This document shows, piece after piece, positions 1 to 64,000 of a stretch of DNA of 64,000 bases. The position numbers were made by a program, and so were the translations under genes. The notes under the pieces are model-generated. The model saw only the letters and a program-made list of their open reading frames with translations. It was not told the DNA's origin and did not search any database. The first letter of the stretch is position 1. The number at the start of each line of letters is the position of its first letter. Source of the stretch: Candidatus Omnitrophota bacterium (GTDB taxonomy: Bacteria > Omnitrophota > Gorgyraeia > Duberdicusellales > 4484-171); the NCBI GenBank assembly GCA_037146775.1, contig JBAWWL010000001.1, positions 133,464 to 197,463 of the forward strand. Reading direction: 5' to 3'.

Positions 1-1710
1 GACGATTATCCTTTCTTTGTGATAGACGATGCTCGTGGGTTAGAAATGAGTCGTTCCTGTCCATGGAGGGGTTGTACATTTTGTTCAGCTTGTAAACAAT
101 TCGGGAAAGGTAATGCTAACCGCTGGAGGCCATTTCCTCTTAAGAGAATGCTTCAGGTTGTCAGACACAAAGTAAGTGAGGGAGATCATCAGTTTTATAT
201 TATAGATTCAGAAAGCTTTGGTCCGGTAAGGACAACCGCTTCATTTGATAAAACGATGTCAAGAATGGAGGCATTTGCACAAGGTCTAAAAGAGATTAAT
301 GGCGATTTTTCTGGAATAGTTCTTAATAAGAATAAAGTAGAAAAAATAATAAAGAGAGTTAAGAGTTTCAGCAAATTCTTAGGTTTTGTGATCATTAAGT
401 TTTTAACTTTTCTTAAGTTTCTCGGATTATTACGATATAAAATTATCATTCGACCCGCTTCAGTGAGGGTTGATACCATTTATCGACAAGGTGAAAGAGA
501 AAAAAACAAACGACGCAGGCATGTTTATAAACAACTACGAAAGGCCGGTTTTGATATGCTTTATTTAGGAATAGAATCCGGAAGTGATGAACAACTCAGG
601 CGGTATGGCAAGGGGGTGAGTGTTGCTGAAAATAAAAGAGCGATAAAGATTGTAAAAAAACTTGGATTTAAGCTCGATGTAGGATTTATTTTCTTTGACC
701 CTTTAGCTACCTTGGATGATTTACGAAACAATATAAGTTTTATTGAAGAAACCGGGCTATTAGAGATTAATTCTCGTATCCTGGGCAGTCTGCGGGTTCA
801 GGCCGGAAGTCCTTTTGTAGAGATGGCGCGGAAAAAAGGTTTATTAGGAGAATTTGATCTTGATTCTCTGAGCTATGATTGCGATTATGAAAATCGTCAA
901 GTTGCTCAGATAGAAATAATTTTTAGCCGCTGGGAAGCAGTGACTAGGGAGTTATTAAAATGCTGGACCATACCCGAAGAAACTGAAATTGAAGGAAGAA
1001 AAATGGACTTTGAATTTGTTAAAGCGCTTGTTGGGCTTTATCCGGGCACAGATCCTGCATTTCTTGAGCAAGAGATTTTGAGGGTATCAGGCGAATTTGT
1101 AGCGCGAAGGGAGATGTTTTTCCGAGAGATTCAAAATAAATTGAAAAAAATCTTAGATGGAGTAGCTATTGCAAAGTTAGGAGAAGCGCAACATCTGAAT
1201 GAATTATTGATTGGAGAGGTCAAACAATTTCTTGCCAGTTCGGCTTTATGTAAAGATGATTTTCAGGCAATAGCCGCAAGGCTTGCAGACAAAATAAGTA
1301 CCACGGGTAATTTTCGGCATTTGCCGCGTTATCGAAAGCCCATAAACGATTCTTTGGAATGGGAACTCTGTAGAGGTAATTGTGTGAGGTTACCTTCAGG
1401 AAAACATCGCCGTATACCAGCGGGTTCACCACAAGATTACAACTCAATACTCAATACCCGTTACCCACGACTAGATAAAGCCGGTTCGCCGTTTCACGAA
1501 AAACCTTGTTCCTTACCTCGCCGGCAGGCAGGCGCATCGGAACATGGTTTGGTGTCCTATATCAGCGCTGAGCGAACGCGAGTAAGCCGGAGTGCTGACT
1601 CGCCAAAGGATTTTCGTCCACGAACCGCAACTCATGACTTACGATTGTATAAAGCCAACTCGCCGGCACTACCTCCGGTATTAGGACTTTTTTGCGGGGT
1701 AAAAAAATAA
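1..1710 (+). CDS. radical SAM domain protein, 5'-partial. The last ~120 codons are GC-rich and low-complexity, so the true stop may be earlier.
   Basis: Frame is open from base 1; the ORF track starts at a GTG at 19. Cys cluster CPWRGCTFC (Cx4Cx2C) and a GIESGS motif typical of radical SAM/B12-rSAM enzymes. The C-terminal 370 nt differs in composition from the rest of the gene. Confidence 0.5.
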   Translation, partial: DDYPFFVIDDARGLEMSRSCPWRGCTFCSACKQFGKGNANRWRPFPLKRMLQVVRHKVSEGDHQFYIIDSESFGPVRTTASFDKTMSRMEAFAQGLKEINGDFSGIVLNKNKVEKIIKRVKSFSKFLGFVIIKFLTFLKFLGLLRYKIIIRPASVRVDTIYRQGEREKNKRRRHVYKQLRKAGFDMLYLGIESGSDEQLRRYGKGVSVAENKRAIKIVKKLGFKLDVGFIFFDPLATLDDLRNNISFIEETGLLEINSRILGSLRVQAGSPFVEMARKKGLLGEFDLDSLSYDCDYENRQVAQIEIIFSRWEAVTRELLKCWTIPEETEIEGRKMDFEFVKALVGLYPGTDPAFLEQEILRVSGEFVARREMFFREIQNKLKKILDGVAIAKLGEAQHLNELLIGEVKQFLASSALCKDDFQAIAARLADKISTTGNFRHLPRYRKPINDSLEWELCRGNCVRLPSGKHRRIPAGSPQDYNSILNTRYPRLDKAGSPFHEKPCSLPRRQAGASEHGLVSYISAERTRVSRSADSPKDFRPRTATHDLRLYKANSPALPPVLGLFCGVKK

Positions 1711-1800
1711 TTTGTACTATATAAACCGTAGTAATTTTGCTTTTATTTAAAAGGAAGGCTTGGTACAATAATAATCGACGAAAAGCATAGGAGGTGTGCG

Positions 1801-2115
1801 ATGGTGTCTGAAGAGCAGTTTGGTTACAGAAGGGCGTATAAGCGGTTGCCTTGTCTTTTGTCGGCGACATACAAGACACATGAAGTAACGCAATGTCAGG
1901 CTACCTGTTATGACATCAGCTACAAGGGCGCAGGTATTATTGCCAGTGAGCCTCTGGCTATCGATCATGGGCTTACGCTTGAGCTTAATACTATGCGGTC
2001 AGGACTTTTATCGCTAGAAGGAACGGTGCGCTGGTGTAAGAAAGTTTCTAAAGGCTGGCAGGCCGGTATTATGTTTGATAAGATTCTACCTTTTGAGCTC
2101 GAGAGGCTTGTGTAA
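1801..2115 (+). CDS. PilZ domain protein (c-di-GMP-binding type)
   Basis: RRxxxR-like YRRAYKR and D-x-S-x-x-G-like DISYKGAG motifs in a ~100 aa protein. AGGAGG RBS 6 nt upstream of the ATG. Confidence 0.55.
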   Translation: MVSEEQFGYRRAYKRLPCLLSATYKTHEVTQCQATCYDISYKGAGIIASEPLAIDHGLTLELNTMRSGLLSLEGTVRWCKKVSKGWQAGIMFDKILPFELERLV

Positions 2116-2164
2116 CCTTCCTGATGCGCAGCCTTACCCGATGCCTAGCACATATTATTGCCAT

Positions 2165-3832
2165 ATGAAGAATTTCTTACGGCGGCGCGCCTCAACAGAC
2201 CCCGCCTTTACTGCTATATTTTGTGCCCTAGTTATAACTTTTTCTCTGCTATTACCTTTTATAATTCGTGGCCAGAATATCCAGTCGACTGATAATAATG
2301 TGCCAGTTTACGGTGATACCATTGTTACGGGCACTAGTGCGGAGGCAAGCAACTTAATTCCTATGCTTTCTTCGGATAGCGCCTCTCATGAAATTTCAGG
2401 GATGATTTTTAATGGCCTGGTGAAATATGATAAAGACCTTACACTTGCCGGCGATTTAGCCCAAAATTGGGAAATAAGCCCTGATGGTTTGACTATCATT
2501 TTTCATTTGCGAAAAGGAGTGAAATGGCAAGATGGTGTAGAGGTAACTGCTGATGATGTTATGTTTGGCTACCGCACCATCATTGATGAGCGTACTCCTA
2601 CTGCGTATAAAGAAGATTATTTGCAGGTAAAAGAAGCCCGGGCAATAGACCGCTATACTTTTCGTGTCACTTATGAATTGCCGTTCGCACCGGCTTTAAG
2701 CAGCTGGGGAAGCCTTGTTGTTCTCCCTAAACATATACTTGAAGGAAAAATTATTACAAAAAATGATTTTTCCCGTAAACCAATAGGTAACGGACCGTTT
2801 AAATTATTAGAATGGATTCCTGGGCAGAGAGTTATCTTGGAGTCTAATCCGGAATATTTCGAAGGCAAGCCATACATTAACAGGTTTGTTTACCGTATTA
2901 TCCCAGACGTTTCTACTATGTTTTTGGAACTTAAAACCGGCGGGATTGATTGGATGGGATTGACGCCGCTACAATATAAAAACCAGACGGATACAGATTA
3001 TTTTAAGAAAAACTATAAAAAATTTCGCTACCCAAGCTTTGCCTACACTTACTTAGGTTTTAATTTCAAGCATCCTTGGTTCCAGGACAAGCGTATTCGC
3101 CAGGCGTTTGCTTATGCGATAAATAAAGAAGAAATTATAAAAGGGGTTTTATCCGGTTTGGCTACTCCCTCAACCGGGCCCTATGTTCCGAACACCTGGC
3201 CATATAATCCGGAAGTGAAAAAATACGAATTTAATCCCCAAAAAGCACAGGAATTACTTAAAAGTGCAGGCTGGCAGGATACTAACAGCGATGGTATTTT
3301 AGAAAAAGACGGCCGGCCGTTCGAGTTTACCATTCTTACGAATATGGGTAATACTTTAAGGATGAAAACCGCTACCATTATTCAGTGGCGGTTAAGTAAA
3401 ATTGGAATTAAAGTGCATATTAGAGAGCTTGAGTGGTCAACGTTCATCAATGAGTTTATCGACAAAAAACGTTTCGAGGCGGTTCTTTTGGGCTGGAGCA
3501 TTGGTCTTGATCCCGACCAATACGATATTTGGCATTCCAGTAAAACTAAAGAGAAAGAACTAAATTTTATCAGTTTTAAAAACGCAGAAGTGGACGAGTT
3601 GTTAGAGACTGGCCGAAGGACATTTGATATAGAAAAAAGGAAGAAAGCGTATTACCGTATTCAAGAGATTCTGTCGGAGGAATTGCCGTATATTTTTTTA
3701 TACGTTCCTGATTCTTTGTCGATTATCAGTTCGCGTTTCTATGGTATTGAGCCTGCGGCGACAGGCATTGGCTATAATATCCATAAATGGTATGTGCCAA
3801 AGAGATTACAGAAGCACGCAATAGAGAAATAG
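2165..3832 (+). CDS. oppA: ABC transporter substrate-binding protein, family 5 (oligopeptide/dipeptide)
   Basis: The ~555 aa product has an N-terminal hydrophobic signal and SBP_bac_5-like sequence throughout. Internal ATG at 2165 chosen over the ORF-track start at 2075. Followed by oppBCDF. Confidence 0.8.
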   Translation: MKNFLRRRASTDPAFTAIFCALVITFSLLLPFIIRGQNIQSTDNNVPVYGDTIVTGTSAEASNLIPMLSSDSASHEISGMIFNGLVKYDKDLTLAGDLAQNWEISPDGLTIIFHLRKGVKWQDGVEVTADDVMFGYRTIIDERTPTAYKEDYLQVKEARAIDRYTFRVTYELPFAPALSSWGSLVVLPKHILEGKIITKNDFSRKPIGNGPFKLLEWIPGQRVILESNPEYFEGKPYINRFVYRIIPDVSTMFLELKTGGIDWMGLTPLQYKNQTDTDYFKKNYKKFRYPSFAYTYLGFNFKHPWFQDKRIRQAFAYAINKEEIIKGVLSGLATPSTGPYVPNTWPYNPEVKKYEFNPQKAQELLKSAGWQDTNSDGILEKDGRPFEFTILTNMGNTLRMKTATIIQWRLSKIGIKVHIRELEWSTFINEFIDKKRFEAVLLGWSIGLDPDQYDIWHSSKTKEKELNFISFKNAEVDELLETGRRTFDIEKRKKAYYRIQEILSEELPYIFLYVPDSLSIISSRFYGIEPAATGIGYNIHKWYVPKRLQKHAIEK

Positions 3833-3844
3833 GCTGATCTAATC

Positions 3845-4819
3845 ATGCTGAAATATTTATCCAAGAAGGCATTCGAATTAATTCCCACATTCTTTGGTAT
3901 TACTCTTATTTCGTTTTTTTTAATTCATCTGACTCCTGGTAAACCCACAGACGTTATGTCTGAGCTGAATCCTAAAATGACGCCAGAAGCACGGTTGCGG
4001 CTTGAAAAATATTACGGATTAGACAAACCCATAATCGTGCAATACGCAAAATGGCTTTCTCGGCTGATTACCTGCGATTTTGGGGAAAGTTTTTCGCAGG
4101 ATAAGCGCCTTGTCTGGGATAAAATAAAAGAGCGTTTGCCCATAACGATTTTTATTAACTTTGTTGCGCTTATACTGATTTTTCTCATCGCTATCCCCAT
4201 AGGTATACGTTGTGCTATCCGGCCGAATTCTTTATATGATAATATAACCACAGTATCGGTATTTATAGGTTTGGCTACGCCTACCTTTTGGCTTGCGCTT
4301 ATTTTACAGTTGATTTTTGGAGTATACCTGGGGTGGCTGCCTATTTCAGGAATAAAATCTTTAGGTTACGAAGGCATGTCTTTATTAGGCAAGATGTGGG
4401 ATTTTACCAGTCATCTTATCTTACCTATATTTATATCAATTTTTGGCGGCTTAGCCGGGCTTTCGCGGTATATGCGTTCAAATATGATTGAAGTGCTTAA
4501 CCAAGAGTATATTATGACCGCTCGGGCCAAGGGACTTTCTGAAAAAGCGATTATTTATAAACATGCTCTAAGGAATGCTTTATTGCCGGTAATAACTATC
4601 CTTGGGCTTTCTATTCCTGGGTTGATAGGCGGCAGTGTTATTTTTGAAACCATTTTTGCTATTCCGGGCATGGGCCAACTTTCATATATGGCGGTTATGA
4701 CCAGGGATTATCCCCTAATTATGGCACTTTTAGTTATCGATGCTTTTCTGGTTTTAATTGGCAACCTTCTTGCGGATATAGGCTATGCTTTAGCTGACCC
4801 GCGTATCCGGGTAAAATGA
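3845..4819 (+). CDS. oppB: oligopeptide ABC transporter permease
   Basis: Multi-TM BPD_transp_1 permease. N-terminal [24 protein letters not shown] is typical of OppB/DppB. Confidence 0.85.
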
Positions 4820-5655
4820 TAATTATGAATATGTTTTGGAAAAGATTTAAAAAGAATAAGTTAGCAGTGGGTGGAGCTATATTTGTATTTCTGCTGGTTA
4901 TCGTAGCCATAGCTGCTCCTTTATTTGCACCGCAAGATCCCAATGCCATTGATGTGGACAGTATATTACAGCTGCCAAGCGTAATTCATCCTCTGGGAAC
5001 AGATGATTTGGGCCGGGATGTTTTAAGCAGAATGATCTGGGGGGCGCGTATTTCTTTAGCTGTCGGTTTCGTGGCGGTAGGGATAGCAACACTGATCGGA
5101 GTTATCTTGGGCGCCATAGCGGGATATTATAGGGGCTTGATCGAATCTCTTATTATGCGCTTAGTGGATATCATGCTGACCATACCCAGTTTTTTTCTTA
5201 TTCTTACTGTAATTGCTTTTGTCGGTCCGGGTATCTGGAATATTATGGTGGTAATCGGTGTAACCAGCTGGATGGGGGTGGCGCGGTTAGTGCGCGCAGA
5301 GTTTTTAAGCCTTAACGAACGGGAATTCATTTTAGCCGCTAAATCTGTCGGTGCCAGTAATACCCGGATAATATTGCGCCACATACTGCCTAACGCGTTA
5401 TCTCCGGTGTATGTTTATTTTATTTTAGGTATAGCCGGGGCGATATTATTAGAGTCGGCTTTGAGTTTTTTAGGATTGGGGGTCCAGCCGCCGGCCCCAA
5501 GCTGGGGAAATATTTTGGCTTCCGGACGAGAAAACATGGAAATTGCTTGGTGGTTAGTTGTGTTTCCTGGCATGGCGATATTAGTTACTTGTCTTTCTTA
5601 TTATCTTTTGGGCGAAGGAATTAGAGAAGCGCTGGATCCAAGGCTTAAAACATAA
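4816..5655 (+). CDS. oppC: oligopeptide ABC transporter permease
   Basis: Start overlaps the oppB stop (ATGA). OppC-type permease with the conserved EAA-like loop region. Confidence 0.85.
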
Positions 5656-5736
5656 TTAAATAATCAACGGATTGATTAAAAACAAATTTGTTAATTTTAT
5701 AATCATTTAATCCGTTAATTCACTAATAATTTAAAT

Positions 5737-6705
5737 ATGAGTTTATTGAAAGTAAATAATTTAGAAGTTTCTTTTTTTACCGATGCCGGTGAGGTTAAAG
5801 CCGTCAGGGGCATAAGTTTTAGCTTAGAAAAAGGTAAAACCTTAGGGTTGGTTGGTGAAAGTGGGTGTGGTAAAACTGCTACCGCACTTTCCCTTGTACG
5901 CTTGGTGCCTTATCCCGGGCGTATTAAAGGCGGAGAGATATTATATAAGGGTAGCGATGTGCTTAAACTTAATGAGATAGAGATGCGTAAAATCAGAGGA
6001 AAAGAAATAGCTTTTGTTTTTCAGGAACCGATGTCGGCGTTGAACCCGGTATTTACCATAGGAGAGCAGATAGCAGAAGCTGTGATGTTGCATCAAGGGG
6101 TGGATAGCAAAGAAGCACTTACAAAAACCGCCGATGTCTTGGGCCGCGTTGGTATTGCTCAAACCCTCCGGCGCATGAAAGATTATCCGCATCAGCTAAG
6201 CGGAGGAATGCGCCAGCGCGTTTTAATTGCCATGGCGCTTGCGTGTAATCCGGCCTTGCTTATCGCGGATGAGCCTACAACTGCCCTGGATGTTACTATC
6301 CAGGCGCAAATAATCGAGTTAATCGGTAACTTGCAGAAAGAAATGCAGATGGCCATGTTGTTGATTACGCACGATTTGGGCATTGTTGCAGAAACTGTGG
6401 ATGAAGTAGCAATTATGTATAGCGGAAAGATTGTAGAGATTGCTTCATGCAAAGAACTCTTTCTCAAACCGTTTCACCCATACACCCAAGGGCTTTTGGA
6501 TTCATTGCCAAGAATCGAAGGCAGTCAAAGAATTCCGCTTAAAACGATAAAAGGTACGGTTGGCCAGCTGATTAATATCCCGCAAGGTTGCAGTTTCTAT
6601 GATCGATGCCCTCAGGCCAAAGATTCTTGCAGAGAGCAGGAGCCCGAACTTATTGAATGCAGGCCAGGACATAGGGTGGCATGCTATCTCTACGATCAGG
6701 ATTAA
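5737..6705 (+). CDS. oppD: oligopeptide ABC transporter ATP-binding protein
   Basis: Walker A GESGCGKT, signature LSGGMRQR, and a C-terminal oligopeptide_ABC Cys-rich extension. Confidence 0.85.
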   Translation: MSLLKVNNLEVSFFTDAGEVKAVRGISFSLEKGKTLGLVGESGCGKTATALSLVRLVPYPGRIKGGEILYKGSDVLKLNEIEMRKIRGKEIAFVFQEPMSALNPVFTIGEQIAEAVMLHQGVDSKEALTKTADVLGRVGIAQTLRRMKDYPHQLSGGMRQRVLIAMALACNPALLIADEPTTALDVTIQAQIIELIGNLQKEMQMAMLLITHDLGIVAETVDEVAIMYSGKIVEIASCKELFLKPFHPYTQGLLDSLPRIEGSQRIPLKTIKGTVGQLINIPQGCSFYDRCPQAKDSCREQEPELIECRPGHRVACYLYDQD

Positions 6706-6746
6706 CGAATTAAAGGATTAATGAATTTCATTAAAAAGATTGTATT

Positions 6747-7706
6747 ATGTCAGAATTGTTGAGAGCTGAAAATTTGGTAAAGCATTTCCCGGTCACGTCC
6801 GGTTTCTTCGGAGGAAAAGCCGGTGTGGTACATGCTGTCAGCGGAGTGAGTTTCTTTCTGAAAGAAGGAGAAACTCTTGGATTAGTGGGGGAAAGTGGTT
6901 GCGGTAAATCTACGCTCGCTAAATTAGTCGCTCGGCTCATCGCGCCTGATAGCGGAACAATTATTTTTGAAGGAAAAGATGTGACGCGGTTAAACACAAA
7001 AGCATTGAAGTCTTTCCACCGCAACCTGCAATTTGTATTCCAGGATCCGTACTCTTCTTTAAACCCCAGAATGACCGCTGCTAAAATTATCGCTGAACCT
7101 TTGTCCATCCATGGTATAGCCGGGGGTACGGTCTTGACGGAAAAAGTTAATCAGTTGTTAGATATTGTCGGAATTTCCAAAAACGCGCGTAACCGCTATC
7201 CCCATGAATTTAGTGGCGGCCAACGTCAAAGAATCGGCATTGCCAGGGCATTAGCGCTGAATCCTAAACTTATTATTGCGGACGAACCTATTTCTGCGTT
7301 GGATATTTCTATCCAGGCACAAGTCTTAAACTTATTTCTCAGGCTGCAAAAAGAATTTCACCTTACGTATTTATTTATCAGTCACGACCTGCGTATTATA
7401 GAATATATGAGCGACAGAATAATGGTGATGTATTTAGGTAAGATTATGGAAATTGCTCCGGCAAAAGATCTATATTTTCATCCTATACATCCCTATACTC
7501 AGGCGCTTTTGTCCGATATTCCTGCATTGGGCGGCCGGTCATCAAAAAGAATTATTCTGAAAGGAGAAATCCCTTCGCCGATAAATCCGCCTTGGGGGTG
7601 CAGATTTCATACTCGCTGCATATATGTTCAAGACAGATGCAGGAATGAAGAGCCGCCGTTATCCTTGCGCGATGACCGTTTATTTGCGTGTCATTTTCCA
7701 CTTTAA
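6747..7706 (+). CDS. oppF: oligopeptide ABC transporter ATP-binding protein
   Basis: Walker A GESGCGKST, signature FSGGQRQR, C-terminal OppF-type extension. Confidence 0.85.
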   Translation: MSELLRAENLVKHFPVTSGFFGGKAGVVHAVSGVSFFLKEGETLGLVGESGCGKSTLAKLVARLIAPDSGTIIFEGKDVTRLNTKALKSFHRNLQFVFQDPYSSLNPRMTAAKIIAEPLSIHGIAGGTVLTEKVNQLLDIVGISKNARNRYPHEFSGGQRQRIGIARALALNPKLIIADEPISALDISIQAQVLNLFLRLQKEFHLTYLFISHDLRIIEYMSDRIMVMYLGKIMEIAPAKDLYFHPIHPYTQALLSDIPALGGRSSKRIILKGEIPSPINPPWGCRFHTRCIYVQDRCRNEEPPLSLRDDRLFACHFPL

Positions 7707-7890
7707 TAAAGCTTTTCCTCTTTATGCCTGGTAAGGTGTTTTTGGGGTAGAAAAGCTTGGGAAAGTAGAAAATGCTTTATTTTTAAGGGTTTTTTGATAT
7801 AATAAAATAGTTCGATACTTTTGTAGGTATTCTTGAAAAGAGTATTATAATCAATAATCATAGGCTTATTATAAGGTAAGAGGAGGTAGA

Positions 7891-8154
7891 ATGGCCAGTC
7901 AAATCAATCTGGAAGAAGCAAAGAAGGAAATTAAAAAGCTTGTAGCGGAAATTGCCGAAAGGACAGAAGAGGAAGTCAAGGAAGACGCGCAATTTGCCGA
8001 AGATTTAGGCATTGACAGTATGATGGCTTTGGAAATTGTGGCCAGTATCGAAAAAAAATATAAGTTAGTTATTCCTGAAGAAGAAATTCCCAATATTCGT
8101 TCTTTACGTAACGTATACGATTTGCTTGAGAAGCTGCAGGACAAATCCGCTTGA
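7891..8154 (+). CDS. acpP: acyl carrier protein
   Basis: The 87 aa product has a DLGIDSMMALEIV phosphopantetheine attachment motif. GAGGAGG RBS upstream. Confidence 0.8.
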   Translation: MASQINLEEAKKEIKKLVAEIAERTEEEVKEDAQFAEDLGIDSMMALEIVASIEKKYKLVIPEEEIPNIRSLRNVYDLLEKLQDKSA

Positions 8155-8273
8155 GTACCGGTAGTCGTTCTTTTCTGAAGTGTTTAATGAGATAAAGGGC
8201 GCGTCCGGGCGATGGCGTGGAGTACGGGCATTTTTCTGCCGGCACCCCACTAGGTAAGCGCCAAGGAGGAGCG

Positions 8274-8654
8274 ATGGACAGAAAAAAAGTGCTGATCGTT
8301 GACGACGAAGAAAACGTATGTCTTTTTATGAAGGATATTTTTGAACGTAGTGGTTTGAAGGCATTTACCGCCCTAAGCGGCGAAGATGCTATGGCTACTT
8401 TCTCTAAGCAAAAACCGGAAGTTTGTATCATTGATATCCATATGCCGTTTTCCGAGTTTGACGGTATGGAGGTGCTCAGGCGCGTAAAGGACATAAATCA
8501 AAAAACCGTGTGTGTCGTGATAAGCCGTATTGACGACAAGGAGAAGATCAAGAAAGCAATGTTGCTTGGAACGGAACAATACTTGCTTAAACCCGTAAGC
8601 GTCGAGGAGATAAAAGATCTTATTGAGCATCTAAGGGCTGTATCGGTCAGCTAG
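8274..8654 (+). CDS. stand-alone response regulator receiver domain protein (CheY-like)
   Basis: Internal ATG at 8274 with an AAGGAGGA RBS. Acidic DDEE pocket, phospho-Asp in IIDIHMP, conserved S and K (YLLKP) of receiver domains. No output domain. Confidence 0.7.
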   Translation: MDRKKVLIVDDEENVCLFMKDIFERSGLKAFTALSGEDAMATFSKQKPEVCIIDIHMPFSEFDGMEVLRRVKDINQKTVCVVISRIDDKEKIKKAMLLGTEQYLLKPVSVEEIKDLIEHLRAVSVS

Positions 8655-8671
8655 ATGGCAGAAGGAGCCTG

Positions 8672-9001
8672 ATGGCAAATCCTTTACGTAACGAGGAAGA
8701 AATTTATGCGCAGCTCAAGAAAGAACACATTACTATCCACCCGTTGATATGGGAGCTGGTCGATCATCATATCAGAAATGACATTAATATTATCTCGTTG
8801 GCTATTGGAGGTCTGCGTTTTCATCGTTTATGGATTTTAAAGTTCTCCGGATTTATGATTAAATTTCTTCATCGTATTACGTTCCAGCCTGGTAAACCGG
8901 AAGATCTTGTTAATGCTTGTGACCGAAGTTTAAAAAGAGTGAAAGACGTAGATCTGTTTCTTAAAAAACTAAAACAAGCTACAGAAAACGATCAGGAGTA
9001 A
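8672..9001 (+). CDS. hypothetical protein between two receiver genes
   Basis: 109 aa ORF, tightly spaced between the flanking receiver genes. No recognisable motif. Confidence 0.4.
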   Translation: MANPLRNEEEIYAQLKKEHITIHPLIWELVDHHIRNDINIISLAIGGLRFHRLWILKFSGFMIKFLHRITFQPGKPEDLVNACDRSLKRVKDVDLFLKKLKQATENDQE

Positions 9002-9017
9002 GGGGTATCCTGTAAGT

Positions 9018-9374
9018 ATGAGTACTTTCTTGATTGTTGATGACGAAGTTTCCGTGCAGGATATTGTAGGAAACTTTATTGTGCGCAGGGGCCAACAAAT
9101 TTTAAAGGCACAAACCGGTCAGGAAGCGATCGCACTTTATGCAAAACATAGACCCGATTGTGTGTTACTAGACATGAAATTACCCGACATAAGCGGTATC
9201 GAGGTTTGTAAGAGCATTAAAACATTCAACCCGCAGGCAAAAATCTATTTTATTACAGGTATTGACGATAATAGTTTTAAGCAAGAAGCAGAACAGCTTG
9301 GTTCTGCCGGCTACCTCGTAAAGCCGATCGTGCTGGATGATGTGGCACAAATAATAAAAAGCATCTCTCCCTAG
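9018..9374 (+). CDS. stand-alone response regulator receiver domain protein (CheY-like)
   Basis: VDDE, LLDMKLPD, FITGID and YLVKP receiver signatures. 118 aa, no output domain. Confidence 0.7.
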   Translation: MSTFLIVDDEVSVQDIVGNFIVRRGQQILKAQTGQEAIALYAKHRPDCVLLDMKLPDISGIEVCKSIKTFNPQAKIYFITGIDDNSFKQEAEQLGSAGYLVKPIVLDDVAQIIKSISP

Positions 9375-9439
9375 CCAACAATTTCCCTCCGGTTTTACCA
9401 ACACATATTGTCAGGTGACGTTAAAGTACATAGGCTGAA

Positions 9440-11353
9440 ATGATTACACTCCAGGGTATTTCAAAAAGTTATGGTGCGAGAATCCTTTTTAAGGATATAT
9501 CGTTAACTATCGGCCGCGGCGAAAAAGTTGCTCTTATCGGGCCTAACGGTGCGGGTAAGTCGACATTGTTTCATATCATACTGAATGACCTATCGCCATC
9601 CGACGGAACCATCCAAATGAACAAAAACCTGCGTATCGGTTATTTGCCGCAGGAATCCAGCTTCCAGTCCGATCGTACGGTTTTAGGGGAAATTATGGAG
9701 GGCGATCCTGCGATTATCAAATTAAAGAAAGAGAAGGATGAATTGGAGGCGCGTAATGAAACGGCGACGCGGCATTACGGCGATATCCAGCATAGGCTTG
9801 AGGCGTTAGGTTTTTTCGAGCTTGAATATAAAGGCAAGCAGGTATTAAGTGGCCTCGGTTTTAAAGAGAGAGATTTTGTCAGACCGATACAGCAAATGAG
9901 CGGTGGTTGGCAGATGCGAGTGCTTTTGGGCAAGCTTCTCACTTGCCATTACGACTTGCTTCTTTTGGATGAGCCCACTAACTATCTTGATTTGAATGCG
10001 GCTGTGTGGTTTAAGGATTATCTTGCGAATTACAAAGGTACTTTTGTGATGATTTCGCACGATAAGGTATTTTTAAATGAAGTGACAAACTACTCGTTGA
10101 TTTTAGAAAACGGCATGCTTGCGAAAATTAAAGGTAACTATGATGATTACGATAAATTGAGGCAGGAGCGTAAAGAGTATCTCTCGAGGCAGTTCAGACA
10201 GCAGGAAAAAACCGTAGAACAATACCAGCGTTTTATCGACCGTTTTCACGCACAGCCCAACAAGGCTTCTCAGGTACGCGCAAAAAAGAAGATGCTGGAG
10301 CGAATGGAAAAAGTAACGGTTCCCAGTGACCCCAGGGAGAGTATCCGTAAGTTTCATTTTCCTCTTACCACGGAAAGTGGGTATCGGGTTGTTGCGCTTG
10401 AAGCGGCGGCAAAGGCATACGGCGATATTCAGGTGTATCAAGGGTTGGATTTCGAAATTATTAAGGGAGAAAAGGCGGTATTAGCCGGCGAGAACGGTGC
10501 AGGTAAGTCAACCTTGCTAAAAATATTGGCCGGAGTGGTTTCTCTCGATAGTGGACAACTTAAACTGGGGCATAATGTTCAAACCGGCTATTTTTCTCAG
10601 ACGCGTACGGATGTATTATGCCCTGAACGCACGGTTATGGAAGAGGCTTTTTCTGTCGCCCAAGAACGCATGACCTCCGAAACATTGCGTACGATTCTGG
10701 CGGCCTTCCTATTCACCGGGGACGATATCGAAAAGAAGGTGAGTATTCTTTCTGGCGGAGAAAAAAGCCGTCTTATATTGGCGAAATTACTTATCAATCC
10801 CCCGAATTGTCTTCTTTTGGACGAACCGACGACACATCTTGACGTAGATGCGGTTGAGGCGCTCATTAAAGCTTTGCAGGAGTATAAAGGTACGGTTGTT
10901 TTTATCAGCCATGATATTTATTTTGTAAAATCTATCGCCAACAATGTTTTTGAAGTCAAAAATGGCCATGTTACCAAGTTTCCCGGAAACTTCGATTATT
11001 ATTTACACAAAAAAGCAAAAGACGAAATGAACCTTGGGGCTTCTCACACAACAACGCACGTCTCCGCACGCACAAAAAGTAATGTAGCGGCAGAAGCACC
11101 CAGCGTAGAAGGAATGGGCAGTGAAGAGCGGAACAAATTTCATAATGCCGCTATTTCCAAGCAAATAAAAAAATTACGCAAGCAAAAAGAAAAACTTGAA
11201 ACTGAGCGCTATGCAAAAAGCCGTATTACTTCAAATCCGCGCCACGGTGAGGAAATTATTCGTTATTATAGCGGTATTATCGAAGATCTAGACAAGCAAA
11301 TAAATGAGATAGAGGGACAGATAAGCGAACTTAAAAAGAAATTTATCGAATAA
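9440..11353 (+). CDS. ABC-F family ATPase (Uup/YheS-like, no TM domain) with C-terminal coiled coil
   Basis: Two ABC cassettes (GPNGAGKST, LSGGWQMRV; GENGAGKST, LSGGEKSRL) separated by a linker. Charged coiled-coil tail. Confidence 0.8.
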   Translation: MITLQGISKSYGARILFKDISLTIGRGEKVALIGPNGAGKSTLFHIILNDLSPSDGTIQMNKNLRIGYLPQESSFQSDRTVLGEIMEGDPAIIKLKKEKDELEARNETATRHYGDIQHRLEALGFFELEYKGKQVLSGLGFKERDFVRPIQQMSGGWQMRVLLGKLLTCHYDLLLLDEPTNYLDLNAAVWFKDYLANYKGTFVMISHDKVFLNEVTNYSLILENGMLAKIKGNYDDYDKLRQERKEYLSRQFRQQEKTVEQYQRFIDRFHAQPNKASQVRAKKKMLERMEKVTVPSDPRESIRKFHFPLTTESGYRVVALEAAAKAYGDIQVYQGLDFEIIKGEKAVLAGENGAGKSTLLKILAGVVSLDSGQLKLGHNVQTGYFSQTRTDVLCPERTVMEEAFSVAQERMTSETLRTILAAFLFTGDDIEKKVSILSGGEKSRLILAKLLINPPNCLLLDEPTTHLDVDAVEALIKALQEYKGTVVFISHDIYFVKSIANNVFEVKNGHVTKFPGNFDYYLHKKAKDEMNLGASHTTTHVSARTKSNVAAEAPSVEGMGSEERNKFHNAAISKQIKKLRKQKEKLETERYAKSRITSNPRHGEEIIRYYSGIIEDLDKQINEIEGQISELKKKFIE

Positions 11354-11372
11354 GTAACCCGGAGGTAATGGT

Positions 11373-12617
11373 ATGAATATGTATCTTGCGTTCATTCTCT
11401 TTATTCTTCTAGTTGAGTACGTACTTACTCTTATAGTTGAGGTGCTAAATGTAAAACACGCATCGCCGACATTGCCAGAAGAATTCGCTGGAGTTTATGA
11501 CGCAGGGAAATATAGTGAGTCCCAAAATTACCTAAAAGACACAACGCGTTTTTCTCTTATACGAGAAACAGTCGTTACCTTGGTTACGGTGAGCTTCATT
11601 TTGGCCGGAGGCTTTAACTTGGTCGATCAATTTGCCCGCCGGCTTGTCCATGGGCCTATTCCCACGGGTTTGATTTTTTCCGGCATACTGACTTTAGTTT
11701 CATACCTTTTGGGGCTTCCTTTTAGCGTATATCGCACGTTTGTGATAGAAGCTAAATATGGCTTTAATAAAACTACCGTAAAAACTTTTGTGAGCGATAT
11801 TATTAAGAGTTTGCTGCTGGGTGGGCTTATTGGCAGTATATTGATGACAGGTATCATCTGGTTTTTTCTAAGAGCAGGTAGTTTTGCTTGGGCTTATTGC
11901 TGGCTGGCCGTAATGGCATTCCAGTTATTTTTAGCATTCATTGCTCCGGTGGTAATTTTACCGCTTTTTAATAAATTTATTCCCCTGGAAGAGGGAGAGC
12001 TGAAAACTGCCATCGAGACATACGCTCGATCTCAGCGGTTTGCTTTACGGGGTATTTTTAAAATGGACGCTTCACGTCGTTCTACCAAATCAAACGCGTT
12101 TTTTGTCGGTTTCGGCAGGTTCAGAAGAATTGCCCTGTTCGATACGCTCATCCAGAAACACACGACTTCTGAACTCGTGTCGGTACTTGCTCATGAAATC
12201 GGTCATTATAAGAAAAAACATTTTATTAAAGCTTTGGCCCTGTCCTTTATAACGACGGGTCTCATGTTCTTTGTTCTCCAATTTTTTCTCAATAACCAAA
12301 AGCTGTTCGATGCTTTCAGAATGCAATATATCTCAATTTACGGCAGTATCGTATTCTTTAGTTTCCTTTACAGCCCCATCAATATGATTCTTGCGATCCT
12401 GCATAATATTATGTCGCGTCATCACGAATATGAAGCGGATGCTTTTACGATCTCTACCTATCAACAGCCCGAGGCCTTTATTTCGGCTCTTAAGAAGCTG
12501 AGTGTGGCTAATTTTTCTAATCTTACCCCTCATCCCTTGAAAGTGTTTCTTGACTATACCCACCCGCCAGTTTTAAAAAGGATAGAAGCAATTAGAGAAA
12601 AGAAAACAGATGTTTAA
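11373..12617 (+). CDS. M48 family zinc metalloprotease, Ste24/CAAX-protease-like, integral membrane
   Basis: Multiple TM helices followed by an HEIGH zinc motif (LAHEIGHYKKKH). ~414 aa as in Ste24-type enzymes. Confidence 0.7.
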   Translation: MNMYLAFILFILLVEYVLTLIVEVLNVKHASPTLPEEFAGVYDAGKYSESQNYLKDTTRFSLIRETVVTLVTVSFILAGGFNLVDQFARRLVHGPIPTGLIFSGILTLVSYLLGLPFSVYRTFVIEAKYGFNKTTVKTFVSDIIKSLLLGGLIGSILMTGIIWFFLRAGSFAWAYCWLAVMAFQLFLAFIAPVVILPLFNKFIPLEEGELKTAIETYARSQRFALRGIFKMDASRRSTKSNAFFVGFGRFRRIALFDTLIQKHTTSELVSVLAHEIGHYKKKHFIKALALSFITTGLMFFVLQFFLNNQKLFDAFRMQYISIYGSIVFFSFLYSPINMILAILHNIMSRHHEYEADAFTISTYQQPEAFISALKKLSVANFSNLTPHPLKVFLDYTHPPVLKRIEAIREKKTDV

Positions 12618-13182
12618 AAGAATACTGGTGCTTTCAGCCAGCCCAAAGAAAGACGGCAACACGGAAATCTTGGTTAAATGGTTTATCGAGGGTGCACACT
12701 CGAAAGGCGCAAGAGTTGAACTTGTCCGTACTGCTTTCCTAAAATATAAAACTATAGGCTGCACTTCTTGCCGGTCTTGCCAGAAATTGGCAGAATATAC
12801 ATGTGTTATCAACGATGAGGCTAAGCCGGTTTTAGCAAAAATGGCAAAAGTGGATGTGATAGTTATGGCCACACCGTTATATTTTTTCTCTGCCAGTACA
12901 CAATTAAAAATTATCTTTGACCGTATGTTCTCGCTTTATAAATGGGATAATGCCGCCGGGACGATGCAAACCGTCCTCAAAGGAAAAACACTAGTCTTAA
13001 TTGCCAGTGCCTTTGAAGACGTGGGGCTAGATGCGCTTAAAAAACCTTTTGCTTTAACTGCCGCTTACACCGGCATGAAACTCAAGTCTTTACTTATTCC
13101 TAATGCCGGTATATCCGGAGAGATAGCAAAGAATAAAGGTGTCCGCGAAAAAGCAGTAAAACTAGGAAAGAGCGTAGCGTAA
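12610..13182 (+). CDS. flavodoxin-like fold NAD(P)H-dependent FMN reductase / iron-sulfur flavoprotein family protein
   Basis: N-terminal LVLSASPKKDGNT flavin-binding loop and a Cys cluster CTSCRSC. Paralog of 25234..25815. Confidence 0.65.
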   Translation: MFKRILVLSASPKKDGNTEILVKWFIEGAHSKGARVELVRTAFLKYKTIGCTSCRSCQKLAEYTCVINDEAKPVLAKMAKVDVIVMATPLYFFSASTQLKIIFDRMFSLYKWDNAAGTMQTVLKGKTLVLIASAFEDVGLDALKKPFALTAAYTGMKLKSLLIPNAGISGEIAKNKGVREKAVKLGKSVA

Positions 13183-13300
13183 ATTATAATTCAGCATGCC
13201 GGGCCACATTTTCTTGACAAGCTTAAGTTTTGCGGTAAAATTAAAATACAATCAGGCAAAAGTCCCGCGTTTGAAGGACTAAATCCCGGACTATAATAAA

Positions 13301-13350
13301 GTAAAACCTTCGTAAGATAGAGTATGATCAAGCGAAGGTTTTTTCATTTT
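13301..13350 (+). terminator. hairpin repeat copy 1 (aaaaccttcg ... cgaaggtttt plus T-run), rho-independent terminator-like
   Basis: Perfect 10-bp arms with a ~20 nt loop, followed by a T-rich run. A near-identical copy lies 118 bp downstream. Confidence 0.5.
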
Positions 13351-13419
13351 ATAAAGTTGAGCTTCCTTAGCCTATACGATAAGGATGCGAAATCCTCCGT
13401 AGCCTCGGCAAAGGAGGAT

Positions 13420-13468
13420 AAAACCTTCGTAAGATCGCGTATGGTCAAGCGAAGGTTTTTCTATTTTT
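13420..13468 (+). terminator. hairpin repeat copy 2 (aaaaccttcg ... cgaaggtttt plus T-run)
   Basis: Same arms as copy 1; the loop differs at 3 positions. Lies immediately upstream of the radical SAM gene start. Confidence 0.5.
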
Positions 13469-13481
13469 ATAAGGCATTACA

Positions 13482-14621
13482 ATGATACTAATAAAGAAAA
13501 CCCCAGATATTACCGAAAAACTTAACATTTTGTCGCGCGATTCCCGCTATGACTTGGCTTGTGCCTGCGCGACGCGCGAAGATGAACACCGGAAGCGTTC
13601 AAAAGAAGACAAATGGATATACCCGGTAAGTTTACCTGCCGGCGGCACTACTTTTATTTTTAAAACTTTGCTTTCCAATGAATGTGTGAACAACTGCAAA
13701 TATTGTCCGCTAAGAGCAGGCATGGGGGCGAGGCATTGCTCGCTTAGTCCCGAAGAATTAAGCAAAACTTTCTTTTCCTATTATAAAGAGCGCCGGGTGA
13801 GCGGGCTTTTTCTAAGCAGTGGGGTTACCATTAGTCCCGATATCACCATGGAGCGCATTAACCGTGTAGCGCTGATTTTACGCAGAATGCAATTTAGAGG
13901 CTATATCCACTTAAAAATTATTCCCGGCTCGTCCGACGCGGCAATTCGACAAAGCCTTGCTTTAGCCAGTGCCGTATCTTTAAATATAGAAACTGCCGGC
14001 GAGGATAACTTTAAACATTTGAGCACCACAAAGAATTATCTTGGCGATATCATCCGGCCAATACAGCTGATCAGCCGGTTGACCGCCAGAGGTTCTGTAT
14101 ATAGCGGAGTTAAGCAAACTACTCAATTTGTGGTTGGCGCATCCAAGGAGACCGATAAAGAAATCGTTGATTATTCTTGGAAATTATATAAAGAATTACG
14201 TTTAAATCGCGTTTATTTTAGTGCTTACCAGCGTGGCGCAGGTTCCGAAGAGCTGCCCGGCGAACATTCTCAATATACCAACCATCAGTTGCTTACGCGT
14301 GAGCACCGCCTGTATCAGGCGGATTGGCTTATCCGTAAATACGGCTTTAAGGCGGAGGAAATTCCTTTTGAAGCCGGCGGTAATCTTTTTTTGGAAACGG
14401 ACCCCAAGGAAAGATGGGCGAAGTTTCATCCGGAATTTTTTCCTGTGAATATCAACAAAGCCGATATATATAGTCTTTTGCGTGTTCCCGGCATAGGCCA
14501 GATAATGGCTGAGCGAATATTTAATTTTCGTAAAAACGGCGTAAAAATCCACGCCTTAAGTGATTTGGGAAGGCTGACCAAAGTGTTAAGAAAAGCGGAA
14601 AAATACGTAATTTTTCAATAA
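13482..14621 (+). CDS. putative DNA modification/repair radical SAM protein with C-terminal helix-hairpin-helix
   Basis: CxxxCxxC (CKYCPLRAG) radical SAM core. C-terminal HhH motif LLRVPGIGQIMAERI, as in the TIGR03916-like family. Confidence 0.6.
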   Translation: MILIKKTPDITEKLNILSRDSRYDLACACATREDEHRKRSKEDKWIYPVSLPAGGTTFIFKTLLSNECVNNCKYCPLRAGMGARHCSLSPEELSKTFFSYYKERRVSGLFLSSGVTISPDITMERINRVALILRRMQFRGYIHLKIIPGSSDAAIRQSLALASAVSLNIETAGEDNFKHLSTTKNYLGDIIRPIQLISRLTARGSVYSGVKQTTQFVVGASKETDKEIVDYSWKLYKELRLNRVYFSAYQRGAGSEELPGEHSQYTNHQLLTREHRLYQADWLIRKYGFKAEEIPFEAGGNLFLETDPKERWAKFHPEFFPVNINKADIYSLLRVPGIGQIMAERIFNFRKNGVKIHALSDLGRLTKVLRKAEKYVIFQ

Positions 14622-14667
14622 GTATAGCATTGTTTGCGCGTGTAGTATATCCGCACGCTTCAAAACC

Positions 14668-14700
14668 GTATCCCACCCCCGGGGTGGGCTTTGGGTTGAG
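14668..14700. repeat. REP-like palindrome (cccacccccggggtgggctttggg), left of RAYT gene
   Basis: GC-rich perfect palindrome cccaccccc|ggggtggg followed by ctttggg. Matches the downstream copy. Confidence 0.6.
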
Positions 14701-14720
14701 AAGAGAACGCGATTTGCATT

Positions 14721-15374
14721 ATGCGAAGAAATTTATTAGTTGTTGATAGCGTTTATCATGTATTTACCCGTAGTATCGCGGAGTTTAGGATATTTAACAA
14801 TGAAAATGAGTTCCTAAGAATGCTAGAGGCGATTCGCTATTATCAGCGAGAAAAACCTGAAATAAAATTTTCTAAATTTATACATTTGGAAGAAGGATCA
14901 CAACGTAACAAAAAAGAATCTTTTTCCGGCAAAGAAAAACTGATTGAAATAATAGCCTATTGTCTTATGCCCACGCATGTGCATTTAATCTTGAGACAAT
15001 TAAAAGAAAACGGTATATCGGTATTTATGGGCAATATTTTGAATAGTTACTCAAAGTATTTCAATACTAAGCACAAGAGGAAAGGGCCGTTGTGGGAAAC
15101 GCGTTTTAAGAGCGTTTTGGTGGAGTCCGACGAATATCTAATCCATTTAACCCGCTACATTCATTTAAATCCTACTACCGCTATGCTTATAGATAGGCCA
15201 GAAAATTGGAAATTTTCTTCATATCAAGAGTATCTGTCGCAAGCGAATGAAGATAAAATGTGTCGATATGATGATCTGCTGAATATAATTCCTCATTCTT
15301 ACAAGGAGTTTGTGGAAGACAGGATTGCATATCAGCAAGAATTGGAAAAAATTAGAAACTTTTTGCTTGAATAA
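14721..15374 (+). mobile_element. REP-associated tyrosine transposase (RAYT; IS200/IS605 Y1 transposase-like)
   Basis: N-terminal YHVFTR and HuH motif HVHLI (AYCLMPTHVHLILRQ) characteristic of the Y1_Tnp/TnpA_REP family. Flanked by matching palindromes. Confidence 0.65.
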
Positions 15375-15410
15375 CCAAAGCCCACCCCCGGGGTGGGCTT
15401 TGGGTGGGTC
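15375..15410. repeat. REP-like palindrome (ccaaagcccaccccc|gggggtgggctttgg), right of RAYT gene
   Basis: Perfect 15-bp-arm palindrome starting directly after the RAYT stop codon. Confidence 0.6.
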
Positions 15411-15518
15411 TGCGATAAAGCTATTGCGGATGATTTTTATTTAGGTATAATCGTAATACATGAATAGTAAGCAAGGAAAAACGGTTCAGCGGGCGCCAAA
15501 AATCCTATAGGGAGGCAT

Positions 15519-15911
15519 ATGAAGAAAATATTTTTTGTGTTGCTACTTACTTTGTGTATTGGTTGCAGTGGCGTTCAGATACGTCGCGTATTTTTTGGTT
15601 TATCAAAAAACGACGCGCAAACCATTGATTCTAAAATCAGCCAAATAGTCACGATCGCTCCGGGCGATTGCTATAACAGCATTTTGGATATTTTTAAACA
15701 GATGGGGGTTTGTGTCTTGAAACAGGATGAAAAGAATCGTTTTATTGTCGGGAGTAATTTTAAAAATGAGCCGCCCACCACCGCTTCAACCGAAGTGGGT
15801 ATATTGATTGAAGAAATTGAGGCTGGAAAGTGCAAGGTAAGTGTGTTTAGCGAAAGTCGGACTTTAGCTGAATATGCTGCAAAAAATATTTTTGAAAAAT
15901 TAAAAAAATAA
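15519..15911 (+). CDS. hypothetical lipoprotein
   Basis: Signal peptide with lipobox LCIGCSG. 130 aa, no recognised domain. Confidence 0.45.
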   Translation: MKKIFFVLLLTLCIGCSGVQIRRVFFGLSKNDAQTIDSKISQIVTIAPGDCYNSILDIFKQMGVCVLKQDEKNRFIVGSNFKNEPPTTASTEVGILIEEIEAGKCKVSVFSESRTLAEYAAKNIFEKLKK

Positions 15912-16165
15912 TAAATCCAAACGCCGCCTGTCTCATCCGCTCAAGCATTTATCTAGATATGTTCCCGTCCACTTGCCAAGGTTGCACTGGTATGCATATC
16001 AAAAGGTCGGGAATCGGCTGTTAACGGTTGATAATCGAGTATTTACAGCTATAAAAATAATAGTTGCTTTATTTGTTTTTTTTATTATAATAGCTTTTCT
16101 TTAAGGTGGTATATTTTGAGGCTGCCAAAAGCAACCCGCCCCGGTAGGTTTTACTTAAAACCAGT

Positions 16166-16225
16166 AAAAACTTAGGCATAACGGGAAAAAGCTAAGGCTA
16201 ATACGAAAAAGGCTGAGGCTCGGGT
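16166..16225. repeat. three tandem ~20 bp repeats (aaaaaNcttaggcNNNacgg-like) upstream of the EF-G paralog
   Basis: aaaaacttaggcataacggg / aaaaagctaaggctaatacg / aaaaaggctgaggctcgggt in direct succession. Also an inverted ttacttaa/ttaagtaa pair bracketing the region. Confidence 0.5.
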
Positions 16226-16287
16226 CAAGATTTAAGATTGCAAGATATTACTTAACTCTGGCTTATATTAAGTAAGGAGAAAGAAGA

Positions 16288-18390
16288 ATGCCTCGCTTAG
16301 TAGCATTGGAAAAACAAAGAAATATAGGGATCATGGCGCACATTGATGCCGGGAAGACTACGCTTACCGAGAGGATCCTTTTCTATACCGGCCGTTCGCA
16401 TAAGCTGGGAGAGGTCCACGATGGTGAGGCAACCATGGATTGGATGAAGCAGGAGCGCGAACGAGGTATTACTATCACCGCCGCAGCCACTACGTGTTCT
16501 TGGAATGATTGCCGGATTAATGTTATTGATACTCCGGGCCACGTTGATTTTACGGTAGAAGTTGAAAGAAGTTTGCGGATTCTCGACGGTGCTATCGCAG
16601 TTTTTTGTGCGGTAGGCGGGGTAGAGCCGCAGTCCGAAGCAGTGTGGCGGCAATCAGAAAAATATAATGTGCCTAAAATTGCCTTTGTTAATAAAATGGA
16701 CCGCGTAGGAGCGGATTTCTTCGATGTGTTAAAAGCAATAGAAAGAGATTTAGGCGCTAATGCTATACCTATGCAGATTCCCGTGGGGGCGGAAGATAAT
16801 TTCCGCGGAATTGTTGATCTCTTGGAAATGAAGGCCTATATTTTTAGCGAAGAAGCCTCTGTTTTGAACGGCTTTAGCGTTGAAGAGATTCCTCAGGAAT
16901 TATTAGAAATTTCGCAGAAGTATCATCATGTTATGGTCGAGAAGGCGGTTGAGTTGGAAGACAGCCTTATGGAAAAATATTTGGAATCGGAAACAAAGAT
17001 TACCCGCGAAGAACTTATCCGTGCCATCCGTAAGGGGACTATCGCGAATAAAGTTGTTCCCGTATTGTGCGGTTCTGCTTTTAAAAATAAAGGCGTACGT
17101 AGACTTCTTGACGCCGTTACCTTATACTTACCTTCTCCGCAAGACCTTCCCGCAGTTAAGGGAACAGAGTTTTCTGATTCGCAGAAAACAATTGAAAGAA
17201 AAGCTGACGATAACGAATTTTTTTCCGCTTTGGCTTTTAAAGTCCAGGCAGACCCGCATATGGGCAAACTTGTGTATTTTCGGGTTTATTCAGGAAAGCT
17301 TAGTGCAGGTTCTTATATACTTAATGCCACCAAAGATAGGCGGGAGAGGATAAGTAGAATTTTGCAAATGCATGCGAACGAGAGAGAAAATAAAGAAGAT
17401 ATTTGTGCGGGTGATATTGGAGCTGCCATAGGCCTTGAGCATACGGTGACAGGCGATACTTTGTGTGATCCGGAACACCCTATTGTGCTGGAAGCGATCG
17501 AATTTCCTTCACCGGTAGTTTCTATCAGCGTTAAGCCGGGTAGTCGCGCGGAGCAAGACAAACTCAGTAAAGGCCTTATGAAGCTTTCCGAAGAAGACCC
17601 GACTTTTACCGTACATGTTGACGAAGAAACCGAAGAAACGATTCTTTCCGGAATGGGAGAATTGCATTTAGAAATTATTGTGGACAGGTTAAAGCATGAA
17701 TTTAGTGTCGAGGCGATTGTGGGTAAACCCAGGGTAGCCTATAAAGAAACAATATTGGTTAACGCGGAAGCTAACTATAAACACATAAAACAAACCGGCG
17801 GTCGCGGCCAGTACGGGCATGTAAAACTTGAGATTTTTCCTACCCAACCCGGACAAGGTTTTGAATTTGAGAATAATATTTTCGGCGGCGCTATCCCCAA
17901 GGAATACATTCCCGCAATAGAAAAAGGCGTCATTTCAGCTTTACAGAAAGGAGCATTAGCCGGTTATCCCGTGGTTGACATAAAGGTAAGCCTTGTGGAT
18001 GGTTCTTATCATGACGTTGATTCTTCGGAAATAGCTTTTAAGATCGCCGCTATCGAGTGTTTCAAGGAGGCGTTCAGAAAAGCCAGCCCCATATTGCTTG
18101 AGCCCTACATGTCTTTAGAGGTGGTTACGCCGGAAGAATATGTGGGTAACGTAGTGGGGAATATCTGCGCACGCAGAGGAAAAGTGTTAGGCATAGAAGC
18201 TAAGCCAAGCCAGCAAATAATTTCCGCGGAAGCTCCTCTTTCGGAAATGTTCGGGTATGCTACGACTTTACGTTCTTTATCTAGCGGCCGAGCTACTTAC
18301 TCCATGCATTTTGAAAAATATATGGAAGTCCCTGCCGCGATTTCCGAAAAAGTTATCGAAGAGACGAAAGAGCGAGAGGCCAATAAATAG
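16288..18390 (+). CDS. elongation factor G family GTPase (stand-alone paralog, not in an rpsL-rpsG-fusA context)
   Basis: G1 AHIDAGKTT and DTPGHVDF motifs, full-length 700 aa with EF-G domains II-V. AAGGAG RBS 8 nt upstream. Confidence 0.85.
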
Positions 18391-18501
18391 CGTAAAACCG
18401 GCCAGATCTTTACATACACACCGCACATTTTTTTCATATTCCTGCCTTTTCAACTTTTAAAATTTTCCTTTTTTCTGGCTAATCTTTGATACAATATCCT
18501 T

Positions 18502-19437
18502 ATGTATCCGTGGGATTTATTTTCTCTTTTTATTTTTTTGCTCCTGACGGCGCTGGTATATATAAGCGAAATACGCTTACTGGGGTGGTTTATCTTTTGT
18601 TGCCTTACCCGTCGATGTCGCAAACCGATATTATTCAGCAAGAGAAAAAACATTTTGCACGCAGTAGCCTTTTTGGGCATATTGTGTTTTCTCTATGGCT
18701 ATTTCATTGAACCATATTGGCTCAAAACCAATACTTACCGCATTTCTACTCATAAGCTAAAAAATACTAAAATAAGGATAGTGCATCTTTCAGATATTCA
18801 TTGCGACCAAAAAATAAGAAATGAAAAAAGGGTAGTTGAATTAGTAAACATGTTGAAACCGGATATTATAGTATTTACCGGTGATACTTTGAATACGGAG
18901 CAAGCTTTGCCGGCTTTTAGAAACATGATGTCCGGCCTTAAGGCTTCTATGGCAAAAATTGCCGTACGCGGGAATTTTGATGTGTGGTGGTGGGAAAACT
19001 ATAAAGTCTTTGATCATACCGGTTTTAAGGTTTTGGATAATGAGTGCATACAGTATTTAAAAGAAGGAGAGAAGATATCTTTTATCGGCATACGCTTTGA
19101 TAGCGAAGAGCGATGGAAATACTTTTTGAAAGATCTGGGGGGAGGTTATCGCGTGCTACTTAGCCACACTCCGAATTTAGCGCAAGATGTAAGCGGTACC
19201 GATATTGATCTATATTTATGCGGCCATACTCACGGCGGCCAGGTTGCTTTACCGTTGTATGGCGCACTGATGACCCTTGCCAAGCACGGAAAAAAGTATG
19301 AGGCAGGCTTGTATCGGCTGTCGCAGACAGCGCTTTATGTGCATAGAGGAATAGGGATGGAAGCCGGTTGTGCGCCGCGTGTGCGTTTCTTTTCCCGTCC
19401 GGAAATTGCGGTATTCGACATAGAGCCGGAGCAATAA
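18502..19437 (+). CDS. membrane-anchored calcineurin-like metallophosphoesterase
   Basis: N-terminal TM segments, then HLSDIH, GD..N and GHTH metallophosphatase motifs. Confidence 0.6.
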   Translation: MYPWDLFSLFIFLLLTALVYISEIRLLGWFIFCCLTRRCRKPILFSKRKNILHAVAFLGILCFLYGYFIEPYWLKTNTYRISTHKLKNTKIRIVHLSDIHCDQKIRNEKRVVELVNMLKPDIIVFTGDTLNTEQALPAFRNMMSGLKASMAKIAVRGNFDVWWWENYKVFDHTGFKVLDNECIQYLKEGEKISFIGIRFDSEERWKYFLKDLGGGYRVLLSHTPNLAQDVSGTDIDLYLCGHTHGGQVALPLYGALMTLAKHGKKYEAGLYRLSQTALYVHRGIGMEAGCAPRVRFFSRPEIAVFDIEPEQ

Positions 19438-19544
19438 ACCGGGAAAGTGTCTATAACCTTTGGATCGGCAACAACACTGTATTTTAATTTGCTATTTGTG
19501 ATATAATTTTTTGCTAAAACAATAAAACAGACAACAAAGAAGAG

Positions 19545-21617
19545 ATGAAAATACAAACAGATACAAAAATAATTCTTATGCAAATTATCTTCATTATACT
19601 TTCAGCGGTTGTCGTCTATTGGAATTCTTTGGGCGGAAAATTTATGTGGGACGATTTTGGATTGATTAAAGACAATGCATATATTACCCATCACGTAAAT
19701 ATACCGGTTTTCTTTACTCGCGACATGGGCGTCGGTAGCAATGTTCAGTCAAATTACTATCGCCCATTGCAGATGGTAACTAACAAAATTGATTATATGT
19801 TTTGGGGGGTGAACCCTCTAGGCTACCACATTACTAATCTTATTTTCCACATTTTAACTGCACTTGTGCTATTCTGGCTTCTTAATGTGCTTTTCAACAA
19901 GAAAAATATTTCTTTTGTGGCTTCTTTGTTATTTGTGGTCCACCCTGTCCACGTAGAAGCTGTTTCTTATATTTCTGGCCGTTCCGATTCGCTCGCGGCA
20001 TTAGGTATGTTGTTGTCGCTTGTGTTCTATGCGAAATATATCTTGTGTCAAAGTTACCGTTTCTATATCTTTGCTTTGGGAAGTTTTGTTGTCGCGCTTT
20101 TATCTAAAGAGAATAGCGTTATTCTGCCATTCTTGCTTTTTCCGGTCCATTTTGTTTACAGAAAGAAACCGGCCGCGCGGGCATTGTTGCCGTTTTTCGG
20201 CTTATTAGCCGCATATCTGTTGTTTCGACAGCTCGTTGTTCATCCTATATTGTTTTCTTCCGCGTCCTTAGGTGATATGATACAAAGGATTCCCGGATTT
20301 TTACGTTCGATTGCCCGCTATCTACAAATTTTATCATTTCCTTTGGGGCTGCATCTTGAATATGACCACAGGATGTTTAGTATTTACGATCCTATTGTTA
20401 TCGCAGGAATAGTAAGTAGTATCTTCCTGGTAGGATTGGCATGGATAAAGAAGTACAATGCCATAGTGTTATTCTCGATATTATGGTTTTTTCTTGGGCT
20501 TATTCCGGTAAGTAATATTTTAAATATAAGTTATCCATATATGATGGAGCACTGGTGTTATTTTTCTTCGATAGGATTCTTTTTGATTGTTTCGTACACA
20601 CTGTTTTTAATATCCAAAACCAAGCTATTGAAAAGTGCTGCCGTTTTATTTGCGGCCTCATTGTTTATTTTCTATTCGTACAGCGCGATAGGCCAAGTTA
20701 ATCAATGGCGAGATCCTGTAACTGTTTTCGAAACAGCCTTGCGCTATTCGCCCAGCAATTCCATGCTTTATATGTTGCTTGGCGATGAATATCTTGCTGC
20801 AGGAAATAAAGAACAGGCGATTGTCGCGTATAAAAAAGCCATAACGTTAAAACATGATTTTTTCGATGCTTATATCAGCATGGGAAACACCTACTATCAG
20901 TGGGGTAAGCCAAACGATGCCGCCGAAATTTATGGAATAGCGATGGGTCTTTTCCCCAAGTCTTCTAAACCGTACATTGGTCTTGCTAATATATTAACTC
21001 AAACAGGACGCGAAAAAGAAGCTATAAGTCTATACCGCAAAGCGATAGAAAACGACCCTAAAGGAGAGCAGGCCTACTATAATCTCGGTATTGTATATAA
21101 GAAACTCGGGCAGCCGGAACAGGCAATAACGATGTTTAATAAAGTGTTGCGCATTAACCCTAATTTCTTGCTGGCGTATTATCAGCTGGGTTCTTTATAC
21201 AAAACAAGACAGGAGGCAGATAAATTATATTCTCTTTACAGAAAAGCAGTTGCGAATAATCTGGCGTATTTTGATGCTTATTATAGTTTAGCAGATACGT
21301 ATAGTCAGGAAGGTAAATACTCTGAGGCGATACTATTGTATAAAAGAGCCATAAAAATCAATTCCGGATTTGCGGAGAGCTATTTTAACTTGGGAAAGAT
21401 TTATTTTGCCATGAAAAGAGATGAAGAATCAATCGCATATTTTAAGAAAGCTGTCGAGCTGGATCCCGATTTAGCCGTAGCTTATAGTTTTATAGCGCTT
21501 GCGTATGCTTCTCAAAATAAGTACGTTTTGGCAATCCAATATTGCGATAAAGCAGCCTTGCACGGCTACAAAATAAATCCTCAGTTCCTGGAATTACTGA
21601 AACCATATCGAGAATAG
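19545..21617 (+). CDS. TPR-repeat membrane protein, TMTC/DUF1736-like (possible protein O-glycosyl/mannosyltransferase-like)
   Basis: N-terminal ~400 aa polytopic membrane domain, then ~8 TPR repeats (AYYNLG, AYYQLG, AYYSLA ...). Confidence 0.55.
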   Translation: MKIQTDTKIILMQIIFIILSAVVVYWNSLGGKFMWDDFGLIKDNAYITHHVNIPVFFTRDMGVGSNVQSNYYRPLQMVTNKIDYMFWGVNPLGYHITNLIFHILTALVLFWLLNVLFNKKNISFVASLLFVVHPVHVEAVSYISGRSDSLAALGMLLSLVFYAKYILCQSYRFYIFALGSFVVALLSKENSVILPFLLFPVHFVYRKKPAARALLPFFGLLAAYLLFRQLVVHPILFSSASLGDMIQRIPGFLRSIARYLQILSFPLGLHLEYDHRMFSIYDPIVIAGIVSSIFLVGLAWIKKYNAIVLFSILWFFLGLIPVSNILNISYPYMMEHWCYFSSIGFFLIVSYTLFLISKTKLLKSAAVLFAASLFIFYSYSAIGQVNQWRDPVTVFETALRYSPSNSMLYMLLGDEYLAAGNKEQAIVAYKKAITLKHDFFDAYISMGNTYYQWGKPNDAAEIYGIAMGLFPKSSKPYIGLANILTQTGREKEAISLYRKAIENDPKGEQAYYNLGIVYKKLGQPEQAITMFNKVLRINPNFLLAYYQLGSLYKTRQEADKLYSLYRKAVANNLAYFDAYYSLADTYSQEGKYSEAILLYKRAIKINSGFAESYFNLGKIYFAMKRDEESIAYFKKAVELDPDLAVAYSFIALAYASQNKYVLAIQYCDKAALHGYKINPQFLELLKPYRE

Positions 21618-21749
21618 GAATTTTTGTATATCTGTTTTATATATTCTTTGGCAGGCATAGAAAAATTATTTCAAGTTCATACATCGATTCCTGAATGGTT
21701 GCATGAGAAGATGTTTGCTTTTGCGCCGGATTTGATATAATATCGCACT

Positions 21750-22607
21750 ATGAAGATAATAGATATTCTTGGCACACACACAGAAGGGGTAGCTTTTGAG
21801 TTTTTCCCACCCAGAACCGAAGCCGGCAAAAATACTTTTGCCGCTACTGCCAAGGCATTAAAAGCGCATAAGCCGTTATACGTTTCTATGACTTGCGGGG
21901 CTGCCGGATCGCGGCAGGGCTACACTCAGGAAGCCGTCGACGTATTGCTTGGACAAAATTATTCTACAGTTATGCCGCATCTTACCTGCGTGGATGCCAC
22001 CTCAGGCGGCATTGCTGACGTGCTTGAATCTTATAAGAAAAAGGGTATTGAAAATATTATGGCTTTACGGGGCGACCCGCCTCAGGATAATAATGATTTT
22101 GATTTTTCCCGGCAGGAATTTCGCTGCGCTTATGATTTGGTAAAAACGGTTAAACGGTACAATCATTTTTGCATAGGGGTTGCGGTTTATCCCGAAGGCC
22201 ACATTCAGAGCCGTTCTTTCGAGGAAGATTTGGAATATACCAAGCAAAAAATTGACGCAGGAGCTGATTTTGCCGTAACGCAGATGTTTTTTGATAATGC
22301 GTATTATTATAATTTTTTAGAACAGGCGAAAAGGAAAGGTATTGCTATTCCGATCATCGCAGGGATCCTGCCGCTGGTAGATATTGTTAAGGTAAAGCAG
22401 TTTATTTCTATCTGTAGAACGACGATTCCCCGTCAGATTGAAGTTGAAATGATGCGTTTTTCCGGTAGGCCCGAAGACATGGAAAAGGTTGGTCTTGATT
22501 TTACCATTGCACAGTGTCGGGATCTCATCAAGAACGGTTTCGGGAAGCTGCATTTTTTTACGCTCAACAAGCCAGAAGTTATCGCGCGTATTGTGAGTGC
22601 GCTTTAG
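21750..22607 (+). CDS. metF: 5,10-methylenetetrahydrofolate reductase
   Basis: N-terminal FEFFPPRT and overall MTHFR-like sequence, 285 aa. Confidence 0.75.
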   Translation: MKIIDILGTHTEGVAFEFFPPRTEAGKNTFAATAKALKAHKPLYVSMTCGAAGSRQGYTQEAVDVLLGQNYSTVMPHLTCVDATSGGIADVLESYKKKGIENIMALRGDPPQDNNDFDFSRQEFRCAYDLVKTVKRYNHFCIGVAVYPEGHIQSRSFEEDLEYTKQKIDAGADFAVTQMFFDNAYYYNFLEQAKRKGIAIPIIAGILPLVDIVKVKQFISICRTTIPRQIEVEMMRFSGRPEDMEKVGLDFTIAQCRDLIKNGFGKLHFFTLNKPEVIARIVSAL

Positions 22608-22693
22608 CGCTTTGTGCTTTTACTTTTCAATCAAAAAAAGCCGAGTAGCGGGTTGGAAACTATTTATCACCGACGTTGGGGGCGGGTGGTTTT

Positions 22694-23065
22694 ATGGTGA
22701 ACAGACGTATGTATAGGGCGGTGCTGTTGATTGTATTGGTTAGCTTGGATGTTTGTGCCGGCCCCGCGTGGCCGCAAGAAGCAATCATTATAGCTCAAAC
22801 AGCAATTCCTGTTATTGAGAATGCTCGGTGTATACAAAACCAAGGAAAGGTTTCTGCCGACACGCACATTGCTACCTACAGGGTCAACAAGAACTTTACG
22901 CAGGTGGTAGAATTTTATAAAGATTTTTTTGCCGCCGGAGGTTTCTCGACAATGATTGAGCAGAGCAAAGATATTTTTAACATGTCCGTTAAAAAAGAAA
23001 ATGTTATGTTTACGATGCGCATATATCCCGAAGGGAAACAGGTGGCGGTGCAGTTTATATGGTAA
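22694..23065 (+). CDS. hypothetical secreted protein
   Basis: Signal peptide (MYRAVLLIVLVSLDVCAG). Internal start chosen. No recognised domain. Confidence 0.35.
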   Translation: MVNRRMYRAVLLIVLVSLDVCAGPAWPQEAIIIAQTAIPVIENARCIQNQGKVSADTHIATYRVNKNFTQVVEFYKDFFAAGGFSTMIEQSKDIFNMSVKKENVMFTMRIYPEGKQVAVQFIW

Positions 23066-23856
23066 AGTTATTTATGTGCCGTATCGTAGCGATCCTTGCA
23101 TTGTTATTGTGTGCGGGCTGCGCAACGCTCTATAATCCTGCTACCGAAAAGAAAGAATTTATTTTCATTAACAGTTCGATGGAAACGGCTATTGGGAAAA
23201 ATGTAGTTGGGCAGCTTTTAAGTGAGCACCCCGAGTCAAAAGACGTGAATATACAAGAGCGTGTAAAAGCGGTAGGCAACCGTGTCGCCGCTGTTTCTGA
23301 ACGCAAAGATATCGCTTATACTTTCAGCGTTATCGACGATAAAGAGCTTAATGCCATGGCTCTTCCCGGTGGATTTATTTATATCAATAAAGGGTTGGTG
23401 GAAATTTTGACCAATGATGAACTTGCGTTTGTTTTGGGGCATGAAATCGGCCACGTAGCCGCAAGGCACCTCGCCAAGAAAATGCAGGCTAATATAGGGT
23501 ACCAGTTGCTTTTAGCCTTGGCTTTTTCTGTTGGCTCGCAGACTGATGCGGCGAATGCAAAAACAGTGGCGCAAAGTGCCGATGCGGTTTATAATCTAGT
23601 ACAACTAGGGTATAGCCGAAAAGATGAATTAGAGGCTGATCGTTTGGGTGTGCGTTATTCGTTGTCGGCAGGGTATGATCCGCGTGCGGGGATATCGGCC
23701 TTGGAAAAGCTCAAAAAAGAATCCGGCCAAGGTGCGAACGTGCCAAGTTATTTACGCACACATCCTTATATCGAAGAACGCGTCGCGGCGCTAAAAGTTG
23801 CGATACCCCAGGCTATGCTTCGTGCAAAGAACAGTCAGTTGACTCATAAAGAGTAG
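23059..23856 (+). CDS. M48 family peptidase, lipoprotein (BepA/YfgC-like catalytic domain without TPR)
   Basis: Lipobox LLLCAGC and HEIGH motif LGHEIGHVAARH, plus a downstream E (EADRLG). Confidence 0.65.
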   Translation: MVKLFMCRIVAILALLLCAGCATLYNPATEKKEFIFINSSMETAIGKNVVGQLLSEHPESKDVNIQERVKAVGNRVAAVSERKDIAYTFSVIDDKELNAMALPGGFIYINKGLVEILTNDELAFVLGHEIGHVAARHLAKKMQANIGYQLLLALAFSVGSQTDAANAKTVAQSADAVYNLVQLGYSRKDELEADRLGVRYSLSAGYDPRAGISALEKLKKESGQGANVPSYLRTHPYIEERVAALKVAIPQAMLRAKNSQLTHKE

Positions 23857-23876
23857 CGTAAAAGAAGGAGGCTAAA

Positions 23877-24452
23877 ATGATGTTGATGATTAGTGGCGTT
23901 ATCGGCATAATTCTGGCGGTAGCAGTCTTGGCGGTTGTCGTATGGCTCATTAAGGTTTATAATTCACTTATTCAACTTAAAGTGCGGGCTGACGGTGCGT
24001 GGGCCGACATCAATGTACAGCTGAAACGTCGTTACGATCTTATTCCGAATCTTGTGGCGACCGTAGAAGGTTATGCTACGCATGAACGTTCGACGCTTGA
24101 GGCAGTGACGAAAGCGCGCATGAAAGCAATGAGCGCAGGAGACATAAATCAGAAAAGTTCTACCGAAAACGCGCTTTCCGGTACCTTAAAAACGCTTTTT
24201 GCCGTTGCGGAGAATTATCCGCAATTGAAAGCCAACGAGAATTTCCTGCAATTACAGAAGAGTCTTGGTGAAATTGAAGAAGCGCTTCAGGCTTCTCGGC
24301 GGTATTATAATGCCGTAGTGCGTGATTTTGCTACACAGCTGGAAGTATTTCCAAATAATATTCTCGCTCAGATGTTCCATTTTACCAAGAAAGAGTTTTT
24401 TCAGCTCGAGAATCCCGAAACAGAACAAAAAAATCCCCAGGTTAAATTTTAG
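23877..24452 (+). CDS. LemA family protein
   Basis: N-terminal TM helix and LemA-typical NSLIQLKVRADGAWADINVQLKRRYDLIPNLV. AAGGAGG RBS. Confidence 0.7.
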   Translation: MMLMISGVIGIILAVAVLAVVVWLIKVYNSLIQLKVRADGAWADINVQLKRRYDLIPNLVATVEGYATHERSTLEAVTKARMKAMSAGDINQKSSTENALSGTLKTLFAVAENYPQLKANENFLQLQKSLGEIEEALQASRRYYNAVVRDFATQLEVFPNNILAQMFHFTKKEFFQLENPETEQKNPQVKF

Positions 24453-24502
24453 ATGTATCTGTCTGGCATATACGCGTATGGGCCAGTTAAAAGGAGACGC
24501 TT

Positions 24503-25252
24503 ATGGCTATCAAACCTCAGAGAACCATAATTACCAAGCAACAGCCAAAGAAAAACATATCTTTTTTTGGTATTGCAAGCTTATTGTGTGGTTGCTTTTT
24601 TCTTTGGCCGGTTGGGATCGTTCTGGGAATTGTGGCGATTATCTTGGGCATTATCGCGTTCGTGCAGATTTCCAAAGATAAAGATGAGGAGAGAAAAGGC
24701 ATCGGTTTTGCTATCGGAGGAATCGCTCTCGGGGTTTTATCTTTACTCAACCCTTTATTGGTCAGGATTGCCGTTGAACTTAATGCTCCTGCTTTTTTGA
24801 GGGTGAACAGAGAGGCTCAGGAGTCTGCGGCAGCCGCGGCGATGCGCAGTATCTATACTGCCGAAACCTCACACAGGCTTACCTATCAGACTTACATAAC
24901 GCTTGATCAGTTTGGCAGCGCCGGTTCTTCTTATATCGATTCCAACCTGGCCTGCGCTCAACCGACATGTTTCCAGTATGATTATGCTTTTAATGTAGTA
25001 GTTGCAGGCCCGGAAAGTTTTTTTGTAACTGCTCAGCCAAAAGATTTATCCTTAAGGCACACCTATTATATCGATGAAAGCGGCGTTTTATGCCGGTCTG
25101 ACGCAGTTGGCACGGCCAAGGTGCAGACCCACGCAGACAGCGGCTGTCCTGTCGGTTTTTCAAAAGTAAAAGAAGTAGCGCCAGCTGTCATATCGTCGGA
25201 AGATTCTGGTAAAAAACCTGCCAAGGAGAAACCGTGGCAAAAAAAGCGCTGA
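24503..25252 (+). CDS. membrane protein: N-terminal two-TM (DUF4190-like) region fused to a pseudopilin-like periplasmic domain
   Basis: Two hydrophobic helices, then ESAAAAAMRSIYTAETSHRLTYQTY resembling the post-helix region of type IV pilin-like proteins. No prepilin G/FTLIE cleavage motif. Confidence 0.4.
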   Translation: MAIKPQRTIITKQQPKKNISFFGIASLLCGCFFLWPVGIVLGIVAIILGIIAFVQISKDKDEERKGIGFAIGGIALGVLSLLNPLLVRIAVELNAPAFLRVNREAQESAAAAAMRSIYTAETSHRLTYQTYITLDQFGSAGSSYIDSNLACAQPTCFQYDYAFNVVVAGPESFFVTAQPKDLSLRHTYYIDESGVLCRSDAVGTAKVQTHADSGCPVGFSKVKEVAPAVISSEDSGKKPAKEKPWQKKR

Positions 25253-25815
25253 TACTGTGTTCCAGCCCGCATAAGAATGGTAACACCAATACTGTTGCGC
25301 AGTGGGTGAGCGAGGGGATAAAAGCCGCCGGAGGGCAAGCCGAAAGTATTGATATAACCTCCCTGAGATACAAGACAAGTGGTTGTATCGCGTGTATGGG
25401 CTGTAAGCAATCGGATAAGTTTGTGTGTGTTGTCAACGATGAAGCGCAGCCAATTCTTAAGCGTATTCCAAAGGCCGATATTTTGATATTTGCGACCCCT
25501 CTTTATTTTTTCGGGCCAACGGCACAGATGAAGATATTCTCCGATCGTATGTATTCGCTTTTTAAGTTTGATAAGAAAAAAGGGGCCATAATACACCATC
25601 TTTATCATATGAAATTTGCGGTCATTTCCACCGCCGGCAGTAACGAGTTTGGCGCTCTGACGAAGTTATTCGACGTTCTGGCCGGTTTTATTGGTGTTAA
25701 GGTGGAAACGCTTCTAATTCCTTTTGTCAACCACCCAGAAATGTTAAAGAAGAGTGCCGTGATGAAGGAAAAAGCAATTATGTTTGGCCGCCGGCTTGTG
25801 CGTGGCCGGAAGTAA
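25234..25815 (+). CDS. flavodoxin-like fold NAD(P)H-dependent FMN reductase / iron-sulfur flavoprotein family protein (paralog)
   Basis: LILCSSPHKNGNT loop and Cys cluster CIACMGC. Clear paralog of 12610..13182 (the shared ATPLYFF block: VIVMATPLYFF vs ILIFATPLYFF). Confidence 0.65.
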   Translation: MAKKALILCSSPHKNGNTNTVAQWVSEGIKAAGGQAESIDITSLRYKTSGCIACMGCKQSDKFVCVVNDEAQPILKRIPKADILIFATPLYFFGPTAQMKIFSDRMYSLFKFDKKKGAIIHHLYHMKFAVISTAGSNEFGALTKLFDVLAGFIGVKVETLLIPFVNHPEMLKKSAVMKEKAIMFGRRLVRGRK

Positions 25816-26091
25816 AAGTTTTCGGCTGCATAGAATGAACAGCATGCTTAAAGGAAAATAAAGATATGGTTACGACAATAATTTTTAACTTATTACTTTT
25901 CTATTTACTTTTTATTATTCTTTATAGGGTTGTTTTATTCTTATTGAGGTTTTCTTTGCGACAAAACTCAATGGATAGCAACCGCCGCAAAACTGACTTT
26001 GGTGCCCGGAACGAACCCCGCCGAGAAAAAGAAATTATTGACGCCGATTTTGAGGAAATAAAATAGTTTTTTCCGCCACAGGCGCGTATAC

Positions 26092-27291
26092 ATGTCATTT
26101 ATGCCCAACGAGCGTTATATAGTTCATGTAGATATGGATGCATTTTTCGCTGCGATTGAGCAGCGGGATAATCCAGGGCTTAGGGGCAAACCTGTTGTTG
26201 TGGGGGCAGACCCTAAGGCCGGCCGCGGCCGGGGTGTTGTTTCTACCTGTTCGTACGAAGCGAGAAAATTTGGCATACATTCCGCCATGCCTATCTCGAC
26301 CGCCTATCGTAACTGCCCTCGGGCCGTATTTCTTCCTGTCGATATGGAGAGGTATACGGATGTTTCTCGACAGCTTTACAACATATATAATGAATTTACG
26401 CCTATGGTTGAACCTGCCGGTTTAGACGAGGCATATTTGGATATAACGGCAAGTCATCATCTTTTTGACGGTCCTGCTTGCACTTGCATATTGCTTAAAA
26501 CAAGAATAAAAGAAGTTACTCGTTTGACCGCATCGGTGGGACTTGCGCCGATGAAAATGGCAGCGAAAATTGCCTCTGACTTAAAGAAACCGGACGGTTT
26601 TGTACAGGTTAGCCAAACCTCTCTTTTGGATTTTTTATGGCCGCTTCCTGTGGACAAAATATGTGGTTTAGGCAAAAAAACAAAGATTTTTCTTGAGCAG
26701 TATGGTATTGTTACGATAGGCGATCTCGCCCGGCGCAATAAGGATGAATTAATCTCGCTTTTAGGAAGAAACGGCGAAACTTTATGGCAATTAGCTAACG
26801 GTATTGATGAGCGGAACATAGAGATTGCTACCGAGGCAAAATCCATCAGCAGCGAGACAACATTTATGGTAGATACCCTTGATAATCACCGCATAATGGG
26901 TGCTTTGTTTTCGTTATGCGAAAGCGTGTCTAGTCGTTTGCGTAAGGAAGCGTGTAAGGCCAAGACTGTTACTCTTAAGGTAAGATTTGAAGGATTTGAT
27001 ACGTACACCAAGGCCGTGACGATGCATAAATCAACTAACTTTTCCGAGGATATATATAAGGTTGCAAGAAAGCTATATGATATGTTTGAGATAAAAGATA
27101 AGAAAGTAAGGCTTATTGGAGTAAAGACGTCCGGCCTTCTTCCCGGCGATACTCAGGACAGTCTTTTTAGGGATGCGAGTGACAATAGGAAGGAGGAGAT
27201 ATACAGGGCCATGGAGCGTATTAAAGCAAAGTTTGGCGATGACAGTATTTGTAGGGCTGCGAGCAGGATAATGCACGGTGGCAGGCATTAA
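26092..27291 (+). CDS. dinB: DNA polymerase IV (Y-family)
   Basis: IVHVDMDAFFAAIEQ catalytic motif, Y-family fingers/palm organisation, ~399 aa. Confidence 0.8.
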   Translation: MSFMPNERYIVHVDMDAFFAAIEQRDNPGLRGKPVVVGADPKAGRGRGVVSTCSYEARKFGIHSAMPISTAYRNCPRAVFLPVDMERYTDVSRQLYNIYNEFTPMVEPAGLDEAYLDITASHHLFDGPACTCILLKTRIKEVTRLTASVGLAPMKMAAKIASDLKKPDGFVQVSQTSLLDFLWPLPVDKICGLGKKTKIFLEQYGIVTIGDLARRNKDELISLLGRNGETLWQLANGIDERNIEIATEAKSISSETTFMVDTLDNHRIMGALFSLCESVSSRLRKEACKAKTVTLKVRFEGFDTYTKAVTMHKSTNFSEDIYKVARKLYDMFEIKDKKVRLIGVKTSGLLPGDTQDSLFRDASDNRKEEIYRAMERIKAKFGDDSICRAASRIMHGGRH

Positions 27292-27384
27292 GCGACTTTT
27301 TAGAAGTTTTTGTTTTCTTGACAGAAGTTTGTGATATAGTAATACCGGGAGCGAAAGTATATTATCAGAAAAGAGGAGGGGAGT

Positions 27385-27621
27385 ATGCCTTATGATGCGA
27401 GTTTAGACGAGAGTTTGTTTTCAAAGACATATGAAACAGAAGAAGAACGTCTTACGGTCAGCGTGTATGCTTATAATAAGGGGCAGAAAAAGTTGCAGCT
27501 TACGCGTGAAAACAAAGATAATCAAGGCGAATACAGATTTGCGAAGTTAGGTAGAATGACAAAAGGTGAAATTACAGCCTTGCTGCCGCTCATACAGGAA
27601 GCAATAAAGTTCATGGAATAA
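27385..27621 (+). CDS. small hypothetical protein
   Basis: 78 aa ORF with a GGAGGGGAG RBS. No recognised domain. Confidence 0.35.
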   Translation: MPYDASLDESLFSKTYETEEERLTVSVYAYNKGQKKLQLTRENKDNQGEYRFAKLGRMTKGEITALLPLIQEAIKFME

Positions 27622-27674
27622 TTTCTTACGCGGTGGTTTTGTCTGCGTAGTCAGTCGAACTAAGGAGGTAGGGC

Positions 27675-28028
27675 ATGATACGATGCAAATTTTGTAAAGC
27701 ACCATTGAGTGGTTTATTGAGCGTAATTGGCAAGACCGTTTTTAATATTAGGCCTTCCGTGCAGGATCATGAGGTGTGTAGCAAATGCGTCGGTAAACAG
27801 CCAGCTCAGTCGCTGGAAGAGGAAGCCGATAATATAAAAGCAAAAAAATATAAATGCCAAATATGTGCTCGAGCTATCCATCAGGAGCACGCTTTAGAGC
27901 ATATTAAGGCGGAGGAATATCTTATTAATCTTATTAAAAAAGATCATCCGCAGTGGCAGATTAAAGATGTTACCTGTAAAGAATGTATTGAGTATTACCG
28001 CAAACTTATAAAAGACGCGGAAATTTAA
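27675..28028 (+). CDS. small double zinc-ribbon protein
   Basis: Four CxxC pairs (CKFC, CSKC, CQIC, CKEC). AAGGAGG RBS. Confidence 0.4.
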   Translation: MIRCKFCKAPLSGLLSVIGKTVFNIRPSVQDHEVCSKCVGKQPAQSLEEEADNIKAKKYKCQICARAIHQEHALEHIKAEEYLINLIKKDHPQWQIKDVTCKECIEYYRKLIKDAEI

Positions 28029-28325
28029 CCCGACAGATAAATCTTTTATCTGCTATGTGTGTTGCCGGCCGTAGAGATTAAGGGTACAATTGCCCGATAA
28101 TCCTTCAGTGTCAAATTAATACAGCTTGCCTGCCAACTATTTTATCCTGGTGTTTTGATTTGTCCGTCCACTGACCGATATGTAAGGCGTATGTTTTTGC
28201 GGAGTCGTTCGTAGCGCTTTTTTGGACAGGCTATAGTATAATAAAGTATTCAAGAAGCAAAGATGAAATCTTATAATTACGGAAGGCTTTATTAATCAAG
28301 AAATAACGGCAGGAAAAAAATCAAT

Positions 28326-28382
28326 AAGAAAATAAAAAAGGGGTAGAAAAAGAAGGGAACGGTATTCTTTCTCTACCCCTTG
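28326..28382 (-). terminator. rho-independent terminator of the RRM gene
   Basis: On the minus strand ggggtagagaaag...ctttttctacccc is followed by a T-run, immediately 3' of the CDS stop. Confidence 0.6.
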
Positions 28383-28386
28383 GGGA

Positions 28387-28731
28387 CTATCTTCCTTTAA
28401 ATCCGCCGCCAGAGTATCCGCCGCGACTTCCACCACCACCACCGCCGCCGCCGCCGAAACTATCTCTGCGTGGACGCATTTTCTGTGCTTTGCTGACGCG
28501 TAGTGCTCTTCCGTTCATATCTTGACCGTTTAGAACATCTATTGCCTGCTTGGCTTGCTCTTCAGTTTCAAATTCCGCAAATCCAAAACCCTTTGATCTG
28601 CCGGAGAATTTGTCACTGATGATTTTAACTTCTTTTACAGTTAATCCCTTTTCTTCAATAAACTTTTTGAGATCAGCATCTTGTACGCCGAACTCTAAAT
28701 TCCCTATGTATAGCTTTTTTTCCTCTTCCAT
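28387..28731 (-). CDS. glycine-rich RNA-binding protein with single RRM
   Basis: RNP2-like LYIGNL and RNP1-like KGFGFAEF, with a C-terminal GGGGGGGGSRGGYSGGGF tail. Internal ATG (MEEEKK) chosen. Long ~120 nt 5' UTR. Confidence 0.7.
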   Translation of the reverse strand: MEEEKKLYIGNLEFGVQDADLKKFIEEKGLTVKEVKIISDKFSGRSKGFGFAEFETEEQAKQAIDVLNGQDMNGRALRVSKAQKMRPRRDSFGGGGGGGGGSRGGYSGGGFKGR

Positions 28732-28851
28732 GATCAGACTCCTTTTGCCTTTACGTAAACCAATGTACTTACTTTTACAATCCGTTTCTTTGTGAGAAAC
28801 TTCCCTCAAGAGCGTGTAACCATGCTCTTGTCGACCGCCTAAACAGCAGTC

Positions 28852-29013
28852 TTACAAACACTTTTTCCGCTTTTCCCTCCTTTTTTGAGATGGTTTGGTA
28901 TAATGTTGCCGTTCCCGAAAATTTCTTACAATGCCTTCTCGTTTGCATTGCATCATAAATTTACGCAACGCTTTCTCAAAATCTTCCCTTATCTCGATTT
29001 TCACTTCCGCCAT
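28852..29013 (-). CDS. rpsU: 30S ribosomal protein S21
   Basis: MAEVKIEIREDFEKALRKFMMQCKREGIV...KRREKRKK matches the S21 pattern. Internal ATG chosen over the ORF-track start. Confidence 0.65.
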   Translation of the reverse strand: MAEVKIEIREDFEKALRKFMMQCKREGIVRNFRERQHYTKPSQKRREKRKKCL

Positions 29014-29233
29014 AGCACCACCGTTGTAAGGCGCAATTATAGCATGTTTTGCCATTTTTACAAGAAGAATTTGCAACCATCTTTTTTAAGGTATTTTCTT
29101 CCAAAATCTCAAATTTTCTGTATAATAATGGTGTTTTATAAAAGTCGGCTCATTAGAGTAGGATGAAAATCTTAAGGTTTCCCTGGGTGTGTCTGAGATC
29201 GTTTGATATATAACGATAAAAAGGAGGAGTAGT

Positions 29234-29788
29234 ATGTTGGAACGTATTATGATATTTATCGACGCTGAATATGTAGTACAGAAAATACGCGAGATTGGCG
29301 CACGTAAAAGTATCGGCCGGAAAGATATCGAGTGGAAAAACATCATTAAGTGGATTGTGGGGTCCAGACACCTGGTGCGTAGTTACTATTATTCGGCAGA
29401 GCTAAGTAAAGATGAAAATGCGAAGACGTTTCATGAACAGCAGGAACATCTTGGAAAGCTAAAGATGAGTATTCCTTATTTTGAGGTACGATTGGGAAGG
29501 CTGGTGCGCGTATATCATGATTGGGTTCAGAAAGGCCTCGATGTTAAGATCGCGGTAGATATGTTTTCAAAAGCTGTTACCAACCAATACGATGTTGCGG
29601 CGCTTATTTCTGGCGATTCCGATTTCGTCGAAGTTATTGGAGAAATCAAGGAAATGTACGGTAAGCATGTAGAGCTTTTCACCTTTGATATGGCGATCAA
29701 CGACAGCCTTAAATTTGCTCCCGACAGGCACTTTATTATTGATTCGCAGTCGGCCCGCAAGTTTCATTTCTGGCCAGAAACAAGATAA
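29234..29788 (+). CDS. NYN domain (LabA-like, PIN-fold) protein
   Basis: N-terminal IFIDAEYV and later ISGDSDF acidic motifs typical of NYN/LabA nucleases. AAAGGAGG RBS. Confidence 0.55.
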
Positions 29789-29856
29789 TGGATCTTCGTT
29801 CCTTGTGGGGTTTGGCTGCGGGAAAAAGGTTTAACTAAACTAATAAAAAAGTAATT

Positions 29857-30117
29857 TTGTATTTTATGAAACCTTTAATAGTCGGTATGATCGCAGGCGT
29901 TTTTTGCACTATTTCTTTCGTTCCTCAGGTGCTCAAGATTTTTAGAACCAAACAGGCGAAAGATCTTTCTCTTTTCGCTTTTTCTTTCTTTTCGTTCGGT
30001 ATTATCCTGTGGCTGATTTACGGGTTACTGATAAAAGATGCAGCTATAATTGTAGCCAATTCCGTGACCCTCGTGCTGGCATTGTTGATTGTGGCGATGA
30101 AGGTCAAATACGGTTAG
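29857..30117 (+). CDS. SemiSWEET (PQ-loop/MtN3-like) small sugar transporter
   Basis: ~85 aa with three TM helices and the PQ motif FVPQVLKIFRTK. Confidence 0.6.
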   Translation: MYFMKPLIVGMIAGVFCTISFVPQVLKIFRTKQAKDLSLFAFSFFSFGIILWLIYGLLIKDAAIIVANSVTLVLALLIVAMKVKYG

Positions 30118-30166
30118 CACGCAATAAAATTATTACGTTGTTAAATCGCTGTAACTTGTTTCTTTT

Positions 30167-30892
30167 ATGGAGCGCATGTTTTTATACGGAAAAAATTCGG
30201 TGTATGAGCGGCTGAAAGTAAACTCTCGCAGCATAAGAAAAATTTTTCTGCAAGACAATTTTAAAGACAGCGACATAGAGCCCCTGCTTAAAGAAAAAAA
30301 AGTAGCAACCGTTTATCTACCGGAAAATAAATTATACAAGATTAAACCAGGCCAAAATCTGCAAGGCATAGTAGCTGAGGTTGATTATTTTGCGTACGCG
30401 GATTTCGATATGTTGCTCACCGCTTCGCAGGATAAAAAAACCGTTCTGATATTGCTGGATAGAATTTATGATCCGCAGAATCTCGGTGCTATCATCAGAA
30501 CTGCGGCGTGTTTCGGTAATTTTGCGGTAGTTATCCCCAAGCATAAAGCCTGTCCTGTTACCGAGGTGGTTTTACATGTGGCACAGGGCGCGGAGAATTA
30601 TGTGCCGGTCGCGCTTGTTTCCAACCTTTCTAACGCAATTATTGCGGCAAAAAAGAGCGGTTGCTGGATATTAGGCGCAGTGACGCAGGATCAAGCCCAG
30701 GATATCACTACCGTTTCCTTACCCTTTCCTTTGGCGTTAGTGATGGGCTCGGAAGGTCAAGGGGTGCGTTACGGAGTGGATAAATATCTTGACATTAAAG
30801 CGCGTATTCCGATGAAGGGGGCGGCTATTTCTTTTAATGTTACCATTGCCTGCGCAATTTTTTGTTATGAAATAGGCAAACAACGAGGCTAG
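30167..30892 (+). CDS. TrmH-family (SpoU) RNA 2'-O-methyltransferase, RlmB-like
   Basis: SpoU_sub_bind-like N-terminus and SPOUT motifs (LDRIYDPQNLGAIIRTA, LVMGSEGQGV). Confidence 0.65.
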   Translation: MERMFLYGKNSVYERLKVNSRSIRKIFLQDNFKDSDIEPLLKEKKVATVYLPENKLYKIKPGQNLQGIVAEVDYFAYADFDMLLTASQDKKTVLILLDRIYDPQNLGAIIRTAACFGNFAVVIPKHKACPVTEVVLHVAQGAENYVPVALVSNLSNAIIAAKKSGCWILGAVTQDQAQDITTVSLPFPLALVMGSEGQGVRYGVDKYLDIKARIPMKGAAISFNVTIACAIFCYEIGKQRG

Positions 30893-30920
30893 TCTTTTGA
30901 CTGTGTAGTACGCAGGTATT

Positions 30921-31508
30921 ATGAAAAAGGCCAGACAACTTAAAAAAATTCTTGAGTTTATCGCTGAAGCGGGAATGCTTAAAAGAGTACAGCGTTCAGG
31001 CTGGTCTGTGTTAGGCATCAAGGGTGCGGAAAGTGTGGCCGATCATAGTTTTCGCTGCGCGGTGCTTGGGTATGTACTTGCACACATGGAAAAGGTGTCA
31101 CCCTATAAGGTGTTATTGATGACGCTTTTTAATGATATTCACGAAGCCCGAATAACCGATTTACACAAAATGGCGCAAACGTATCTCGACACTCAAGAGG
31201 CGGAGGATACTTGTTACACAGCGCAAGTCCGCCCACTCCCATTTTCGATGCGTACGGAATTGGAAAGTTTACATTGTGAATATCGCCGGCAACATTCCCA
31301 AGAGAGCATTATTGCCAGAGACGCTGATATTTTAGAATGTTTAATTCAGGCGAAGGAATACCAGGAGCACGGATTTTTACAGGCAGCTAAATTTATGCAT
31401 AAGGCTCCAAAGTTTCTTAAAACTAAAAGTGCGAAAGTACTCTGGCAGTTGGCAAAAAAAACCGCACTGAACGACTGGTGGTTTCGTTTGAGCAGTTTCA
31501 AAAGATGA
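30921..31508 (+). CDS. HD domain phosphohydrolase (YfbR-like 5'-nucleotidase family)
   Basis: ESVADHSF...H...D metal-binding HD pattern, ~195 aa. Confidence 0.55.
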   Translation: MKKARQLKKILEFIAEAGMLKRVQRSGWSVLGIKGAESVADHSFRCAVLGYVLAHMEKVSPYKVLLMTLFNDIHEARITDLHKMAQTYLDTQEAEDTCYTAQVRPLPFSMRTELESLHCEYRRQHSQESIIARDADILECLIQAKEYQEHGFLQAAKFMHKAPKFLKTKSAKVLWQLAKKTALNDWWFRLSSFKR

Positions 31509-31518
31509 AGGAGGTTGT

Positions 31519-32076
31519 ATGAGAAACAGCAAACTATTTTTTCTTGTTTTGTTTTTCTTTTGTGTTATCCCCGAAGCATTTTCTTTCCAATTTCAAGACT
31601 ATACCTGGGGGATTCCTTGGGCCGAGGTGAGGGATAAGATAAACAAAGAAAAAAAAGATACCCTAGAGAGCACTTATACATTAAGTTATTCCGAGGAAGC
31701 GCTGGGTTACGATGCAGTGGTAACGTTTGTGTTTACGCCAGGAGGGAAACTGCTTGCCAGCGTTTCAATTGAATGGAAGACGCCGGCCGTGGCGCAAGTT
31801 ATTAAAGATCGTTTAACTAAAGAATACGGCGAGCCGACTAAAAACCCGTACACCGAAGAGTATACCTGGCAGGGGGCTTCCGACGCCGAGTCTTTATTTT
31901 TGGATTGCGATGCGCACGAGACTGAGCTGTATTATTACGGAGGGAAGTATTACACGCAATTTCAGAGAGAAATCGCCAATGTGATAGCGGCGCAAAAAGG
32001 ATATCCGCAACCAGAAGAAAAACACTCCCCGCCTCTTAAAATTGATATTCAGGGCGGGAATAATTGGCGCCGTTAA
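31519..32076 (+). CDS. hypothetical secreted protein
   Basis: Signal peptide. No recognised domain. Confidence 0.35.
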   Translation: MRNSKLFFLVLFFFCVIPEAFSFQFQDYTWGIPWAEVRDKINKEKKDTLESTYTLSYSEEALGYDAVVTFVFTPGGKLLASVSIEWKTPAVAQVIKDRLTKEYGEPTKNPYTEEYTWQGASDAESLFLDCDAHETELYYYGGKYYTQFQREIANVIAAQKGYPQPEEKHSPPLKIDIQGGNNWRR

Positions 32077-32175
32077 TCAGCTGTCGATAGGGCTATTGTC
32101 TGCGACAGTTGCAAAAATATTTTTTTATGCTACAATTCGTTTTTCGCAACGCTCTCTGTCAAGACGAGAGCTTCC

Positions 32176-32631
32176 TTGTACGAGAAAGAAATGATAGCCA
32201 AAAAACTTAGTTGTAAAAATTTTCTTTCCTTCGGCCGGATTATTACCTATCCCAATAAGCACGCGCAAGCCAGGAAAAAAAATCTCTTTCGCATAGTCTG
32301 TAAAGAATATGGCGCTGTAGGCTGGCGCATAGCTTATTTAGTGGTGAGGGATAGGGCAATAACCAGGCTTGAGCAGCACCAGTGTACCTTAGAAAGCTTT
32401 GAGCCGGTAAAAGGGAGGACGTTACTTTATGTGGCTAAGAAGAAAGACCCACGCCACATAGAATGTTTTTATCTTGATAAGCCGATAGTGCTCTGTAAAG
32501 GAGTGTGGCACGGTGTCGTAACGCTTGATGCTGAGTCCGAAGTGAAAATAACCGAAAACGCCACCGTTAAAAGCGCTTACTGGCAACTAGGTTTTTCTTT
32601 GAATTCTAACCATAAAAAATCCGTCAGCTAA
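32176..32631 (+). CDS. hypothetical protein
   Basis: 151 aa ORF. No confident motif. Confidence 0.3.
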   Translation: MYEKEMIAKKLSCKNFLSFGRIITYPNKHAQARKKNLFRIVCKEYGAVGWRIAYLVVRDRAITRLEQHQCTLESFEPVKGRTLLYVAKKKDPRHIECFYLDKPIVLCKGVWHGVVTLDAESEVKITENATVKSAYWQLGFSLNSNHKKSVS

Positions 32632-32766
32632 CCATTACAATATTTGTCATTTTTTTTGAGAGAAACAAGCTTATTTTGCCAAGCGGGAATTTCCTTGGTA
32701 TAATTAAGTCGATTTCTTAGGGTGTTTTTGTGTGAGCGGATGTTACCGGAAAATGCAGCCCATTAG

Positions 32767-33759
32767 ATGTTAAAAATAAGTATTGTCTTCCTTTGTATGG
32801 TATGTATGGCATGTGGTTTATGCTTTGTCGGGGCATCGGCTCAAAAGTTAGACGATGCCCGGAACCCTGTGTATCTGCCTGAGCAGAAAGGCGAAAGCTA
32901 TCCGCAAGGCGGGCTGGTTAGGGAAGATAGGGAAGAGTTTCCTGAAAAAGTTGCATTACGTCCCGGCGAGGGCGAAGAGTTTATCCGCCACGAAGTTTCT
33001 TCGTCCGTATGCTATATACCTTCCAAAAAAGCTAAGTCTTCTCCCGGCAAAATAGGTATCATAGAATCCGAACTCGAATATAGTTATAATTTAAAATTGT
33101 TTGGCCAGTTGCCCGTAACTATTTCGCTAGACAACGAATATATAGGCATAGACGATACTGTTGAGTTGGAACTTCCTTCTCATCTGGTGGGTTTAAGCGC
33201 TGGTATAGAGGCAACTCTGCCGTTTTTTAATTTTGAAAAGACTTATATAAATGTGGGGATAAATCCTTCTTTTTATAGCGACGGCTGGAATGCCAGGACT
33301 TCGGCATTTCGTATGCCTACCGACATTTTTTTGATTTATAATCCCAAAGAGCAATTGACATTTATCGGTGGAGTTGCTGTATGCCCGGATTTTAAAAATG
33401 TGGTCCTTCCGATAGTCGGCTGCATCTATAAGCCTAATGACAAATGGGCTTTTGAGATGACCTCGGATGCTTCTAACATTACCTATTCAGCCAACAATAA
33501 AGTCGATCTATTTTTTGAAATGACAAGCCCTATCGGAAGCGAATTTGAAGTAAAAAGAGGCCAGCGCCAGGGTGTGGTTTTAGAATACAACGAGATGCTT
33601 GCCGGTGGAGGCATAAAATACAAAGCTAATAAATTCGTCCAAGCTTCTTTGGCGGTGGGAGGAGCGTTTAACCGTTACATAAAGTACAGAGATGAAGGCG
33701 GCAAAGTAAGTATCGAGAACGGTTTGTACACCGAATTTAGGGTAGATGTGCAGATATGA
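32767..33759 (+). CDS. hypothetical secreted beta-rich protein (possible outer-membrane protein)
   Basis: Signal peptide and alternating hydrophobic/polar beta-strand-like pattern. No named domain. Confidence 0.35.
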   Translation: MLKISIVFLCMVCMACGLCFVGASAQKLDDARNPVYLPEQKGESYPQGGLVREDREEFPEKVALRPGEGEEFIRHEVSSSVCYIPSKKAKSSPGKIGIIESELEYSYNLKLFGQLPVTISLDNEYIGIDDTVELELPSHLVGLSAGIEATLPFFNFEKTYINVGINPSFYSDGWNARTSAFRMPTDIFLIYNPKEQLTFIGGVAVCPDFKNVVLPIVGCIYKPNDKWAFEMTSDASNITYSANNKVDLFFEMTSPIGSEFEVKRGQRQGVVLEYNEMLAGGGIKYKANKFVQASLAVGGAFNRYIKYRDEGGKVSIENGLYTEFRVDVQI

Positions 33760-34147
33760 GGTTATGCAGGAGGGGGTGCGCGCTAAGATGATCATAAGAC
33801 GGCTCGGCGATTGTGAAGAGTTTATTTCCGGCGATAAGGCCCTGTTGCGCGAGCTTTTACATTCTGCCAAGGGAGATTTTAAGTTTGGCTATAGCTTGGC
33901 TCACGCAACAGTTAAGCCCGCAGAGGCAACCAGGCCGCACAAGCTTGTTTCTTCCGAGGTATATTATATTTTAGAAGGACAAGGCCTTATATATATAGAT
34001 GCGTTAAATCAGCCGGTTACGAAAGATTGTGTTGTGTATATTGCCCCGCACGCATGTCAGCACATCGAGAATACGGGTGTTTCTGATTTAAAATTTTTAT
34101 GTATTGTTGATCCTGCCTGGAAGCCGGAGGATGAGGAAATAATATAG
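33746..34147 (+). CDS. cupin domain protein
   Basis: Two-His cupin motif pattern (HK...E and ...H.CQH.ENTG). The start codon is uncertain. Confidence 0.4.
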   Translation: MCRYEVMQEGVRAKMIIRRLGDCEEFISGDKALLRELLHSAKGDFKFGYSLAHATVKPAEATRPHKLVSSEVYYILEGQGLIYIDALNQPVTKDCVVYIAPHACQHIENTGVSDLKFLCIVDPAWKPEDEEII

Positions 34148-34177
34148 TTTCCTGAACGATCGTATACGAGGAAGCGT

Positions 34178-34612
34178 ATGGATAAGTTTATGAAAGCTGC
34201 GATAGGTGAAGCGCGCAAGGGTTTGTCCGAAAGAGGTATTCCGATCGGTTCGGTCCTGGTAGATAAAGAAAAAATCGTCGGCCGCGGGCATAATCAGCGT
34301 GTACAAAAAAAGAGCCCTATTTTACATGCCGAGATAGATTGTCTAGAGAATGCCGGCAGAATCCGCAGCTATCAGGGAAGCGTTTTATATTCTACTTTAA
34401 TGCCTTGTTATCTGTGTGCCGGAGCGGTTGTACAATTTGGTATTAAAAAAGTAATTGTCGGTGAATCAAAAACTTTTTTAGGTGCACGTTCTTTTATGGA
34501 AGCGCATGGCGTTGAAGTTATTGACCTCGATCTTCTTGAATGTAAAAAGTTAATGAGCGATTTTATCGCCAAGAATCCAGAATTGTGGAATGAGGACATT
34601 GGTAAATTATGA
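34178..34612 (+). CDS. CMP/dCMP-type nucleoside/nucleobase deaminase
   Basis: HAE...PCYLCAG zinc-binding signature of the cytidine deaminase-like fold. Confidence 0.65.
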   Translation: MDKFMKAAIGEARKGLSERGIPIGSVLVDKEKIVGRGHNQRVQKKSPILHAEIDCLENAGRIRSYQGSVLYSTLMPCYLCAGAVVQFGIKKVIVGESKTFLGARSFMEAHGVEVIDLDLLECKKLMSDFIAKNPELWNEDIGKL

Positions 34613-35340
34613 GTAAAAAGGAATCCTTGGAATCAGATAATTTCGATATACAACTGGTAAAAGACAAATCTTTACTAGATAAAGTGCAATATCTTCGTGG
34701 CAGAGTTTTTTTCGACAAAGAAGAAAAGGATGAGGATATCTTTGATGAATTCTGCGATCATCTGGCGGTGGTGGATAAACGTAATGGATCGGTTGTCGGC
34801 ACTTACCGGCTTCTTTTAGGTTCCGTTGCCGCCAAGCATCAAGGTTTTTATTCTGAAACTGAATTTGATTTAGTGAATATCAAAAAGAACTGTTCAGGTG
34901 AGCTTTTGGAGATGTGCAGAGCCTGTGTTTTGGAATCATACAGAAAATATCATATAATAAATTTGTTATGGAAAGAAATAATTGCCTATTTTGCAAAATA
35001 TAAAGTAAGGTATGTTTTTGGCTGTCCCAGTATCGAAAATCCTTCGCCACAAACGATAGGGAAAATATTTAATTTTTTTAAGGAAAATTATTTTGCTCCG
35101 GAATCTTTCAGGGTCGAGCCGCTCAAAAATAAAATATATCATTACGATAAAGATACCCAAGTTAAAAGTCCAACGGAAGCCTACCGGCTTCTGCCTTCTT
35201 TGATCAGGGGTTATGTAAAGATGGGCGCAGTGGCTTGTTCTGAACCTGCCTGGGATAAAGATTTCGGCACTGCCGATTTTTTTATGTTGCTGGATACTAG
35301 GCAAATGAACGCGGCCTATAAAATGCGATTTATATGTTGA
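34609..35340 (+). CDS. GNAT-family N-acyltransferase, OlsB-like (ornithine/amino-acid lipid N-acyltransferase family)
   Basis: Acetyltransf_5-like sequence. Overlaps the next gene, which is a PlsC-type acyltransferase, reproducing the olsB-olsA arrangement. Confidence 0.5.
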   Translation: MSKKESLESDNFDIQLVKDKSLLDKVQYLRGRVFFDKEEKDEDIFDEFCDHLAVVDKRNGSVVGTYRLLLGSVAAKHQGFYSETEFDLVNIKKNCSGELLEMCRACVLESYRKYHIINLLWKEIIAYFAKYKVRYVFGCPSIENPSPQTIGKIFNFFKENYFAPESFRVEPLKNKIYHYDKDTQVKSPTEAYRLLPSLIRGYVKMGAVACSEPAWDKDFGTADFFMLLDTRQMNAAYKMRFIC

Positions 35341-36101
35341 AAATTTGTAAGGCCGTTCTGCTTGTGTATTGTATCCTTGTCTTCATTGTTATTTTTGCCT
35401 TTATACGCTGTATTTTTTTCTCTTGCAAGCGCCGCCGGCAGCTTGTTATGTCTTATGCGATTCACGCTTTCGGACGCGTCGCACTTTTTATCGTAGGTAT
35501 TAGGTTGAGCATTGACGGTTCGGCAGCATCGCTGCGCAAGGGCGTATTTTTTATTACAAATCATGTGAGTTATCTCGATGGTATTGTTGCTGCGGGAATG
35601 TTCCCGTTGATATTTATCAGCAGGGGAGATTTAAAAACTTGGCCGCTGTTCGGCATATTTTCTTCGCTTTCAGAAACCATATTTGTAAACAGAATAGGCT
35701 CAAGCGGTATCTGCCAGGAGATTGAGCGCATTGGTGGAACGCTAAAGAACGGCGTTAGCGTGATCCTTTTTCCCGAAGGAACAACTACCGAAGGAAACGG
35801 TATGATCCCTTTTAAGTCTTCTTTTTTCCAAGCGCCCATAGAGAGTGGCTCATGTATTGTTCCGTTTACTATTCGTTATACTAAGGTCAATGGCCGTCCA
35901 CTTGATGCGAATAATAAAGATTCAATTTTTTGGTATGGCGATATGGAATTTGCTCCGCATCTTTTCCAGCTTATGGGTTTGCGCAGCATCGAAGTGCAGG
36001 TGCGTATTTTAGAACCCGTCAAGAGTGCCGCTATAGGCGATCGTAAGGCATTGGGAAATCTTTGCCAGAAAGTGATACAAGACAGCCTTTCCGCCCAATA
36101 G
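35334..36101 (+). CDS. lysophospholipid/1-acyl-glycerol-3-phosphate-type acyltransferase (PlsC family), OlsA-like
   Basis: Acyltransferase HX4D-like motif (FITNHVSYLDG) and FPEGT motif, with an N-terminal TM anchor. Confidence 0.55.
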   Translation: MLKICKAVLLVYCILVFIVIFAFIRCIFFSCKRRRQLVMSYAIHAFGRVALFIVGIRLSIDGSAASLRKGVFFITNHVSYLDGIVAAGMFPLIFISRGDLKTWPLFGIFSSLSETIFVNRIGSSGICQEIERIGGTLKNGVSVILFPEGTTTEGNGMIPFKSSFFQAPIESGSCIVPFTIRYTKVNGRPLDANNKDSIFWYGDMEFAPHLFQLMGLRSIEVQVRILEPVKSAAIGDRKALGNLCQKVIQDSLSAQ

Positions 36102-36232
36102 ATCTTTAGCGAAACAGAAAAAATTTATCGCATACAAATATTTCGTAACGAATTCGGTTTGACCGTCTCGACTTTGTGATATAAACTAGACGTGGGTGTG
36201 TTTGGAATAAAAAGACAGAAAGGAGGTTTTTT

Positions 36233-37234
36233 ATGGCAGAACTCCGCTATAATCTTATTTCGCGAGAATGGGTAATTATTGCTACCGAGAGAGCGAAACG
36301 GCCGCAGGATTTTGTTAAAGTTAAAAAAGAAATTAAGCCTATGTCTGCATACAAAGAAAACTGTCCGTTTTGTCCGGGGAACGAAAACCAAACCCCTCAG
36401 GAAACTTTTCGCCTGGGGCCTGCTGATAGCTGGAAAGTGCGTTCGGTCTATAATAAATTTGGCGCGCTTTCCAAAGAAGCGCCACGCTTTAGGAATATGG
36501 ATGGGCTTAGCAGCTCGATGGGTGGTTTTGGGGATTGCGAAGTCATCATCGAACACCCTCGTCATGATACCAACATTGTTTTTATGAATAACGAGGAAGT
36601 AGAGAATATTATAACCGCGTATAAAAATCGTTATGAATCGATTCAGAAAGAAGAGGGGATAGAAAATATTGTTATTTTTAAAAATCATGGCCCTGCAGCA
36701 GGGACTTCCCTGGAGCACCCCCATTCTCAGCTTATTGCTACGCCGATAGTTCCTCCGCAGATAAGGGGACGCGTGGAGCGGGCGGTAGGCTATTTTGATT
36801 TTACCGGGCAATGTCTTTTTTGCCAGACGCTTCAGGAAGAACTGAAATCGGGGGAGAGGATTATCCTGGAGACGGAGAAATTTGTTTCCTTTATCCCTTA
36901 TGCTGCAATGTCTCCTTTTCATGTGTGGATTTTTCCGCGCCGGCACGCGCCTTCCTTCGGCGATATAAGCGTTGAAGAGATAAAAGATCTGGCAATTAAT
37001 TTAAAAACTACGCTGGCAAAACTATATCATGGTTTGGACAACCCGGACTATAACTATACCATCCGTTCTATGCCGGTAAACGAGAAGGGAACAAAATATT
37101 TCCATTGGTATCTGAGTATTATTCCGCGCGTAAGCCAGCCAGCCGGGTTTGAACTTGGTTCCGGCATGTTTATCAACGCAGCGCTGCCTGAGGCAAGCGC
37201 GGAGTTCTTGCGGCACATTGACTCTGTGCGGTAA
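36233..37234 (+). CDS. galT: galactose-1-phosphate uridylyltransferase (HIT superfamily, GalT family)
   Basis: CPFCPGNE zinc site and HPHSQ active-site motif, 333 aa. Confidence 0.75.
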   Translation: MAELRYNLISREWVIIATERAKRPQDFVKVKKEIKPMSAYKENCPFCPGNENQTPQETFRLGPADSWKVRSVYNKFGALSKEAPRFRNMDGLSSSMGGFGDCEVIIEHPRHDTNIVFMNNEEVENIITAYKNRYESIQKEEGIENIVIFKNHGPAAGTSLEHPHSQLIATPIVPPQIRGRVERAVGYFDFTGQCLFCQTLQEELKSGERIILETEKFVSFIPYAAMSPFHVWIFPRRHAPSFGDISVEEIKDLAINLKTTLAKLYHGLDNPDYNYTIRSMPVNEKGTKYFHWYLSIIPRVSQPAGFELGSGMFINAALPEASAEFLRHIDSVR

Positions 37235-37382
37235 AGCATTAGCGTATTCCGGTGAAAGAGTCGGGTACCCGCGCTCACACTCAACGCGTGCCGTAAAAAA
37301 CACAAAAAGTAGTTGACAGCCATATGTAGTATGCATACAATTATATCTGTAGAGTATATATTCATATGCTAAAAGTATATAT

Positions 37383-39011
37383 TTGCAGATACAGATGAAA
37401 CCATTGTCAAAAAATACCATAAAACTCTTAAAAGTTTTTTACACCCACCCCCATCAACAATTTTATATCCAGGAGCTCGGAAGGATTCTCAAGGTTAAAC
37501 CAGGGGTTTTCCAGAGAATTCTTTATAGCCTCGAGAAAGAAGGCGTCCTCAATAGCGATTATAAAGCAAATGCTCGATTTTTCAGCATCAATAAAGATTA
37601 CCGTTTTTATAATGAGTTTAAAAGTATTGTCCGTAAGGCCGCCAATCTTGCGATTGCCGTTATTATCCTTAATGTTCTGTCGCTGGGCTTTGACAATTGT
37701 TTCGGGGAAGAAAAAAAATCAGAAACTCTGGCACTTTCGTCGCTCAATGATGCTATCGACATCGCGCTGAAGAATAATAAAGATATCAAGATACAAGAGT
37801 GTATGTTGAAAGTAGCAAATGCGGATATTTTGTATGCAAAAAGTGATTTTTTACCTAAGGTAGACTTGAATACCGGTTACACCCATAATGGCGCAGTGTT
37901 GAATGCTTCATCTCGTCCCGGCGATAAAAAAGATGTCAGGATATTTTCCGGATATAAAAACGATAATGCTCTTGGCGTAAACATAAACGAGATTGTGTAT
38001 AACGGCGGAGCCAATATTGCCGCCCTCCGGGAAACACAGCTTGGTTTGAAGGAGCAGATAGAAACTTTACGAGCCACAAAACTTAATGTAGAGTTAGACA
38101 CAAAAAGGCTTTATTATGGGCTTTTGCTTGCCTACGAAACGAAGCGTATTGCAGAAGATTTAGTAGAGCAGGCCCAAAGTCACTATGAAGAAGTGGAAAA
38201 TAATTTTAAACAAGGGACTTCTTCCAAGTTTGACGTGTTACAGTCAAAAGTGCAGGTTTCTTTGCTTATGCCGCAATTGATAAATGCCAATAATGCAATA
38301 GAGTTAATTATTGCGGAAATGGATAAATTGCTTGGCTTAAAAGTAGGGGGCGAGATAGTTATCAACGATAAACTGATTTATAACGCAATTGAAATAAAGG
38401 AAGAAGATTTTTTAAAAGAAGCTTATTCGAACGAACCGGAAATGATTTTAAAGTCTTTAGGTATAGATATGGATAAGTGGGCAATTAAATACGCAAGGGC
38501 CGGCTGGCTTCCTCAGGTAGGCGCAAACGCGGAGTATCTCTACAGATCCGGTAACATAGGGAATATGTTTAATAATGAACATGGCAATTGGAATATAGGT
38601 TTTTCGGTGCGTATACCTATATTTGACGGTTTCTCTACTAAGGCAAAGGTGGATTCTGCGAAGGCAAAATATGTTCAGGCAGTTATAAGTAAAGATAATT
38701 TAGCCGATCAAGTAGCCGTGGATGTAAAACAAGCGTGCCTTGATTTAGTAAAAGCAACTACAGTTATAAAGTCACAGCAAGACAGCCTGGAAGACGCAAA
38801 AGAGGCCTTAAAAATTTCCTATGTCCGTTACAATAATGGCGTAGGTATAAATCTAGACGTTTTAGACGCGCAAGTTTCTTTAGCTAACGTGGAAAAGAAC
38901 CTTGCCGAAGGTATGTATGATTATATTATGGCGAAAGCAAAATTAGATAGAGTAATGGGAGTAAGCAGCACAGAAGAAAAAAACTTGAGAGGCGGATTTG
39001 CGCAAAAATAG
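37383..39011 (+). CDS. TolC-like outer membrane efflux protein with an unusual in-frame N-terminal ~90 aa winged-helix-like extension
   Basis: Residues ~100-540 form two OEP repeats typical of TolC. The first ~90 aa (LLKVFYTHPHQQFYIQELGRILKVKPGVFQRILYSLEKEGVL) look like a wHTH regulator. No in-frame stop or obvious alternative start separates them. Confidence 0.6.
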   Translation: MQIQMKPLSKNTIKLLKVFYTHPHQQFYIQELGRILKVKPGVFQRILYSLEKEGVLNSDYKANARFFSINKDYRFYNEFKSIVRKAANLAIAVIILNVLSLGFDNCFGEEKKSETLALSSLNDAIDIALKNNKDIKIQECMLKVANADILYAKSDFLPKVDLNTGYTHNGAVLNASSRPGDKKDVRIFSGYKNDNALGVNINEIVYNGGANIAALRETQLGLKEQIETLRATKLNVELDTKRLYYGLLLAYETKRIAEDLVEQAQSHYEEVENNFKQGTSSKFDVLQSKVQVSLLMPQLINANNAIELIIAEMDKLLGLKVGGEIVINDKLIYNAIEIKEEDFLKEAYSNEPEMILKSLGIDMDKWAIKYARAGWLPQVGANAEYLYRSGNIGNMFNNEHGNWNIGFSVRIPIFDGFSTKAKVDSAKAKYVQAVISKDNLADQVAVDVKQACLDLVKATTVIKSQQDSLEDAKEALKISYVRYNNGVGINLDVLDAQVSLANVEKNLAEGMYDYIMAKAKLDRVMGVSSTEEKNLRGGFAQK

Positions 39012-39195
39012 TGCGGATATCTATCAAGTGGTGTAGGTACATAAAAATTTAGGATAAAGGGTTTATTAATTCACACTAGCATTTTTTCTTCGCGCCCGAG
39101 TGTTGTAAGAAATGCTGTATTCATTACCCCCTTGCCTCTACATATCGGCTTCGGGGTTAAATTTTCGCCTTCGGCGGAAAATTTAAGGAGGTAAA

Positions 39196-40032
39196 ATGAA
39201 AAAGAAAAAAAAGTTGATAATTATAGTCTTGATTCTGATTGCTGTAATCTCGGCAGCTGTTATTTTCATAGAGAAAGAAATAAACAGTAACATTAAAATT
39301 ATTAAGGTTTCCGGTAGTATTGAAGGTGATGAGGTACGCATTTCTTTTAGGGTGGCCGGCCAAATTACCGAGCTTTTGAGCGATGAAGGCATGGTAATAA
39401 AAAAAGATGATATTGTGGCCAGGCTCAATAAAGATGAATTGAGCAAGGTTAAGGCTGAGGCTGAAGCAGCCCTAAAATATGCAGAATACCAGTATAAGCT
39501 TGATTATGATGATTATGTGCGGGCGGAAAATCTTCTTAAAGCCGGGGCAATTTCAGCACAAAAGCGTGATGCTGCCAAGACCACCATGGACACCGATACG
39601 GCAAATATCAAACGTCTGTGTGCTTCCTTGGAATTAGCCAATACAAAATTAGGCTGGGCAGATTTAGCCAGCCCCCTTGACGGTTATGTCTTGGTAAAGA
39701 GCTCTTTAGCCGGCGAAGTGGTGCAGGCAGGCACGCCGGTTTTTACCGCCATAAACTTGGATGACCTATGGGTTACTGCTTATGTTAACGAAACTGACTT
39801 GGGCAAGGTGAAATTAGGGCAGAAAGCGCATGTGCAAACAGACAGTTATCCCAACAAGAAATATAACGGGTGGATTTCGTTTATCGCCAGCCAGGCAGAG
39901 TTTACCCCTAAATATATACAAACTACCGAAGAAAGGGTTAAATACGTCTATCGGATAAAGGTAAGAGTCGACAATTCCAGTCTTGACCTAAAACCCGGCA
40001 TGCCTGCGGACGCGTATATACATATTAAATAA
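39196..40032 (+). CDS. HlyD-family periplasmic adaptor (membrane fusion protein), YbhG-like
   Basis: N-terminal TM anchor, coiled-coil, and C-terminal lipoyl/beta-barrel motifs. AAGGAGG RBS. Confidence 0.75.
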   Translation: MKKKKKLIIIVLILIAVISAAVIFIEKEINSNIKIIKVSGSIEGDEVRISFRVAGQITELLSDEGMVIKKDDIVARLNKDELSKVKAEAEAALKYAEYQYKLDYDDYVRAENLLKAGAISAQKRDAAKTTMDTDTANIKRLCASLELANTKLGWADLASPLDGYVLVKSSLAGEVVQAGTPVFTAINLDDLWVTAYVNETDLGKVKLGQKAHVQTDSYPNKKYNGWISFIASQAEFTPKYIQTTEERVKYVYRIKVRVDNSSLDLKPGMPADAYIHIK

Positions 40033-40151
40033 TACAGATGACAGAAGACAGAAGTCAGATGACAGAAGGCGGAAGACGGTGGTAAAAATCGAAATCTGAC
40101 CTCTGATTTCTGACGTCTGACCCTTGACCTCTGCGCCTGGCCTCTGAAATT
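40033..40151. repeat. imperfect inverted repeat built from tandem heptamers (GACAGAA-like arm / TCTGACC-like arm)
   Basis: Left arm cagatgacagaagacagaagtcagatgacagaaggcggaagac, right arm atctgacctctgatttctgacgtctgacccttgacctctg. Fills the whole HlyD-ABC intergenic space. Same family as 57421..57680. Confidence 0.7.
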
Positions 40152-40913
40152 ATGATTACCATCAAAACCGAAAATCTCACCCGTAAATTTGGGGCATTAA
40201 CCGCTCTCGATCGCTTGAATCTACAGGTTCAGGAGGGGGAAATCTTTGGCTTAGTTGGACCAGATGGGGCGGGTAAAACTACTACCATGCGGCTTCTAAC
40301 CGGAATTTTAGACCCCACAGAAGGAGAGGCTTGGGTTTACGATAAACATACTGTCAAAGAGGCTGAACCGTTAAAAGAGTATATTGCCTATATGTCGCAA
40401 CGTTTCGGGCTTTATGAAGAATTAACGGTGCTGGAGAATATCCATTTTTACGCCGATATTTACGGCGTAGCCAAAGAGAACCGCGAGCCTGCTATTGATC
40501 GGCTGCTAGGGTTTTCCGGACTACTGCCTTTTAAGCAACGTCTTGCCGGGAAACTTTCCGGAGGAATGAAACAGAAGCTAGGCCTTGCCTGCGCGCTTAT
40601 TCATACTCCTAAGGTCTTATTTCTTGATGAGCCGACAAACGGTGTTGATCCAGTTTCTAGGCGGGATTTCTGGAATATACTTTACGACCTTTTAAAAGAA
40701 AAAGTTACTATATTTTGTTCTACCTGCTATCTTGACGAAGCTGAGCGCTGTGGCAGAGTCGGTCTAATGCATAAGGGTAAGCTTTTGCGCTGTGAATCTC
40801 CGGATAAAATAAAAAAAGAATGTAATGTTAAAACATTGGAAGAAGCGTTTGTGACGATAATTAAAGAATACGAAGCGTCAAATCCAAATGACAAAATCAA
40901 AATTTCAAAATAA
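40152..40913 (+). CDS. ABC transporter ATP-binding protein (ABC-2 type exporter ATPase 1)
   Basis: Walker A GPDGAGKTT, signature LSGGMKQK, Walker B LFLDEPT. Confidence 0.8.
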   Translation: MITIKTENLTRKFGALTALDRLNLQVQEGEIFGLVGPDGAGKTTTMRLLTGILDPTEGEAWVYDKHTVKEAEPLKEYIAYMSQRFGLYEELTVLENIHFYADIYGVAKENREPAIDRLLGFSGLLPFKQRLAGKLSGGMKQKLGLACALIHTPKVLFLDEPTNGVDPVSRRDFWNILYDLLKEKVTIFCSTCYLDEAERCGRVGLMHKGKLLRCESPDKIKKECNVKTLEEAFVTIIKEYEASNPNDKIKISK

Positions 40914-40939
40914 ATTTTGTCATTTGAGTTTTGTCATTT
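40886..40939. promoter_or_regulatory. perfect 13-bp inverted repeat (caaatgacaaaat / attttgtcatttg) spanning the stop of the first efflux ATPase gene, plus a third direct copy
   Basis: Seen directly. Half-sites are separated by 15 nt and lie 12-65 nt upstream of the second ATPase gene start. Confidence 0.4.
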
Positions 40940-40950
40940 ATCATTAAAAT

Positions 40951-41901
40951 ATGTCTACAGAAAACATAGCCGTAAGCGTTCAGGACTTAGAAAAAAAATT
41001 CGGAGATTTCATCGCCGTAAACAAAATCAACTTTGAAGTAAAACAGGGGGAAATTTTCGGGTTTTTAGGCCCTAACGGCGCGGGAAAATCTACTACCATC
41101 AGAATGCTCTGTGGCATAATTCCTCCTACTTCCGGAACGGGAAAAGTGGGCGGTTTTGATATTAGAAAAGAGCAGTATAAAATTAAAGAACATATCGGTT
41201 ACATGTCGCAAAAGTTTTCTCTCTATAACGATTTAACCGTAGAAGAAAATATTAATTTTTATAGCGGCATATATAAAATTCCGCAAAAAGAAAAAAAAGA
41301 ACGTTTAATGGCGGTCGTACGTAGCGCCGGATTAGAGGGGATGGAGAAGAGCTTGACTGTCACTCTTGCCGGTGGTTGGAAACAACGCTTAGCTTTAGGC
41401 TGTGCGCTCCTGCATCAGCCAAAAATAATTTTTCTTGACGAGCCCACCTCGGGCGTTGACCCTATCACCCGGGCTAATTTTTGGAGTATTATCAAACAGT
41501 TGGCCGCCCAGGGAGTAACAGTTTTTATTACTACCCATTATATGGATGAAGCAGAAAATGCAAACCGCATGGTTTTAATTTACCACGGCACGATTATTGC
41601 TTCCGGAACACCTAACGAGATGAAGACTAAGTGTATGAAGAATGAAGTACTTGAGGTTGTTTTGCCAAATGCTCAAGAGTGGCTTGAAAAATTAATCAAA
41701 GTAGAAGGCGTAAAGGAAGCAGCGCTCTTTGGGGCAAGCATCCATGCGGTTGTTTACGATAGCTCCAAGGCCATACCGACAATAAAAGAATTTTTGACAA
41801 AAGAGAAAATAGGAGAATTCAGAGTAGACAAAATTCTTCCCTCTCTGGAGGACGTATTTGTTTCTTCGATAGAGAATTACGATAACGACCATAAAGGGTA
41901 G
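40951..41901 (+). CDS. ABC transporter ATP-binding protein (ABC-2 type exporter ATPase 2)
   Basis: Walker A GPNGAGKST, signature LAGGWKQR, Walker B IFLDEPT. Confidence 0.8.
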   Translation: MSTENIAVSVQDLEKKFGDFIAVNKINFEVKQGEIFGFLGPNGAGKSTTIRMLCGIIPPTSGTGKVGGFDIRKEQYKIKEHIGYMSQKFSLYNDLTVEENINFYSGIYKIPQKEKKERLMAVVRSAGLEGMEKSLTVTLAGGWKQRLALGCALLHQPKIIFLDEPTSGVDPITRANFWSIIKQLAAQGVTVFITTHYMDEAENANRMVLIYHGTIIASGTPNEMKTKCMKNEVLEVVLPNAQEWLEKLIKVEGVKEAALFGASIHAVVYDSSKAIPTIKEFLTKEKIGEFRVDKILPSLEDVFVSSIENYDNDHKG

Positions 41902-41915
41902 AAAAACATTTTAAT

Positions 41916-43049
41916 ATGAATTTAAAAAGAATTTGTGCCATAGCCTTAAAGGAATTTGTCCAAATTAAACGCGATCCCCGCTCTTTGGGTTTAGCCATAG
42001 GGATTCCGGTATTTATGCTTTTGATATTCGGCTACGGCCTATCCTTAGACATTGACCATGTGAGGACTATAGTCTGGAACCAGGATGCTTCCTCGCAGTT
42101 TAGCCGCGATTTTTTGCTTAATTTTAAGAATTCCAAATATTTTAAAATAGTCGGCTACACCGATAACTACCGCGATATACAGCATATGATTGATAGCGGA
42201 GAAGTTTTGATGGCGTTGATTATCCCTAAAGAATTCTCGCGTTATCTTGAATCGGGCAAGCCCGCACCGTTACAGCTGATAGTAGACGGAAGTGACGCTA
42301 ATACTGCGACTATTTCGATGAATTATGTGCGCTCGGTAGTTGCAAAATATAATGTGGATTTATTAACCAGCACTTTCGCCGAGCATGGCTTAAAACCTCC
42401 CAGGTTAGTGGACGCCCGCCCCAGAATTTGGTTTAACGAAGGGTTAAACAGTACTTGGTTTATTGTACCAGGAGTGATTGCGATGATTATGATGATTATT
42501 TCATCGCTGCTTACGTCTATTTGTATTGCCCGGGAATGGGAAAGAGGCACCATGGAACAGCTAATCTCTACGCCCGTGAAAACTCCAGAGCTAGTTATCG
42601 GTAAATTTATACCTTATTTTGCCATCGGGCTCTTAGACCTTGCTATAGGAGTGTTTATGGCTAGGTTTTTGTTCGGCGTCCCTTTTAGGGGCAGCTATTT
42701 TTTACTTACTGTTTTGAGCGCGCTTTTTTTAACCGGAGCCTTGTTCCAGGGAATATTAATTTCTGTGGTTGCCAGGACCCAATTAATGGCCACTCAATTG
42801 GCAAGCTTAAGCACGATGATACCGACCGTACTCCTGTCTGGATTTATCTACCCGATTTTTAATATGCCCAAGTTTATTCAACCGTTCACTTATTTAATTC
42901 CCGCGCGTTACTATATCGTTATCTTAAGGGAGTTATTCTTGAAGGGTAATGGCATACAGACGATGTGGGATGAAGCGCTTTTCTTGCTTTTATTCGCTGC
43001 CGGAATGTTGGTTCTTGCGGTGAGGAGGTTTAGGAAGAAAGTCGCATAA
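41916..43049 (+). CDS. ABC-2 family permease (YbhS/YbhR-like)
   Basis: N-terminal TM helix plus large periplasmic loop, then a 5-TM ABC2_membrane core. Confidence 0.75.
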   Translation: MNLKRICAIALKEFVQIKRDPRSLGLAIGIPVFMLLIFGYGLSLDIDHVRTIVWNQDASSQFSRDFLLNFKNSKYFKIVGYTDNYRDIQHMIDSGEVLMALIIPKEFSRYLESGKPAPLQLIVDGSDANTATISMNYVRSVVAKYNVDLLTSTFAEHGLKPPRLVDARPRIWFNEGLNSTWFIVPGVIAMIMMIISSLLTSICIAREWERGTMEQLISTPVKTPELVIGKFIPYFAIGLLDLAIGVFMARFLFGVPFRGSYFLLTVLSALFLTGALFQGILISVVARTQLMATQLASLSTMIPTVLLSGFIYPIFNMPKFIQPFTYLIPARYYIVILRELFLKGNGIQTMWDEALFLLLFAAGMLVLAVRRFRKKVA

Positions 43050-43075
43050 AACACAGATTGCACAGATTAAAATAT

Positions 43076-43124
43076 AGATTACACAGATTTTAGAAAGATA
43101 GGGAAAAATAATCTGCGTAATCTC
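43076..43124. repeat. intergenic hairpin: agattacacagatt ... aatctgcgtaatct, with cacagatt direct repeats
   Basis: 14-bp imperfect arms with a ~20 nt loop between the two permease genes. The motif cacagatt occurs three times. Confidence 0.5.
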
Positions 43125-43134
43125 TTAAACAAAT

Positions 43135-44262
43135 ATGTTTGAAAGAGCAATAGCCATTCTCGTTAAAGAATTTAAACAGGTCTTCCGTGACCCGCGGATG
43201 AAAACGGTTATTTTCGTCAGTCCGCTTGTCCAAATAATTCTTTTTGGCTATGCGGCAAATAAGGATATCAATTACGTCCCTACGGCAATTTTAGACCGCG
43301 ATAATACCTACGAAAGCCGAGAGCTCCTGCGCCGTTTTACTTACTCCAAATATTTTGTACCCGAGCATTATATTAGTAGCGAACAAGAGCAAAATCGGAT
43401 TTTGGATAAAGGCTTAGCCAGTGTTGTTATCCATATCGACCGTGGCTTTGGCAGAAACCTTAATGCCGGAAAAGACGCAAACATACAGCTTGCCTTTGAC
43501 GGTTCAGATTCAAACACAGCAATGATTATAATGGGTTATGCCAATACTATCGCAACTAAATTTCAGTATGATTTATTAGAGCAGAAGATGGAAAGCCGCG
43601 GCTGGATGAGGTCTGGTGCTAACGTAGACTTAAGAGATCGCGCCTGGTTTAATGGTAATCTTATCTCGAGGGACTATTATCTTCCCGGTGTCATTGCTAC
43701 TATTGTAACAATGATGTCTTTATTGCTTACAGCTATGGCTATAGTGAAAGAGAAAGAAATCGGTACAATGGAACAGCTAATTGTCAGCCCCCTAAAACCC
43801 TTAGAGCTTATCATCGGTAAGCTCCTCCCTTTTGGCGTAATTGCGCTTGTTCAGATTGTTCTTGTTACTATTTTGGGAGTGCTTTGGTTCCATATACCGC
43901 TAAGAGGCAACTTGCTTTTGTTGTTATTGTCCGCGTGCATATATCTATTTACTACCTTAGGCATAGGCTTGTTTATCTCTACGATATCCGCTACCCAGCA
44001 GGAAGCAATGATGTCGGTTTTTCTTTTTTATATGCCTACCATGCTGCTTTCCGGTTTTGCTTACCCCATAGCCAATATGCCTCAGGTTATTCAGTGGTTT
44101 ACTATTTTTAACCCTTTACGTTATTTTTTAGTGATTATACGGGGTATATTCTTAAAAGGCGTAGGCCTTGATATTCTTTGGACCCAGCTGGTACCGCTAG
44201 TAATTATGGGCGTCTTGGTTATCAGTTTCAGCGCTTTGCGTTTTCGAAAAACTTTAGGATAA
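43135..44262 (+). CDS. ABC-2 family permease (YbhS/YbhR-like), second copy
   Basis: Same architecture as 41916..43049. Paralogous pair as in ybhS/ybhR. Confidence 0.75.
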   Translation: MFERAIAILVKEFKQVFRDPRMKTVIFVSPLVQIILFGYAANKDINYVPTAILDRDNTYESRELLRRFTYSKYFVPEHYISSEQEQNRILDKGLASVVIHIDRGFGRNLNAGKDANIQLAFDGSDSNTAMIIMGYANTIATKFQYDLLEQKMESRGWMRSGANVDLRDRAWFNGNLISRDYYLPGVIATIVTMMSLLLTAMAIVKEKEIGTMEQLIVSPLKPLELIIGKLLPFGVIALVQIVLVTILGVLWFHIPLRGNLLLLLLSACIYLFTTLGIGLFISTISATQQEAMMSVFLFYMPTMLLSGFAYPIANMPQVIQWFTIFNPLRYFLVIIRGIFLKGVGLDILWTQLVPLVIMGVLVISFSALRFRKTLG

Positions 44263-44299
44263 TCTTTAGCGTCGCCAACGGCACACTCAAAAAAAATTT

Positions 44300-45031
44300 A
44301 TGAAACAAATTTACGATGATATTGCGCAAAAATATGCAGAAGCTCTCAAAAGTATCAAAAGAAAATATACCCTCGAAGAAACATTCCTTGATTGTGTAGG
44401 TAAGATCGAAGGCAAGAATATTTTGGATGTAGCTTGCGGAGAGGGCTATTATGCCCGGTTATTAAAAACGCGCGGGGCCAATAAAGTGGTTGGCGTTGAT
44501 ATTTCTGCAAGCATGTTGGCTATCGCCAGAGACCAAGAAAAAATTAAACCCTTAGGGGTGGAATACGAGTGTTTTAACGCAGCGAGCCTTCCCGTGTTGG
44601 GAAAGTTTGATGTGGTAACGGCAGCTTTTTTGTTGCATTACAGTAAAACCAAAGAAGAGCTTTCGGAGATTTGTAAAAATGTTTGCCTTAACCTTAAGCC
44701 GGGCGGAAAGTTTGTTACCTTGAATCTCAATCCTGCACAACCGTTACAACTGGACAAGAGATATGACTCTACCATTATAGCTACTGGCCCTTTGAGGGAG
44801 GGCGCGGTATTGAAGGTTACTTTATATCTCGATAGCCGCAAAATTTGCTCATTTGATAATTATCATTGGGCAAAAAGAACTTATGAAGCGGCTTTGTCTC
44901 GAGCGGGATTTGATGGTGTTAATTGGCGCGATATAAAAGTATCTAAAGAAGGTATTGAAAAATTTGGTTCGGACTTTTGGCAAGACTATTTAAGACAGCC
45001 GGGCGTGATTGTAATCGAATGTAACAAATAG
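44300..45031 (+). CDS. class I SAM-dependent methyltransferase
   Basis: Motif I DVACGEGYY and overall Methyltransf_11/25-like fold. Confidence 0.6.
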   Translation: MKQIYDDIAQKYAEALKSIKRKYTLEETFLDCVGKIEGKNILDVACGEGYYARLLKTRGANKVVGVDISASMLAIARDQEKIKPLGVEYECFNAASLPVLGKFDVVTAAFLLHYSKTKEELSEICKNVCLNLKPGGKFVTLNLNPAQPLQLDKRYDSTIIATGPLREGAVLKVTLYLDSRKICSFDNYHWAKRTYEAALSRAGFDGVNWRDIKVSKEGIEKFGSDFWQDYLRQPGVIVIECNK

Positions 45032-46702
45032 ATGAACGCAGGACTTTTTTTGAAAAGTTTCACAAAGCCAGCCAGAGAAATAGAAAAAATATCCGGTAAT
45101 ATCGTTGATGTAGTACATTCAACCATATATCCCGCCACGGTTATTTTAGAATCAGGGAAGATAAAAGAGATTGTAAGGGAAAATAAGGAATATAATACTT
45201 TCATAATTCCGGGCTTAATAGATGCGCACGTGCATATTGAAAGTTCAATGTTGGTGCCGAGTGAGTTTGCCCGCCTGGCCGTAGTCCATGGCACCGTTTC
45301 TACGGTTTCTGACCCGCACGAAATAGCTAATGTGCTTGGAGTCGCCGGAATAGAGTATATGCTTAGCGACGCAAGAAAGGTGCCTTTTAAATTTTATTTT
45401 GGGGCACCCAGTTGTGTCCCCGCGACTAAATTTGAAACTTCGGGGGCAGAAATAGACATTGCGTTGTTGGATGAGCTTCTCAGCCGGCCCCAGATAAAAT
45501 ATCTTAGCGAGATGATGAATTATCCCGGCGTGATAAACGGCGATCCGCAGGTTTTAGCAAAGATAGAAGTAGCCAAGAAATATAAGAAACCTATAGATGG
45601 CCACGCGCCCGGCCTTAGAGGAGAGGCCTTGAAGAAATATGCCGAAGCAGGGATAACAACAGACCATGAGACTTATGAATTGGAAGAAGCTCTTGAAGAT
45701 ATAACTTTAGGGATGAAAGTAATGATACGTGAGGGCTCGGCTGCGAAAGATTTTAATGCCCTGCATACTTTAATCGCTAAGCACCCGCGGTCTGTGATGT
45801 TTTGCAGCGACGACAAGCATCCGGATGATCTTATGCATGGACATATAAATCAGCTGGTTAAGAGAGCGCTCGATTTAGGGTATGATAAAATGGATGTTCT
45901 AAGAATCGCTTCTTACAATCCGATAAAACACTATGGCCTAGAAGTCGGGTTATTGCAAAAGGGCGATTGGGCGGATTTTGCAGTAATAGATAATTTTAAG
46001 AATTTTAATATCATCAAAACATATATTAACGGCCGGCTGGTGGCGGAAAAAGGTAAAAGTTTTCTTGAAAAGGCCTCAGAAGGCGGCATAAATAATTTTA
46101 ATGCTCATCCAAAGAAAGTGTCAGAGTTTGCAATAAAAGCCCAGAACAGCCTTATAAATGTTATAGAGGTAATAGACGGGGAATTGATTACAAGGAAAAT
46201 AAAAATTATACCTAAGGTTTCAAATGGCTATATTGTATCGGATGTAGAAGGGGATATTTTAAAAATTGCAGTTGTGAACAGATATCGGGAAGCTCCTGTC
46301 GCTGTAGGTTTTATTAAAAATTTCGGAATTAAAAAAGGCGCCATTGCTTCGTCGGTTGCGCACGATTCGCATAATATCGTGGCTGTTGGCGCCAGCGATA
46401 AGGATCTGGCTAGTGCCGTCAATTTAGTTATCCACAATCACGGAGGGCTCGCTCTTACTTGCGGTATATACAAAGAAATACTTAAGCTTCCTGTCGCAGG
46501 GCTCATGTCTAACCGGGATGGCTACCAGATAGCTAAAAAATATTCGGAGTTAAATATCGCAGCAAGGAAACTTGGCTGTAACTTAAAAGCGCCATACATG
46601 ACTTTATCGTTTATGGCTTTATTGGTTGAGCCGGAAATAAAATTAAGCGATAAAGGTCTTTTCGATTCCATATATTTTAAATTCATTAATCTTTTTGAGT
46701 GA
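45032..46702 (+). CDS. ade: adenine deaminase
   Basis: Amidohydrolase metal motif IDAHVHIES and adenine deaminase length/organisation (556 aa). The ATG abuts the upstream stop codon. Confidence 0.7.
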   Translation: MNAGLFLKSFTKPAREIEKISGNIVDVVHSTIYPATVILESGKIKEIVRENKEYNTFIIPGLIDAHVHIESSMLVPSEFARLAVVHGTVSTVSDPHEIANVLGVAGIEYMLSDARKVPFKFYFGAPSCVPATKFETSGAEIDIALLDELLSRPQIKYLSEMMNYPGVINGDPQVLAKIEVAKKYKKPIDGHAPGLRGEALKKYAEAGITTDHETYELEEALEDITLGMKVMIREGSAAKDFNALHTLIAKHPRSVMFCSDDKHPDDLMHGHINQLVKRALDLGYDKMDVLRIASYNPIKHYGLEVGLLQKGDWADFAVIDNFKNFNIIKTYINGRLVAEKGKSFLEKASEGGINNFNAHPKKVSEFAIKAQNSLINVIEVIDGELITRKIKIIPKVSNGYIVSDVEGDILKIAVVNRYREAPVAVGFIKNFGIKKGAIASSVAHDSHNIVAVGASDKDLASAVNLVIHNHGGLALTCGIYKEILKLPVAGLMSNRDGYQIAKKYSELNIAARKLGCNLKAPYMTLSFMALLVEPEIKLSDKGLFDSIYFKFINLFE

Positions 46703-46989
46703 AATAATATATAAAGACTTTTTGAGCACGCAAACTCAAGCGTGCGATCGGTATCTTACTTTTTCTATTTTTTATTTGCCAATATCTATGTAATAAGAAA
46801 ACTTATGTAGTGCGGTCTGGAATTGTATTTTTACGGTAAGTAGTTGTGTTGTTGCGTCTTATTTTAACTTTATCTTTGAAGAAGGAAAAACATAATAGGC
46901 AAGAATACTTAGGAATTAAATTTGTTTCTCTTTATGGGGTTTGTTCTGAGGTGTTGGGGGGGGGCGCGTTTTGAAAGGAGGTGGTATAG

Positions 46990-47364
46990 GTGTTTAAAAG
47001 AGCACTTTTTATAATTTTCAGTGTCTTGGTGATTGTAAATATTTATGGTTGTGCTGTTGGTGCGATCGGAATGTATGAGGCCGGCAGGGCGGCACGTGAT
47101 TTTAATGCACCATACAATAAAGTGTTTGAGGCCGCCAAAAGCGCATTTGTCTCTTTGGGTATAACTTTAAAAGGGGATACTATGGAGAAGGAGACGGCAA
47201 AGGTAAAAGGCGTATACAATGACGGTAAATACGTTAACGTTGCGATAACGAATGTTAACGGTTCGTCTTCAACGGTGGAAGTTCAGGTGGGCTCAATTAC
47301 GTCTCCCGATAAGGAACGCGCTGTCAATATTCTGGATACGATAGGTAAACAGCTTGGTTTATGA
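46990..47364 (+). CDS. hypothetical lipoprotein
   Basis: GTG start with an AAAGGAGG RBS. Lipobox NIYGCAV. 124 aa. Confidence 0.4.
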   Translation: MFKRALFIIFSVLVIVNIYGCAVGAIGMYEAGRAARDFNAPYNKVFEAAKSAFVSLGITLKGDTMEKETAKVKGVYNDGKYVNVAITNVNGSSSTVEVQVGSITSPDKERAVNILDTIGKQLGL

Positions 47365-47488
47365 ATTATTTTCGATGAGCACACAGCCGTTTCTCTGAAA
47401 AAAGCGCCAGTATGCAGAAATAATAATCCAAATTGATCCCGGCGTGTTGCGGTGACGGTGTGTCCGCCGGTTTCTTTAGCTGGAAGTT

Positions 47489-48736
47489 ATGGGATTTTTT
47501 TATCTATATAATAATAGTAAGGTATTTAAAAACTTAAGGGTTAATTCCGATAAATTTTCTTTTGAGAAGGTTCCAGGAACAGTCCGGCAATCTTGGAAGA
47601 CTCTATTATTTGTTTTGTGTATACTTTTTGTCTCTTCCGGCTCAGTACAATGTGCCGAGCCTTTGCGTTGCAGCCTTTTTGTCTCGCTGATACAGGACCC
47701 CCCGATATTTACCAGCCGCGAGGATATCGCAAGGCTCATTGATTTCGCCAAGAAGAACCATGTGAAGATTCTTTTTGTGCAGGTTTACCGGGCAAATAAA
47801 GCGTGGTTTCCTTCTAAGATTGCGGACTCCAGGCCGTACAAAGATTGTTTAAAGAATATTTCCGGTGACCCTTTTGCTCTCCTTATCGCGCAAGCCCATG
47901 CTGCCAAGATTGAGGTATATGCGTGGCTTAATGTGTTGAGCCTTAGCGCCAACAAAGACGCCAGGCTTCTTGAAAAATATGGAAGCGGTATTCTTACCAG
48001 GAATCTAAAAGATAAGAAAGTATTTGACGATTACAAGATCGATGGGCAGTATTTTCTTGAGCCCGGTGATTTACGTGTCCGGGAGGAGCTTTCGGGCATA
48101 ACGGAGGAGGTTCTTTACGCTTATCCTCAGTTAGACGGCATTCAATTCGACTATATCCGTTATCCGGACAGAAATCCGGCTTACGGATATACAAAGAATA
48201 ACGTAGCACGTTTTAAAAAAACGACCGGTAACAAAATAATCAAAGAAGATAGCCGGGTTTGGAAAGATTGGAAACGCAGCCAGGTAACAGAGTTTCTTGA
48301 AACTCTTGTCAAAAAAACCCGAGTTATCCATCCGGATATCTCGATAGCCGCGACGGGGTGTATGCCGTATTCGCGCGCATATTATGAAGCTTTCCAGGAT
48401 TGGCCATCGTGGCTTAAAAATGGGCTTGTGGATTATGTCACAATTATGAGCTATTCTCCATATCCCTTTGAGTTTGAAAAATGGATTTCTGCCGCCAAAG
48501 AAAAGGTTCGTGATTTTAAAAAAGTAAATATCGGAATCGGAGCCTACAAGTTGGTACGTTTACCCGAGACGTTTAGGGAGGAGTTTAAGTTTTGTGAAAA
48601 AGCCGGTGGTAATACCTGTGTAGTTTTTCACTACGGTAGTTTTCTTGAAAATCCTGTTCTCGGTAACATTTTAGCCAGCGATAACAATCCGCAAGAAACA
48701 CCTTCTCGCATAAAACATCTTTCAGCCATAAAATAA
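47489..48736 (+). CDS. putative glycoside-hydrolase-like protein (GHL10/DUF187-like TIM-barrel family)
   Basis: Signal-anchor region, then a pattern similar to YngK/DUF187 family proteins (…FDYIRYPD…). Assignment is from memory of the family; low certainty. Confidence 0.4.
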   Translation: MGFFYLYNNSKVFKNLRVNSDKFSFEKVPGTVRQSWKTLLFVLCILFVSSGSVQCAEPLRCSLFVSLIQDPPIFTSREDIARLIDFAKKNHVKILFVQVYRANKAWFPSKIADSRPYKDCLKNISGDPFALLIAQAHAAKIEVYAWLNVLSLSANKDARLLEKYGSGILTRNLKDKKVFDDYKIDGQYFLEPGDLRVREELSGITEEVLYAYPQLDGIQFDYIRYPDRNPAYGYTKNNVARFKKTTGNKIIKEDSRVWKDWKRSQVTEFLETLVKKTRVIHPDISIAATGCMPYSRAYYEAFQDWPSWLKNGLVDYVTIMSYSPYPFEFEKWISAAKEKVRDFKKVNIGIGAYKLVRLPETFREEFKFCEKAGGNTCVVFHYGSFLENPVLGNILASDNNPQETPSRIKHLSAIK

Positions 48737-48966
48737 AATTGGTAGGTTTCGTCTTATCTTTTCATGCGCGCAGAAGACAGCTATTTATTATTTCAAGCAC
48801 AGTTCTCGTAAGCTGCCTGATGATATATATGCAAATTGAATATAATTATATTGGTTTTGCATGTAGAATACTTTATGCAGAAAATATCCGGCAATATATT
48901 CAGGCAGAAAAATAATTTCTTATGAGAAATTAAAAATTGAAGGATAGGTAGCAAGAAAAGACAGCT

Positions 48967-49425
48967 TTATTTAAGTAGTGTTTTTTCTTTCTCGGTTAAG
49001 TCACCGCAAAAAAGCCACACCGCAATCTGCAGGCGTTCGTCGATTATTCTTATTATTTTTCCGTCTTTCGTAATATTTTGCCCCTTATCGAGGTCTTTCA
49101 CGCTCTCTTTGTCTTTGAACAAAAATATCACCTGGTATGGTACGCCGTTCTTTGTTTTCTGTTGTTCTGTGTTGAGCTGATAGTATGTTCCTTTAATATC
49201 GTTTGTGATATCAAAGAAATCGTATTCCCCGGCGTTGTTAACCGTGCCTGTGGCAGAAAGCTCTTTTCCTAAATTATCTTGTAGTATTTGGTCTTTTTGT
49301 AAATCGGTTGCTTTTTGAAAATTATCAACCAATTCCCCGATATCTGTGGTTTTGGCATGAGAAAAACTACCCGCGCCAAAAACAAAGATTAAGCAAAACA
49401 CAAAAACCTTTATCATTTTTTTCAT
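48967..49425 (-). CDS. hypothetical secreted protein (only minus-strand gene in this island)
   Basis: Signal peptide MKKMIKVFVFCLIFVFGAGSFSHA. 152 aa, no recognised domain. Confidence 0.4.
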   Translation of the reverse strand: MKKMIKVFVFCLIFVFGAGSFSHAKTTDIGELVDNFQKATDLQKDQILQDNLGKELSATGTVNNAGEYDFFDITNDIKGTYYQLNTEQQKTKNGVPYQVIFLFKDKESVKDLDKGQNITKDGKIIRIIDERLQIAVWLFCGDLTEKEKTLLK

Positions 49426-49647
49426 CTTACCCCCTTATATATAACAATAATATACCTTTTTGCAAAATAGGTTGCAAGCATTTTTTTATGGTCGTGTATA
49501 TTCTTTTGTCTTGCAAAATAAATCTACGCAGGTGTTGTGTAAAATTTTTTTATGTTTTATAGTGCGTTTTTGTAAATATACGGTAAAATATTTTACAGTG
49601 GACGGAATAAACATATTGAGTTGGTTTGTTAAGAAGGGGGGGGCTGC

Positions 49648-50013
49648 ATGATGAAGAGGATTTTGTTGGGAGTGGCTTGTCTCGCGTTAATTCTTAATTC
49701 TTTTGTTGCATATGGCCAGAATAAAGAATTTACTAAGGAGCATCTTGTCGGGCTTGCAACGCAAGCGGTAAAGGCAAAAGGGCTTGACATCAACGAGGTA
49801 GACATCATCTATGATGAAGGTGGAAAACTTTGGGCGCAAAGGCTGGGAACGGTACGTGCCGAGAATACTTCTCCAAATTACGGAATATTAAAAGAAGGTT
49901 TTTTAAAAAACTACCGGATAGTATTTTTTGATTTTAAAGAACCACTTAATGATGTGTGGGTTTTTATAGATAAAGACAGTGGTGAGGTTTTTGCCGTTTA
50001 TCAAGAACCGTAA
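49648..50013 (+). CDS. hypothetical secreted protein, PepSY-like C-terminus
   Basis: Signal peptide. The C-terminal VWVFIDKDSGEVFAVYQEP resembles PepSY repeat ends. Confidence 0.35.
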   Translation: MMKRILLGVACLALILNSFVAYGQNKEFTKEHLVGLATQAVKAKGLDINEVDIIYDEGGKLWAQRLGTVRAENTSPNYGILKEGFLKNYRIVFFDFKEPLNDVWVFIDKDSGEVFAVYQEP

Positions 50014-50122
50014 GCTTTTTGCTTTGTTTTCTGTGAGGGCGTTTTTTTTGGAGGGGACTATGGGCTGCGTTGGTATTTTTGAACGTGGTTAGGAGGGGTA
50101 TTCAAAGAGAAAGGAATAAACA

Positions 50123-50923
50123 ATGAGAAAGATCGTCTTGTTCGCGATAGCGCTTTTCATGTTTTTTGTGTGCAATGCTATTACCCAGGCAACTAATGAT
50201 ATTGCCGACGTAGTCGAGAATATCCGTGATAAAGTTTCAATAACTTTTGATGCGATTGACAATGATATGTCTCGGGCTGCACGGGAAATTTATCCGGCTG
50301 CCCGGGAGGGTTATGATACGCGAAACGTATTGAGCAGCCTTTATAAGGCGCATAAGAATATAGTGGATTGTGCCTTTGTGGATAGCGAAGGAGTGATAGC
50401 TGTCGTTGAGCCGGAGGCATACAAGAACTTTCAGGGGCAGGATATCAGCCGGCAGGAGCACGTGCAGCGATTACACCAAACGCAGAAGCCGCTGATGAGC
50501 GAGGCTTTTCTTTCTGTAGAAGGATTCCGTGCGGTAGATATTGCGTATCCCGTATTTAAGGCCGGGGCTTTCGCCGGTTCCTTGAGTATGTTGTGCGAGC
50601 CCCATATTTTTCTTTCAGGCATTATCACCCCGCTTATAAAAGGAGATAACATCGAGGTGTGGGTCATGCAGAAAGACGGTATGATTCTGTACGATCGAAA
50701 CGCAGAGGGTATCGGGAAAAATATCTTTACCGACAATGACTATCAAAATTTCCCCCAGTTATTAAATTTAGCGAAAAGAATTTCGCGGGAACGCGAAGGC
50801 CAGGGAAACTATACATTTTGGCAGGATGGGTTTGCGAAGCCGGTACAAAAAAATGCGTGCTGGGCGACCGTGGATTTTCACGGTACTCAGTGGCGCATTG
50901 TTGTGGCGGCAGCACAGCCTTAG
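50123..50923 (+). CDS. secreted Cache-like (extracytoplasmic sensor-fold) protein without output domain
   Basis: Signal peptide. ~240 aa periplasmic domain with the mixed alpha/beta pattern of sCache/dCache sensors. Weak assignment. Confidence 0.35.
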   Translation: MRKIVLFAIALFMFFVCNAITQATNDIADVVENIRDKVSITFDAIDNDMSRAAREIYPAAREGYDTRNVLSSLYKAHKNIVDCAFVDSEGVIAVVEPEAYKNFQGQDISRQEHVQRLHQTQKPLMSEAFLSVEGFRAVDIAYPVFKAGAFAGSLSMLCEPHIFLSGIITPLIKGDNIEVWVMQKDGMILYDRNAEGIGKNIFTDNDYQNFPQLLNLAKRISREREGQGNYTFWQDGFAKPVQKNACWATVDFHGTQWRIVVAAAQP

Positions 50924-50939
50924 CCACTTTTTATCTAAG

Positions 50940-51557
50940 ATGCTTTCTACCTTTATAACGAAACAATTGCAAATGTTATTGTATGGTTGCGTGTGTGTTG
51001 CGTTCTCGTTTGTTCTGTTTGAGGGGCATGCCCAAGATGCGCTTCAAGAGGGCACAAAAGAAAAACCGATATCGCTAGAGGAAATAAAAAATACTTTTGT
51101 TAATACCCTTAATGAATTGGAAACGCAAAAAGCCCAGCGCGCTCAACAGTTAGATGCCCAGTTGCAGGCGAAATTACAGTCTGTGCTTAACGAGTGGATT
51201 GAGTCGGCCAAGCAGAGTAAAGAGCGGGAGCTTAATAAACTGACGCACAACACATGGAAGAATGCGTTGATGCTGATTTCGCCTATGCCGTATGATTATT
51301 ATCTGCGTAGTTACGAATATGCTATTGCCGCGGCCGATATTATCAAAAAAGATTCGCCCTTGGCTTCTTATGGTGCGTCGGCCCAGGTCATTGAAAAACT
51401 TTGTATTGAACGTTACCACTCCGATGCAGTTTCTAGCCTTGAGCCGTATCTACATACGGTCAGTACATCCATTAAGTTGCAATTAACCTACGACGGAGAC
51501 ACATTTATTATTAAGGAAATCGAATACGGGCAGTCCAGTATCGGGCAGGGTTGGTAA
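50940..51557 (+). CDS. hypothetical secreted protein
   Basis: Internal ATG chosen to avoid an 80 nt overlap with the upstream gene. Signal peptide MLSTFITKQLQMLLYGCVCVAFSFVLFEGHA. Confidence 0.4.
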   Translation: MLSTFITKQLQMLLYGCVCVAFSFVLFEGHAQDALQEGTKEKPISLEEIKNTFVNTLNELETQKAQRAQQLDAQLQAKLQSVLNEWIESAKQSKERELNKLTHNTWKNALMLISPMPYDYYLRSYEYAIAAADIIKKDSPLASYGASAQVIEKLCIERYHSDAVSSLEPYLHTVSTSIKLQLTYDGDTFIIKEIEYGQSSIGQGW

Positions 51558-51578
51558 TTGTAGAAGAGAGACGTAGAA

Positions 51579-52133
51579 ATGTTTTTTGTCGCGAGACAAC
51601 ATAAAAAATTGACAGTAGTATTATTTATGCTGGGGTTTATTTTTAACGCGAATTTATATGCGCAGCCACTTACATCTTATGAAGAAAAATTTTATGAAGG
51701 AAACAATTATTATCATCAACAAAAATATGATGAAGCAATCAGGGCGTTCAGTAAAGCTGTCGAGTTAAACCCAACGTTTGCCGAAGCTTATAACAATCGC
51801 GGCAACTGTTATAAGGCAAAAGGCAACAGTAATCACGCCATTCTCGATTATAATGAAGCTTTGCGCTGGGCGCCTACGAGCGCTCAATTTTATGTTAACA
51901 GAGGCAGGGTCTATCTTGATCAGGAAGAATTAGGTAAGGCTTTCGCTGATTTTAGCAAAGCTATAACGCTCGATTGCAACTGTGCCGACGCTTATAGCAG
52001 TAGAGCAATTGTTTATTCTTTGCAACGCGAGTATCGTAAAGCGTGGCACGACGCTAATCATGCAGTATCATTAGGCGCTCAGATTGAAGAAAGTTTTGTG
52101 CTTAAGTTGAAAAAACTTTCCAGTGAGGAATGA
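51579..52133 (+). CDS. TPR repeat protein, secreted
   Basis: Signal peptide and four TPR units (AIRAFSKAVELNP, AYNNRGNCY, ALRWAP, AYSSRAIVY). Confidence 0.6.
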   Translation: MFFVARQHKKLTVVLFMLGFIFNANLYAQPLTSYEEKFYEGNNYYHQQKYDEAIRAFSKAVELNPTFAEAYNNRGNCYKAKGNSNHAILDYNEALRWAPTSAQFYVNRGRVYLDQEELGKAFADFSKAITLDCNCADAYSSRAIVYSLQREYRKAWHDANHAVSLGAQIEESFVLKLKKLSSEE

Positions 52134-52172
52134 CCGTAGGTATAAATTCGTATTTCGTATAGCATCAAATCT

Positions 52173-52559
52173 TTGCATATATATTTTATGGAAAACGATA
52201 AGCGAAAGGCAAGCCGTATAAAAAAACCACTGGTAGTGCAATATAGCCGTGACGGCAAAACGTGGGATATCTCTCACGTGCGTGATTTTAGCGAAACGGG
52301 CATGCAGATTACCACTACTGAAATTCTTAAGGCGGGTATAATTTTAAAGTTTCGTGTTATAATTCCGCTAGAACCATTTGATTGGTTAGAGTTTTCCGGA
52401 AAGGTGATCGTCTCTTCAGATTTAGAAGCTCCTTCCGGTACCTTGATGCCCGATTCCCATCTCACCAGGATAGAATTTATCCGTATAACAGATATACAGA
52501 AAAATTTGATGCAAAAATATATTGAATGGTTTTCCAAAAGAAAAAATAGCGAAACGTAA
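52173..52559 (+). CDS. PilZ domain protein
   Basis: RxxxR-like KRKASRIKK and DxSxxG-like DISHVRDFSETGMQI motifs. Confidence 0.55.
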   Translation: MHIYFMENDKRKASRIKKPLVVQYSRDGKTWDISHVRDFSETGMQITTTEILKAGIILKFRVIIPLEPFDWLEFSGKVIVSSDLEAPSGTLMPDSHLTRIEFIRITDIQKNLMQKYIEWFSKRKNSET

Positions 52560-52649
52560 CAACTATTCCTGCAGGTAGCGGTAATGGCCTGCGGGGTCAG
52601 ATGGCACGAAGTTATTGATAACGCCAGAAATCTGTGATATGATAAAACC

Positions 52650-53099
52650 ATGTTAGAGGAAAAAATTTATAAAGATTACATAGAGGCGTTAAAAGCAAAA
52701 GACAAGCATAAAACTGTTTTCTTGAGCTTTATGCGGGCGGAGCTTAAAAACAGCGCTCTTGCGCTTAAGAAGGATAAATTAGAAGACAATGAAGTGTTGG
52801 CTGTTTTTAAGAAACAGAAGAAACACCTTGAAGAAACAAAAGAAACGATTTCTTCTTCCGGCAGGGTTGACGCCATTAGCGAAGTAGAGCGTGAGCTTTC
52901 TCTGCTTGACGAATACTTACCTGTATCGCTTTCCGACAGTGAGCTTACGGTGATTATTGATCAGGTGATAACCGAAATTGGCGCTACCTCGGTTAAGGAT
53001 ATGGGTAGAGTAATGAAGCAGGTTATGGCAACGGCAGGTGCCCGGGCAGACGCGAAAAAAGTAAGCGACCTGGTTAGAAAAAAGCTTGTCCCTGCCTGA
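52650..53099 (+). CDS. GatB/YqeY domain protein
   Basis: The N-terminal ~80 residues (…YKDYIEALKAKDKHKTVFLSFMRAELKN…) match the YqeY family; 149 aa. Confidence 0.65.
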   Translation: MLEEKIYKDYIEALKAKDKHKTVFLSFMRAELKNSALALKKDKLEDNEVLAVFKKQKKHLEETKETISSSGRVDAISEVERELSLLDEYLPVSLSDSELTVIIDQVITEIGATSVKDMGRVMKQVMATAGARADAKKVSDLVRKKLVPA

Positions 53100-53300
53100 G
53101 TTTTTTAATACCCTGACAGATAAATTTTTTTGTCGTGGCGCTATGGATAATACAAAAGCCGCTTTTTTAAAAAGCGGCTTTTTTTCTTTCTTCGTTGTCT
53201 TTTTTGCGAGTTATGGGGCATATCGCTTGAGCGCAAGTTTTTTTTGATTAGAAAGCCAATTTTCGTTATAATAAGGATCATGGACAAGAGGGTATTGCGT

Positions 53301-53795
53301 ATGAAAAAATATGAACTTGCGGTTTCTCCGCATAAAAAATATATGCGGCTTGCGCTGAAAGAGGCAAAGAAGAATTTGACTCGTATGCATGGAGGGCCTT
53401 TTGGCGCCTGTATTGTTAGGGGCGGTAAAGTCATAGCTCTCGGCCATAACAGCGTACTTACTAATGATCCTACGGCTCATGCAGAAATAAACGCGATACG
53501 CAGCGCGGCAAAAAAGCTTAAAAGCTACGATTTGTCCGGTTGTATTATTTATTCTACTACCGAGCCCTGTCCGATGTGCTTTTCCGCTATCCATTGGGCA
53601 CGCATCGATGGCATTGTCTACGGTAATGCTATTGCTGATGCGAAAAAAATAGGATTTCATGAGCTCGGTATTTCTGCCAAAGCCATGAAGCGGCTTGGCA
53701 GAAGTTCTGTAAAAGTTATCGGTGGATTTTTGCTGCCGGAATGTAACCGTATTTTTCGCAGCTGGGCTTTGTTGGCAAATAGGGTAGTGTATTAA
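53301..53795 (+). CDS. CMP/dCMP-type deaminase (TadA/guanine deaminase-like)
   Basis: HAEINAI...TEPCPMCFSA zinc motif. Internal ATG chosen. Confidence 0.65.
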   Translation: MKKYELAVSPHKKYMRLALKEAKKNLTRMHGGPFGACIVRGGKVIALGHNSVLTNDPTAHAEINAIRSAAKKLKSYDLSGCIIYSTTEPCPMCFSAIHWARIDGIVYGNAIADAKKIGFHELGISAKAMKRLGRSSVKVIGGFLLPECNRIFRSWALLANRVVY

Positions 53796-53876
53796 TTTAA
53801 CGTATTAAGGGTTGTACACATAGTTTGGCGCGAACGTAGTGTTATTAAAAATTTTATTCCGTAAAGGCGGTGTAAC

Positions 53877-55832
53877 ATGATACATAATTTATATTTTCAA
53901 CGCATAAAGGTGGTCTTGTTCTTTGCCGCTTTTATTTTTTTCCTTTTTGGCGGAAATACTTGTTTTGCCCAGGAGAGCGAACGCATCTCGGCGTTTAAAA
54001 GCGATATACAGGTTTATAAAGACGGTTCCATGTCTGTTACCGAAACTATTACTGTGCAAAGCGCTGGTGTGTCTATCCGGCACGGTATTTATCGTGACTT
54101 TCCTGTTACTTATAAGGATAAGCTTGGCAATTCCTATACGGTTGATTTCAAAGTAACGAGTGTGTTGCGGGATGGTATGCATGAGCCTTATCACCTTCAG
54201 CCACTCTCCAACGGCGTACGCATTTATATGGGGCGAAAGGACGCGTTGTTGGCTGCCGGACAGTATACTTACGTCCTTACCTACGAAACAAACCGGCAGC
54301 TCGGCTTCTTTAAAGATTTCGACGAGTTGTACTGGAATGTGACTGGAAATGGCTGGGCCTTTACTATTGAGGAGGCAGAGGTGAGAATAAGGCTCCCTGA
54401 CGGCATATCCAGAAAAGTTCGTCTTATGGATGGCTATACCGGTTATCAAGGCTCGCGAGAAAAAAACTTTTCAGCATCGCGGGATGAATTTGGAAGAATC
54501 ATTTTTACAACTACGCAACCGCTCGGGCCTCGGCAAGGGTTGACTATCGCGGTTTCTTGGCCTAAAGGCTGCATCAGCGAACCAACCATGCAAAAGAAGT
54601 TATTTTATTTTCTAAGCGACAATCGAGGTTTATTTGTCGGCCTTCTGGGGATATTGCTTTTGTTTGTATATTATATGACGGTATGGTCCAGGGTAGGCAA
54701 GGACCCGGCATCGGGCACTATCGTGACATTATACGATCCTCCGGCAGGATTTTCTCCTGCCGCAATGCGCTATATTATGAAAATGGGTTACGACAATAAG
54801 GTGCTTACTGTGGCAGTTATTAACATGGCAGTAAAAGGATATCTTTCTATTTCTGAGGCTGATGGCGTGTTTACGATTAAAAAGAACAACGCGGATGTTT
54901 CGACGCTCACGGGCGAGGAGCGAGTTATCGCCGGTCAATTGTTGGGTCCAGACACGGCTCTTGAGCTAAAAAATACAAACCACGAAATTGTGAGCGCCGC
55001 TATCCGCAATATGAAACGTTCGCTTCAGCAGAGCTTTGAGCGAATATATTTTAATACTAATAAAGACTACTTTTTCAAAGGGCTTATCTTGTCCGCCGTT
55101 ACGGTTTTAGGAAGCGCTGCCTTAGTTTGCGTCGAGAAGTTACCCATAGCTATCTTTATGAGCATATGGTTGAGTTTTTGGTCTTTGGGGGTTACTGCTT
55201 TACTGATGCAGGTGTTTTCTTTGTGGCGGCAGATTTTTACCGCTAATCTTAAAAAATCGTCCCTGCTGGGGCAGGCAGTTTTCTTGAGTTTATTTTCCTT
55301 GCCGTTTGTGTGTGGGGAAATTATCGGCATTGGAGTACTAACTTACGCAGTATCGCCTGCGGTAGCAATACTTTTTTTGCTGGTAGCCGTAATGAATATT
55401 TTATTTTATCACTTGCTTAAAGCTCCAACGATTCAAGGCAGAAGAATCATGGATAAAATCGAAGGGTTTAAGGCGTATCTTGCGGCGGTAGAAAAGGACC
55501 GGCTCAATGTTTTATATCCTCGGGAAAAAACACCCGAGCTGTTCGAACGCTATCTGCCCTACGCATTTGCTCTCGACGTAGAACAGGCTTGGAGCGAGCA
55601 ATTTGCTGCGGTACTTGCTTCCGCTGGCAGTACCGGCCAGACATATCATCCACGCTGGTATACGGGGAGTTCTTGGAGTTCTTTCGGGGCTTCGAATTTT
55701 GCATCTAGCCTGGGGGCCTCTTTAGGCAGTGCCATAACATCGTCTTCGGCTGCTCCTGGTTCGTCTTCCGGCTCCGGCGGTGGAGGCAGCTCGGGCGGCG
55801 GCGGTGGCGGCGGTGGTGGCGGCGGCTGGTAA
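53877..55832 (+). CDS. DUF2207-like membrane protein with glycine-rich C-terminal tail
   Basis: N-terminal signal/TM, large extracytoplasmic domain, several TM helices. The tail ends in GSGGGGSSGGGGGGGGGGGW, typical of DUF2207 proteins. Confidence 0.55.
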   Translation: MIHNLYFQRIKVVLFFAAFIFFLFGGNTCFAQESERISAFKSDIQVYKDGSMSVTETITVQSAGVSIRHGIYRDFPVTYKDKLGNSYTVDFKVTSVLRDGMHEPYHLQPLSNGVRIYMGRKDALLAAGQYTYVLTYETNRQLGFFKDFDELYWNVTGNGWAFTIEEAEVRIRLPDGISRKVRLMDGYTGYQGSREKNFSASRDEFGRIIFTTTQPLGPRQGLTIAVSWPKGCISEPTMQKKLFYFLSDNRGLFVGLLGILLLFVYYMTVWSRVGKDPASGTIVTLYDPPAGFSPAAMRYIMKMGYDNKVLTVAVINMAVKGYLSISEADGVFTIKKNNADVSTLTGEERVIAGQLLGPDTALELKNTNHEIVSAAIRNMKRSLQQSFERIYFNTNKDYFFKGLILSAVTVLGSAALVCVEKLPIAIFMSIWLSFWSLGVTALLMQVFSLWRQIFTANLKKSSLLGQAVFLSLFSLPFVCGEIIGIGVLTYAVSPAVAILFLLVAVMNILFYHLLKAPTIQGRRIMDKIEGFKAYLAAVEKDRLNVLYPREKTPELFERYLPYAFALDVEQAWSEQFAAVLASAGSTGQTYHPRWYTGSSWSSFGASNFASSLGASLGSAITSSSAAPGSSSGSGGGGSSGGGGGGGGGGGW

Positions 55833-56004
55833 AGGGCTAGTATAATTTCCTGCCAAGTGTGTTTCTCCCAATACTACCTTATAATACATATTATTTATTG
55901 TGCCTTTCCCGGTTATAATTAAAAATTCGACGGCAGTTATTGCCAGGATTCCTAAGAGGGATTTAGTTTGACAGGCGCAGGTATATTTACTATAATCTAA
56001 CACA

Positions 56005-57558
56005 ATGAGTATAGAGAAATTAAACAAAATCAGCCAAAACTTTGGGTACCCTTTTCTGGAAACCAGCTTTCCTAAGCCATTGAGTATCAGAGAAATACTG
56101 GATAGTTTTGAGGAGAATAAGGAAGTCAGTGTTGCCGGCAGGTTGATGACCAAGCGGGAACATGGTAAGTCCGGCTTTGCGCATATCTGCGACCACACAG
56201 GTAAAATCCAGTTGTATGCCCAATTGAATATGCTCGGTAAATTGTACGAGCTTTTCAAGGATTTGGATATAGGAGATATTATTGGTATTAAAGGCAAGCT
56301 TTTTAAGACGAGAACCGGAGAGCTTACTGTAGCTACCGAGCATATAGTACTTTTATCAAAAACTCTGCGGCCTTTGCCGGAGAAGTGGCATGGTCTGAAA
56401 GATGTAGAGGTGAAATATCGCCAACGGTATCTCGACTTGATTGCCAACCAGGATACTAAAGAGGTTTTCATAAAGCGTTCCCGGATTATTTCTTTAACCA
56501 GAGATTTTTTTAATAATTTAAAGTACATTGAAGTAGAAACGCCGATGCTGCATCCGATCGCCGGCGGCGCCAGCGGCAGGCCGTTTATCACACATCATAA
56601 CGCAAACGATTTTGACGTATATCTGCGTATAGCTCCGGAATTATACTTGAAACGCCTTTTGGTCGGCGGGCTAGAAAAAGTTTTTGAGATTAACAGAAGT
56701 TTCCGTAACGAAGGTATTTCTACCCGGCATAGCCCCGAGTTCACGATGTTGGAGGCGTATTGCGCCTATGAGCATTATGAATACATGATGAAAGCGTGCG
56801 AAGATCTGTTTTCGTTATTGGCTAAGACCTTGCATGGTTCGCTCCTGGTGCCGTATCAGGGTGGGACGATTGATCTTACCCCGCCGTGGCAGAGAATTTC
56901 TTTCGCGCAGCTGTTTAAGGACGAGTTTGGCATCGAGCCGAGCGATTCACAGGAAATTTTCCTGGAAAAAATTACCAAGCGCTTGAATCTAACTGCCAAG
57001 GGTTTAAGCCGCAGCCAAATTTTAAATATCACGGAAGAATTGATTGAAAAACATTATCCCAAAGATAAACCGGTGTTTATCGTCGACTTTTTTACCTGGA
57101 CCTCGCCGCTGGCAAAAAAGAAAAAGGATAACCCTTATCTTGTCGAGCGTTTTGAGCTGTTTATCGCCGGGCTTGAGGTTGCTAACGCTTATTCGGAATT
57201 GAACGACCCCATAGAACAGCGTCAACGGTTTGAAAAGCAGCTTGAAGTCGAGGAAGAGCTTCCGAAAAAGATAGACAGCGATTTTCTCTTGAGCCTTGAA
57301 TATGCAATGCCTCCGGCTACGGGTTTAGGTATCGGTATGGACCGCTTAGTGATGATTCTGTTAAATCAACCCTCAATACGAGACGTAATCTTATTTCCGC
57401 TTCTCAAGCCTTTACAGGAGACGGAAAACAGAGAACAGGAGACAGAAGAAAAAGGGCAAAGAACAGAGGTCAACGGACAGAAGACAGAAGACGGAGGGCA
57501 GAAAACAGAAGGTAGAGGACAGAGGACAGAAGACAGAGGAGATAAGGCGGATTTTTAA
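56005..57558 (+). CDS. lysS: lysine--tRNA ligase (class II) with a ~45 aa C-terminal tail encoded by a heptamer-repeat element
   Basis: OB anticodon-binding N-terminus and class II motifs (…FRNEGIS…, …GLGIGMDRLVM…). After the conserved …DVILFPLLKP end, the frame continues through the GACAGAA repeats (QKTEDGGQKTEGRGQRTEDRG). Confidence 0.8.
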   Translation: MSIEKLNKISQNFGYPFLETSFPKPLSIREILDSFEENKEVSVAGRLMTKREHGKSGFAHICDHTGKIQLYAQLNMLGKLYELFKDLDIGDIIGIKGKLFKTRTGELTVATEHIVLLSKTLRPLPEKWHGLKDVEVKYRQRYLDLIANQDTKEVFIKRSRIISLTRDFFNNLKYIEVETPMLHPIAGGASGRPFITHHNANDFDVYLRIAPELYLKRLLVGGLEKVFEINRSFRNEGISTRHSPEFTMLEAYCAYEHYEYMMKACEDLFSLLAKTLHGSLLVPYQGGTIDLTPPWQRISFAQLFKDEFGIEPSDSQEIFLEKITKRLNLTAKGLSRSQILNITEELIEKHYPKDKPVFIVDFFTWTSPLAKKKKDNPYLVERFELFIAGLEVANAYSELNDPIEQRQRFEKQLEVEEELPKKIDSDFLLSLEYAMPPATGLGIGMDRLVMILLNQPSIRDVILFPLLKPLQETENREQETEEKGQRTEVNGQKTEDGGQKTEGRGQRTEDRGDKADF

Positions 57559-57680
57559 CTTCTGACATCTGACCTCTGATATCTGATATCTGACCTCTGA
57601 TTTCTGGTATCTGACACCTGACTTCTGACCTCTGACATCTGACCTCTGATATCTGGCTTCTGACATTTGGTATCTGCTCC
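57421..57680. repeat. large (~260 bp) imperfect inverted repeat: ~16 tandem GACAGAA-like heptamers, a ~19 nt spacer, then ~16 TCTGAC(C/A)-like heptamers
   Basis: Read directly from the sequence. The left arm is inside the lysS reading frame and the right arm is in the lysS-lolC intergenic space. A smaller sibling lies at 40033..40151. Confidence 0.75.
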
Positions 57681-57691
57681 CTGGATAATAT

Positions 57692-58846
57692 ATGAGAACA
57701 GAACTATTTTTAGCTCGGCGTTATCTTTTTAGAGGTAAAGCCAAACACATTTCTTTTATCGGCATTATTTCTTGTTGCGGAGTTGCCTTGGGTGTTGCGG
57801 CCTTGATCATTGTTATTTCCGTCATGAATGGTTTTGACCGTGATTTGATGGAGAGGCTGCTTAAATTCAACTACCATCTTAACATAGTAAGCTCTGAAGA
57901 AAAAACACTGCAGTTGACTCAGGAAGTATTGGCTCGGGAAAAAGGGGTGCAGTATACTTCTTTGACGCTCATGACGCAGGTTTTTGCAAAAATGGGAAAA
58001 TATTTTTATCCTTTATACGTTAAGGGAATTGACTTCAGCAATAAAAACGAAATGCACACATTTTTCCCTTATGTAAAACAACATTCCAAGGCCAACGGAT
58101 TCTTTGTCGGTGAAGGGCTCAAAATGAGGTTGTCTTTACAGGATAAGCTGGAATATTATCCTTTGGATAAAGCTTTTAAGCTAAAAGAAGAGGTTATTTG
58201 CGGCACGTTTAAAACCGGACTTTATGATATCGATAACTCTTATATTATCACCGATCTCGAAAAGGCAAAAAGCCTTTCACCGCACTATTCGTTGTCTTTG
58301 GGGGTAAAATTACAAGATCCTTATCGTGCCAATGCTGTGAGAGATATGTTGCGGAAAGAATTTGGCAATGATTTATATATCGGTACGTGGATGGACAACC
58401 AGGTGTTGCTTTCGGCATTGAAATTGGAGAAGCTTACCATGTTTGTATTGTTAAGCTTGATAACGTTAGTGGCCTCGTTTAACATTTTCGCTACGCTTAT
58501 GGTGAAAGTAGTTGAGAAAACCAAAGATATAGGAATTTTAAAAGCGCTGGGATTTACCAACAAAAGGATTTTGCTGGTGTTTAGCCTGCAGGGGCTGCTT
58601 TTAGGCTTCGTCGGCGTTCTCTTGGGTACTGGGTTGGGTTTGGGTTTGTCCCTGCTGCTGGCGAAATATCATTTCATTAAAATACCCGTGGATATTTATT
58701 ACATGGAGTATTTACCGGTTGCCATAAATTACCGCGATATAACATTTATTGGTCTGATAGGGCTTTTGTGTTCCCTGGTTTCAAGTTTGTTCCCGGCGCT
58801 GCGAGCTGCAAATTTCCAACCAAGCGAGGCGCTGCGCTATGAGTAA
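57692..58846 (+). CDS. lolC: lipoprotein-releasing system permease (LolC/LolE, FtsX-like)
   Basis: MacB_PCD-like periplasmic domain between TM1 and the C-terminal FtsX 3-TM bundle, 384 aa. Followed by lolD. Confidence 0.7.
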   Translation: MRTELFLARRYLFRGKAKHISFIGIISCCGVALGVAALIIVISVMNGFDRDLMERLLKFNYHLNIVSSEEKTLQLTQEVLAREKGVQYTSLTLMTQVFAKMGKYFYPLYVKGIDFSNKNEMHTFFPYVKQHSKANGFFVGEGLKMRLSLQDKLEYYPLDKAFKLKEEVICGTFKTGLYDIDNSYIITDLEKAKSLSPHYSLSLGVKLQDPYRANAVRDMLRKEFGNDLYIGTWMDNQVLLSALKLEKLTMFVLLSLITLVASFNIFATLMVKVVEKTKDIGILKALGFTNKRILLVFSLQGLLLGFVGVLLGTGLGLGLSLLLAKYHFIKIPVDIYYMEYLPVAINYRDITFIGLIGLLCSLVSSLFPALRAANFQPSEALRYE

Positions 58847-59519
58847 GCTATTGGACATTGTTTCTTTGACTAAACGCTATCATAACGGCACGGAAGAGGT
58901 CGCGGCGCTCTCTAGGGTGTCTTTATCTATCGACGAGGGAGATTATCTTGCGATTGTCGGCCCTTCGGGAGCGGGTAAATCAACGCTTTTACATATTATG
59001 GGCGGGCTCGATACTCCTACCGAGGGGCAGGTGTTGTTCGAATCGGGCGATATATATCGCATGTCCGATACCCAGCGGGCCCACTGGAGGAACAAAACGA
59101 TTGGTTTTGTTTTTCAGTTCTATCATCTCATTGAAGAGCTGTCGGTTGAAGAAAATATTCTGCTCACGGCAAGCTTTGTTGCGAGAAAAACCTCTTTTAA
59201 AAAATTACAGGAGTTGCTAAAATATTTAAATATGGCGCCGCGAAAGAATTTTTTCCCTTCACAGTTAAGCGGTGGAGAAAAACAGAAAGTTGCCATTGCG
59301 CGCGCGTTGATTAACGAACCGCGTATGGTATTTTGTGATGAACCGACCGGTAACTTAGACAAGGATTCTCAGGATAAGGTCGTTGGGCTCCTGGAGGAAC
59401 TTAACCGGGAAAAGAAAAAGACAATCGTTTTGGTCACTCATAATTTAGAATTGGCAAAGCGGGCTAAACGAACAGTCTTTATCAGAAGCGGAGAGGTCAT
59501 TAAAAACGCTTCAAATTAA
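58839..59519 (+). CDS. lolD: lipoprotein-releasing system ATP-binding protein
   Basis: Walker A GPSGAGKST, signature LSGGEKQK. Overlaps the lolC stop. Confidence 0.75.
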   Translation: MSKLLDIVSLTKRYHNGTEEVAALSRVSLSIDEGDYLAIVGPSGAGKSTLLHIMGGLDTPTEGQVLFESGDIYRMSDTQRAHWRNKTIGFVFQFYHLIEELSVEENILLTASFVARKTSFKKLQELLKYLNMAPRKNFFPSQLSGGEKQKVAIARALINEPRMVFCDEPTGNLDKDSQDKVVGLLEELNREKKKTIVLVTHNLELAKRAKRTVFIRSGEVIKNASN

Positions 59520-59580
59520 GTTAGTTCACGGTTTTTATAATCGTTTGGTGTTGAATCGCGGATAAAGACAGGAGGAGAAG

Positions 59581-60456
59581 ATGAAGGTATATGTGAACGG
59601 TGCGTTGGTGGATAAAGCGCAGGCAAAAATATCAGTTTTTGATCACGGATTTTTATATGGAGACGGTGTGTTTGAGGGGATCCGTTCTTATAGCTGTTTG
59701 GTGTTTAAGCTTAAAGAGCATATCGACCGGCTTTTTGAATCGGCACACTCAATTATGCTGGATATTAAGCTTGGCAAAGAAAAAACCATTGAGGCAGTTG
59801 TCAGAACATTAGAGGCAAATCAGCTCAAAGATGCCTATATCCGCTTGATTGTTTCCCGTGGGGAGGGAGATCTCGGGCTTGATCCGAGAAAATGCAAAGG
59901 TAATGAAACCATAGTGATTATCACGGATAAAATTTCTCTTTACCCCGAGCGGCTCTATGAGGAGGGCATGGCGATTGTTACCGTTCCGACAGTGAGAAAT
60001 CTTCCCGAGGCATTAAACCCGCAGATCAAATCACTCAACTACTTAAATAATATTTTGGCAAAAATTGAAGCGGTGAATTCCGGATACGAAGAAGCTCTTA
60101 TGCTGGATCATATGGGTTATGTTGCAGAGTGTACCGGCGATAATATTTTTGTGACTGAAGGCGGGGAGCTTTATACGCCACCGCAATGCATGGGGACTTT
60201 ACGCGGTATTACCCGGGATGCGGTATTAACTATTGCCAGGAAGCTGAAAATCACGACTCATGAACACGTTTTGACCAGGCACGAGCTCTATAACAGCGAT
60301 GAATGCTTTTTGACTGGAACGGCAGCTGAGATCATTCCGGTGGTAAAAGTTGACGGAAGGACTATTGGTACGGCAAAGCCCGGTAAAATCACCAAACTTT
60401 TGATGCAAGAATTTAAAAAGATTACGAAGACCGACGGAGTAAAATATCAGCTATAG
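59581..60456 (+). CDS. class IV aminotransferase (branched-chain amino acid / D-amino acid aminotransferase)
   Basis: Fold-type IV PLP motifs (…GDGVFEG…, …E..T.N.F…), ~291 aa. Confidence 0.65.
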   Translation: MKVYVNGALVDKAQAKISVFDHGFLYGDGVFEGIRSYSCLVFKLKEHIDRLFESAHSIMLDIKLGKEKTIEAVVRTLEANQLKDAYIRLIVSRGEGDLGLDPRKCKGNETIVIITDKISLYPERLYEEGMAIVTVPTVRNLPEALNPQIKSLNYLNNILAKIEAVNSGYEEALMLDHMGYVAECTGDNIFVTEGGELYTPPQCMGTLRGITRDAVLTIARKLKITTHEHVLTRHELYNSDECFLTGTAAEIIPVVKVDGRTIGTAKPGKITKLLMQEFKKITKTDGVKYQL

Positions 60457-60564
60457 GTTGACATGCAAGACCTTAATAGCCCGTAAGAATTTTTGTTTTA
60501 CCTATTAACCTAACAACATAATAACCTAATAACATAGCAACCTAACCACCCAATAATTTATTTT

Positions 60565-61059
60565 ATGCTGTGCGATATTTGTCACAAACATGATGCCACT
60601 ATACACTTGACCGAGATTGTCAACGAAAAGGTCACAGAGATGCATATTTGTTCTTCCTGTGCGAAGAAAAAAGCTCATGAGTTGAAAGAACAATTAAGTA
60701 TCGCTGATTTAGTGGGCGGTTTGGCAAGCATGACAGGAGGACACAAGGAAGAAACTGCTCTTAAGTGCCCTGGCTGTGGTCTTACCTATACGGACTTTCG
60801 TAAAAAGGGAAGATTGGGCTGCGCACAATGTTATACGACATTTCGCCAGCAGTTGATGCCTCTCTTAAAACGTATTCACAGTTCTTCTCACCATACGGGT
60901 AAATTTCCTCTCCGGATGGTTTCATCCCTGGCTTCAGAAGCGAAATCAAAAGAGTTACGGGATCGGCTTCATCGGGCAATCCAGTTGGAGGATTACGAGG
61001 AGGCGGCACGCCTTAGAGATGAAATGCGCAAATTAGGAGAGGGCGAGAAGCTTCGTTAA
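60565..61059 (+). CDS. mcsA: protein-arginine kinase activator McsA (UvrB/C-motif protein with zinc fingers)
   Basis: Two N-terminal CxxC pairs (CDICHK...CSSC; CPGCG...CAQC) and a C-terminal UVR motif. Immediately upstream of mcsB. Confidence 0.65.
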   Translation: MLCDICHKHDATIHLTEIVNEKVTEMHICSSCAKKKAHELKEQLSIADLVGGLASMTGGHKEETALKCPGCGLTYTDFRKKGRLGCAQCYTTFRQQLMPLLKRIHSSSHHTGKFPLRMVSSLASEAKSKELRDRLHRAIQLEDYEEAARLRDEMRKLGEGEKLR

Positions 61060-61096
61060 GACATAGACGTGTGCGTGTATACAAGAGGCATGGAAT

Positions 61097-62176
61097 TTGA
61101 GAGATATGTTTGAAAATTTTTTAACCAATAAAGAGAGCTGGCTGAACGGTAAAGGCCCTTTTTCTCAGATTATTTTTTCTTCGCGTGTGCGGTTGGCAAG
61201 AAACTTTTCTCAACATCCTTTTCCGTCGCGTGCCACGAATGTACAAAAGAAAATTATTTTAGGTAAAATGCAGGAAGCATATACGCATGTGAAGAGATTG
61301 CAAAAGGCAATGTTTGTGAATATGGAGGATGTAAACGAAGTCGATCGTAAATTTTTGTTGGAGCGTCACCTTGTAAGCCAGGAACACGTTACGTCTTTTA
61401 AGAACAAAGGCATCTTGGTATCCGAAGATGAGCGTATCGCTCTTATGATTAACGAAGAAGACCATTTGCGTATGCAAGTTATGACGTCCGGGTTTGATCT
61501 GAAACAATGCTGGGAGGTGCTTAACGAGATCGACAATGAACTAAGCGGTTTTATCCAGTTTGCATTTCTTCCTCCGGTAGGCTATCTTACTGCCTGTCCT
61601 ACTAATGTAGGTACAGCCCTGCGGGCGTCGTGTATGTTACATTTGCCGGCTTTAGTGCTGACGAAACAGATTAATAAAATACTTGAGCTTTTAGCGAAAA
61701 TATCGTTTACTACCCGCGGATTTTTTGGCGAAGGAACCCAGGCGCTAGGAGATTTTTTCCAGATTTCCAATCAGGTAAGCCTTGGTCTTTCTGAGACGGA
61801 GATCATCGATAATCTATCGGGAGTGGTCAATCAGGTGAAAGAACAGGAAATGGACGCACGCGATACGCTCGTAAAAAAACATAAAGCTCGCGTTGAAGAT
61901 AATGTATGGCGTTCTTTAGGAGCGCTACGCAGCTGTCGTCTGATGAATAGTAAAGAAGCCTTAAGTCATCTTTCTATGTTGTCTTTGGGGTTAGATTTAG
62001 GTATAATGGAAGGAACACATCTGCCTGACGGTAAGGAAGGCAGACAGGTGGTTAATAATTTATTCATTATGATTCAACCTGCGCATTTACAGAAGATAGA
62101 AGGAAGGTTACTAGAGGAGGGTGAAAGGGATTATATCCGGGCGCAAATTTTGCGGGAAAAATTAAGTGAGGCTTAG
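61097..62176 (+). CDS. mcsB: protein-arginine kinase McsB (ATP:guanido phosphotransferase family)
   Basis: Phosphagen-kinase C-terminal domain signatures (…CPTNVGT…), 359 aa, between mcsA and clpC. Confidence 0.7.
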   Translation: MRDMFENFLTNKESWLNGKGPFSQIIFSSRVRLARNFSQHPFPSRATNVQKKIILGKMQEAYTHVKRLQKAMFVNMEDVNEVDRKFLLERHLVSQEHVTSFKNKGILVSEDERIALMINEEDHLRMQVMTSGFDLKQCWEVLNEIDNELSGFIQFAFLPPVGYLTACPTNVGTALRASCMLHLPALVLTKQINKILELLAKISFTTRGFFGEGTQALGDFFQISNQVSLGLSETEIIDNLSGVVNQVKEQEMDARDTLVKKHKARVEDNVWRSLGALRSCRLMNSKEALSHLSMLSLGLDLGIMEGTHLPDGKEGRQVVNNLFIMIQPAHLQKIEGRLLEEGERDYIRAQILREKLSEA

Positions 62177-62319
62177 GTTTGTAAAGTGGGTTTTTAACTT
62201 ATCTTAACCTTTGCCGCATGCCTTTTTTCCTGAAAGTAGGCGCTAAAGTTTCTTACGGGAGTATATTTCAGTTTTATAACTTAAAAAATTACAGTCTTAT
62301 TAATTAAAGGAGGATAATA

Positions 62320-64000
62320 ATGTTTAATCGATTTACTGAGCGAGCAAGAAAAGTATTGGTGTTGGCTAAAGAGGAAGCCAGACGTTTCAATCATGATTAT
62401 ATCGGTACAGAACATATTTTGTTAGGGCTTATGCGCGAAGGCGAGGGGGTTGCATGCGCGGTGTTACAAAATCTGGGTATAGATCTTGAGCGGTTGCGTA
62501 TGGAAATTGAAAAGCTTATTTCTCCCGGGAGCTCCGCATCCGTTTTGGGCGACATTCCTTTTACGCCCCGCGCGAAAAAAGCGTTAGAGCTGGCTGCGGA
62601 AGAAGCGCATAACCTGGGCCACAACTATATTGGGACCGAGCATATTCTGTTAGGGCTTATTCGAGAGGGCGAAGGTCTTGCCTCTCAGGTTCTTTTTTCG
62701 TTAGGTACTGATTTACGCAAGATTCGCGAAGAGATATCGGCATTATTGGGCGGCGGCCAAACTTTTCAGGGAGCTCAAGCCGCGGCAAGCTCTAAAACTC
62801 CTGCCCTTGATTCATTTGGCAGAGATTTGACAAAACTCGCGAAAGAGGGAAAGCTTGATCCGGTTATCGGGAGAAAAGGAGAAATAGAACGAGTTATCCA
62901 GGTGCTTTCTCGGCGTACCAAAAACAATCCTGTTCTTTTAGGAGAAGCCGGAGTGGGTAAAACCGCTATCGTAGAGGGGCTTGCGCAGAGTATTACCGTA
63001 GGCGAAGTCCCGGAATTACTGCGTAATAAAAGAATTGTGGTGCTTGATTTGGCGTTGATGATTGCCGGCACAAAATACCGTGGCCAATTCGAAGAGCGTA
63101 TCAAAGCTGTCATGGAGGAAATTAAGCGTTCAAAGGATGTTATTATTTTTATCGATGAACTGCATACTCTTGTTGGCGCAGGCGCGGCCGAAGGCGCTAT
63201 TGATGCGTCCAATATTTTAAAGCCGTCTCTTTCGCGGGGAGAGATCCAATGTATCGGGGCCACCACGCTTGATGAATACCGTAAGCATATCGAAAAAGAT
63301 GCTGCGCTTGAGCGTAGATTTCAGCCTATCATTGTTGAGCCTAATTCCGTGGAGGAGACCGTTGGAATCTTGAAAGGCTTGCGAGATAAGTACGAAGCGC
63401 ATCACCGCGTAAAATTTTCCAATGAAGCGGTAGAGGCGGCGTCAAAATTGTCTGATCGGTATGTTTCCGGAAGATTTCTGCCGGACAAGGCGGTCGATTT
63501 AATCGATGAGGCAGGCGCCAGGGCGCGGTTAGCAGTTTTAACGGCGCCTAAAGAGATAAAGGATATCGAAGATAAATTAAGCAGTATTGATCGAGAAAAG
63601 GAAGCGCTGATAAAACAGCAGGATTTTGAATCAGCAGCGCGCTTACGCGACGAAGAGAAAAAACTAAGATTGCAGCTGGATACATTGCGTAAAGACTGGA
63701 GTAAAAAACGAGACCAAATTATTCCCACAGTGAGCGCGGAAGATATCGCTCGTCTCGTTGCCCAGATTACCGGTATACCTATCTATCGTCTGGAAGAGCG
63801 CGAATCAGAAAAACTCTTAAAGATAGAAGAAAAACTCGCTCAGCGAGTTATCGGCCAAAAGGAATCGCTTGGGGCTATTGCCCGTTGTGTTCGTCGTGCC
63901 CGTGCAGGCATTAAAGAACCCCGGCGGCCCATAGGTTCATTTATGTTTTTAGGCCCGACAGGTGTCGGTAAAACGCTGCTTGCCAGAGCCTTGGCGGAAT
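62320..64000 (+). CDS. clpC: ATP-dependent Clp protease ATP-binding subunit ClpC (3'-partial, runs off the window)
   Basis: Duplicated Clp_N repeats ([15 protein letters not shown] x2), UVR linker, first AAA+ module with Walker [19 protein letters not shown]. No stop before the window end. Confidence 0.85.

Follow-up and report, generated by a model that had tools for sequence, protein, structure and literature searches.

The window analyzed here, the whole stretch of 64,000 nucleotides, belongs to a metagenome-assembled genome (MAG) of Candidatus Omnitrophota with a GC content of about 42%, and nearly all of its genes lie on the forward strand. The list of open reading frames (ORFs) and their Pfam matches identify within it a six-gene efflux-pump operon that houses an element of 119 nt. 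All six genes are read from the forward strand: a gene for an OEP (TolC-like) protein (37383-39011) is followed by that of an HlyD-type membrane-fusion protein of 278 amino acids (39196-40032; Pfam HlyD_D23 and HlyD_3), a first ABC ATPase gene, ABC1, for a protein of 253 amino acids (40152-40913; Pfam ABC_tran; orthologues have 242-261 amino acids), a second ABC ATPase gene, ABC2 (40951-41901), and two ABC-2 permease genes (41916-43049 and 43135-44262). The HlyD stop codon, TAA at 40030-40032, abuts the left arm of the element, and the ATG of ABC1 lies at 40152, a start that is backed by the orthologues, all of which begin M(I/V/A)TIK. A Shine-Dalgarno scan found a strong site, AAGGAGG, 5' of the HlyD gene and none for ABC1, ABC2, or either permease gene. 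The sole strong promoter-like site, TTGACA-17-TACAAT at 37313-37341, lies 5' of the OEP gene, and the same sequence is also present in the relatives L129 and L130. A weak promoter-like match in the right arm of the element (TTGACC-18-AATTAT, 9/12) was discarded because its -10 overlaps the ATG.

The 119-nt gap between the HlyD and ABC1 genes is, as a sequence-only reading had described it, composed wholly of a GACAGAA-like arm, a spacer (13 nt), and a TCTGACC-like arm. The left (5') arm, at 40033-40081 on the forward strand, is purine-rich and consists of seven GWCAGAR-type heptamers (TACAGAT, GACAGAA, GACAGAA, GTCAGAT, GACAGAA, GGCGGAA, and GACGGTG), and two of its three forward-strand frames are free of stop codons. 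The spacer, GTAAAAATCGAAA (40082-40094, forward strand), is the loop of the predicted hairpin. The right (3') arm (40095-40151, forward strand) consists of about eight TCTGAYN heptamers (TCTGACC, TCTGATT, TCTGACG, TCTGACC, CTTGACC, TCTGCGC, CTGGCCT, and CTGAAAT, with a final T) and has stops in all three forward-strand frames. Its final ~16 nt (CCTGGCCTCTGAAATT) are similar to the sequence at the same position in L130, and the ATG follows immediately. Tandem Repeats Finder (TRF) reports period-7 arrays at 40034-40077 and 40095-40133. The same period is found by TRF in all four arms of this element, hereafter copy 1, and of a second copy described below, where the autocorrelation at lag 7 is 0.60-0.74 as compared with 0.1-0.25 at lags 6 and 8.

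As RNA, copy 1 is predicted to fold with an energy of -35.1 kcal/mol (z = -2.7). The earlier description of an inverted repeat holds insofar as the arms are opposed and 73-81% complementary, but they are not exact reverse complements: in each heptamer about five of the seven positions pair, namely the CAGA/TCTG core and one G:C. Because of this partial pairing, and because all in-phase registers pair at about 70%, the stem is generic and able to slip between registers rather than being one specific structure. The equivalence of the registers also led to rejection of a register-specific complementarity of the arms, from which a fixed structure or templated co-growth would have followed as a conclusion. 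When a strand-specific G·U signal was sought, G·U and A·C oppositions proved equally frequent, with no excess on the transcribed strand. A search of the window against Rfam 15 gave no match at gathering score, and at E <= 1 it returned only miRNA-hairpin matches, with 17-20 bits against thresholds of 85-100 bits. Likewise, a terminator scan called no terminator-like site at 40033-40151, and no U run follows copy 1 or copy 2.

A second copy and other arrays in the window

Copy 2, which lies 17 kb from copy 1, is much longer, with TRF arrays at 57435-57540 and 57561-57676. Its left arm (57427-57545, forward strand) has about 17 GACAGAA-like units and lies within the 3' end of lysS, where it encodes a low-complexity tail of about 45 amino acids in LysRS (..QETENREQETEEKGQRTEVNGQKTEDGGQKTEGRGQRTEDRGDKADF*); solved LysRS structures align only as far as residue ~467-478 of the 517 in the query, that is, without this tail. 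The loop (57546-57560, forward strand) holds the lysS stop codon, TAA at 57556-57558. The right arm (57561-57680, forward strand), with about 17 TCTGAYM units, carries four to five stops in each forward-strand frame and zero on the reverse strand, and it ends 12 nt 5' of the ATG (57692) of a gene for an FtsX/MacB-type permease (Pfam). The predicted RNA fold has an energy of -99.4 kcal/mol (z = -7.1). Folding of the complementary strand is about as favorable.

Matches to the 14-mer GACAGAAGACAGAA with at most two mismatches number 12 in the window as compared with 0.20 expected from shuffles, and all except one of them fall within copies 1 and 2. Scanning of 13 kb beyond the window found no further copies, for a total of two in ~77 kb, and a BLASTN search of plasmids with copy 2, with the low-complexity filter on, gave no match.

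A different paired array is found at the ABC1-ABC2 junction (40880-40950, forward strand; TRF; fold -15.6 kcal/mol, z = -3.4). Its left arm, of AAATCAAAATGACA-type units, belongs to the 3' end of ABC1 and encodes the C-terminal tail of that protein, the gap to ABC2 is taken up by TTTTGTCATTTGAG-type units, and the stop codon of ABC1 falls at the tip of the hairpin. Arrays of this family also occur at the ABC1-ABC2 junction of L130. Another paired array lies between the two ABC-2 permease genes (43050-43134, forward strand; TRF; fold z = -2.95) and consists of (CACAGATT)x4, a spacer, and then AATCTGCGTAATCT; it has a CAGAT/ATCTG core in common with the 10-mer arrays of L129. The window also contains an unpaired array, at 60500-60556, just 5' of a start codon and, at a distance, a gene for a Y1_Tnp (IS200-like) transposase (14721-15374) that is flanked by its own GC-rich CCCACCCCCGGGGTGGG palindromes.

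Orthologous junctions and the wider heptamer family

Orthologous operons, drawn from a cluster of ABC1 proteins of at least ~90% identity, provide a comparison for the HlyD-ABC1 junction. In nine loci (L123-128, L134, L135, and L136), with four different ABC1 sequences among them that share 86-90% identity with that of the window, this gap is 2-3 nt long, and the genes of the operon overlap, or nearly so, throughout. In the two closest relatives, whose ABC1 proteins are 93-94% identical to that of the window, the gaps are 147 and 122 nt long and contain different paired arrays. That of L129 (Omnitrophota, 93% identical) has (AACGCAGATT)x4 followed directly by (AATCTGCGnn)x4, i.e. (AACGCAGATT)n/(AATCTGCG..)n, and the gap array of L130-133 (94% identical) is (TCGTTTAGT)n...(TAACGAAAT)n. 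Additional paired arrays, their units 8 to 14 nt long, are found at other junctions of the relatives' operons, and the paired arrays of the relatives' operons and of the window all fold significantly better than shuffles. Comparison of the HlyD-ABC1 junction with that of the relatives revealed no evident target-site duplication. This comparison shows that copy 1 is a lineage-specific insertion, the junction being reduced to 2-3 nt in the nine orthologous loci. It further indicates that the clade accumulates paired tandem-repeat hairpins at operon junctions, so that the architecture recurs while the sequence does not, and that the paired-array content of these junctions turns over quickly.

The heptamers themselves are far more broadly distributed. 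A genome scan for TCTGAYN x4, using one genome per species, found at least 120 loci, with more than 15 phyla among the matches listed; these include Acidobacteriota (many of them Pyrinomonadaceae), Verrucomicrobiota, Planctomycetota, Bacteroidota, Cyanobacteria, Nitrospirota, Actinomycetota, and Pseudomonadota, and some are from cultured isolates. In metagenomes, the paired pattern (ACAGARR)2 N15-45 (TCTGAYN)2 was found at 120 or more loci as compared with a few expected by chance, and typical members among those listed have ~5 GACAGAR units, a ~5-nt spacer, and ~4 TCTGACT units. In viral contigs, TCTGAYN x4 was likewise found at 120 or more loci; the three heptamers used as permuted controls were found at 24, 73, and 29, so that the TCTGA type is the commonest. 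Arrays of this kind are not unique to TCTGA, as paired (GAACGTC)n/(TTCGACG)n arrays are present in one viral contig. At six or more junctions of one viral contig, unpaired TCTGACC arrays extend exactly from a stop to the next start, without a Shine-Dalgarno site. Several arrays per genome or contig are also seen in other genomes and contigs.

The order of the arms is strongly polar. Among the 125 listed arrays with usable flanks, a CAGA-core array within 200 nt of the TCTGA array lies upstream in 23 cases and downstream in 2. As a CAGA-then-TCTG arrangement reads identically on both strands, this bias in arm order is real, and it shows that the paired arms are one element of fixed arm order. 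Along with the excess of matches in the window (12 versus 0.20) and the wide range of phyla, this polarity upholds the earlier proposal that the two copies represent one dispersed family rather than coincidence. Judged by sequence, the GWCAGAR/TCTGAYN heptamer pair is a widespread, dispersed family that extends far beyond the host genome; a literature search for the repeat strings found no prokaryotic description of them.

The placement of family members relative to genes follows some common tendencies. The left arm usually begins no more than ~10-20 nt from a same-strand stop codon, although an ORF sometimes reads 40-70 nt into it, and the right arm usually ends 0-32 nt 5' of a same-strand start codon. 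In the window, both right arms are in forward orientation, with 0 nt between arm and ATG at 40152 and 12 nt at 57692; orientation is mixed across the wider family. No link was found between the polarity of the elements and the orientation of the flanking genes, as either orientation occurs, also between convergent genes, nor was polarity linked to local GC skew. At orthologous sites with flanks 70-100% identical, the element is kept while the number and sequence of its units differ, a variability that amounts to microsatellite dynamics. The distal edges of the arrays fade into the flanks within ~1 unit, a decay that is uninformative as to growth from the hairpin centre, an idea that was dropped. 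An autonomous element between arms that lie several kb apart in L114 and L075 was also rejected, the arms being separate intergenic arrays. A transposase, target-site duplication, and conserved termini were sought for the heptamer element and none was found. The marks of a MITE are defined terminal inverted repeats, a target-site duplication, and a related autonomous element.

Members of the family also lie in frame within genes. In two species, a copy in the tRNA_SAD editing domain of AlaRS accounts for 24-25 extra residues between VAIG and SREFCGGTH, while a hybrid histidine kinase has an in-frame copy in its HATPase_c domain, and an aldolase/SDR (short-chain-dehydrogenase) fusion protein has one in its linker. 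The two arms have different coding properties: (GACAGAA)n is stop-free in all frames and encodes DRRQKTE, whereas (TCTGAnn)n brings a TGA into every frame within 21 nt. A copy inside a gene would thus need an altered unit, and in each of these copies one right-arm unit reads TCCGAC or TCCGTC, by which the in-frame TGA is removed. A peptide search for genes that host in-frame copies mostly recovered short mis-called ORFs and thus provides no measure of the frequency of in-gene insertion; gene callers render the arrays as spurious “hypothetical proteins” of 40-80 amino acids.

Possible origins and roles of the element

On balance, copy 1 is probably best explained, by a modest preponderance of the evidence, as a hairpin-forming heptamer microsatellite of a dispersed family, that is, as selfish or near-neutral DNA rather than as a conserved cis-regulator. 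Its family tolerates or exploits sites hard against stop and start codons as well as in-frame sites within genes, and its behavior resembles that of REP/BIME, of the Rickettsia palindromic elements (RPEs), of the cyanobacterial STRRs, and of the TAACTGA heptamers. In the operon transcript, the element would fold as a long imperfect hairpin that slips between registers. At the base of the predicted fold, the HlyD stop codon UAA (40030-40032) pairs with UUA (40150-40152), which overlaps the ABC1 AUG; by this pairing the 119 nt would be looped out and the stop and start brought next to each other, as they are in relatives. Because the CAGA arm is poor in stops, it could be translated as an innocuous C-terminal extension, of which lysS and ABC1 are examples. 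In copy 2, as in the array at the ABC1-ABC2 junction, the ORF that enters from upstream spans the entire left arm and stops in the loop. Ribosomes translating the left arm would open the stem and make the leader of the following gene accessible, and the TCTGA arm, with its TGA stops in all three frames, would once melted provide a leader without a Shine-Dalgarno site. As ABC1, ABC2, and the permease genes lack such sites, unlike the HlyD gene, they probably depend on coupling. Together, the looped-out fold and melting by ribosomes would account for the tolerance of an insertion of this kind. Its net effect is likely to be on translational coupling of the Shine-Dalgarno-less downstream gene, which would be kept or made conditional on upstream translation, and the element may also have a modest effect on mRNA stability.

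Several observations sit uneasily with selfish or near-neutral DNA. Some elements are kept at orthologous sites whose flanks are only ~70% identical, where selection is possible, and the greater abundance of the TCTGA type relative to permuted controls is a hint of sequence-specific selection. Moreover, the search for a transposase, a target-site duplication, or conserved termini came up empty, and just two copies were found in the ~77 kb of host genome. The placement of the unpaired viral arrays between stop and start, and of the array at 60500-60556 just before a start codon, looks functional, and a functional role for such placement was argued by MacGregor for TAACTGA (PMC4679880).

A bolder account, which can be entertained only tentatively and is unlikely, regards the family as a mobile or self-propagating element, not described before, which would cross phyla without encoding a transposase and would serve, at junctions, as a looped-out coupling device for a gene without a Shine-Dalgarno site. 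The polarity of the element is fixed, with a stop-poor 5' arm and a 3' arm that has stops in all frames, and this would permit it to settle exactly between stop and start, or in frame within genes. The Shine-Dalgarno-less downstream gene would then rely on ribosomes arriving from upstream.

The sequence-only reading had suggested a structured attenuator or an element of mRNA processing or stability. A dedicated cis-regulatory RNA of this type, acting by attenuation, RNase III-type processing, or 3' stabilization, would set differing levels of HlyD and OEP on the one hand and of the ABC components on the other, a role like that of the REP hairpins between malE and malF. In favor of it are the stability of the predicted hairpins and the location of the element in an operon that has a single strong promoter-like site, far upstream of the junction at the OEP gene. 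In addition, all three relatives with an expanded gap carry a hairpin-forming paired array there; as these arrays differ in sequence at the same junction, structure rather than sequence could be what is kept, and some elements are retained at orthologous sites even though the flanks are only ~70% identical. Such a role is nevertheless improbable. The element is missing from the nine orthologous loci in which the genes are 2-3 nt apart, and it exhibits no preferred register, G·U excess, Rfam match, or U tract. Members of the family are found in both orientations, between convergent genes, and inside ORFs. Together with the unrelated paired arrays in the two closer relatives, these results leave the attenuator or processing element that had been suggested without support.

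Still more doubtful is a role as a multivalent protein-binding array, in which single-stranded UCUGAYN repeats would be a platform for S1 or for a Csp-like or CsrA-like factor. The bound protein would drive or regulate Shine-Dalgarno-less translation, and the CAGA arm would be an anti-leader that masks the platform. Consistent with such a role, arrays end 0-32 nt before start codons, the unpaired TCTGACC arrays of one viral contig run from stop to start at six or more of its junctions, the downstream genes of the window's operon lack Shine-Dalgarno sites, and the TCTGA type is commoner than permuted heptamers; in addition, TCTGATA is one base from a rotation of TAACTGA, for which the same role has been proposed (PMC4679880). 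The binding protein, however, is purely putative, the arrays can point either way with respect to the start of the neighboring gene, wholly different repeat sequences are found at the same junction in relatives, and the in-frame copies within genes cannot be leaders.

An intrinsic, factor-independent terminator or a Rho loading site between transcription units is very improbable. The stem is long, the 3' arm is pyrimidine-rich with C > G and thus loosely rut-like, and many members of the family adjoin the 3' ends of genes, including those between convergent genes; yet neither copy is followed by a U run, no terminator-like site is called at 40033-40151, and termination here would silence ATPase and permease genes that have no convincing promoter of their own and that overlap in relatives. 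Finally, although the sequence is of low complexity and comes from a metagenome-assembled genome, two independent low-complexity coincidences or an assembly artefact have next to no probability and are already refuted by the 12 pattern matches where 0.2 are expected, by the hundreds of elements of the same architecture in independent genomes, metagenomes, and viral contigs, by the strongly polar arm order, and by the identity of the window to contig CAZTHQ010000013.1 of MAG GCA_964613555.1 and its exact match in the Logan assembly of run SRR12676968, which possibly derives from the same reads.

Relation to known repeats

The element can best be classed with heptamer tandem-repeat DNA, as a paired form that is polar and folds into a hairpin, and comparison with known systems illustrates both what it shares with them and where it departs from them. 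A REP is a lone palindrome, 20-40 nt long and conserved in sequence, for which there is a cognate RAYT transposase. REP/BIME, the extragenic palindromes of enterobacteria, have in common with the present element that they are dispersed intergenic hairpins, found also within operons, and that they may stabilize upstream mRNA; moreover, the window encodes a Y1 transposase flanked by palindromes. The element differs from REP/BIME in its variable numbers of 7-nt units, which are unlike the palindromes at the Y1 gene. Membership in a REP/BIME system with a RAYT was rejected because these CCCACCCCCGGGGTGGG palindromes are unrelated to the heptamer arms.

RPEs, reportedly described by Ogata and colleagues in 2000, are of unit length (100-150 bp), conserved in sequence, and confined to Rickettsia. 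They are palindromic repeats that lie in intergenic regions as well as in frame in genes, where they add a peptide without destroying the protein. The heptamer family has this RPE-like trait, with in-frame copies in AlaRS, in the HATPase_c domain, in the aldolase/SDR linker, and as the LysRS tail. It differs in being modular, variable in length, and spread across phyla, and given its construction from heptamers, sequence homology to the RPE families is not expected.

The cyanobacterial “short tandemly repeated repetitive” (STRR) heptamers, reportedly the subject of work by Mazel and colleagues in 1990, are described as a feature of cyanobacteria; STRR1-3 are CCCCAGT, TTGGTCA, and CAACAGT. Likenesses to the present element are that STRRs are dispersed tandem heptamers of variable copy number and that they lie in non-coding DNA, occasionally inside structured or expressed sequences. 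Vioque is said to have reported in 1997 that STRRs lengthen a helix of RNase P RNA. The unit sequences of STRRs differ from GWCAGAR/TCTGAYN, and to our knowledge the obligate pairing of a 5' CAGA arm with a 3' TCTG arm has not been described for them. The units found here (GACAGAA and GTCAGAT with TCTGACC, TCTGACA, and TCTGATA) match neither STRR1-3 nor TAACTGA.

Direct repeats of the heptamer TAACTGA are known from marine Beggiatoaceae and from some Cyanobacteria and Bacteroidetes (MacGregor 2015, PMC4679880). Like the element described here, they are tandem 7-nt units, mostly intergenic and patchy across phyla, that typically end a few nt 5' of a start codon without a Shine-Dalgarno site, and their forward orientation has stops in all frames while the reverse is open. 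The CTGA core is common to both, and the right-arm unit TCTGATA is one base from the rotation ACTGATA. The differences lie in the unit, TCTGAYN/GWCAGAR, in the pairing of opposed arrays as a hairpin, in the Omnitrophota host, and in the longer arrays, with up to ~17 units per arm. In the BOGUAY genome (orange Guaymas “Maribeggiatoa”), only 1 of 170 TAACTGA repeat sets is inverted (PMC4679880).

Intergenic heptamer repeats have long been noted, and left unexplained, in cyanobacteria and in giant sulfur bacteria. The present analysis extends this picture to a class of heptamers with a CTGA/CAGA core that is found in many phyla and in viral contigs, often as polar hairpin pairs. Such pairs can open operon junctions that are otherwise coupled and can sit in frame in essential genes such as alaS. 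In genome annotation, the arrays may confound the prediction of operons and terminators, and gene callers also turn them into C-terminal extensions. Perfect (GACAGAA)5 arrays were found, among mis-called “hypothetical proteins,” in the culturable Plesiomonas shigelloides, which could provide an experimental system.

Heptamer arrays in coding sequence and annotated ORFs

The paired heptamer element, in which opposed (GWCAGAR)n and (TCTGAYN)n arms can form a hairpin, is also found inside genes. In the alaS loci of two species, a 72-nt copy lies in frame within the region encoding the editing (tRNA_SAD) domain (L181, 10047-10118; L239, 7542-7613), and it has been kept in both organisms despite flank identity of only 70-74%. 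Perfect (GACAGAA)5 arrays also underlie protein entries of the culturable gammaproteobacterium Plesiomonas shigelloides (P0019, P0028, P0046, and P0049) and one further entry labelled E. coli (P0021). Their annotation is that of a small hypothetical protein or a member of the "DUF874 family", but they are probably mis-called ORFs.

Unpaired arrays upstream of start codons

Other arrays have one arm only and are found close to the starts of genes. In the window, tandemly repeated ACCTAACA/ACATAACA-type units, with a period of 8, 16, or 24, form an array (60500-60556) that ends 8 nt upstream of the ATG (60565) of a UVR-motif (McsA-like) gene; this array is accompanied by neither an opposed arm nor a Shine-Dalgarno sequence. 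The viral contig L306 (IMG/VR 3300033076_001536) carries at least six unpaired (TCTGACC)6-9 arrays on the + strand, at 61, 4179, 7698, 8378, 8992, and 12392, apparently located between co-oriented genes. In two of these (4179 and 7698), the TGA of the first unit is the stop codon of the upstream ORF. For most of the arrays, about 10-30 nt separate the array end from the next ATG, and the leaders that follow them are CT-rich and have no Shine-Dalgarno sequence.

Probable promoter and hairpins of the efflux operon

The OEP gene is preceded by a promoter-like TTGACA-17-TAYAAT site and, after it, a palindromic AT-rich stretch (ATATGCATACAATTATAT...; window 37313-37382 for the two together). This arrangement recurs in the two relatives L129 (~920-1011) and L130 (~840-915) and is probably the operon promoter plus an operator. 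The OEP and HlyD genes are separated by 184 nt in the window (39012-39195) and by 413 nt in L130 (2629-3041), in each case filled by a chain of short, GC-rich, unrelated hairpins; in other relatives the two genes overlap. Such a build-up of intergenic hairpins appears to be a general trait of the window's clade. In L129, a GIY-YIG nuclease ORF of 112 aa (2668-3006), missing from the window and from the other relatives, is inserted between the same two genes. The perfect palindrome CCTGCCTGCCGGCAGGCAGG is nested within two different paired repeat arrays of L129 (~840-870 and 5815-5840), which suggests that one hairpin element can insert into the loop of another.

Other features of the window

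An IS200-like Y1 transposase gene (14721-15374; Pfam Y1_Tnp, E = 5e-10) has one GC-rich palindrome, CCAAAGCCCACCCCCGGGGTGGGCTTTGG, on either side of it (14666-14694 and 15375-15403), much as in a RAYT/REP unit. This palindrome shows no sequence relationship to the heptamer arms. Farther along, the palindrome AAAAGCCGCTTTTTTAAAAAGCGGCTTTTTT (53149-53188), in the gap downstream of a + strand gene ending at 53099, looks like a bidirectional intrinsic terminator. At the left edge, the first ORF (1-1710) is the 3' end of a giant protein gene, 45,085 residues as called in the source contig, the rest of which lies immediately upstream of the window (L502, 1-7866).

Follow-up and report, generated by a model that had tools for sequence, protein, structure and literature searches.

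S23p-type intervening sequences (IVSs) are selfish hairpins whose arms are inverted arrays of short tandem repeats, mostly of 7 nt. In the full-length form, a small four-helix-bundle gene, known as PF05635/TIGR02436, 'S23p' or '23S rRNA intervening sequence protein', sits between the arms. The rRNA IVSs of Coxiella burnetii, Leptospira, Brucella and Xanthomonas (Warrier et al. 2016, PMC4990558), together with that of Azospirillum AZO_p2, build a long stem from their terminal inverted repeats. The 5' arm holds GACAGA(T/A/G) heptamers in varying copy number; in Coxiella, GACAGAT occurs three times and GACAGAA once, the copy number is strain-variable, and RNase III makes its 5' cut at the first GACAGAT repeat (PMC4990558). 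The S23p ORF is found in long IVSs and is absent from short ones. The element described here, from a Candidatus Omnitrophota MAG, is an imperfect heptamer palindrome of around 270 nt positioned precisely between lysS and a lolC-like gene. It resembles the rRNA IVSs in its long stem, in the GACAGA-type heptamers of its 5' arm, and in behaving as a selfish insertion whose presence or absence differs between relatives, one of which (L208) holds S23p in the loop. However, the copy under study is without an ORF and is found between protein genes rather than in rRNA helix 9, 25 or 45. Its arms extend over about 17 units, as opposed to the 3-5 of the rRNA IVSs, and are mismatched once per unit. One of the arms is also partly translated as a tail of lysyl-tRNA synthetase (LysRS), and RNase III cleavage at this site is predicted.

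Several other heptamer repeats also show a likeness. The GGGAATC inverted pairs of Xanthomonas and the heptamer arrays of Nostoc are, like the present element, intergenic tandem heptamers found mostly between aligned ORFs (Rehm et al. 2015, PMC4692102). There are 70-75 convergent inverted pairs per Xanthomonas genome, and the arrays vary in length between related genomes while the repeat type is kept (PMC4692102). These arrays contain G3-4 tracts and are read as G-quadruplex formers, whereas the present unit has no G tract; a link to S23p genes or IVSs is absent from that paper (PMC4692102). Long simple sequence repeats (SSRs; Mrazek et al. 2007) and the STRR heptamers of cyanobacteria belong with these arrays. 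In Haemophilus influenzae, the (ATCTTTC)n repeat of hmw1A is transcribed to give one arm of an mRNA hairpin, as is the case here (Rapun-Araiz et al. 2025, PMC12721329). That hairpin is processed by RNase III, and changes in repeat number depend on both the hairpin and the enzyme (PMC12721329). It differs from the present element in its location within the 5'-UTR of a phase-variable adhesin gene, in having only one arm that is a repeat, with the pyrimidine arm first, and in its known regulatory role (PMC12721329). Finally, the TAACTGA (= CTGATAA) repeats of Beggiatoaceae, Cyanobacteria and Bacteroidetes share a CTGA core with it (MacGregor 2015, PMC4679880). These arrays end a few nucleotides before start codons, in some cases reach back into the end of the preceding ORF, and have a patchy phylogenetic spread (PMC4679880). 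In contrast to the present element, nearly all of them are direct arrays, 2-6 copies long, that lack an inverted partner, and they are read as the sites of a translational regulator (PMC4679880).

Palindromes of the REP/BIME and MITE types are also small, non-autonomous pieces of DNA that are found between or inside genes and are tolerated at operon junctions. The palindromic elements of Rickettsia insert in frame into genes and are sometimes translated. Unlike all of these, the present element has no conserved terminus, target-site duplication or fixed length, and its tandem arms would change by slippage.

The window, which is the whole 64,000-nt stretch of DNA that was analyzed, encodes the class II lysine-tRNA ligase LysS on the plus strand at 56005-57558. 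The ORF specifies 517 amino acids (protein MEI8348570.1), including a 48-residue repeat-encoded tail, while its homologues are 468-493 amino acids long with PF01336 and PF00152 domains. The hairpin spans 57415-57683. A lolC/E-like FtsX-family permease gene starts 9 nt past its base (57692-58846, plus strand) and is overlapped by the downstream gene for a lolD-like ATPase (58839-59519). The order of lysS, lolC-like and lolD-like genes is also found in relatives. The original prediction was of an inverted heptamer array in which lysS continues in frame into the first arm and stops in the spacer, and the repeat finder TRF, the ORF and the fold all bear this out. The 5' arm (57421-57540) is composed of GACAGAA, GACAGAG and GACGGAG-type heptamers and by eye covers about 17 unit lengths, of which the outer units are degenerate. 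TRF reports a strict GACAGAA array of 8.9 copies at 57476-57537, with a looser 21- and 42-nt periodicity back to 57435. The spacer (ATAAGGCGGATTTTTAACTT, 57541-57560) is 20 nt in length, rather than the 19 nt first given, and has no ORF but contains the lysS stop codon TAA at 57556-57558. The 3' arm (57561-57680) is the more regular of the two, consisting of about 17 TCTGAYN heptamers by TRF and pattern search; TRF reports TCTGACA in 15.1 copies at 57561-57666 (score 107), with a period of 21 up to 57676. The arrays first counted as about 16 heptamers per arm are thus real, and by extent are nearer to 17.

These arrays have the properties of long SSRs, being head-to-tail units in the range of 5-11 nt with a length beyond chance (15.1 and 8.9 copies). 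As in the convergent pairs of Rehm and Mrazek, the purine-rich array comes first (purine fractions of 0.85 and 0.36 in the first and second arms) and the pair lies between aligned, co-directional ORFs. With up to one mismatch, the window has 19 matches to TCTGAYNTCTGA, where 0.82 would be expected by chance, and every one of them falls in the element at 57415-57683 or in a smaller sibling at 40033-40151. No G3 run is present in the units GACAGAA and TCTGACN, which sets them apart from the G-quadruplex class of Rehm. The window contains no rRNA. A search for inverted repeats with exact seeds returned no pairs because the periodic mismatches break such seeds, and the element was measured instead by folding and TRF. 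A full-text literature search with the repeat as a sequence string returned only unrelated eukaryotic papers. No supporting feature was seen for a telomere-like head-to-head fusion, H-DNA or triplex, a G-quadruplex, a Rho rut site, or CsrA or Hfq arrays.

As an RNA, 280 nt across the element fold into a single long hairpin of -99.4 kcal/mol (z = -6.7 against dinucleotide shuffles), in agreement with the imperfect hairpin that had been foreseen. The structure has 87 predicted pairs, of which 7 are G-U, with an outermost pair at 57415/57683 and a longest unbroken helix of 10 bp; the terminal inverted repeats thus pair into a long stem, as they do in the IVSs. Complementarity between the arms reaches only about 62% (78 of 125 aligned positions), and approximately one A.A mismatch falls in each unit because the 5' unit is GACAGA and the 3' unit is TCTGAC. 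The minus strand also folds, at -96.9 kcal/mol, and this near equality rules out an argument for RNA-level selection from strand-asymmetric folding. Mirrored unit order, which would suggest strict palindromic duplication or compensatory selection, is absent from the window copy, where the 3' arm folds no better than units placed in random order (z = -1.0), so that there is no sign here of fine-scale selection for pairing; such an order is present, but no more than weakly, in the relative L002 and in L053. Rfam gave no match at gathering score anywhere in the window, and at E <= 10 the element itself drew only sub-threshold matches to generic hairpins (miRNA precursors).

Two siblings of the element are found in the window. 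The first, already noted in the original prediction, is real (-35.1 kcal/mol, z = -3.1) and spans at 40033-40151 the whole gap from an HlyD-family gene (stop at 40032) to an ABC ATPase gene (start at 40152). It has a 5' arm of GACAGAA/GTCAGAT units at about 40033-40080 and a 3' arm of TCTGACC units at about 40095-40150. The second, at 43050-43134, is located between two ABC-2 permease genes and has a unit of CACAGATT ... AATCTG; the CACAGATT-type unit is also found at the lysS-lolC junction of the relatives L209 and L220. The copies in the window measure about 270, 119 and 85 nt and differ in sequence. Together with the lack of a stem plus T-run and of an Rfam match, this agrees with the earlier opinion, which set the element apart from classical terminators, REPs and MITEs. 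A MITE was rejected on the further grounds that no duplicated flank is seen by inspection and that arm length varies.

Throughout this Omnitrophota clade, the lysS-lolC junction carries an element of the IVS type with shared left and right boundaries. An NCBI MAG contig (GCA_964613555.1) and a Logan contig from SRR12676968 are base-for-base identical to the window element. These independent assemblies, along with the related elements at the same junction elsewhere, exclude the assembly artefact that had been raised as a possible refutation. In L002, whose LysRS is 83% identical, the junction harbors a near-perfect hairpin (z = -9.1), and the same relative has a lolC-lolD element made of CTGATAN units. 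L207 also has an element at the lysS-lolC junction and, like the window copy and L002, contains only a short loop. In L208, by contrast with these, the arms (GACAGAG... and TCTGTCC...) flank an S23p ORF with profile scores of 7.7e-29 for TIGR02436 and 2.9e-31 for PF05635, and on folding the paired arms close a loop that contains this ORF. Arm length differs between orthologues, and the units differ widely between Omnitrophota loci. The ancestral spacing was judged from the LysRS metagenome matches listed, at 50-69% identity, with close orthologues found via contigs that encode homologues. Since in these distant relatives the lysS stop and the next start mostly overlap or sit within a few nucleotides of each other, the long lysS-lolC spacer represents an insertion.

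We favor the view, with a probability of roughly 0.68, that the element is an ORF-less, slippage-expanded S23p-type IVS hairpin at an operon junction, its RNase III step being proposed by analogy. A single ancestral insertion would have taken place where the lysS stop and the next start overlapped, the S23p gene in the loop would later have been lost, and each arm would have grown and been homogenized separately by replication slippage. The S23p ORF may alternatively have been gained in L208 within an existing hairpin, as opposed to lost in the window copy. Within the lysS-lolCD transcript, the arms would pair into an extended, imperfectly matched RNA duplex. By analogy with the Coxiella rRNA IVS and the hmw1A hairpin of H. 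influenzae, the element is probably a substrate for RNase III, whose action would separate lysS from lolCD mRNA. Cleavage of the window copy is uncertain because its arms are so imperfectly complementary and its longest perfect helix is so short, and translation of the 5' arm and the A.A mismatch in nearly every unit would probably weaken it. A search of 67.5 kb (the window plus L204), which is part of the genome only, detected no RNase III signature motif. The connection of this copy to S23p rests upon its relatives and upon unit identity because there is no PF05635-like ORF in its loop, nor any in the same 67.5 kb. The association of heptamer repeats with S23p elements may hold a more general interest. 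In regard to the original suggestion of a lineage-specific mobile element, a mobile or selfish nature is the best reading. The restriction to one lineage does not hold, as TCTGAYN arrays are present in at least 120 contigs and the GACAGA unit is found in Azospirillum and Coxiella IVSs.

REP/BIME elements in enterobacterial operons protect upstream mRNA or set expression ratios. The present element could in the same way, and whatever its origin, be an intercistronic RNA structure that serves the host by guarding lysS mRNA from 3' exonucleases or by setting the lysS:lolCD ratio. It may also hold the stop and start close together in space, such that translational coupling survives the insertion. 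Consistent with such a role, an element is kept at the junction across relatives with 77-84% identical LysRS, most inverted pairs exactly fill the stop-to-start gap between co-directional genes, the ancestral state is one of tight coupling, and the fold of the sense strand is significant. However, in the closest relative (L001/L206) the junction contains a decayed, non-periodic spacer that folds no better than shuffles (z = -1.0), and many relatives have no spacer there at all. Moreover, the minus strand of the window copy folds equally well, which leaves no hint of selection on the RNA strand, and the stop codon of this copy is found in the loop, so that ribosomes must melt the 5' arm. A role of this kind appears unlikely.

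The S23p-type IVS reading finds further evidence in a wider set of loci. Short tandem arrays adjoin all 19 of the S23p genes that were examined, which come from several phyla and comprise the PF05635-like ORFs in the loci collected here (9 of 9 beside short-period arrays) and an independent tblastn sample of plasmids (10 of 10). On plasmid AZO_p2 of Azospirillum lipoferum 4B, the S23p gene lies within the LSU rRNA gene and so marks a true 23S rRNA IVS, the arms of which, TCAGAGGACGGATGACAGAGGACGGAGGACAGAAA and CCGTCCTCTGTCTTCTGTCATCCGTCTTCTGA, have GACAGAG/GACGGAG units. Both of these units are common to the window element, whose 5' arm is hence of the GACAGA(N) kind. In Rhodothermales and Verrucomicrobia, S23p genes are bordered by arrays with a CAGA core, and in L158 31 identical nucleotides are common to the arm of an S23p gene and to the 3' arm of an ORF-less lysS-lolC hairpin. 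Of 50 inverted period-7 pairs, 41 place the purine arm first, and among CAGA-core pairs this order is found in 18 as against 1 and in about 20 as against 3. The contigs with TCTGAYN arrays, at least 120 in number, come from many phyla. In an array survey with the central base kept fixed (TCTGA and TCAGA are one base apart), about three quarters of the TCTGAYN arrays in other phyla are solo, with neither an inverted partner nor a nearby S23p gene, and not every heptamer array need belong to the S23p/IVS family.

This last observation bears upon a rival explanation, whereby the element is a local simple-sequence palindrome with no relation to IVS/S23p elements, grown from a short intergenic hairpin or one heptamer array by polymerase slippage and template switching, and its resemblance to IVS arms is a matter of convergence. 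Template switching and slippage have been proposed for long SSRs in general, and among the long SSRs of bacteria the heptamer is the most frequent unit (Mrazek 2007, as reported in PMC4679880). The unmirrored unit order of the window arms, the wide differences in unit between Omnitrophota loci and the predominance of solo TCTGAYN arrays would all fit with such an origin. It does not sit well with the S23p gene that the same arms enclose at this junction in L208, with GACAGA(A/G/T) units in two true rRNA IVSs, with the CAGA-core arrays beside S23p genes, with arrays at all 19 S23p genes examined, or with a 31-nt arm common to an S23p copy and an ORF-less hairpin of one genome. On this evidence we consider convergence to be quite improbable.

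The translated arm raises the question of whether LysRS gains anything from the insertion. The tail (LQETENREQETEEKGQRTEVNGQKTEDGGQKTEGRGQRTEDRGDKADF, 57412-57555, plus strand) is the product of read-through of the purine arm and follows the residues ...LLKP, as had been stated, although at 48 rather than about 45 amino acids. It is the longest among 121 homologues, whose tails are 0-24 amino acids, so that it is not a conserved ordinary coding extension of the kind that would have spoken against the original prediction. At the codon where the closest relative (L001, 93% identical) stops with TAA, the window reads GAA. The purine arm contains only 2 T in 120 nt, with frames 0 and 1 open. Because of this codon difference and the nearly T-free arm, lysS reads through to the TAA in the loop with the addition of around 37 residues. 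A functional or phase-variable extension, in which a change in repeat number shifts the frame and alters the tail, has in its favor that the arm is in frame and that only one of its three frames is closed. When the gain or loss of one or two units is simulated, the resulting proteins have 498-524 amino acids, changed tails and an intact core, and several relatives have short tails from the same repeats, for example LQETEDRGQRADDRC. Against this, neither the length nor the sequence of the tail is conserved among homologues, its composition is dictated by the repeat, and a single TAA/GAA codon separates it from the closest relative. The three copies of the window sequence show no length variation, and the siblings at 40033 and 43050 are untranslated. 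The proposals of phase-variable tails and of a functional tail supply are accordingly unsupported, the tail following mechanically from the near absence of T, and a functional or phase-variable extension is very improbable. From the sequence, the extra tail looks like the accident of a lost stop codon, and would have no role of its own.

An intrinsic transcription terminator, possibly the bidirectional one once suggested, is scarcely credible: the element is a long intergenic hairpin that folds on both strands, but a scan of 56900-58000 found no short G+C-rich stem with a T-run within it, ordinary terminators are found elsewhere in the genome (e.g., 53154-53184 and ~15385), half of the element is translated, and it lies inside a conserved co-directional operon whose genes in distant relatives mostly overlap or are a few nucleotides apart.

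It is possible, if doubtful, that the tandem heptamer arrays over-represented in many bacterial genomes are largely the arms or vestiges of a single class of S23p (PF05635/TIGR02436, Avd-like) IVS that is both ancient and widespread. Such elements would colonize operon junctions as well as rRNA genes, ORF-less hairpins like that of the window would be their non-autonomous derivatives, and the four-helix-bundle protein, RNase III processing or both would help them to spread or to change in repeat number. The arrays that would be included in this class are the cyanobacterial STRRs, the Xanthomonas GGGAATC pairs, the TAACTGA repeats and the TCTGAYN arrays in dozens of phyla. Three literatures may then describe one thing, namely the excess of heptamers, the 23S IVSs that are excised by RNase III, and the very common but function-less S23p/Avd-like genes. 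If this were true, IVSs would be no oddity of rRNA but a general class of selfish RNA-level "spacers" in operons, even CRISPR-Cas operons. Heptamer repeats would have a concrete and testable reason, and RNase III processing sites would be predicted in the polycistronic mRNAs of many uncultured phyla. Elements of this kind can accidentally lengthen essential proteins, and for annotation it is worth noting that long, low-complexity C-terminal tails beside such arrays are read-through products.

The heptamer-array palindrome between lysS, which encodes LysRS, and a lolC-like gene occupies positions 57415-57683. Tandem Repeats Finder resolves the strict part of the 5' arm as 8.9 copies of GACAGAA (57476-57537), with a looser periodicity of 21/42 nt that reaches back to 57435, and the 3' arm as 15.1 copies of TCTGACA (57561-57666); judged by eye, the full purine (5') arm covers 57421-57540. 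The spacer between the arms (57541-57560) harbors the lysS stop codon, TAA, at 57556-57558, as the original prediction had it, although its length is 20 nt and not 19. A pattern search with TCTGAYNTCTGA, at up to one mismatch, returns 19 matches in the window where 0.82 are expected, and every one lies in this element or in its smaller sibling, the inverted array at 40033-40151. The inverted heptamer arrays that had been described are confirmed, and the interpretation placed upon them is partly supported.

When folded, the RNA of the 280-nt element forms one long hairpin of 87 pairs (-99.4 kcal/mol, z = -6.7), and the minus strand also folds (-96.9). The palindrome is imperfect, with arms that are around 62% complementary and a longest unbroken helix of 10 bp, and about one A.A mismatch occurs per unit because the 5' unit GACAGA opposes the 3' unit TCTGAC. 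The fold is no worse when the order of the 3'-arm units is shuffled (z = -1.0). A sigma-70-like match (57660-57689; CTGACA-18 nt-GATAAT, 10/12) arises from the final units of the pyrimidine arm and ends 2 nt 5' of the lolC ATG; the unit TCTGACA is similar to the -35 box TTGACA.

The exact 517-aa LysRS is found as MEI8348570.1 in a Candidatus Omnitrophota MAG, and the window sequence is base-for-base that of NCBI contig CAZTHQ010000013.1 (GCA_964613555.1) and of a Logan contig from SRR12676968. An assembly artefact, the possibility that would have undone the observation, is excluded by these two identical, independent contigs together with the related elements found in the corresponding position of other assemblies.

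Among around 75 more distant Omnitrophota loci listed, the end of lysS mostly overlaps the following ORF or is separated from it by only a few nucleotides, so that a long spacer represents an insertion into a tightly coupled gene pair. Spacers, where present, are hairpin elements of one sort or another, several of them (L127, L158, L170) being inverted heptamer arrays built from other units. Within the window's own clade (LysRS 77-84% identical), L002, L207, and L208 carry the element at the junction, and the four copies have the same limits, about 10-15 nt past the LLKP codons on the left and about 10 nt short of the lolC ATG on the right. In L002 the copy folds as a near-perfect hairpin (z = -9.1), and that of the closest relative, L001, is decayed, its periodicity gone (z = -1.0). 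Relatives harbor further inverted arrays at the neighboring lolC-lolD, lolD-ilvE, and ilvE-next junctions, with units that include ATCAGAN, AACGAAN, TGCAAAN, and TCCAAAN. At the lolD-ilvE junction of L002 (13715-14100), heptamer arms (TTCAGAG GACAGAG ... / TCTGACC ...) stand about 315 nt apart and enclose another palindrome between them and an ORF of 65 codons that has no Pfam match; nesting of one insertion in another, or decay of a loop gene, may account for this. In the window this junction measures only 61 nt.

The orthologous element in L208 carries a gene. Its arms (GACAGAG GACAGAA GGCAGAA GACAGAT GACAGAG and TCTGTCC TCTGTCT TCTGTCC TCTGACT) are parted not by a short loop but by a 126-codon ORF, which in profile searches matches TIGR02436 'four helix bundle protein' (7.7e-29) and PF05635 '23S rRNA-intervening sequence protein' (2.9e-31), and is weakly similar to the DGR protein Avd. 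Pairing between the arms shuts the ORF-bearing loop in the predicted fold, and the long intervening sequences (IVSs) of 23S rRNA have this same architecture.

Such genes, here called S23p, appear generally to be flanked by arrays. A profile search of all loci collected found nine PF05635-like ORFs (two in Omnitrophota, three in Verrucomicrobia, and one each in Rhodothermales, Pyrinomonadaceae, Ignavibacteria, and Ferruginibacter), and short-period tandem arrays adjoin all nine, the units in L024 and L103 being GTCAGAG / TCTGACC. As seven of the nine loci had been chosen for TCTGAYN arrays, an independent sample of ten was taken from the 41 records, nearly all cyanobacterial, returned by tblastn of a plasmid collection. 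Arrays of period 7-8 lie 0-43 nt from the S23p gene on at least one side in 10/10 and on both sides in nine; the tenth has an ISL3 transposase gene directly upstream, in place of the expected arm. The inverted layout, purine upstream and pyrimidine downstream, is clear in six of the ten. One member of the sample, on plasmid AZO_p2 of Azospirillum lipoferum 4B, is found within an LSU rRNA gene and is a classical IVS; its arms, TCAGAGGACGGATGACAGAGGACGGAGGACAGAAA and CCGTCCTCTGTCTTCTGTCATCCGTCTTCTGA, are made of the same units as those in the window. In the Omnitrophota contig L158, an S23p arm and an ORF-less lysS-lolC hairpin lie 7 kb apart, and the 31 identical nt between the former (294-324) and the 3' arm of the latter (7433-7463) place ORF-carrying and ORF-less copies in one family within a genome.

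Several of these loci have features of their own. The Verrucomicrobia contig L103 holds three S23p-like genes in 8 kb (2348-2767, 5327-5626, and 7634-7999), one apparently truncated, each with a different flanking unit (GGGCAAA-type, GTCAGAG, and GGACCAG). S23p genes with arrays sit inside CRISPR-Cas operons on a Pseudanabaena plasmid (L214, 1504-1863; cas6 / S23p / cas4) and a Picosynechococcus plasmid (L215, 1492-1848; cas10 / S23p / cmr3). The Nostoc flagelliforme plasmid pNFSY06 (L211) carries an ORF-less CAGA-core pair, AGAAGTCAGAA ... CTGACTC (2664-2792), about 800 nt from an S23p gene with its own arms, GAGCAGG / CCTGCTC.

The arrays are not the lineage-specific element that had been proposed. 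Among species-representative genomes, at least 120 contigs contain TCTGAYN four times in a row, and the taxa listed encompass Verrucomicrobiota, Acidobacteriota, Planctomycetota, Cyanobacteria, Bacteroidota, Nitrospirota, Actinobacteria, Proteobacteria, Patescibacteria, and one archaeon, with cultured isolates among the matches. Among the matches listed, around a quarter of the arrays have an inverted partner, and in these pairs the purine (TCAGA) arm leads by 18:1, or about 20:3 under a looser definition. All loci together (1.6 Mb) contain 50 inverted period-7 pairs, 41 of them purine-first; 27 lie between co-directional genes, typically spanning the stop-to-start gap, as judged with gene models that are crude for high-GC loci. 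Given its palindromic structure, such a pair has the purine arm in front whichever strand is read. For this orientation rule we infer a simple cause: in elements of full length the purine arm directly precedes the S23p start codon and would act as its ribosome-binding region, a point also made in the Coxiella work (PMC4990558).

IVS elements, their S23p ORF, their excision by RNase III, and the heptameric repeats of the Coxiella IVS are already known. In Coxiella burnetii, three tandem GACAGAT units and one GACAGAA precede the S23p ORF, their copy number differs between strains, and the first repeat is the site of the 5' cut by RNase III (PMC4990558). A heptamer hairpin in H. influenzae hmw1A is also cut by RNase III (PMC12721329). 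Also reported are heptamer LSSRs, among them inverted pairs in Xanthomonas (PMC4692102), and TAACTGA repeats (PMC4679880), with no mention of S23p or IVSs in either paper. The literature searched holds no description of operon junctions between protein-coding genes that, in many phyla, are occupied by IVS-type elements whose arms are heptamer arrays, of ORF-less copies with greatly expanded arms, or of array flanking as a general trait of S23p genes. A classical IVS has an ORF and resides in rRNA, whereas the window element has neither property and is hence a variant rather than a plain member of the group. Through it, a connection between heptamer repeats, S23p genes, and RNase III-processed intervening sequences becomes testable.

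These comparisons suggest that an IVS-type element entered the lysS-lolC junction once, in an ancestor, and that its S23p ORF was subsequently lost in the window copy. Each arm would then have been lengthened and homogenized separately by slippage, consistent with the indifference of the fold to 3'-arm unit order. In a polycistronic RNA the arms would pair as double-stranded RNA and, by analogy with IVS stems and the hmw1A hairpin, would be cut by RNase III. Cleavage in the 5' arm of the window copy would leave lysS mRNA without its stop codon, and translation through that arm, along with the periodic mismatches, probably restricts stem formation.

A structure serving the host between cistrons, as an mRNA stabilizer or a device that preserves coupling, is a possible reading and compatible with an IVS-type origin, although such a structure has decayed in the closest relative. 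An origin by local slippage alone, with no relation to IVSs, fits poorly with the S23p gene between the L208 arms and the association of S23p genes with arrays. A transcription terminator, bidirectional in the original prediction, is unlikely given the tightly coupled or overlapping genes at this junction in distant Omnitrophota and a scan of the element region that found no terminator. Also unlikely is a repeat that supplies a functional or phase-variable LysRS tail, since its sequence is identical in the window and both other contigs and its length is not conserved.

Beyond ...LLKP the LysRS tail runs to 48 aa in the window, the longest among 121 homologues, in which it measures 0-24 aa. The closest relative (L001/L206, 93% identity) can be aligned up into the start of the purine arm, where its ACG TAA corresponds to ACA GAA in the window. 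With 2 T in 120 nt, the purine arm is stop-free in two of its three frames, and the ribosome therefore continues until it meets the TAA of the loop. In several relatives LysRS ends a few units into a similar arm, for example LQETEDRGQRADDRC and LEGTDDRGQKAEDR, and when one or two units are added or removed in simulation the tail alone changes, never the enzyme core. The tail itself is an accident, best read as the by-product of a stop codon lost beside a T-poor repeat and not as a designed extension.

A third small inverted array (CACAGATT ... AATCTG; 43050-43134) lies between two ABC-2 permease genes, and its unit type also builds the lysS-lolC element in L209 and L220. All three window elements fill gaps between co-directional genes in transporter or housekeeping clusters. 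An 8-mer array (ACCTAATA; 60500-60556), apparently a single arm, separates ilvE from a UVR-domain gene; L207 has the inverted pair GTTATTAT... / TAACCTAAC... at that junction. A (GGC)n / 12-nt repeat (55775-55826) encodes the poly-Gly/Ser C-terminus (…GGGGSSGGGGGGGGGGGW) of the DUF2207 protein whose gene lies just 5' of lysS, and a terminator-like hairpin, AAAACCTTCGTAAGAT...GCGAAGGTTTTT, occurs twice in one 299-nt intergenic region (about 13290-13480). No tRNA genes or Rfam families were found in the 64-kb window; nearly all genes across 1-64000 lie on the + strand, with a positive GC skew over almost the entire 64 kb.
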